30,374 bases of DNA from Acidobacteriota bacterium (GTDB lineage: Bacteria; Acidobacteriota; UBA6911; RPQK01; DATIPO01): positions 1 to 30,374 of the forward strand of contig JANQFM010000410.1 in the NCBI GenBank assembly GCA_028277865.1. Direction: 5' to 3'. Within the stretch, counting starts at the first letter, position 1; each line of letters starts with the position of its first letter. The translations under genes were made by a program, and so were the position numbers. Of this stretch, positions 1 through 30,374 are shown one piece after another. The notes beneath the pieces were generated by a model that saw nothing but the letters and a program-made list of their open reading frames with translations, ran no database searches and was not told where the DNA came from.

Positions 1-2272
1 ATGAAAAACCAAGCCCGACAGCAAGCCCGAACAAAACGGGTTTTGCGCCTTGCCACAAGACTTTCCTAAGTATGCTGCTGCGCCGAGCGCCAACGGTCAT
101 CCTCACACCCAATTCGCGCTTGCGGGACTGCACCCAGAAGGCCTTTTGGGCGAAGATCCCCAAGGCGGCAACCGCCACGGCCATCAGGCCCAGCCAATTC
201 AGCACCGTCTTCCCCAATTTCATCGCCCTCAAGTTCTTTTCCACAAACGCGTCGACCTCCGTCGCATAAACGTAATAGGGAATTGCAGGCAAGGCCTTGA
301 GTTGCTGGATGATTTTGGCTACCAGCCCTTCTACAACTCTCACCAGCAAATAATCGCCAGCCCGATGGATGCCTGTACCCTGATACTGGCTCAGGGGCAG
401 GTAGCACTGGAGCCTGGGCTCGGCGAAGACGGAAGTCTCGACGCGATGATCGTCCAGCACACCGACCACCCGCCTGCAGTGGGGATCCCGAAAGGCGTAA
501 AGGCAGTCGCCGATCGGATTGCGGTCTCCCCAAATCTGCTTGGCCAGTCGCTGGTTGACAATGGCCACCTTTTCAGAGGTCGAGGAATCCCGGTGGGTGA
601 AGGCCCGGCCTGCCGACAGGGTCATTCCCATGGATGAGATATAGCCGGGAGAGATGCCGGAAAGATAGATGCCCTCGCCTAGTTGAAGCGGTTGCCTGCT
701 CGGGCCGCGCATGCTGGTGACTTGAAACCTGCGGAAAGGCCCGGAGGTTGCGGTGGCTGTGGAAATCACGCCGGGCAAGGATCGGGCTCTGTCCTCAAAC
801 CTGCTGAAAAGTTGCCCGATGGATGCCTCGGAGTGCCCCAGCTTGCGCAAGTTGGGCACCTCCAGCATGACCAGGTTGCCGGGCGCAAAGCCCAGCCCGC
901 TGACGGCGTTGCTGATGGTGGTGTGGAAAAGTGCGGTCTGGGCCAGAAAGCAGACTGCGACGGCGACCTGAATGAACACCAGGATGGTTCGCCCTTGCCC
1001 GGCCTTAAGGAATCCGGGCCGCCACTGGCCTTGGAACCTGGGGGCCATTCCCACCAGCACCGACTGCAAGCCTGCCGGCATTCCCGTGGCGCACATGACT
1101 GCCAGGACGGTGGCAGCCAAAACGAGGGCAAACCAGGCGCTGAACAGGTCTGAGATGGCTGACTGCGGTAAGCCCATCGACTTTTCGAGTGTCCTGACGA
1201 TCACGAAAAAGAAGATCAAGGCCACTGCGGTGGCGGCAATCGACATGACCAGCCCCTCGGCGACCGCCTGGCGGAATATTCTGCCTCTGGTTGCGCCCAG
1301 CTGGATTTGGATCACGGTTGCCTGCCAGCGCCGCAGGTTTCTGAAAAGCCCCAATGCCGCGACATTGGCGCAGGCAGCCCCCAGGCCCAGCAGGGCCATG
1401 AGCGACCCCCAGACCAGCATAGTTTCGGAAAGCCGCGTCGGCTGGCTGAGCCTGTTGACTTCCAGATGCACGTCGAGGACCTTCTGTCCGGCCAATAGGG
1501 AGGCCTCGGATCCCAGCAGCGCTCCCTTCAGAAGCGACTGGATGCGGGCCGGGCTGTGGCCGTTGCGGGGCCGCAGCAGGATCTTGAAGAGCCTTTTGTC
1601 CGCATCGGCCAGGATCTCCAAGGCCGAGCTGGCAAAGGGGTAGGCGAAGCCCAGCGAAGGCTCCAGCGGCAGCCAGATCTCGGAAGGCTTGTGGGACAAG
1701 CCTCGGAAACCCTCCGGCAGGACGCCGATCAGGCTGTGAGGTTGGTCGGCAATCGTCAACTCGACGCGCCCATCGGCCCTCGAGTCGGGAAAGGCCTCTT
1801 TCCAGAAGCCGTGATCCGCTATCGCCACCGGGTCGCCGGATGTGCCCCAGACGCATTCCTTTTCAGAAAACGGGCGGCCCATGACAGGCTTGACACCCAA
1901 CAGCTCGAAGTAGTTGCCGCTGACCAGCGTGGCTTCGACTTCCTGCGAAGCCACGCCCTTGCCGAAGCCGACGGGAGCACGGAATTCGCAAGCCACATCG
2001 GCGCTTTCCCCAAGAATCTCCCGAATGTGCTCGAACAGCGGGTAGGAAGTCCGCTCCACCCGGACCCGGCTGCCCGATAAGGAACTCTGGTCGAAGCTCA
2101 ATTCAAAGAGGTTGCCAGGCTGCAAAACATGGGGGGGCATCGTGGAGAGGTTGGTCTTCAGGATGGTGATGAAGGCCAGATTGACGCCGATTCCCAAAGC
2201 CAGGATGACTGTGGCGGTGACAAAGAAAGGCTTGTCCCGCCAAACGCTCCTCCAAGCGGTCCTCAAGATCAA
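1..2272 (-). CDS. MacB/FtsX-type duplicated ABC permease (ADOP-like), 3' end runs off the window; not in the ORF track
   Basis: Hand translation gives an unbroken frame from TTG 2272 (GAGGAG 8 nt upstream) to base 1. Family motifs: ILALGIGVNLAFIT, VSGNYFELLGVKPVMGRPF, CANVAALG..IQLGATRGRIFRQ, LVFIQVA, GFAPGNL, SLPGV, ISPGYISSMGMTLSAGRAF, VAIVNQ, RELGVRMTVGA. Confidence 0.88.
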   Translation of the reverse strand, partial: MILRTAWRSVWRDKPFFVTATVILALGIGVNLAFITILKTNLSTMPPHVLQPGNLFELSFDQSSLSGSRVRVERTSYPLFEHIREILGESADVACEFRAPVGFGKGVASQEVEATLVSGNYFELLGVKPVMGRPFSEKECVWGTSGDPVAIADHGFWKEAFPDSRADGRVELTIADQPHSLIGVLPEGFRGLSHKPSEIWLPLEPSLGFAYPFASSALEILADADKRLFKILLRPRNGHSPARIQSLLKGALLGSEASLLAGQKVLDVHLEVNRLSQPTRLSETMLVWGSLMALLGLGAACANVAALGLFRNLRRWQATVIQIQLGATRGRIFRQAVAEGLVMSIAATAVALIFFFVIVRTLEKSMGLPQSAISDLFSAWFALVLAATVLAVMCATGMPAGLQSVLVGMAPRFQGQWRPGFLKAGQGRTILVFIQVAVAVCFLAQTALFHTTISNAVSGLGFAPGNLVMLEVPNLRKLGHSEASIGQLFSRFEDRARSLPGVISTATATSGPFRRFQVTSMRGPSRQPLQLGEGIYLSGISPGYISSMGMTLSAGRAFTHRDSSTSEKVAIVNQRLAKQIWGDRNPIGDCLYAFRDPHCRRVVGVLDDHRVETSVFAEPRLQCYLPLSQYQGTGIHRAGDYLLVRVVEGLVAKIIQQLKALPAIPYYVYATEVDAFVEKNLRAMKLGKTVLNWLGLMAVAVAALGIFAQKAFWVQSRKRELGVRMTVGARRSSILRKVLWQGAKPVLFGLAVGLGFS

Positions 2273-2349
2273 ATCAGCTTCTCCTCAACAGGGCTGCATT
2301 GCCGGCATCCCGAGCGGCCCCGAATCTCAACCTCCGGGTACCGATCTAG

Positions 2350-2370
2350 GAACTGCGAACCGCGAACTCT
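2350..2370 (+). repeat. Three-unit heptamer tandem repeat
   Basis: GAACTGC GAACCGC GAACTCT in the spacer between the TonB-like gene and the permease. Confidence 0.5.
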
Positions 2371-2378
2371 CTGTTCAT

Positions 2379-3101
2379 TCAGCGGCACCCTGTGCAGGGA
2401 ACGCCGTCGCCGGCACGGCTCACATGTTCGAACCCCTCGCCCCGGAGATAGGATTCGGCAGTCCTGCAGCGATCCATCGGCGTTCGTGTGCAGTCAATCG
2501 AGACCGGGATTTGCGGGTTGAGTTCGACAGGCCCCCGCACCTGGAGTTCGTCCAAAGGGATGTTCAAGGCCTTTGGAGTGCTCTCCATCTCGAATTCGTC
2601 CCTCACCCTCACATCGACAATCTGAGCCGTTTCCTTAATGTCCGCCTGCAGGCCGCTGGCCCGCTGACGCTCGATCATCTCCTGCGGCGACAGCAATCTG
2701 CCCATGCCATCTTGGTTGACCAAGTACAGGGTCACCTTGCCGGTGATTTCGACGGGACGGCCCCGAATCGTCGTTTCCGAGAACGCCCAGCCCCGCAAGG
2801 AGGAGCGGAGGGTTTCGGCCAATGCAGGATGAGGGGATTGAACGATCGACACCTGAGAGACCTTGCCTTTCGTGTCGATCACCAGCGAGCTGACCACCAC
2901 TCCCTGGCCGCCGGCCCTGGAAACAGTCGACGGCACAGAAATGGGCTTGGAGCGGATCATCTTCCGCAGCAAGGCCCTCTCCCCGATCCAAATCCGGCCG
3001 GCGTCCGAGGGCACCGAATCCCACCTCGCCACCGCCGCTGCCAAACACAACAGCCCGCCACCTGCCAGCATTGTCTTCAACGGCAAGCCGGAGATACGCA
3101 T
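2379..3101 (-). CDS. Exported TonB C-terminal domain fused to a rhodanese-like domain (240 aa)
   Basis: Start moved to ATG 3101 (MRISG..). Hydrophobic N-terminus LAGGGLLCLAAAVA. TonB-C pattern GQGVVVSSLVIDTKGKVSQVSIVQSPHPAL..WAF..GRPV. Rhodanese pattern IVDVRVRDEF..ALNIPLDEL..IDC..AESYLRGEGFEHV. Confidence 0.78.
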   Translation of the reverse strand: MRISGLPLKTMLAGGGLLCLAAAVARWDSVPSDAGRIWIGERALLRKMIRSKPISVPSTVSRAGGQGVVVSSLVIDTKGKVSQVSIVQSPHPALAETLRSSLRGWAFSETTIRGRPVEITGKVTLYLVNQDGMGRLLSPQEMIERQRASGLQADIKETAQIVDVRVRDEFEMESTPKALNIPLDELQVRGPVELNPQIPVSIDCTRTPMDRCRTAESYLRGEGFEHVSRAGDGVPCTGCR

Positions 3102-3205
3102 AACTACCCTTATTTCTTCTGAGGCTAATCTTATGTGAATTGAATCAGTGTGGGGCGCGGGGAATCCTGTTTCCAGAAGCCCAGCACCCAAGCAGCCATT
3201 TGGCG

Positions 3206-3427
3206 TTAGCTGAACGCCGATCTCCCCCCACAAGAACCGCTTACGGAGCAGCCGGAGCCATCAGCGTGGGGCGTGCAGTATTCGTGCCCGACTTTATGGC
3301 CAGCCTGGCAGCCGTGAATGCCATCGTCCGTTTGCATGCATTCTTCACAAGCCAGCGAATGGCTGAGCGGGATCCAGCAGATCGCCGCAGTCAACAGGAT
3401 GGCCAGAAATACTCTTCTCGGATTCAT
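3206..3427 (-). CDS. Small secreted Cys/His-rich protein (73 aa; about 47 aa mature, 6 Cys, 4 His)
   Basis: Strong RBS GAGGAGG before ATG 3427; signal peptide MNPRRVFLAILLTAAICWIPLSHSLA; sigma70-like promoter upstream. Confidence 0.75.
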   Translation of the reverse strand: MNPRRVFLAILLTAAICWIPLSHSLACEECMQTDDGIHGCQAGHKVGHEYCTPHADGSGCSVSGSCGGRSAFS

Positions 3428-3494
3428 GGAGCCTCCTCGATCTTGCTTCAAAAAATGTGTTGTACTTCGAACAGGAAACAACACTGCCGTGAGG

Positions 3495-3523
3495 ATCATA
3501 GCCTATTATGCTCTTCACATCAA
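3495..3523 (-). promoter_or_regulatory. sigma70-type promoter for the peptide/TonB-rhodanese/permease unit
   Basis: TTGATG (3523-3518), 17 nt, TATGAT (3500-3495) in a visibly AT-rich patch about 67 nt upstream of ATG 3427. Confidence 0.65.
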
Positions 3524-3686
3524 ATACCAAGTTAATTTGCAAATCAAAGAGATCCATTGAGGGCGAACTTCTCTGGGAAGGAAACCAAAAGGCACGAAAT
3601 CCCTCACGAACAACTCACAAGAGAGCAGATTCCGCGTCAATCTCGTAAGGCTTTCGCGATCATTCGCGGCTCCCCCCCGGAACTGG

Positions 3687-3754
3687 GTGCTGCTTTCCGT
3701 TTACGCTGACGTAGCGGCGGCCGAAGAATAGCAGCGTATTTACGGAAAGCAGCA

Positions 3755-3755
<1 letters not shown>
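3687..3755 (-). repeat. Long inverted repeat / stem-loop immediately after the clpB stop
   Basis: GTGCTGCTTTCCGT (3687-3700) pairs with ACGGAAAGCAGCAC (3742-3755), 14 bp perfect. Inner TACGCTG/CAGCGTA adds 7 bp. No U-tract. Confidence 0.7.
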
Positions 3756-6388
<2,633 letters not shown>

Positions 6389-6529
6389 TCAACTGCTCCT
6401 TGACAAGTCGATCTTCGACAGCGGCAATCCGGTAGCGCCTGCCGGGCTCCGAGATGCCGGCCTGATGCATGCAGAGCCCGCAGGGATGCGGGCGCTCCAG
6501 CCGAACAGGTTTTCAGATCCGACCGCTTC

Positions 6530-6559
6530 CATATAAGATGTAGGGGCCGCTCCGGCAAG
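6530..6559 (-). promoter_or_regulatory. Putative clpB promoter
   Basis: CTTGCC-N16-CTTATAT on the minus strand; also reads as TTGCCG-N17-TATATG. Confidence 0.4.
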
Positions 6560-6573
6560 CCGCGGCAGCAATC

Positions 6574-6603
6574 CTTGATAGCAATAGAGCAAGATCTTAG
6601 TAT
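6574..6603 (+). promoter_or_regulatory. Putative hsp20-grpE promoter
   Basis: TTGATA (6575-6580), 17 nt, TAGTAT (6598-6603); RBS GAGGA at 6623-6627. Confidence 0.55.
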
Positions 6604-6634
6604 ATGCCGCAAGGTGGTAAATGAGGACAAAACT

Positions 6635-7066
6635 ATGATGCAAGACCCCTTTCGAGACCTGATGAACCTGCAGGAACGGATGCGGCGCCTGTTTGAAGAA
6701 AGCCTGCAGTCCGTCACCTCCAAGGGAACTCCTTCCCAAAGCTGGACTCCGGCTGTCGACATCTATGAAACGGCCCAGGAAGTCGTATTGGAGGCCGAAC
6801 TGCCTCAGGTCAGCAAGGAGCACATCGACATTCAGATCGAGGGCAACACCCTGGTGTTGCACGGGCAGCGCGAGCTGGCTGAGTCCGTAGGCCAGCAGCG
6901 CAGCTACCATCAGCGCGAACGCGCCTTCGGATCCTTTCAGCGGCGCTTTCCGATACGCTCTCACATCCATGCCGAACATGTGCATGCGCGCTTCCATGAC
7001 GGTGTGTTGAGCATCCGAATCCCCAAAAAACAAGAAAGCCCGGCCCGGCGCATAGCCATCGATTGA
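6635..7066 (+). CDS. Hsp20/alpha-crystallin small heat-shock protein
   Basis: Start moved to ATG 6635 after GAGGA. DPFRDLMNLQERMRRLFEE, WTPAVDIYET, ELPQVSKEHIDI, RERAFGSFQRRF, ARFHDGVLSIRIPK, C-terminal I-x-I (RRIAID). Confidence 0.95.
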   Translation: MMQDPFRDLMNLQERMRRLFEESLQSVTSKGTPSQSWTPAVDIYETAQEVVLEAELPQVSKEHIDIQIEGNTLVLHGQRELAESVGQQRSYHQRERAFGSFQRRFPIRSHIHAEHVHARFHDGVLSIRIPKKQESPARRIAID

Positions 7067-7107
7067 ACGCCAAGGCTGGGGCAAAAAAGGATAAGAGAGA
7101 AAAGAGA

Positions 7108-7707
7108 ATGGAAGGCAAGGGAAACAGCGATCCGCACGAGGGTCAGCAACCCGAGATTCAGGTGACCGACCGACGCTTTTGGGTTGTGGATGATGAGGCG
7201 GTCGACAACGCCAAGGAGCCGCAGCGAAAGCTGCCCAGCTTTGTCGAGCACTTGCAGGCCCGCACCGAAACTGCCGAGCAAAAACTGAAAGAGCGCCTGC
7301 AGGAGCTGGAGAAGGAAAACGAGGCCTATCGAGACCGCCAGGCCCGCCAGGCGGAGCGGCGTTTGGCCAAGGAAAAGGAAGACCTGTTGGGCGGCTTTCT
7401 GGAGACAGTGGACAACCTGGAGCGCACCCTTGAGGCTGTCGAGGCGGGCGGCGGGCTGGAGAGCCTCAACAAAGGGGTGGCCTTGACCCTGGAGCTTCTC
7501 CGCAAGCGCCTGCAGTCCGAAGGGGTCCAGGAACTGGACCTGCTCCACCGCGAATTCGATCCCCACCAGGCCGAAGCGATGGGGTACGCGTCCGTGGACG
7601 ACCCTCAACTGGACCAGAAGGTCGTCGAGATCCTGCAGCCCGGCTATCGGATGGGCGAAACTTTGCTGCGTCCGGCGCGGGTGAGGATTGGGCAGTTCGA
7701 GGGATAG
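7108..7707 (+). CDS. grpE: Nucleotide exchange factor GrpE
   Basis: IQVTDRR, FLETVDNLERTL, FDPHQAEAM, VVEILQPGYRMGETLLRPARVRI; start taken at ATG 7108 after a purine-rich tract. Confidence 0.9.
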   Translation: MEGKGNSDPHEGQQPEIQVTDRRFWVVDDEAVDNAKEPQRKLPSFVEHLQARTETAEQKLKERLQELEKENEAYRDRQARQAERRLAKEKEDLLGGFLETVDNLERTLEAVEAGGGLESLNKGVALTLELLRKRLQSEGVQELDLLHREFDPHQAEAMGYASVDDPQLDQKVVEILQPGYRMGETLLRPARVRIGQFEG

Positions 7708-7734
7708 TTGTCAGTCGTCAGTTGTCAGTTGGGA
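7707..7734 (+). repeat. Four-unit heptamer tandem repeat directly after the grpE stop
   Basis: GTTGTCA GTCGTCA GTTGTCA GTTGGGA. Confidence 0.7.
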
Positions 7735-7790
7735 CTTTTTGGATTTTCGGATGTCCCTTTTCGCGTCTTTTCGCGGGCTTCCACTCCCCG

Positions 7791-7799
7791 TGCTAGAAT
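7791..7799 (+). promoter_or_regulatory. Extended -10 promoter element for amrB
   Basis: TGcTAGAAT, 18 nt upstream of ATG 7818. Confidence 0.45.
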
Positions 7800-7817
7800 G
7801 GCCAAAAGGGTCTGGAA

Positions 7818-8624
7818 ATGATTCGTAAAGCAGCATTTGCCGGAAGCTTCTACCCCTCGGACGCCCAGGATTTGCGGGCTGCCTTGGGTCGCCTTCTGCA
7901 GCCAAGTGCCGCCAAGGCCCCCGCCAAGGCCATCATCGCCCCCCACGCCGGCTACTATTACTCGGGCCAAGTGGCTGCAGCCACCTATTCCTCGGTGGTG
8001 CTGCCGCGCCGCTACATCCTGCTCTGCCCCAACCACACCGGTGTCGGCGCACCCATCTCGATCCAGTCGGCGGGACGCTGGGAGACGCCCCTGGGAACGG
8101 TCAAGATCGACAAGGAAGTGGCTGACTTGGTGCGCAAGCACTGCCTGGTCGTGCAGGAAAGCCCTCAGGCACACAGCAAGGAGCACGCCATTGAGGTTCA
8201 CCTGCCATTTTTGCAGCAACTGCTGTCCGGCGGCTTCCGGTTCGTTCCCATTTCAGTGGGGACAGTCCGGCTGGAGAGCTTGATGGAACTGGGGCGAGGT
8301 TTGGCAGCAGCCATTCGGGAGTGCGCTGATCCGGTGCTGCTGGTGGCCAGTTCGGATATGAATCACTTCGAGGATGCCGAGTCGACCCGCCGCAAGGACG
8401 CTCAGGCCATCGACTGCATCCGCCGCCTGGACAGCCGCAAGCTTTTTGAGACCGTCCATCGCTGCCAGATCTCGATGTGCGGCTACGGGACCGCCATCGC
8501 CGTGATCGAGGCGTCGCGCGCACAGGGCGCCACTCGGGCCGAGCTGGTGAGCTACAGCCATTCCGGAGAGGTCAACGGGGAGCTGTCCAGCGTCGTCGGC
8601 TACGCTGGCGTGGTGATCCACTGA
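7818..8624 (+). CDS. amrB: AmmeMemoRadiSam system protein B (MEMO1 family)
   Basis: IRKAAFAGSFYP, IIAPHAGYYYSG, LCPNHTG, WETPLG, EHAIEVHLPFLQ, VASSDMNHF, SMCGYG, VVGYAG. Confidence 0.93.
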   Translation: MIRKAAFAGSFYPSDAQDLRAALGRLLQPSAAKAPAKAIIAPHAGYYYSGQVAAATYSSVVLPRRYILLCPNHTGVGAPISIQSAGRWETPLGTVKIDKEVADLVRKHCLVVQESPQAHSKEHAIEVHLPFLQQLLSGGFRFVPISVGTVRLESLMELGRGLAAAIRECADPVLLVASSDMNHFEDAESTRRKDAQAIDCIRRLDSRKLFETVHRCQISMCGYGTAIAVIEASRAQGATRAELVSYSHSGEVNGELSSVVGYAGVVIH

Positions 8625-9084
8625 AACTGTGGCAAATGGCCACCGCCAGGGCGTCGGCTGCGTCGTGGGGCTGAGGGGGCGCTTGCATATTGAGCAGCGT
8701 CTTGACCATCATCTGGATCTGGCCTTTGTCCGCCCTTCCATAACCCACCACGGCCTTTTTGACTTCCAAAGGCGAGTACTCCAGCACCGGCAGCCCCGCT
8801 TCTGCAGCAGCCAGCAGGATCACCCCGCGGGCGTGGCCCAGCTTGAGGGCCGTTTTGACGTTGGCGGCGTAAAAGACCTCTTCCACAGCCACAACGTCGG
8901 GGGAATGCTCCTGGAGGAGCTCGCCCAGGCGCTTGTAGATTCGATGCAGGCGCTGCGGGAATCCGACTCCGCCGCCTGCGGCTTCGATCTTGCCGTGGCC
9001 CAGGCAGCACAGCCGGCTTCCCTGCGTCTCGATCACACCGTAGCCCGTCACCCTGCTGCCCGGATCCACCCCAAAAACTCGCAC
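8572..9084 (-). CDS. ruvC: Holliday junction resolvase RuvC
   Basis: GVDPGSRVTGYGVI, VAVEEVF, LKLGHARGV, EYSPLEVKKAVVGYGRADKGQIQMMV, DAADALAVAICH; GTG start with an in-frame stop 12 codons upstream. Confidence 0.97.
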   Translation of the reverse strand: MRVFGVDPGSRVTGYGVIETQGSRLCCLGHGKIEAAGGGVGFPQRLHRIYKRLGELLQEHSPDVVAVEEVFYAANVKTALKLGHARGVILLAAAEAGLPVLEYSPLEVKKAVVGYGRADKGQIQMMVKTLLNMQAPPQPHDAADALAVAICHSFSGSPRQRSRRRWTAPR

Positions 9085-9090
9085 CGGTGA

Positions 9091-9096
9091 ATCATA
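9091..9096 (-). promoter_or_regulatory. -10 element for a probably leaderless ruvC transcript
   Basis: TATGAT ends 6 nt before GTG 9084; no Shine-Dalgarno sequence. Confidence 0.45.
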
Positions 9097-9270
9097 GCTG
9101 GCAGGACGGACAAAATGTCAGTTGGAAGCGACCGGTAGACTTGTCCTCAAATAAGCGCATGCGAACGGATTCCGGAGTTTCACGCCTTCCAATCACGCTG
9201 TTCGGATAAGCGTTAACTTAATAAGGGCGGGTGTTTCCTTCCAGTTGCAGAAAAGGGGAATGGCGTCTTC

Positions 9271-9388
9271 ACCTGCTTCAGCAGGTTGCCCGAAAGCTTC
9301 AGCCTTTCGGGTTATTAGCCCAGTCCTTCAGGGCTGGGGACTGAGTGCACAAGGCAAATGCAAGCCCGTCTTTCAACGGGCTTTTCTC
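9271..9388. repeat. Cluster of four hairpins with TTCA-containing loops (REP/BIME-like)
   Basis: ACCTGC-TTCA-GCAGGT; CCCGAAAGC-TTCA-GCCTTTCGGG; CCCAGTCC-TTCA-GGGCTGGG; AAGCCCGT-CTTTCA-ACGGGCTT. Confidence 0.6.
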
Positions 9389-9490
9389 TGGGCTTCAGGC
9401 TCGGCTCCGGCAGACTTGGCGGAAATTGGGCAGCGACGTTCAGGGGGCCAAAGCCGGCTGCTGGAAGCCTGCCGCGCAGGATCTGCAGGC

Positions 9491-10744
9491 TCAGGGGACG
9501 CCAGGCGGGTCGAGCCGGACCAGCAGGTTGTAGGTGAAGTCAGCGCCCTCTCCGAAGAAAAAGTCTTCTACTCGGAGGATGTAGGTGCCGTCTTCCGGGA
9601 TCTCCATGCGCAGGAAGCCGTCGTCGCGGAATATCAACTCGTTTTGATCATTGACAGCCAAAACAATCCCATCAGGCCGCTCCACCGCCAGGTAAGTGTC
9701 CAGTACGGAAACGCCTTTTTCCGTGACGGTGTATACGGTCAGGACTTGGCCTTGGGTGGCTGCGATCTGAAAGAGATCCCTTCCGTCTTGGGTATCGATC
9801 ACTCCTGTCACATTGGCGGGCAGCGTCAAGGCCTGTGCGTCACCAACGCTGTTGTTGGGCTCCGCTTCAGGGGTTTCCTGGGTGGTGCCGCGGATGTCGA
9901 AGGCGCCGACGACCGGTCCAAAGTCATTGGCGACCGAGGTCAGGATTCCCGACTCCAAGCGCAAGGCCAGCAGTCCGAAATCGACCGCCGCCGAGACGCT
10001 GACGGATCCCCTGAAATTGTCCAGCCCTGGAAAAAGCGGGGGAGTGCCCGAGCCCGCCCCCAAAAAAGCGGAGGTATGTCCGTTCAAGCCCAAGGGCAGA
10101 ACGGTTGTTGCGCGTACCGTCCCGTCCAATTCGATGAGGCTGATCACGAATCCCTGTGCCGTCGGATCGGGCAGGTTGACGCGTTGAAATGCCCCGTTGG
10201 CCAAGGCCAGGCCCGTATTGATGAAGCGGGCGCTGTCCACTTCGGCTGGAAAGGTGTAGCTGCTGCGGGGGATATCGGCCCGTACGCCGACTTCGGTCTG
10301 CAGGGATCCGTCGGCCATGACCCGCAGCAGCAGGCTGCCCCGGACGGAGGCGCTGCTGGCGAATGTCAGGCGGCCGTAGCCGGGGACGGCGACTTCGGAA
10401 TCCAGGCTGAAGGGGATGATCCGGCTCTCGCCTGCGCCCAGCGGAAAAATCCGTTCTGCCTCCATTCCCGAGTCGGTCTCCAGCGCAAGGGGGGTGCCGT
10501 CGTCGGCGAAAAAGTCCAGCCGGACAGCCTCGTCGTCTTCATAGCCCTGGTTGGTCACGATGATTTCGCCTGAAAAGCCCCCTCCAGCGGCCAGTTGGGC
10601 AAAGGTGACGAACAGGCACCGAGAAGCGCCCGCGAGTTCCTGCGTGCAGTCAAAGCGGGGATCCCCGCCTGCTGTCAGGGAACCCGTCAAGAGAAAAACG
10701 GCTGCTGCAAAGTGCAAGACTGCTGCGGTTCGGCGATTCGGCAT
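9491..10744 (-). CDS. Secreted protein with a C-terminal PPC (pre-peptidase C-terminal)-like domain
   Basis: GGAGG RBS; signal peptide; C-terminal EAEPNNSVGDAQAL..DGRDLFQIAATQGQVLTV..LDTYLAV..VNDQ..GTYILRVEDF..YNLLV; N-terminal beta-rich domain not assignable. Confidence 0.8.
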   Translation of the reverse strand: MPNRRTAAVLHFAAAVFLLTGSLTAGGDPRFDCTQELAGASRCLFVTFAQLAAGGGFSGEIIVTNQGYEDDEAVRLDFFADDGTPLALETDSGMEAERIFPLGAGESRIIPFSLDSEVAVPGYGRLTFASSASVRGSLLLRVMADGSLQTEVGVRADIPRSSYTFPAEVDSARFINTGLALANGAFQRVNLPDPTAQGFVISLIELDGTVRATTVLPLGLNGHTSAFLGAGSGTPPLFPGLDNFRGSVSVSAAVDFGLLALRLESGILTSVANDFGPVVGAFDIRGTTQETPEAEPNNSVGDAQALTLPANVTGVIDTQDGRDLFQIAATQGQVLTVYTVTEKGVSVLDTYLAVERPDGIVLAVNDQNELIFRDDGFLRMEIPEDGTYILRVEDFFFGEGADFTYNLLVRLDPPGVP

Positions 10745-10958
10745 GATGATTCCTCCATCGAAAAGAGGCGCTTGCCAGCGCCGTACTTCGGGTCAGGATG
10801 GCTCCCTCGGCCATGCCCCTGTCGAATCTCGGCCCCAGGATACTATATTCCCGAGGGATTCCTGTGACTGCAGGCGGACAAGGCTGTTGCCGCATGGCCA
10901 GGGCGGGTACAATGGCCTGGGCTTGGCTGGACCGAAACCGGCAGGGGAGGGAGTCTTT

Positions 10959-12251
10959 ATGAATGAGGAAAACTGGTGTCGTCGACGATTCTTGAAGAGC
11001 CTTCCCGCCGGAGCGGCGGCGGCCGGAGTGCTGGAGAGGCTGCTGCAGGCACGTGCGGGCTTTGCAAGCAGCCTGCAGGCCTTGCCGCAGGATCCTTCTC
11101 CAGACTGGGCAGCGCTTGGTGCCCAGTACGGCCTGGCTGAGGGCATCACTTATTTCAACCACGGCTCGATCGGGACCATCCCTGTGCCTTTGCAGCGGGT
11201 GCGTCAAAAGTACCTGGCCCTGTGCGAATCCAACCCCTGGCTTTACATGTGGGACTCCCCTTGGGAGGCGCCTCGCCGGCAAACGCGCCGCAAGGCAGCC
11301 CGATTGATGGGGTGCGGGCCGCACGAGGTGGCGCTCACCCACAACACTACGGAAGGCTTCAACCTTTTGGCCGCCGGCCTTCCTCTGGGCGCGGGAGACG
11401 AAGTCCTCTTCAGCTCCCTCAATCATCCAGGCGCCAGCATTTGCTGGCAGCACCATGGGGCGTCGCGGGGCTACAAGGTGCGCCGCTTCCAGTTTCCGAT
11501 CCAGCAGACCCCAAGAATGGGAAAGGACGAGCTGCTGGACGCCTATGACCGGCACATTACCCGGCGAACCCGTGTCTTGGCTTTCCCGCACATCGACAAC
11601 ATGGTGGGTTTGCGCCACCCGATCGGGGAGCTTGCGGCCCTGGCCCGCTCCAAAGGCGTCGAATTCGTGGCCGTGGACGGCGCACAATCTTTGGGGATGA
11701 TCCCCGTCCAACTGCAGGGGTCGGAGGTCGATTTTTATGCCTGCAGCCCCCACAAGTGGCTGCAGGCGCCCAAAGGGCTGGGCCTGCTCTACATCCGCCG
11801 GCAAGTTCAGGGGCAGCTGCGCCCCATGTGGGTGACCTGGGGGCAGCAGCGCTGGAAGGGGACGGTGCGCATCTTCGAAGACTATGGAACCCGGAATCTT
11901 GCTGAGGTGCTGGTGCTGGGCGATGCCATCGACTTCCAGGCCAAGTTGGGGATCAAGGCCAAACAGGCACGTTACCGCAGACTGTGGCAGCATTTCCGCC
12001 GCCGCGTCCAAGAGAGCCCCGGATTGGTCTGGCTCTCCCCGGCCAGTTGGGATATGGGCGCCTCCCTTTACTCGATCCGGCTGCGGGGGAAAGCCAGCCG
12101 CCAGGTGTTCCAGGCACTTTACCCTCAGCATGGAATGGTCTTCCGCGCCTTCGGCGGACCGGACTTCGACGCCATGCGCCTCTCGCTGAACCTTTTCAAT
12201 ACGTCGGCAGAGATCGACCGATTTGTCGAGGCTGCCCGGTCTCTGGCCTGA
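10959..12251 (+). CDS. Class V PLP-dependent enzyme (isopenicillin N epimerase / C-S lyase-like) with Tat signal
   Basis: Start moved to ATG 10959 after GGGGAGGGAG. CRRRFLK Tat motif; YFNHGSIG, THNTTEG, VDGAQSLG, SPHKWLQAPKGLG (PLP lysine), RLSLNLFN. Confidence 0.9.
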   Translation: MNEENWCRRRFLKSLPAGAAAAGVLERLLQARAGFASSLQALPQDPSPDWAALGAQYGLAEGITYFNHGSIGTIPVPLQRVRQKYLALCESNPWLYMWDSPWEAPRRQTRRKAARLMGCGPHEVALTHNTTEGFNLLAAGLPLGAGDEVLFSSLNHPGASICWQHHGASRGYKVRRFQFPIQQTPRMGKDELLDAYDRHITRRTRVLAFPHIDNMVGLRHPIGELAALARSKGVEFVAVDGAQSLGMIPVQLQGSEVDFYACSPHKWLQAPKGLGLLYIRRQVQGQLRPMWVTWGQQRWKGTVRIFEDYGTRNLAEVLVLGDAIDFQAKLGIKAKQARYRRLWQHFRRRVQESPGLVWLSPASWDMGASLYSIRLRGKASRQVFQALYPQHGMVFRAFGGPDFDAMRLSLNLFNTSAEIDRFVEAARSLA

Positions 12252-12278
12252 GGACCGGGCCTTTGCGCCCACTGGTGA

Positions 12279-12785
12279 ATGCTGATGAAAATCGACCGTA
12301 TCGAGCCCTTCCTGGAATACTTCGAAAGGGTTCGGCAACGCACCCTCCGAGTTGTCGATTGCATTCCATTCCAAGAATTCGAATGGACTTACCGGGAGGG
12401 CAAGTTCACCCTGGCTGACTTGATCCGGCACTTGGCAGCCACCGAACGCTACATGTTTGCCGAAAACGCCTGCGGCCGCCCCAGCCGCTATCCGGGGCAC
12501 GGCAAGGAGTTGGCCGACGGCCCTGAAGAGGTCTTGGCCTACTTTGACGAGATGCACCGCCAATCGATGAAAATCCTCTCGGCCCTCACTCCCCAGGATC
12601 TGCGCAAGAAATGCCGGGCGCCCTCGGGAATGCCCATCACAGTTTGGAAATGGCTCAGGGCCATGCTGGAACACGAAGTTCATCATCGCGGGCAGATCTA
12701 CCTCTACTTGTCTCTTCTGGGCGTCGCCACACCGCCTCTATACGGCATGACATCCGAAGAGGTCCGACAGGCCAGCAATCCTTGA
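12279..12785 (+). CDS. DinB/YfiT-like family protein
   Basis: TLADLIRHLAATE and MLEHEVHHRGQIYLYL His motifs; 168 aa. Start could be 12285. Confidence 0.9.
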   Translation: MLMKIDRIEPFLEYFERVRQRTLRVVDCIPFQEFEWTYREGKFTLADLIRHLAATERYMFAENACGRPSRYPGHGKELADGPEEVLAYFDEMHRQSMKILSALTPQDLRKKCRAPSGMPITVWKWLRAMLEHEVHHRGQIYLYLSLLGVATPPLYGMTSEEVRQASNP

Positions 12786-12829
12786 GGAGCAGGCAGGAAA
12801 GGTCTGGAGCGCGGCAGGCGCCGATCAAC

Positions 12830-13624
12830 TCACCAGTGCTTGCGGCGCACGGCACAGCCGCCCAGGGCGGCCAATCCGGTCAGCAGCAAAAACAGGCTGC
12901 CCGGCTCCGGCACAACCGCGGCGTTGGGGTTGGGGCGGACGCTGTCCCGGTCATGGTCCGGACGACCGCGGGTGTTTCTTTCTTCGTCCAGGCAATCATC
13001 GGGCGCGCCTTCGCAAGGATCCTGCTGCTGGCTGATGGGATCGGGCGCGCCTCCATCCCTGTCGTGAGAGCGACCCCTGCTGCCGGCAAAGAAGACCGTC
13101 TCCAAAGGGTTTTCCTCCATCTGCTGAGAGAGCGTGTAATGCTGGGGAAGCTGCGATGCGCCCAAATACTTACCCGCCAGAAGCCGTTCCCCGTCCGGCT
13201 TGGGGAACTGAACTTGGGGATGGTTCAAGGAGTCCGGCGGAGTTTGCCTGCGCAGCGCCAAGTCAGCCAGCATCGTCTCAGGCTGGAAGGAAATCTCGAG
13301 GTCGCTCAAATCGGGGACCGAGGCCCGGCCGTAAAGCAAGTCCAGGTAGGGGCGGGGGTAATGAGGGCCCAGATCGAAGACGAAATCATCCAGATCCAGC
13401 AGGGGAGGCAGCTGAGGGGCTTCGGCAGCGTCGCGCAAGACAGTCGGCTTGCTGACCCGGACCAGAGCCAAGGTGGAGAGAGAAAAAGCAACCAGCAAAA
13501 CAACGACCCAGAAACTCCAACGGTCCTTGAGAACCGCACGCCATCCTCCCAGCCGTTTCTGGTGGTCGCGCTTTGAAGAGGCGTAGCCGTAAGCTGAAGT
13601 GGTCCCGGGCCTTCGCCTACTCAT
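12830..13624 (-). CDS. PEP-CTERM sorting-domain protein
   Basis: C-terminal VPEPGSLFLLLTGLAALGGCAVRRKHW; N-terminal hydrophobic stretch WSFWVVVLLVAFSLSTLALV; GGGAG RBS. Confidence 0.88.
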   Translation of the reverse strand: MSRRRPGTTSAYGYASSKRDHQKRLGGWRAVLKDRWSFWVVVLLVAFSLSTLALVRVSKPTVLRDAAEAPQLPPLLDLDDFVFDLGPHYPRPYLDLLYGRASVPDLSDLEISFQPETMLADLALRRQTPPDSLNHPQVQFPKPDGERLLAGKYLGASQLPQHYTLSQQMEENPLETVFFAGSRGRSHDRDGGAPDPISQQQDPCEGAPDDCLDEERNTRGRPDHDRDSVRPNPNAAVVPEPGSLFLLLTGLAALGGCAVRRKHW

Positions 13625-13713
13625 CGATCAAACTCCCAGTGTGCGAATCCCAACTGTCAGCCGCCCAAGCGAAGCAGACAGGCTAAACGCAGCCCGAAGG
13701 CGCACTCGAAGCA

Positions 13714-13730
13714 CGCAACACCTGTGCCAG
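13714..13730 (-). promoter_or_regulatory. sigma54 (-24/-12) promoter of the PEP-CTERM gene
   Basis: CTGGCACAGGTGTTGCG with exact GG-N10-GC spacing, about 90 nt upstream of ATG 13624. Confidence 0.75.
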
Positions 13731-13767
13731 AAGCGGGTTGCCTGAAGCGACATCAGCGTGTAGAGCA

Positions 13768-13780
13768 CATCTGGTTGATT
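13768..13780 (-). promoter_or_regulatory. IHF-like site
   Basis: AATCAACCAGATG versus consensus WATCAANNNNTTR (one mismatch), lying between the sigma54 site and the upstream palindromes. Confidence 0.4.
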
Positions 13781-13861
13781 AAAGAGGACTTGCGGTGCCC
13801 TGTCGCAAGCGGGACAGGTTCGGATAGGCCTGTTGGGAAAGGTTCCTCGGACCCGAAGAGC

Positions 13862-13878
13862 TGTCAAGAATTTTGACG
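13862..13878. promoter_or_regulatory. Palindromic enhancer-like site 1
   Basis: TGTCAA-GAATT-TTGACG. Confidence 0.5.
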
Positions 13879-13959
13879 CCGCAGCAGCGCCGAGATGACT
13901 TCTCGAGTGAAGCCCTTTGTTTTCAGGTGCTTGGAGATGGATTATGGCGACCCGCAGGC

Positions 13960-13976
13960 TGTCAGGATTTCCGACA
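13960..13976. promoter_or_regulatory. Palindromic enhancer-like site 2
   Basis: TGTCAG-GATTT-CCGACA (TGT-N11-ACA), same length and core as site 1. Confidence 0.45.
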
Positions 13977-14009
13977 TCCGAATCATTCCGCCTGATCGCG
14001 TCGGCAAGC

Positions 14010-14579
14010 TCAGGCATCCTTGCTCTGTTTGGCAGAGCCTTCCGCCTTTTGGGAGGCCTTGGGATCCTCTGGTTCTTGGGCCGGCTGATCCTCAGCTTCG
14101 GCCTCGGCTTCGGCTTTCTCCTTGTCCGGGGCGGCCTTGGCAGATTCACTTGGCGGCTTGGCGTCTTTTTTCTCGGGTTTCTTGGCGGCCTTGGCTTCTT
14201 TCTTGGCGGCCTCCGGATCCAGTTCGCTGCCAATCAGCTCGATAAGGGCCATCTCGGCAGCATCCCCCTTGCGGGGCCCGAGGCGGATGATGCGCGTGTA
14301 GCCTCCGTTGCGGTCGGCGAAACGGGGCGCCAGGGAGTCGAAGAGCTTATGGACCACAGACTTGCGGCGAATGACCGACAGGGCCTGACGCCGGGCATGC
14401 AGAGACTCGCGCTTGCCCAAAGTGATCATCTTTTCAGCGAAGGGGCGCAGTTCCTTGGCCTTGGGCACTGTGGTCACGATTCGTTCCTTGTCCAGGAAAT
14501 CCGTCACCATTGTGCGCAGCAAAGCCTTGCGGTGACTGGAAGTACGGCCCAGCTTGCGGTGTGCTCGACGATGTCGCAT
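14010..14579 (-). CDS. rplQ: 50S ribosomal protein L17 with a low-complexity C-terminal tail
   Basis: [54 protein letters not shown]. Confidence 0.98.
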
Positions 14580-14608
14580 TGCGATGACTCCTTGCTGCCG
14601 ACTGCCAA

Positions 14609-15601
14609 CTATCCTTCAGCCTGCTCGACGATGGGGCGCCCCTTTTCGTCCATCTTCATTCCGAATGACAGCCCCATGTCAGCCAAGATCTCCTTGATCT
14701 CATTCAGGGACTTGCGGCCGAAGTTTTTGGTCTTGAGCATTTCTGGCTCGGTACGGGTGACCAGTTCGGCGATGGTCCGGATATTGGCGTTCTTGAGGCA
14801 GTTGTAGGAACGCACCGACAGCTCCAGTTCCTCGACCGACTTGTTGAGGGCCTCGTTCATGGAACTGTACTGGCCGTCATCCTCCCGATCGCCCCGGTCG
14901 GGCTCCTCCTCGAAGTTGATGAAGATAAAAAGCTGGTCCTTGAGGATCTTGGCGGCCTGGGCGATGGCGTCTTCAGGCTTGATGCAGCCGTTGGTATGAA
15001 CTTCGAGGATCAGCCGGTCATAGTCGGTCGACTGGCCCAGACGGGCGGCCTCCACGGTGAAATTGGCCTTGCGGATGGGAGAGTGGACCGAGTCGACAGG
15101 GATGTAGCCGATGCCGAATTCCTCTTCGTAGTTCTCATCGGCCGGCACGTAGCCGCGGTTTTTCTTGAGGCGCATCTCCATTTTCAATTGGCCCGTCTTG
15201 TCGACGGTTGCGATGTGAATGTCCTTGTCGAGGATTTCGACGTCGGGGTCGGGCTTGATGTCCCCGCTGCTGACCTCGCCGGCCCCTTGGGATTCCAGGT
15301 AGATGGTCTTTTCTTCACCGGAGAGCAGTTTGATGGGGATCTTCTTCAGGTTCATGATGATGTCGGTGACATCTTCCTTGACCCCGGGCATGGAGGAGAA
15401 TTCGTGAAGCACCCCGTCAATCTTGACTGCCGTTATGGCGGCGCCTTGGATGGAGGAGAGCAGAATCCGCCTCAGGGCGTTGCCGATCGTGGTCCCGAAT
15501 CCCCTCTCGAAGGGCTGAGCGTAGAAGTAGCCGTAGGTGGGGCTGAGCTTTTCGATATCGTAAGCCAACCGCTTGGGTCGCTGAAAACCATTTTCGTTCA
15601 C
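14609..15601 (-). CDS. rpoA: RNA polymerase alpha subunit
   Basis: [54 protein letters not shown]; GTG start. Confidence 0.99.
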
Positions 15602-15799
15602 GTCTTAATCCCCCTTTTTGCAAGACCGCCGTCCAGCTGTTTTTTTCGAAAGCGCTTTGCTGTTAGGCTCAACTGACGGTGAGGCGGGCAAGATTTTTCG
15701 TTTCGGATGCCCTTCGCCGATGCTGCTTGGATCCAACCGCTTGGCTGATTCGCAAGGCGGCCGTCAGGCGCGTTGGCGGCTGACGGCTGCCGGATGAAG

Positions 15800-16432
15800 C
15801 TACTTGGAGTACAGCTCGACGATCAGAGACTCCTCAATTGGCGCCTGAATATCCTCTCGGCTGGGCAACTCCAACACCTGACCCTTCAGGTTTTCGCCTT
15901 CCAGGTTGAGCCAGGAAGGCACGCCGCGCCCGGCCATCGACTCCACCGAGCTGAGGATAAAAGGGTTCTTGCGGCTTTTTTCCCGAATGCTGATTTCGTC
16001 GTCCTTGGAACACAGAAAGGACGGGACATTCACCTTGCGGCCATTCACCTGCACGTGCCCGTGGCGAACCAATTGCCTGGCCTGATTGCGTGAGGTGGCG
16101 AAGCCGATCCGGTAGACCACGTTGTCCAGGCGCCGCTCCAAGAACTGCAGCAGAAGGGTACCAGTGACCCCTTTGCGCCGGGCCGCCATCTTGAAGTAGC
16201 GCCGAAACTGGTTTTCCAGGACTCCGTACATGCGCTTGACCTTCTGCTTTTCGCGCAGTTGGAGGCCATAACCGATCAGTTTGCGCTGACGCATGATCCG
16301 ACCGTGCTCGCCGGGGACAAAGTTGCGCTTTTCGACGGCGCACTTTTCCGTGAAGCAGCGTTGCCCTTTCAAGAAGAGCTTCATGCCTTCGCGCCTGCAC
16401 AACCTGCAGACAGGCCCAGTGTATCGTGCCAA
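15800..16432 (-). CDS. rpsD: 30S ribosomal protein S4 (Zn-ribbon form)
   Basis: TTG start 16432 after GGAGG; [41 protein letters not shown]. Confidence 0.98.
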
Positions 16433-16499
16433 CTTTTCCTTCCTCCCTGAATCGCCGCACGCCACATGCGGCGGCTGGAAACTTTCAAAACGGCGGGCC

Positions 16500-16913
16500 T
16501 TAGACGCGCCTTTTCTTGGGCGGACGGCAGCCGTTGTGCGGGATGGGCGTCACGTCCCGGATGGAACGGATGCGCAGCCCTCCCGCCTGCAGCGACCGAA
16601 TGGCCGCCTCGCGGCCAGCGCCGGGGCCCTGGACCTGGACGTCGCAGTACTTCATGCCGTACTGGTCCGAAGCCATGGCTGCAACCCGGTGAGCGGCCTG
16701 AGAAGCGGCAAAGGGCGTGCTCTTGCGGCTGCCCTTGAATCCCTGGGCGCCGGCGCTGGAATGGGTCAGGATATTGCCGTCCAGATCGCTGATGGCGACG
16801 AGGGTGTTGTTGAAGGTTGCCTTGATGTGGGCAATCCCGTGAATGATCGTGCGCCGTTCCCTTCTCTTCCCGGCCTTTTTGCGCCCGGTTTTCTTCTTGC
16901 CAGCTTTTGCCAT
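16500..16913 (-). CDS. rpsK: 30S ribosomal protein S11
   Basis: [48 protein letters not shown]. Confidence 0.99.
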
Positions 16914-16974
16914 TGTTGTCCTTGTCGTTCAGCTGCGAGCGCTGTACTGGGCTGCCGCGCCTGCTGACCGCGCA

Positions 16975-17346
16975 TTACCTCTTGCGTCGGCGAATCCCTG
17001 TTTTCTTGGGGCCTTTGCGGGTGCGGGCGTTGGTGTGGGTGCGCTGGCCGCGTACCGGAAGGCCTCGGCGGTGGCGCAGGCCACGGTAACAGCCGATATC
17101 CATCAGGCGCTTGATGTTGAGCTGGACCTCCTTGCGCAGGTCGCCTTCAACGCGCCCCTCATCCTGAATGGTGCGCTGGATGCGGGTGAATTCCTCCTCG
17201 CTCAACTCGCGCACTTTCTTGTCTTCGCTGACCTTGGACTTGGCCAGAATCGTCTGCGACCGCGTCTTTCCAATGCCGTAGATGTAAGTCAGCGAAATCA
17301 CCACCCGCTTGTTGTCGGGTATGTTCACACCAGCCAATCGTGCCAT
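16975..17346 (-). CDS. rpsM: 30S ribosomal protein S13
   Basis: [45 protein letters not shown]. Confidence 0.99.
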
Positions 17347-17438
17347 GGTCTTCCTCGATGAAAAACGCCAGCAAGAAAAAAATGATAAAGATACACGAAA
17401 ACGCCCTCGCGGTCAAAGCTTTCGTGCCGCGGAATTCT

Positions 17439-17552
17439 TCATCCTTGCCGTTGCTTGTGCTTGGGGTTGGGACAGATGACCCGCACCACTCCGTGGCGCC
17501 GGATCACCTTGCAGTTCACGCACATTTTCTTGACCGAAGCTCGAACTTTCAT
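17439..17552 (-). CDS. rpmJ: 50S ribosomal protein L36 (not in the ORF track)
   Basis: Hand translation [37 protein letters not shown]; AAGGA RBS. Confidence 0.98.
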
Positions 17553-17609
17553 GATCAATTCCTTCGCCAGGCGCCTGCCATTGCCCGCGGGCGGCTGAGT
17601 CTTCGTTCA

Positions 17610-17762
17610 ACCAGGAGGTCGGAGACCGGAAACCGGCAGAGGGCTCTGGAAACCGAGGCAGCCCGAGTTTGCAATGGCTGATGCCGCCTGGTAAAGGCCT
17701 CCTCCCATGTTCTTTCCTTCGTCTTCTTCTGCCGGCTTCCGGTCACCGGTCACCGGTTTCCC
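17610..17762. repeat. Inverted heptamer-repeat element in the map-rpmJ spacer
   Basis: mRNA-sense arm GAAACCG GTGACCG GTGACCG GAAGCCG GCAGA; ACCGGAAGCCGGCAGA (17743-17728) pairs with TCTGCCGGTTTCCGGT (17640-17625), 15/16 plus one G-U. Confidence 0.7.
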
Positions 17763-17783
17763 GCAGTCCTACGCGCTGCCGTT

Positions 17784-18527
17784 CTATTCGCTCAGAATCC
17801 AGGGGCCGTTTTCCGTTACCGCGACGGAGTGCTCGAAGTGGGCGCTGTAGCCTCCATCGGCCGTCACAGCCGTCCAGCGGTCTCGCAGCAGCTTGGTTTC
17901 GGGTCCCTTGGAGTTGACCATGGGCTCGATGGCCAGCACCATTCCCGGCCGCAGCCGCGGCCCCCGGCCCGGCCGCCCATAGTTGGGCACCTGGGGATCC
18001 TCATGCAAGGACTTGCCCACCCCGTGGCCGACAAATTCGCGCACCACCGAAAATCCATGCGCTTCGACATAGCGCTGCACAGCGGCCGAGATGTCGGAAA
18101 CCCTGTTGCCCGGCTTGACCTGCTCGATTCCCTTGTAGAGCGACTCGCGGGTGACCTTGAGCAGATCGAGCATCTCGGGCAGAATCTTTCCCACCGGATA
18201 AGTGCGGGCAGAGTCGCCGTGATAGCCCTTGAAAAAGGCCCCCACGTCGATGCTGACGATGTCGCCCTCCTTGAGGGTGCGCGGGCCGGGGATGCCATGG
18301 ACGATCTCGTCATTGACTGAAATGCACACATTGGCCGGAAAACCCCGGTAGCCCTTGAAGGAGGGCACGGCGCCGGCCTTGCGGATCATCTCATTGGCCA
18401 CCCGGTCCAACTGCGCAGTCGTGACTCCCGGCTTGATCAGCTCCTGCAGGCGACCCAGTACCCGAGCCACGATCAGGTTGGCTTCCCGCATGGTGGCCAG
18501 TTCGGATTTTCCTTTGCAAATGATCAT
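17784..18527 (-). CDS. map: Type I methionine aminopeptidase
   Basis: CISVNDEIVHGIP, GDIVSIDVG, GYHGDSART, GHGVG, HEDPQVPNYG, AIEPMV, SAHFEHSVAVT. Confidence 0.99.
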   Translation of the reverse strand: MIICKGKSELATMREANLIVARVLGRLQELIKPGVTTAQLDRVANEMIRKAGAVPSFKGYRGFPANVCISVNDEIVHGIPGPRTLKEGDIVSIDVGAFFKGYHGDSARTYPVGKILPEMLDLLKVTRESLYKGIEQVKPGNRVSDISAAVQRYVEAHGFSVVREFVGHGVGKSLHEDPQVPNYGRPGRGPRLRPGMVLAIEPMVNSKGPETKLLRDRWTAVTADGGYSAHFEHSVAVTENGPWILSE

Positions 18528-18551
18528 CGCACTAATGACCCAAGGCCTGCT

Positions 18552-19199
18552 TCAGGCCGCCAAACGGTCGATTTCGGCGGCCACCTCAGAGACGGAACGG
18601 TTGCCGTCCACCTCAAAAAAATCCCCTCGCGATGAGTAATACCCTATCATCGGAGCGGTTTGTTGGCGGTAGACGTGCATGCGTTCCCGAATCACCTCCT
18701 CGCGGTCATCCTTCCTCTGCAGCAGCTTCCCTCCGCAGGCTTCACACTCCGCCTCTCCTTTCGCGGAGGGCGAGAAGAAGACATTGTAGATGCGGCCGCA
18801 TCCGGAGCAGGTCCGCCTGCCCGAGAGGCGTTTGACGACCTGATCCTCGTCGACCCGGATCCGGATCGTCTTGGGCCTGACTCCGTTGAGCACCCTGCTA
18901 AGGAACTCGGCCTGTGCCAGATTGCGCGGGTAGCCGTCCAGGATCATTCCCGAATCGGCTCGGCCCGAGCTGTTTTTCTCTTCCACCAACTGGGAGACCA
19001 ACTCATCGGGAACCAATTCGCCTGCCTCCATGATGGCCTTGCAGCGCTTGCCCAGCTCCGAGCCCTGCCGCACCGCCTCGCGCAGCAGGTCTCCAGTCGA
19101 GACGTGCAAGTAGCCTGACGACTCGGCCAGCAGCTTGGCCTGTGTCCCTTTGCCGGCCCCCGGCGCTCCCAATAAAATCACCACCCGCCCAAAACTCAT
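18552..19199 (-). CDS. adk: Adenylate kinase (Zn-lid type)
   Basis: LLGAPGAGKGTQA, HVSTGDLLR, LDGYPRN, CSGC..CEAC lid, QRKDD; start taken at ATG 19199. Confidence 0.98.
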   Translation of the reverse strand: MSFGRVVILLGAPGAGKGTQAKLLAESSGYLHVSTGDLLREAVRQGSELGKRCKAIMEAGELVPDELVSQLVEEKNSSGRADSGMILDGYPRNLAQAEFLSRVLNGVRPKTIRIRVDEDQVVKRLSGRRTCSGCGRIYNVFFSPSAKGEAECEACGGKLLQRKDDREEVIRERMHVYRQQTAPMIGYYSSRGDFFEVDGNRSVSEVAAEIDRLAA

Positions 19200-19258
19200 G
19201 GCTGCCTCAAGTCCAAGGTCCAAGGCCCGCAGTATGTGTCATCTTTCTGCCAACTGCC

Positions 19259-20677
19259 CTATCGCCTTCCCCGGATGCGCCCTTTCTTGAGGAACCCGTC
19301 GTAGTGGCGCATGATGAGCTGCGATTCGATCTGCTGCACAGTGTCCATGGCCACTCCCACGACGATGAGCAAAGAGGTGCCGCCGAAATAGAAGTTCACT
19401 CCCAGCCCGGTGGTGATGCGGCTGAGGCCGTACTCGTTGAAGAAGTTGTCCAGGGGAGTTCCGATGAGGGGGATCGGCTGCACCTTGAACCCCGTGATGA
19501 GGAACTCGGGCAGCAGGCAGACCAGCACCAGGTAGATGGCCCCGGCAGCGGTCAGACGGCTCAGCGTCCGGTCGATGTACTCCGAGGTTCGCTTGCCTGG
19601 CCGGATGCCGGGGATGAACCCTCCGTACTTGCGGATGTTGTCGGCCACTTCGTCCGGGTTGAAAATGATGCTGACGTAGAAAAAGCAGAAAAAGATGATG
19701 CCTGAGATATAGATCAAGTTGTAAAGCGGATAGCCCTGAGACAGCTGGGTGGCCAGCGTGGCCAAAATGCTGCCCACGGTGCCTTCGCTGCTGAAAGCCA
19801 TTTGAACGGTGGAGGGCAGGGCCACGATCGAAGCCGCGAAGATGACGGGGATGACTCCTCCCGAGTTGACCTTGAGCGGAAGGTGAGTCGACTGGCCCCC
19901 GTACATGCGCCGCCCCACCATCCGCTTGGCGTACTGGATGGGGATTCGCCTCTGGCCCCGTTCCACAAATACGACCGCCCCCACCACGATCACCATCAGA
20001 ATCAGCAAAAAGAGGATCTCGAACACGTTGAGCTGGTTGTTCTGCCAACTGGTCCACAGCCAAGCGGTTGCCTCGGGAAGCCCCACCACGATCCCGGCGA
20101 AGATGATCAGCGAAATGCCGTTGCCGATGCCGCGCTCGGAGATCTGTTCGCCCAGCCACATAACGAAAGTAGTGCCTGTGGTCAAGGTCAGGATGGTCAT
20201 CAGGCGAAATCCCCAGCCTGGGCTGGGGACGATGGGCGGCGTCGCTTGCGTCTGCTCCAGGGCCGCCGCAGTGGCAAAGCTCTGAAAAAGGCACAGGCCC
20301 ACGGTCAGGTAGCGGGTGTACTGGGTGATTTTCTTGCGTCCCAGCTCGCCTTCTTTGGAGAGCCGTTCCAGGTAAGGCCAGACCACGGTCAGCAACTGGA
20401 GGATGATCGAAGCTGTGATGTAGGGCGTGATTCCCAGGGCAAAGATGGAAAGGCGGCTCAGGTTGCCGCCGGAAAAGACGTCCAGGAAGCCGAACATGCT
20501 GCCGGCCTGGGAATCGAAAAAAGCCTCCAGGGCAGTGCTGTCAATGCCGGGCGTGGGGATCCAGCTTCCGATCCGATAGACCATCAGCATCCCCAGCATG
20601 AACAAGATGCGGTTGCGCAATTCCGGGATGTTGACGACGTTTCGGACACCGGCCAAAAAAGTGTTGACGTCTGACAT
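19259..20677 (-). CDS. secY: Preprotein translocase subunit SecY
   Basis: SIFALGITPYITASII, WLGEQISERGIGNGISLIIF, PLKVNSGGVIPVIFA, GGFIPGIRPG, FGGTSLLIVVGV. Confidence 0.99.
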   Translation of the reverse strand: MSDVNTFLAGVRNVVNIPELRNRILFMLGMLMVYRIGSWIPTPGIDSTALEAFFDSQAGSMFGFLDVFSGGNLSRLSIFALGITPYITASIILQLLTVVWPYLERLSKEGELGRKKITQYTRYLTVGLCLFQSFATAAALEQTQATPPIVPSPGWGFRLMTILTLTTGTTFVMWLGEQISERGIGNGISLIIFAGIVVGLPEATAWLWTSWQNNQLNVFEILFLLILMVIVVGAVVFVERGQRRIPIQYAKRMVGRRMYGGQSTHLPLKVNSGGVIPVIFAASIVALPSTVQMAFSSEGTVGSILATLATQLSQGYPLYNLIYISGIIFFCFFYVSIIFNPDEVADNIRKYGGFIPGIRPGKRTSEYIDRTLSRLTAAGAIYLVLVCLLPEFLITGFKVQPIPLIGTPLDNFFNEYGLSRITTGLGVNFYFGGTSLLIVVGVAMDTVQQIESQLIMRHYDGFLKKGRIRGRR

Positions 20678-21126
20678 CAGCTGATCACCTCGGCCGTTCC
20701 TCCGGCCTTTTCAATCTTTGCCTTTGCAGAGGCGCTGAAATGATGGGCTTGGACTGTGAGCTTTTTTTGCAGCTCTCCCTTGCCCAGGATGCGCAGGCCG
20801 TCGCCAAGTTTCTTGATCAATTTATTTTCCAGCAAAGATTGCGGAGTGACTTGGCTGCCGTCCTCCAGCCGGTTGAGGTCGGCGACATTCAAAACGGCCC
20901 ACTTCTTGGCAAAAATATTGGTGAAGCCGCGTTTGGGCAAACGCCGGTAAAGAGGCATCTGGCCGCCTTCGAAGCCGGCCCGCTGCGAGTAGCCGGAACG
21001 GGACTTTTGACCCTTGTGGCCCCGGCCGGCGGTCACTCCGTTTCCGGACCCCGGCCCCCGCCCCACGCGCTTGCGCTTGCGGTTGGCGCCCTTGGCAGGC
21101 TTGAGCGAATGCAGGTTGAGACTCAC
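20677..21126 (-). CDS. rplO: 50S ribosomal protein L15
   Basis: [44 protein letters not shown]. Confidence 0.99.
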
Positions 21127-21326
21127 GACTCCTCTCCCTCTACGATTTGGACCAGGTGGGGGATCTTGGCCACCATGCCCCGGATTTCAGGGGTGTCGGG
21201 CCGCTCGACCACCTGTTGCAGCCGGCGCAGCCCCAGGCCTCGCACGACGTTTTTCTGATGCCGGGGCCGACCGATGGCGCTGCGCACGTATTGAATCTTG
21301 ACGGTATTTTGCTTCTTCTTGGACAT
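21123..21326 (-). CDS. rpmD: 50S ribosomal protein L30
   Basis: [33 protein letters not shown]; ATG overlaps the rpsE stop (TGATG). Confidence 0.97.
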
Positions 21327-21820
21327 CACAGATCCTCGACCGGAATGCCGCGCGTGCGGGCGACCTCTTCGGGGCTGCGCATCTCCTCCAGGCCGGCAAA
21401 GGCGGCCCTCACCACGTTTTGAGGATTGGCCGATCCCATCGACTTGGTGACAACGTCACGGATGCCGGCCGACTCCATGACGGCGCGCACGGCCCCCCCC
21501 GCAATCACCCCTGTGCCCTCCGGGGCCGGCTTGATCAACACCCGGCCTGCGCCGAAGCGCCCGATGACCTGATGCGGCACAGTCGAACCCTTGAGCGGGA
21601 TGCGGATCAGCTTTCGCTTGGCCTTTTCGATCCCCTTGCGGATGGCCGAGGGAACCTCTTTGGCCTTGCCCAGGCCGAACCCGGCCCGCCCCTGCTGGTC
21701 TCCGACAACCACCAGAGCGGAAAAGCTCAGGTTCTTGCCGCCTTTGACCACCTTGGTCACGCGGTTGATGCTCACCACGTGATCCACAAATTCCATATCG
21801 CCTCGATCGCCGTTGGCCAT
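21326..21820 (-). CDS. rpsE: 30S ribosomal protein S5
   Basis: [43 protein letters not shown]. Confidence 0.99.
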
Positions 21821-21835
21821 GCTCTATCACTGCTC

Positions 21836-22201
21836 CTAAAATTTTAAGCCTGCTTCCCTAGCCGCCTCTGCCAGTGCCTTGACGCGGCCCCGGTAAATAT
21901 AGCCCGACCGGTCGAAGACAACCTGATCGATCCCCTCTTTGCGTGCCCGTTCGGCGATGGCCTTGCCCACCTTGCGGGCGGCTTCGACATTGCTTCCCTG
22001 CTTGAGCCTCCTGCCCCCCAGCTTCAGGGTGGTAGCCGAGGCCAGGGTATGGCCCGCCGTGTCATCCACCAGTTGGGCGTAGGTGTGGCTCAGGCTGCGG
22101 AAAACACAAAAGCGCGGACGCTGGGCGGTCCCGGAGAGGCGGTTGCGGATGCGCAGGTGCTTTTTCTTCCTGCGCTGGTTTCGGAACGATTGCTTCTTCA
22201 T
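21836..22201 (-). CDS. rplR: 50S ribosomal protein L18
   Basis: GTAQRPRFCVFRS, YAQLVDD, VFDRSGYIYRGRVKALAEAAREAGLKF; start taken at ATG 22201. Confidence 0.98.
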   Translation of the reverse strand: MKKQSFRNQRRKKKHLRIRNRLSGTAQRPRFCVFRSLSHTYAQLVDDTAGHTLASATTLKLGGRRLKQGSNVEAARKVGKAIAERARKEGIDQVVFDRSGYIYRGRVKALAEAAREAGLKF

Positions 22202-22251
22202 GGCTGTCACCTGAGAGGCTGCAGGCTGCATATACAGCCTGGCGGCCTAGC

Positions 22252-22812
22252 CTATGCCCCCTTCTTGCCGACCTTGAGCTTGATGAACTCGCCTTCGTAT
22301 CGAATTCCCTTGCCTTTGTAGACATCGGGCTTGCGAAGCGCCCGGATGTCGGCTGCCAATTGGCCCACTTCCTGCTTGCTGATCCCCTTGACGGTGATAG
22401 TGGCCACATACTGCTGGATCGGCTTCTTGGTCCGCTCCACGGAGATCTCGATCCCTTCGGGGATGGGAACCTGAACGGGGTGGGAGTATCCCAGGCCCAG
22501 GTTGAGGAATCCGCCAGCCACTTCGGCGCGAAATCCCACACCCACCAAATCCAGCCTCTTTTCAAAGCCCTCGGTCACGCCTGTGACGCTATTGGCAAGC
22601 AGAGCCCTGGCCATGCCGTGGTTGGCCCGGTGGGGCTTGGCATCGCTGTCGCGTTGAGCGAGCAGTTGGCCATCCTTCAACTCGACCTGAACGCCTTGAG
22701 GAAGGCGGGTCGATAACTTGCCCTTGGGGCCTTCAACTTGAACCGAACCGTTTTTGATTGCCACCTTCACCCCCGAAGGGATGGGTATGGGCTGCTTTCC
22801 AATGCGCGACAT
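22252..22812 (-). CDS. rplF: 50S ribosomal protein L6
   Basis: [48 protein letters not shown]; start taken at ATG 22812. Confidence 0.98.
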
Positions 22813-22887
22813 AGCTTCCTCTGCTTTCAAACCCTCGTCAACCGCTGGCCCGGGGGCGAGACCAGGCGCCCTGCCTGTCGGCAAGGC

Positions 22888-23286
22888 TTAGTAGACCTCG
22901 ACCAGGATCTCTCCGCCGACGCCTTCCTGACGGGCCTTGCGGCCGGTCAGGATTCCCTTGGAGGTGGTGAGGATGTTGATTCCCAACCCGCCCAGCACCG
23001 AGGGGATCCGGTCGCGCGGCACGTAGACCCGTCGGCCGGGCTTGCTGATGCGGCGCAGCTTCCGGATAGCCGGAGTGCGGTCCGGGCCGTACTTCAGCAT
23101 CAGGGTCAGCTTTTGGTGACCATTCTCTTCCGAAATCTTCTGCCCCGAAAGGTACCCTTCGCTGATCATGATTTTGGCGATCTCGTGCTTGATCCTGGAA
23201 TAGGGCACATCGACCGCTTCGTGAAACACCATCTGGGCATTTCGAATCCGTGTCAGAAAATCCGCGATAGGATCTGTCATCGACAT
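22888..23286 (-). CDS. rpsH: 30S ribosomal protein S8
   Basis: [46 protein letters not shown]; start taken at ATG 23286. Confidence 0.98.
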
Positions 23287-23315
23287 GCTATTTACCGACT
23301 CCTTCAAAACAGCAA

Positions 23316-23379
23316 GCAGCGCCCAGCCCCCGGACTGAAGTCCCAACGACCGCCCGGATCAAGGCCGGCAGCGCCCAGC
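23316..23379. repeat. 12-bp direct repeat flanking a small REP-like hairpin
   Basis: GCAGCGCCCAGC at 23316-23327 and 23368-23379; GGACTGAAGTCC at 23332-23343. Confidence 0.5.
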
Positions 23380-23390
23380 TTCTCGAATGC

Positions 23391-23576
23391 TCACCAACTC
23401 GACTTGGTCACTCCCGGGATCTCGCCGGCCAGAGCCAGCTCCCGAAAGCAGATCCGGCACAATTCGAATTTCCTCAGATATCCGCGCGAGCGCCCGCAGC
23501 GCTGGCAACGCGAATACCCTCGGACCCGGAACTTGGGCTTGCGCCGCTGTTTCGCTATGAGAGATTTTTTGGCCAT
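23391..23576 (-). CDS. rpsN: 30S ribosomal protein S14 (type Z)
   Basis: 61 aa, [42 protein letters not shown]. Confidence 0.98.
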
Positions 23577-23621
23577 CCTCTCCTCTTCATCATCCGAATG
23601 CCCCTCAGGCTCCGAGGCCAC

Positions 23622-24191
23622 TCAAACTGCCAATGCAGCCCGGCGCTCCCCCTGACGGGCAAAAGGCATTCCCAACGACTTGAGCAATAAGCGCGCTTCG
23701 TCGTCGCTTTGGGCCGATGTCACTATGGTGACGTTCATGCCCCGCAACTCCTCGGTCTTGCCCAGGTCGATCTCCGGAAATATGATCTGGTCCTTCAATC
23801 CCAGGGTGTAGTTTCCCCGGCCATCGAAGGAATGCAGCGGGACTCCACGAAAGTCCCTGACACGGGCCAGGCCGATGTTGATCAGGCGGTCCAAGAACTC
23901 CCACATCCGATCCCGCCTCAACGTGACCTTCAGCCCGATGGCCATTCCCTCGCGCAGGCGGAAGGCGGCAATGGAGTTCTTGGCTCGCCGGATGATCGGC
24001 TTCTGGCCGGTGATGGCTGCCAAATCCTGACCAGCCGTGTCCAATACCTTGGCGTTTTGGATCGCTTCTCCCACTCCCATGTTGACCACCACCTTGATGA
24101 GGCGGGGGATCGTCATGGGATTCCGGTAGTCGAACTCCTTGACCAAGGCCGGTACGACTTCATCGTGGTAACGTTTTTTCAGTCTCGCCAT
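23622..24191 (-). CDS. rplE: 50S ribosomal protein L5
   Basis: [42 protein letters not shown]; start taken at ATG 24191. Confidence 0.98.
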
Positions 24192-24250
24192 TTTCCGATG
24201 CGGCCAGGCCCGGGGCGTTTCCCGGATGGCCCGGCCTCTCCCCATGTTTC

Positions 24251-24571
24251 CTATTTGTCGATCGTGCCCTTGCACTTGCGGCAAACGCGCACTTTTCTTC
24301 CGTCGGTCAGCAGCTCGAACCCCACACGCGCAGCCGTGCCGCATTCCCGGCAGATGACCTTCAGGTTCGAAAGGTGAATCGGGCCTTCCTTTTCGACGAT
24401 CCCGCCCTTGATGTTGCGCTGCGGGTTGGGGCGGGTATGGCGCTTGAAAAGGTTGATGCCCTCGACGATGGCTTGGCTCTTGACGGGAAAGACCCTCAAG
24501 ACCCGCCCGGTCTTGCCCGAGTCCCTGCCGCCGGTCACCAAAACCTGATCCTCTTTCTTGATGTGCAACAT
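24251..24571 (-). CDS. rplX: 50S ribosomal protein L24
   Basis: [46 protein letters not shown]. Confidence 0.98.
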
Positions 24572-24622
24572 GTCAGTCTTGCCTCAAAGCCTCCTGCCGA
24601 TTCCCGGCGCCCGTTTCAGCCC

Positions 24623-24991
24623 TCAAAGCATCTCCGGGGCAAGGGAGACGATCTTCATGAACCTTTTCTCGCGCAGCTCGCGGGCCACGGGGCCGAAGAC
24701 GCGCGTTCCGACGGGCTCGCCGGCGGCATTGATCAGGACGGCGGCATTTTCGTCAAACCGGATGTAGGTCCCATCCCTGCGCCGGGTCTCCTTTTTGACC
24801 CGCACCACCACAGCCTTGACCACCTGGCCTTTCTTGACCGTGCCGTCGGGAGTGGCTTCCTTGACCGAGGCCGTGATGATGTCTCCCAGCCCGGCCCCCC
24901 GGCCCGTATCGCCGCCCATCGGTCGGATACAGGAGATCTTGCGGGCGCCGGAATTGTCCGCAACACTCAACTTGGTCTGCATCTGAACCAT
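24623..24991 (-). CDS. rplN: 50S ribosomal protein L14
   Basis: [48 protein letters not shown]. Confidence 0.99.
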
Positions 24992-25003
24992 AGCGGATCC
25001 CTC

Positions 25004-25273
25004 CTAGCGCTTGGCCTTGCGGATGATTTCCTTGACCAGCCAACGCTTGCGCTTGCTCAAAGGGCGGCACTCCTCGATGCGGACCTGATCGCCCACATGG
25101 CACTCGTTGTTCTCGTCGTGAGCCATGAACTTGCTGGTGCGCCGGATCGTCTTCTTGTAAAAGGGGTGGGCCACCAGGCGATCCACAGCCACCACCACCG
25201 ATTTCTGCATGGCGCTGGAAACGACCCGTCCCACTTTTGTGTTGCGTGCCTTGACACTTTCCTGCTGTTCCAT
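25004..25273 (-). CDS. rpsQ: 30S ribosomal protein S17
   Basis: [39 protein letters not shown]. Confidence 0.98.
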
Positions 25274-25325
25274 CGATTTATCGACTTCCGTTCAACGGGC
25301 AGCTGCCAAGCGGCGACTGCCGAAC

Positions 25326-25520
25326 TTACGCTTCGGCCTGCTTGACGGTCAGAATCGTCTTGACGCGGGCCAGATCTTTTCGCACCTGGCGAATCTTGGA
25401 GGAATTCTCTAATTGGCCGGTGGCCGATTGGATGCGGAGCTTGAAAAGCTGCTCAGTGAGCGCCTTCTCCTCCTCCCGCAGGCCGCCCATGTCCATCTCG
25501 TGGTATTTCTCGGCTTTCAT
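25326..25520 (-). CDS. rpmC: 50S ribosomal protein L29
   Basis: [28 protein letters not shown]. Confidence 0.97.
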
Positions 25521-25524
25521 GCTA

Positions 25525-25938
25525 CTAGCTTCCGAACCGCTGTACGAACTTGGTTTTGATGGGGAGCTTGTGGGCAGCCAGGCGCATGGCCTCGCGCGCC
25601 ATCTCCTCTGACAGCCCTTCGCACTCGTAAAGGATTCGGCCGGGCTTGACGACGGCTACCCAGCCCTCGGGGGCGCCCTTGCCCTTGCCCATCCGGGTTT
25701 CAGCCGGCTTTTTGGTCACCGGCGTATCGGGGAAGATGCGAATCCAGACCTTTCCGTGGCGCTTGGCATAGCGGGTCATGGCTACTCGGGCGGCCTCGAT
25801 CTGCCGGTCGGTGATGCGCCCGGGCTCCAATGCCTTGAGCCCGAATTCGCCGAAATCGATGTTGGATCCGCGCAGGGCGGCACCCCTCATGCGGCCTTTT
25901 TGGCGCTTACGGTATTTGACTTTCTTGGGCATCAACAT
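25525..25938 (-). CDS. rplP: 50S ribosomal protein L16
   Basis: [43 protein letters not shown]. Confidence 0.99.
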
Positions 25939-25943
25939 GACAT

Positions 25944-26606
25944 TTATCCTCGTTGCGAACGTCGGTCGAGTATCTGCTCCGGCTCATAGATGTCGCCTTT
26001 GTAGATCCAGACTTTGACGCCGATGACCCCATAAGTGGTGAAGGCCTCGGCAAAGCCGTAGTCGATGTCTGCCCGCAATGTGTGCAACGGCAACTGCCCG
26101 TTGAGGTACCACTCGGCGCGGGCGATTTCGGCGCCGTTGAGGCGTCCGCCGCAGCGTACCTTGATCCCTTTGCAGCCGAATCGCAGAGCCGTGTCGACGG
26201 CGCGGCGCATGGCCCGCCGGAAAGCCACCCTCTTGATCAGTTGCTGGGCGATCGACTCGGCCACCAGCTGGGAATCCAGTTCGGGCTTGTGGACTTCCTG
26301 GATGCTGATGAAGACTTCGCGGCCCGTCTTGTTCTGCAAGTCGTTGCGCAGCCGGTCGATTTCAGCGCCCTTGCGGCCGATGATGATGCCGGGGCGCGAG
26401 GTATGAACATAGACGGTAAGCTTGTTGGCGGCCCTTTCGACCTCGATCCGGGACACGCCGGCATGGTTGAAGCGGCTCTTCAGCTCTTTCTTGATGCGCA
26501 GGTCCTCGTGCAGCAGCTTGCCGTAGCCCTTGGTGGCAAACCAGCGGGACTTCCAGGTCCGGTTGTATCCGAGGCGAAATCCGTAGGGGTGAACCTTCTG
26601 ACCCAA
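25944..26606 (-). CDS. rpsC: 30S ribosomal protein S3
   Basis: TTG start 26606 after GGAGG; [56 protein letters not shown]. Confidence 0.98.
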
Positions 26607-26610
26607 GTTG

Positions 26611-26967
26611 CTATCCCTCCTCCGCTGATCCATCCGTGACGCGGATGGTGATGTGACTTTGACGGCGCATTTGGCGGTGGGCGCGGCCCATGGGAGCCGG
26701 GCGGAGCCGCCGCCGCCATTTTGTGGGGCCGATGTCGACGGTCGCCTCTTCCACCACCAGGCCGGCCGGATCGATGGCGGCGGATTTTTGCTCGGCATTG
26801 GCGATGGCCGATCGCAGCACCTTCTCGATGGGCCGGGCGGCCCGCTTTTGAGAATGGCGCAGCAGATTGAGCGCCTCTTCGACATTGCGGCCGCGAATGG
26901 TGTCGATGACCAGGCGCGCCTTCTGAGGCGATCCCTTGATGTACTTGGCAGTCGCTTTGGCTTGCAT
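26611..26967 (-). CDS. rplV: 50S ribosomal protein L22
   Basis: [39 protein letters not shown]. Confidence 0.98.
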
Positions 26968-27010
26968 CGCTTGGGCCTTTCCTGATGCCGGCCCGGCCGC
27001 CGGGGCCGGA

Positions 27011-27295
27011 CTATCTCATGCGGGAGCTCCTCTCACCCTTGCTGTGGTGCCCCTTGTAGGTACGGGTGGGGGCGAACTCTCCCAGTTTGTGCCCCACCAT
27101 GTTCTCGGTGATGTAAATCGGGATGAACTTCTTCCCGTTGTGAACAGCGATGGTGAGCCCCACCATCTCCGGGAAAATGGTCGAGCGCCGCGACCAGGTC
27201 TTGATCACCGCCGTCTCGTTGGTGTCGTTGAGCCGCTGAACCTTCTTCATCAGGTGGTCGTCAATGAACGGCCCCTTTTTCAACGATCTTGGCAT
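27011..27295 (-). CDS. rpsS: 30S ribosomal protein S19
   Basis: [41 protein letters not shown]. Confidence 0.99.
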
Positions 27296-27355
27296 TTTCT
27301 CTCCCAGTTGGCGGAGCGGCCCTGCAAAAATGCTGTGCGCCAGGCCGCACCCGGA

Positions 27356-28186
27356 TTACCTGCGCTTCTTGCCGCGCCGCACGATGAATTTCTCCGTCTG
27401 CTTGTTGTTGCGGGTCTTCCTGCCTTTGGTTTGCCAGCCCCAGGGGGAGCACGGGTGGCGTCCGCCCGAGGTACGGCCCTCGCCTCCTCCCATGGGATGG
27501 TCGACCGGATTCATGGCTACCCCCCGCACCTTGGGGCGGCGCCCCCGCCAGCGGTTGGCGCCGGCCTTGCCCAGCGAGACGTTTTCGTGGTTCAGGTTGC
27601 CCACCTGGCCCAGGGTGGCCCGGCATTGGATGTGAATCCTGCGGACTTCTCCGGAGGGCAGGCGCACCTGGGCGTAGTTTCCTTCCTTGGCCACCAGTTG
27701 GGCCGCCGTCCCGGCGCTGCGGACCAGCTGCCCGCCCCGCCCCAAGGACAGCTCGAGGTTGTGAATGGTCGAGCCCAGAGGGATGTTGAGCAAGGGCAGG
27801 TTGTTGCCCGGCATGATGTCGGCGCTGACCCCCGACTCGACCGTGGCGCCCACTTCAAGCCCATTGGGCGCCAGGATGTATCGCTTTTCGCCGTCCGCGT
27901 AATGCAGCAGGGCGATGCGCGCGCTGCGGTTGGGATCGTACTCGATGCTGGCCACCTTGGCCGGAACCCCGTCCTTGTTGCGCTTGAAGTCGATGAGGCG
28001 GTATTTGCGCTTGTGGCCCCCGCCGCGGCGACGAATCGAGATGCGCCCTCTGTTGTTGCGGCCGCTGATCCGCTTCTTGCCCGAGGTCAGCTTCTTGAGC
28101 GGACCCTCCTTGGTCAGCTCCTCGTTGGTCTGAACGGTGCGAAAGCGCGTTCCCGGGGAGGTGGGCTGGTATTTGCGAATAGCCAT
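27356..28186 (-). CDS. rplB: 50S ribosomal protein L2
   Basis: [45 protein letters not shown]; start taken at ATG 28186. Confidence 0.99.
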
Positions 28187-28203
28187 ATCAATTCTCTGCT
28201 TGA

Positions 28204-28305
28204 GGGAACACGGAACAGGGAACATGGAACAGGGCAGAAAGTGAAACTCCGCCTTCCAGGCCTTCTTCCCTCTTCCGTGTTCCGTGTTCCATGTTCCGTG
28301 TTCCC
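28204..28305. repeat. Inverted pair of five-unit GGAACAN heptamer arrays in the rplW-rplB spacer
   Basis: 28204-28238 and 28271-28305 are 35-nt arms with 31/35 complementarity around a 32-nt loop. Confidence 0.85.
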
Positions 28306-28308
28306 TTC

Positions 28309-28605
28309 TTAGACTCCCTCAAAAAACTCCACCGGCTTCTCGCCGGGCTTGAGCGTGACATAGGCCTTCTTCCAGGAGGGGCGCCTCCCCGAATAACGGC
28401 CCTGGCGCTTGACCTTTCCCAGGTAGTTGGTGGTGCGGATCTTGGCCACCTTGACCTCGAAGATCCTCTCCACAGCCTCCCGGATCTGGTGCTTGCTGGC
28501 TTCCTTGTGCACTTGAAGGGTCATGACGCGCCCTTCGCCGCGCTCCTGAATCTCGGTGCTCTTTTCAGTGATGCGTGGATGGCGGATCACTTCGTAGATG
28601 TTCAT
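28309..28605 (-). CDS. rplW: 50S ribosomal protein L23
   Basis: [34 protein letters not shown]. Confidence 0.98.
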
Positions 28606-29228
28606 CGCTGCAACACCTCCTGCAGCTCCAGCAGGGAGCGCTTGCTGATCAACAGGTGCTCATGGTTGAGCAAATCGAAAACATTGACCCCCAGGGTGGG
28701 CACCATCTTGACCCGTTGCAGATTGCGCGCACCCAGGTAGAGATTTCGGTTTTCCCGGTCGTCGACCACCAGGGTCTTGCTCTCCAGCTCCAGGTCCTTC
28801 AGGACGTCCAGGAACTCCCGGGTCTTGTGCGAGGGGAGAGTCAAGTCGTCAATGACTGTCAGCAGCCCGTGCTGGAGCTTGTCGCTGAGCACGACCTTGA
28901 CAGCGCCGCGCCGCTTCTTTTTCGGAAACGACTGGGCATAGCTGCGCGGACGGGGACCGAAAGTGATGCCGCCTTTGCGCCACAGCGGAGAGCGGATGGT
29001 GCCCATGCGGGCCCGGCCGGTCCCTTTCTGTCGCCACAGCTTGTGCCCGCCGCCCCGGACCTGGGCGCGGGTCTTGGTGGAGTGGGTGCCCTTGCGCCGG
29101 GCGGCCCGAAAGGCGTTGACGGCCTCCCACACCAGCGTCTGGCTGGCATTGTAGGCAAAGACCGAATCTTCCAGATCCATCTTGCCGACGACTTCGTTTT
29201 TCAGATTCCTGACTTCGACTTCGGCCAT
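28602..29228 (-). CDS. rplD: 50S ribosomal protein L4
   Basis: [43 protein letters not shown]; start taken at ATG 29228. Confidence 0.98.
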
Positions 29229-29286
29229 CAATCCTGTCCTCGTCAAAAACTCGCCGCAAGCGACTTGCGGATGCCGCATCCCGCCA

Positions 29287-29922
29287 TCAAATCGACTTGG
29301 TCACGGTCACATAGCTCCCTTTGCTTCCCGGCACGCCGCCCTTGACCAGCAGCAGGTTGTTGTCAGAATCGATCTTGACCACCCGCAAGTCGCGGATCTT
29401 GACGCGTTTGGAGCCCATTTGGCCGGGCATCTTCATGCCCGGGTAGACGCGGCTGGGAGAGGCGCTGGCCCCAATGGAGCCCGGCGCGCGGTGAAACATC
29501 GATCCGTGGGTCGCCCGGCCGCCGTGTGCGCCGTGACGCCGCATGACGCCCTGGAAGCCGCGCCCGATCGATTTGCCGGCCACATCCACATACTCGTCCA
29601 CCTCGAAGACATCCCGGACCAGGATGTTGTCCCCCCGCTTGAGAGGCTGGTCCTGAGTGTCCCTTTCCTTGAACTCCCGCAAAATGCGCGTCGGCGGAAC
29701 CCCGGCCTTATTGAAGTGGCCTTCCATGGGCTTGTTGGCCTTGGGCGGCTTGCGCACCTCGACCAGCCCCAGCTGCACGGCCTCATAGCCGTCTTTTTCG
29801 ACGTTCTTCCTTTGAATGACCACACAGGGGCCGGCCTGGATGACGGTCACCGGCACCACGTTGCCATTCGAGTCGAAGACCTGGGTCATACCCAGTTTCT
29901 TCCCGATCATACCGTTGACCAT
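29287..29922 (-). CDS. rplC: 50S ribosomal protein L3
   Basis: [54 protein letters not shown]. Confidence 0.99.
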
Positions 29923-29925
29923 GTC

Positions 29926-30252
<327 letters not shown>

Positions 30253-30276
30253 CTCTCACTCCGCCTTGCGGTTTGC

Positions 30277-30374
30277 TTACTCGGTCACCTCGGAGATGGT
30301 TCCGGCGCCGACGGTTCGTCCCCCTTCGCGGATGGCGAAGCGCAGCCCCTTCTCCATGGCGATGGGGGTGATCA
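30277..30374 (-). CDS. tuf: Elongation factor Tu, C-terminal fragment (5' part off the window)
   Basis: Hand translation ..[31 protein letters not shown]. Confidence 0.97.

Follow-up and report, generated by a model that had tools for sequence, protein, structure and literature searches.

A Conserved Acidobacterial Gene Cassette for a Six-Cysteine Peptide, a TonB_C/Rhodanese-Like Protein and an ADOP-Type Permease

Identification and Conservation of the Cassette

A conserved, self-contained unit of three genes, encoding a secreted six-cysteine peptide, a periplasmic protein with a TonB_C domain and a rhodanese-like domain (Rhd), and a permease of the ADOP type (TIGR03434), was identified at the start of a 30,374-nucleotide stretch of acidobacterial DNA (hereafter, the window). 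This rare, accessory cassette of Acidobacteriota is characterized by its gene content and order and their conservation, by the folds of its products, by invariant cysteines and by a separate permease clade. Its most likely role, we infer, is to capture a peptide of its own making in the periplasm and to manage the thiol-disulfide state of that peptide, followed by export or self-protection through the permease.

The peptide, TonB_C and the ADOP-type permease are encoded together in all nine lineages (ten loci) with readable context, which were counted as G000, G005, G007, L029/L030, L031-L033, L034, L035, the P0016 contig and L118. The rhodanese-like domain was detected in seven of these nine lineages, and is probably also present in the remaining two, to judge by the length of the protein in one case and by an out-of-frame reading in the second. 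The flanks are unrelated between sites (HD/YceD-fab, Eco57I-type RM, IS21 and clpB), and in both same-genus genomes the cassette is absent downstream of clpB. The gene-neighbourhood comparison that had been proposed with the original prediction showed co-occurrence of the homologues at differing sites in every readable lineage. No gene for an ABC ATPase, a MacA-type adaptor or an outer-membrane factor was found in or beside any of the ten loci. The trio has no entry in Pfam, NCBIfam, PADLOC, PDB or Atlas, and no paper describing the set was found, in agreement with the earlier view that the combination is not a described system.

Organization and Transcription of the Cassette

The peptide, TonB_C/rhodanese-like and permease genes are co-oriented on the minus strand of the window and are separated by spacers of 105 and 106 nt, as predicted (about 105 nt); the hairpins in the two spacers are not significant (z -1.39 and -0.27). 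Each of the three products begins with a hydrophobic or transmembrane segment, in line with the envelope targeting proposed for all of them. A promoter-like sequence, TTGATG-17-TATGAT (positions 3523..3495, minus strand), is located approximately 68 nt 5′ of the peptide ATG, within an AT-rich patch (3301-3750) that had also been noted and that has a GC content of 0.48, compared with 0.58-0.65 on either side. This site had been taken for a clean sigma70 promoter; it is present and is the sole such site within 2200-3800, but its match (9 of 12 positions) is not beyond chance, as shuffled sequence gives 0.6 ± 0.8 promoter-like sites in the same region. It is rather a candidate promoter that is well placed but not statistically exceptional. 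The strong hairpin said to separate clpB from the trio was recovered at 3755..3687 (minus strand; -43.7 kcal/mol, z -3.0, outer stem of 14 bp), its first base being the final one of the clpB stop codon, and stands between clpB and the cassette; it has no U tract, and a terminator scan made no call there.

The evidence for co-transcription consists of one 196-nt RNA-library contig from a coral metatranscriptome, which is 100% identical to positions 2264..2459 (minus strand) and runs from the end of the second gene across the entire 106-nt second spacer to the ninth nucleotide of the permease gene. This contig weakly hints at read-through from the second gene into the permease gene, and may reflect DNA carry-over.

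Base 1 of the window is a contig end, where another contig (C364) overlaps the window by 95 identical bases. Inspection of the flank beyond base 1 for an ATPase or membrane-fusion gene, as originally suggested, revealed none on C364; contigs C322 and C364 contain no ABC ATPase gene, and the genes that follow the permease stop codon are convergent and include no adaptor gene.

The Secreted Six-Cysteine Peptide

The peptide gene (positions 3427..3206, minus strand), whose ATG is preceded at 8 nt by a GAGGAGG ribosome-binding site, encodes a 73-aa precursor composed of an N-terminal signal sequence of approximately 26 aa and a mature mini-protein of approximately 47 aa. The mature part contains the six cysteines that had been predicted, and a seventh lies within the signal sequence. 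The mature pattern is C-x2-C-x9-C-x10-C-x8-C-x5-C, with the core motif C-E-E-C-[VM]-Q-x-D-x-G. Identity among lineages falls to 29%. The six Cys, D34, G36, G47, P53 and G57 are invariant across an alignment of 12 sequences, in which conservation is confined to Cys, Asp, Gly, Pro and Gln; His is not conserved, and the window peptide has four His residues. No relatives were found in Pfam, NCBIfam, PDB or Atlas, and only 12 distinct peptides were recovered when 1.8 and 5.8 billion proteins were searched by profile and by word. Modelled alone, the peptide was predicted with low confidence (pLDDT 56.5).

Two other classes of exported peptide were considered and rejected. Tat export does not fit, since RR occurs only in the window peptide and in P0006 (2 of 12), the other n-regions being poor in K/R and free of RR. 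Similarly, a RiPP precursor is contradicted by the Sec-type signal at the N-terminus and by the absence of a maturase, radical SAM, cyclase or peptidase gene from every locus.

The TonB_C/Rhodanese-Like Protein and Its Predicted Complex with the Peptide

The second gene (positions 3101..2379, minus strand) encodes a periplasmic protein of 240 aa, whose ATG start is supported by homologues starting with MRI or MRL. The AF2 model (pLDDT 82) and the profile matches delineate an N-terminal hydrophobic anchor or signal (residues ~11-26; anchor helix ~16-26 in the model), a TonB_C domain (36-137), a linker helix (139-154) and an atypical rhodanese fold (160-235), with cysteines at the active-site position (C204), at +8 (C212) and at the C-terminus (C236/C239). 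The TonB_C domain scores 30.8 bits in Pfam (cut-off 24.6), and Foldseek matches it to the TonB C-terminal domain 6i97_D at TMt 0.83. In TonB energy transducers, a Pro-rich linker spans the periplasm and the anchor (S-x3-H) interacts with ExbB/D. The 240-aa protein has the C-terminal fold, but it has no Pro-rich tract, its anchor lacks the His, and approximately 10 residues separate the anchor from the TonB_C domain. As an energy transducer, it could not bridge the periplasm, and this assignment is disfavoured.

In the window copy, the rhodanese-like domain scores 14.8 bits, under the Pfam threshold of 22.2, whereas relatives score above it (30.1 and 23.9). Foldseek matched the domain to 3k9r, 3hix and 2jtq, and a profile of seven Rhd sequences matched 1yt8 in the PDB at 2.7e-11. 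C204, C212 and a C-terminal Cys are invariant in these seven sequences; of the terminal CxxC, the second Cys is the invariant one and the first is absent in three. A canonical rhodanese loop presents its Cys followed by a conserved Gly/basic cradle, but the loop of the seven sequences is variable, rather hydrophobic and without the usual Gly and basic residues. Across 401 genomes of the phylum, scores of 129-157 bits for this subtype occur only in cassette genomes, and other rhodaneses reach 56 bits at most. TonB_C and Rhd form one protein in G000, L029, L031 and L118, but are encoded by two genes in G005, G007, L034 and L035. In G005, L034 and L035, a TM-anchored CxxC thioredoxin-like domain, which gives weak matches only (AhpC-TSA 0.0028, Redoxin 0.02, ResA E 0.014; Pfam below threshold), is fused to Rhd at the start of the protein; the fusion protein of the window is without this domain.

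Complex prediction for the peptide and the TonB_C/rhodanese protein, part of the check that had been recommended, gave ipSAE values of 0.88, 0.88 and 0.87, compared with 0.01 for the best control; of 80 solved complexes, 58 reached the same mark, as did 2 of 110 mismatched pairs, counts that apply only roughly because our own alignments were used here. At least 79% of the contacts were in agreement among the runs, and the pLDDT of the partner was at least 66. On the peptide side, the predicted interface comprises the conserved QTDDG-x-HGC and C-x-P-x3-G segments; on the partner side, it comprises residues 35-43 and 108-119 of TonB_C and residues 183-188, 208-217 and 236 of Rhd. The confident interface adjoins C204/C212 through a nearby loop and helix and touches C236, while C204 and C212 themselves lie outside it. 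The model supports binding of the peptide between the TonB_C and rhodanese-like domains of the fusion protein. For the proposed action of the Cys-bearing rhodanese domain on the peptide, indirect support comes from this predicted complex, from the fusion and fission of TonB_C and Rhd, from the CxxC domain in three lineages, and from the invariant Cys in all components.

The ADOP-Type Permease

The permease gene (positions 2272..2, minus strand), which is cut by the contig start, has a TTG start with a GAGGAG ribosome-binding site and encodes an ADOP-type duplicated MacB/FtsX protein. Of this protein, 757 aa lie within the window, and joining with C364, which contributes the last 56 residues and the stop codon, extends it to approximately 813 aa, ending 170 nt beyond base 1. 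Residues 3-756 correspond to profile positions 5-746 of the 803 in TIGR03434, with a score of 386.4 bits (56 residues missing) that is below the curated cut-off of 622.3 bits; relatives in the same clade score 416, 443, 526, 585, 627 and 642 bits, so that only two pass. Two MacB_PCD and two FtsX stretches were recognized by Pfam. The permease is a divergent member at the edge of the named family ADOP. The earlier description of a divergent MacB-type permease needs one correction, in that the protein can be assigned to this named family. ADOP has no known function, and its full name, “acidobacterial duplicated orphan permease,” is mentioned in two papers and there only in passing. The cassette provides this large, ATPase-less, MacB-type family with a first testable partner.

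At least 67 ADOP matches are present in this genome. The linked permeases form one clade (SH-aLRT 100; also with FastTree), and a Cys pair in the second periplasmic domain (C590/C599) is found in 7 of 7 linked permeases and in none of 39 other ADOPs sampled in this genome, which also have no peptide, TonB_C and Rhd as partners. The linked permease of L035 bears a cytoplasmic “permease prefix” domain and is accompanied by a PadR regulator (TIGR03433, 143 bits), and its transcription diverges from that of the peptide operon; PadR adjoins 1 of 38 ADOP loci sampled in this genome.

Comparison with Known Systems

The cassette permease resembles ADOP, a family often annotated with PadR regulators (TIGR03433), in its full-length profile match, its two MacB_PCD + FtsX halves per chain and the lack of a nearby ATPase gene, and the L035 cassette keeps the PadR and prefix-domain arrangement. 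The linked permeases differ in constituting a separate clade (386-642 bits against the 622.3 cut-off) with a clade-specific periplasmic Cys pair, and in having the peptide, TonB_C and Rhd as fixed partners.

By analogy, MacAB-TolC with STII and YknWXYZ with SDP would be the closest models for the permease role. STII is a Sec-exported, Dsb-oxidised peptide that is expelled from the periplasm by MacB-type machinery (type VII ABC, mechanotransmission; PMC5985334), and the cassette similarly combines a small Sec-exported peptide with putative periplasmic-side handling by a MacB-fold permease. However, the cassette is without a fused or adjacent ATPase, a MacA adaptor or a TolC gene, its permease is a fused pseudo-dimer, and next to the peptide it encodes a dedicated protein with putative binding and redox functions. 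A MacAB-TolC-type tripartite pump was rejected for the ten loci, none of which has a nucleotide-binding domain or a MacA-type adaptor gene. In Bacillus, the FtsX-type YknYZ protects against an endogenous peptide toxin, which likewise links an FtsX/MacB-type permease to an endogenous Cys-containing peptide (PMC4887032). That system is Gram-positive, has the ATPase YknY and the adaptor-like YknX, is not encoded beside the peptide gene, and has no TonB_C or rhodanese partner.

The rhodanese-like domain is closely similar in fold to PspE of E. coli (PDB 2JTQ; TMt 0.75, rmsd 1.7 Å, 28% identity; profile E 9e-7), a single-domain rhodanese with which it shares the periplasmic location and the catalytic-position Cys. 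It departs from PspE in its variable, non-canonical loop, its second invariant Cys at +8, its C-terminal Cys or CxxC, and its fusion to TonB_C or a thioredoxin-like domain. The TonB_C fold (TMt 0.73-0.83) and its predicted contact with a protein ligand through its strands recall FusB and HasB, TonB paralogues whose ligands are protein cargo or dedicated receptors, but in the cassette protein both the Pro-rich linker and the ExbBD-type anchor motif are missing, and no gene for a TonB-dependent receptor lies close by. Finally, the Rhd proteins of G005, L034 and L035, in which a TM anchor and a CxxC thioredoxin-like domain come first, weakly resemble TlpA/ResA, thiol-disulfide oxidoreductases that are anchored in the membrane and act in the periplasm (ResA E 0.014). 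The window protein does not have the domain, and, unlike in the TlpA/ResA enzymes, it is fused to a rhodanese fold.

Proposed Function and Alternative Explanations

We tentatively favour a reading in which the cassette makes and handles its own disulfide-rich periplasmic mini-protein, the permease then expelling it or protecting the producer. The 73-aa precursor would be exported by Sec and cleaved to a peptide of approximately 47 aa, whose six invariant Cys presumably form three disulfides. The second product, held at or near the inner membrane, would clamp the peptide between its short-form TonB_C domain and its atypical rhodanese fold, and the three invariant Cys of the latter would perform or check thiol-disulfide exchange on the peptide, joined in some lineages by the fused CxxC thioredoxin-like domain. 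The ADOP-type permease, with its clade-specific Cys pair, would take the folded peptide from the clamp and act on it in the periplasm, either expelling it outward or keeping it off the membrane of the producer. Because no ATPase, adaptor or outer-membrane factor gene occurs at the ten loci, expulsion in the manner of MacB would lack both an evident supply of energy and a channel to the outside. Inference also covers the redox chemistry, what the permease does and what powers it, where the peptide ends up and how it acts, and the choice among export, immunity and sensing.

A bolder generalization, which we consider rather improbable, is that ADOP permeases, as ATPase-less MacB-type proteins of fused-dimer form, are periplasmic receivers for self-made disulfide-rich mini-proteins, delivered by the TonB_C/rhodanese clamp through a thiol-disulfide relay from peptide to clamp to the permease Cys pair. 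If true, it would represent a new nucleotide-independent route of peptide secretion or signalling, and one of the largest orphan families in Acidobacteriota would gain its first functional model.

The main rival, possible but less probable than handling and expulsion or self-protection, is that the cell makes the peptide as its own ligand, in the periplasm or at the surface (an autocrine cue or redox sentinel), with the TonB_C/rhodanese protein as co-receptor and the ATPase-less permease as transducer, the output passing to a regulator such as PadR. Permeases with sensing or regulating roles include BceB and FtsX. The lack of a permease ATPase at every locus suits sensing better than pumping, redox-active Cys in every component would suit a thiol-based switch, and sensing roles are established for some MacB relatives (PMC5985334). 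The prefix domain and the divergently arranged PadR of L035 point in the same direction, but in eight of the nine lineages the cassette has no regulator gene and the permease no prefix domain, no kinase or other output component is conserved, and PadR is rare beside the sampled ADOP loci of this genome.

It is distinctly unlikely that the cassette serves sulfur or metal trafficking, in which the rhodanese fold would load sulfane sulfur on the peptide Cys, or the peptide would be a periplasmic metal carrier passed on by the permease. The conserved catalytic-position Cys and a fold and profile resembling PspE and persulfide-handling enzymes are compatible with the former, and the four His of the window peptide with the latter; however, these His are not conserved across the 12 peptides, the active-site loop has no conserved basic and Gly residues, and no sulfur-oxidation, Fe-S or metal-resistance genes are linked at any locus. 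Very little probability attaches to re-uptake, in which the TonB_C protein would energise import of the secreted peptide through a receptor in the outer membrane, much as FusB serves ferredoxin uptake and HasB the hemophore receptor. The fold resembles the C-terminal domains of TonB and FusB, a FusB-ferredoxin complex is among the Foldseek matches, and the predicted peptide contact involves TonB_C strands, but the missing linker, the short distance between anchor and domain, the anchor without His and the absence of a TonB-dependent receptor or exbBD gene from every locus argue against it. That three unrelated envelope genes merely came together downstream of clpB is refuted by the conservation data: the promoter match alone, the spacers, which are long for an operon, and their insignificant hairpins would allow it, but nine lineages with differing flanks and divergent peptides share this gene set, TonB_C and Rhd occur as one protein or as two depending on the lineage, and both the Rhd subtype and the permease clade are cassette-specific.

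Conservation of the cassette across Acidobacteriota

Relatives of the cassette, which comprises genes for a six-cysteine (six-Cys) peptide, a 240-aa TonB_C/rhodanese-like fusion protein and an ADOP permease (TIGR03434), were first found by searching with the 240-aa protein, and this search led to two more families within the order in which the genes are arranged alike. In both (G005, MAG JBOGJG010000331; G007, MAG JBFKLX010000015), a six-Cys small ORF is accompanied by adjacent TonB_C and rhodanese-like genes and then by an ADOP gene of 816–817 aa. Peptide, fusion protein and permease also stand together at loci L029/L030, L031–L033 and L118; the contig of protein P0016 carries the peptide, a TonB_C protein and the permease; at L034 the TonB_C and thioredoxin-rhodanese proteins are split and an IS21 element cuts the permease; and L035 has peptide, TonB_C, thioredoxin-like and rhodanese-like ORFs, with a PadR and ADOP pair in divergent transcription. 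The comparison of gene neighbourhoods proposed in the original prediction thus bears out a fixed association: the same partners occur in every lineage whose DNA or gene context could be read, the genome of the window (G000), G005 and G007 included, and the flanks vary by site (an HD-domain protein with YceD/fab genes, an Eco57I-type enzyme, IS21 or clpB). The cassette very probably acts as a functional unit. Its distribution is patchy: it is present in 3 of the 76 genomes of the order, was not found in two genomes of the same genus, and gave 2 strong matches in a scan of 401 genomes of the phylum.

Gene arrangement and signals in the window

All three genes lie on the minus strand, as originally described, and the spacing then put at about 105 nt is 105 and 106 nt. 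The peptide precursor gene (3427..3206; 73 aa) has GAGGAGG 8 nt before its ATG, gene 2 (3101..2379) encodes the 240-aa protein, and the permease gene starts with TTG at 2272 and leaves the window, incomplete, at base 2. The promoter proposed for the set, TTGATG-17-TATGAT (3523..3495, minus strand), is the sole such site within 2200–3800 and does lie in an AT-rich patch (GC 0.48 vs 0.58–0.65 on both sides); it is well positioned, but shuffled sequences yield 0.6 ± 0.8 such sites, and by itself it is not significant. The strong hairpin said to separate the cassette from clpB was recovered at the clpB stop codon (3755..3687, minus strand; 14-bp outer stem, −43.7 kcal/mol, z −3.0); it has no U tract, and a terminator scan gave no match. 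Hairpins in the spacers between the cassette genes were no better than those of shuffled sequences. In a coral metatranscriptome library, one 196-nt contig matches 2264–2459 with full identity. It takes in the end of gene 2, the entire spacer and the beginning of the permease gene, and weakly hints at read-through from gene 2 into the permease gene; coverage by this library is limited to that interval, and the parts outside it are uninformative.

The permease and the ADOP family

The window permease was matched end to end by TIGR03434 with 386 bits, under the cut-off of 622.3, and it holds two MacB_PCD and two FtsX stretches (Pfam); by profile match it is a divergent member of this named family. 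The window begins where its contig (C322) begins, and bases 1–95 are identical, in opposite orientation, to bases 1–95 of contig C364, both at contig ends. With the frame kept, C364 supplies the 56 permease residues missing from the window, including the final transmembrane helix and a family-typical C-terminus, followed by a stop codon; the two contigs are very likely neighbours in the genome. The ATPase or membrane-fusion gene that the original prediction suggested seeking beyond base 1 is absent from this flank as read on C364, where convergent genes lie beyond the permease stop instead.

At least 67 ADOP matches, out of 110 first-look candidates, were counted in the 6.6-Mb, 1125-contig assembly of G000. 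Many are situated at contig ends (e.g., C810, C652 and C429), and the window contig likewise starts within an ADOP gene, so that these paralogues are a probable cause of assembly fragmentation. The permeases linked to cassettes, seven in number, group in a single clade to the exclusion of 30 canonical G000 ADOPs (SH-aLRT 100, quick IQ-TREE) and remain separate from nine further, low-scoring ADOPs (FastTree). A Cys pair in the second periplasmic domain (C590/C599 in the window) is found in 7/7 linked permeases and in 0/39 other ADOPs. PadR (TIGR03433) does not appear to be a general neighbour of ADOP genes in G000, being adjacent at just 1 of 38 sampled loci, a weak result given that many contigs are short. 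A paralogous locus on C46, in the same genome, comprises no more than a rhodanese-like gene plus a same-clade permease.

The peptide family

The precursor consists of an N-terminal signal sequence and a six-Cys mature region of about 47 aa. No relatives were found in Pfam, NCBIfam, PDB or the ESM Atlas: the ESM Atlas matches were generic small secreted proteins with few features in common, and the peptide profile, run against PDB sequences, matched at chance level only. An initial single-sequence word search returned the query alone, and a pattern scan of the genome contigs yielded nothing beyond the two loci already known. Searches of protein collections identified 12 distinct peptides, ranging from 64% down to 29% identity to the window peptide, in which the six Cys as well as D34, G36, G47, P53 and G57 are invariant. 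Export by Tat was considered and rejected, the RR motif not being conserved across the peptides. Modelled alone (AF2), the peptide reached a pLDDT of 56.5 and a pTM of 0.30, a quality too low to support a fold search.

The phylum scan gave two weak additional matches, in genomes G444 and G265. The G444 locus (L068, contig C150, 1237–1626) has a 129-aa ORF whose product would start with a signal-like stretch and carry six Cys at near-identical spacing in a C-terminal segment ending in GLGC-x5-C-G; neither TonB_C nor rhodanese nor ADOP genes lie within 3 kb of it, and the ORF may encode a distant relative of the family.

The TonB_C/rhodanese protein and its predicted complex with the peptide

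In Pfam, the 240-aa protein matches TonB_C with 30.8 bits and rhodanese below threshold. Its AF2 model (pLDDT 82, pTM 0.71) contains an anchor helix (16–26), a TonB_C domain (36–137), a linker helix and a rhodanese fold (160–235). Foldseek related the former domain to TonB C-terminal domains (6i97_D, TMt 0.83) and the latter to single-domain rhodaneses, including E. coli PspE (2jtq; TMt 0.75, rmsd 1.7 Å), and a profile of seven rhodanese-like domains matched rhodanese structures with values up to 2.7e-11. The protein has no Pro-rich linker and is therefore not a periplasm-spanning TonB. In the rhodanese-like domain, C204 at the catalytic position, C212 (+8) and a C-terminal Cys, mostly within CxxC, are invariant, and the loop is non-canonical. 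This subtype scores 129–157 bits in cassette genomes only, the best other score among the 401 phylum genomes being 56 bits. The two domains form a single chain in four lineages and are encoded by two genes in four; in three lineages, the rhodanese-like protein starts with a transmembrane anchor and a thioredoxin-like domain, which bears a conserved CxxC and weakly matches ResA.

The 225-aa fusion protein P0005 (L031, about 1640–1720; also L032 and L033) is a frameshifted call, and the conserved second Cys, a GFEEV motif and the CxxC at the terminus are encoded in another frame at L031; this reading, shared by three assemblies, is either a genuine frameshift in the population or a shared sequencing error. 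At L035 (6864–7736), the thioredoxin-like/rhodanese protein is divided between a 109-aa and a 148-aa ORF, the former stopping inside the thioredoxin-like domain right after its CxxC; this reflects either a frameshift or a genuine split.

Multimer modelling, proposed originally for the peptide with its partners, supports predicted binding to the gene-2 product: the mature peptide with residues 35–240 gave ipSAE values of 0.88, 0.88 and 0.87, vs 0.01 for the best control. Among solved complexes, 58 of 80 attained this ipSAE mark, as did 2 of 110 mismatched pairs; the counts are approximate (own alignments were used). The runs had at least 79% of contacts in common, with a partner pLDDT of at least 66. 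In the models, the peptide lies between the two domains, and its conserved MQTDD, IHGCQAG and EYCTPHADG segments contact TonB_C residues 35–43 and 108–119 and rhodanese residues 183–188, 208–217 and 236. On this modelling, the peptide probably binds the gene-2 product, hereafter the clamp.

Novelty and proposed mechanism

No description of the set was found in the libraries and literature searched, in keeping with the original remark that the combination was not recognised as a named system, and PADLOC gave no match; the permease itself belongs to a named family. ADOP is named though functionally uncharacterised, and TonB_C and rhodanese are common folds. Novelty lies in the peptide family with its six Cys, a rhodanese subtype specific to the cassette, the permease clade marked by the Cys pair, and the fixed association of these parts. 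ADOP permeases, for which function, ligand and partner are all unassigned, rank with the largest paralogous families of Acidobacteriota, and the cassette provides a fixed, specific partner set for one branch, the first concrete and testable one for this orphan family. It also provides a small, expressible candidate ligand, offers residues for mutation (the six peptide Cys; clamp C204, C212 and C239; permease C590 and C599), defines a previously undescribed family of predicted secreted six-cysteine mini-proteins, and puts common folds to an unusual and likewise undescribed use, a linker-less TonB_C and a rhodanese fold with extra Cys serving as a predicted peptide clamp.

The cassette resembles MacB/FtsX-type permease modules having periplasmic partners. 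In the scheme considered most likely, the precursor would be exported by Sec and its signal cleaved off; the membrane-proximal clamp would capture the mini-protein, whose six cysteines would undergo thiol-disulfide exchange via the clamp cysteines and, where present, the fused thioredoxin-like domain; and the peptide would be passed to the permease, acting from the periplasmic side like MacB-fold proteins. The closest working analogies are STII, which is Sec-exported, Dsb-oxidised and expelled from the periplasm by MacAB-TolC (PMC5985334), and FtsX-type YknYZ, by which Bacillus is protected against the SDP peptide that it makes itself (PMC4887032). An accessory function in competition or self-protection would fit, because the distribution is patchy and the neighbours are mobile (IS21, restriction genes). 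If the peptide is an exported antimicrobial or signal, the cassette would represent a new peptide-handling route in a phylum with almost unexplored envelope biology. The complete sequence of capture, thiol-disulfide handling and hand-over is put forward tentatively, at somewhat less than even chances; its weak points are the non-canonical rhodanese loop and the lack of ATPase, adaptor and outer-membrane duct genes at any cassette locus.

That same lack of an ATPase would suit a sensing role, with the permease as part of a signal system, as would the PadR-linked variant L035; a regulator gene is missing in 8 of the 9 lineages, however, and this reading appears rather unlikely. Sulfur or metal trafficking is improbable, since the peptide His residues are not conserved and related genes are not linked. 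A dedicated TonB for peptide re-uptake would need a linker and a receptor, both of which are missing, and merits very little credence. Chance adjacency is refuted by the conservation data.

Surroundings of the cassette

At L034 (3409–6191), the inserted element is of the IS21 type (IstB/IstA), and the permease is cut short at 203 aa of MacB_PCD; the cassette is disrupted here. Beside the cassette at L035 lie a second TonB_C gene (9070–9585, minus strand) and a gene with a faint Sigma70_r2 match (7747–8319, minus strand), which may encode an ECF sigma factor; on a second contig, from a different sample, the cassette is again followed by this sigma-like gene. In the two same-genus genomes (L108, G001:C5; L109, G002:C264), a conserved block lies downstream of clpB, comprising the ATPase and two permeases of an ABC-2 type transporter, a gene resembling YjbQ and one for a CBS-domain site-2 protease; since these genomes carry this block and lack the cassette, the region downstream of clpB has been rearranged in G000. 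Upstream of clpB in the window and divergent from it, an ORF at 6575–7066 (plus strand), judging by its sequence alone, resembles a small heat-shock protein with an alpha-crystallin domain, which suggests that the two constitute a heat-shock gene pair.
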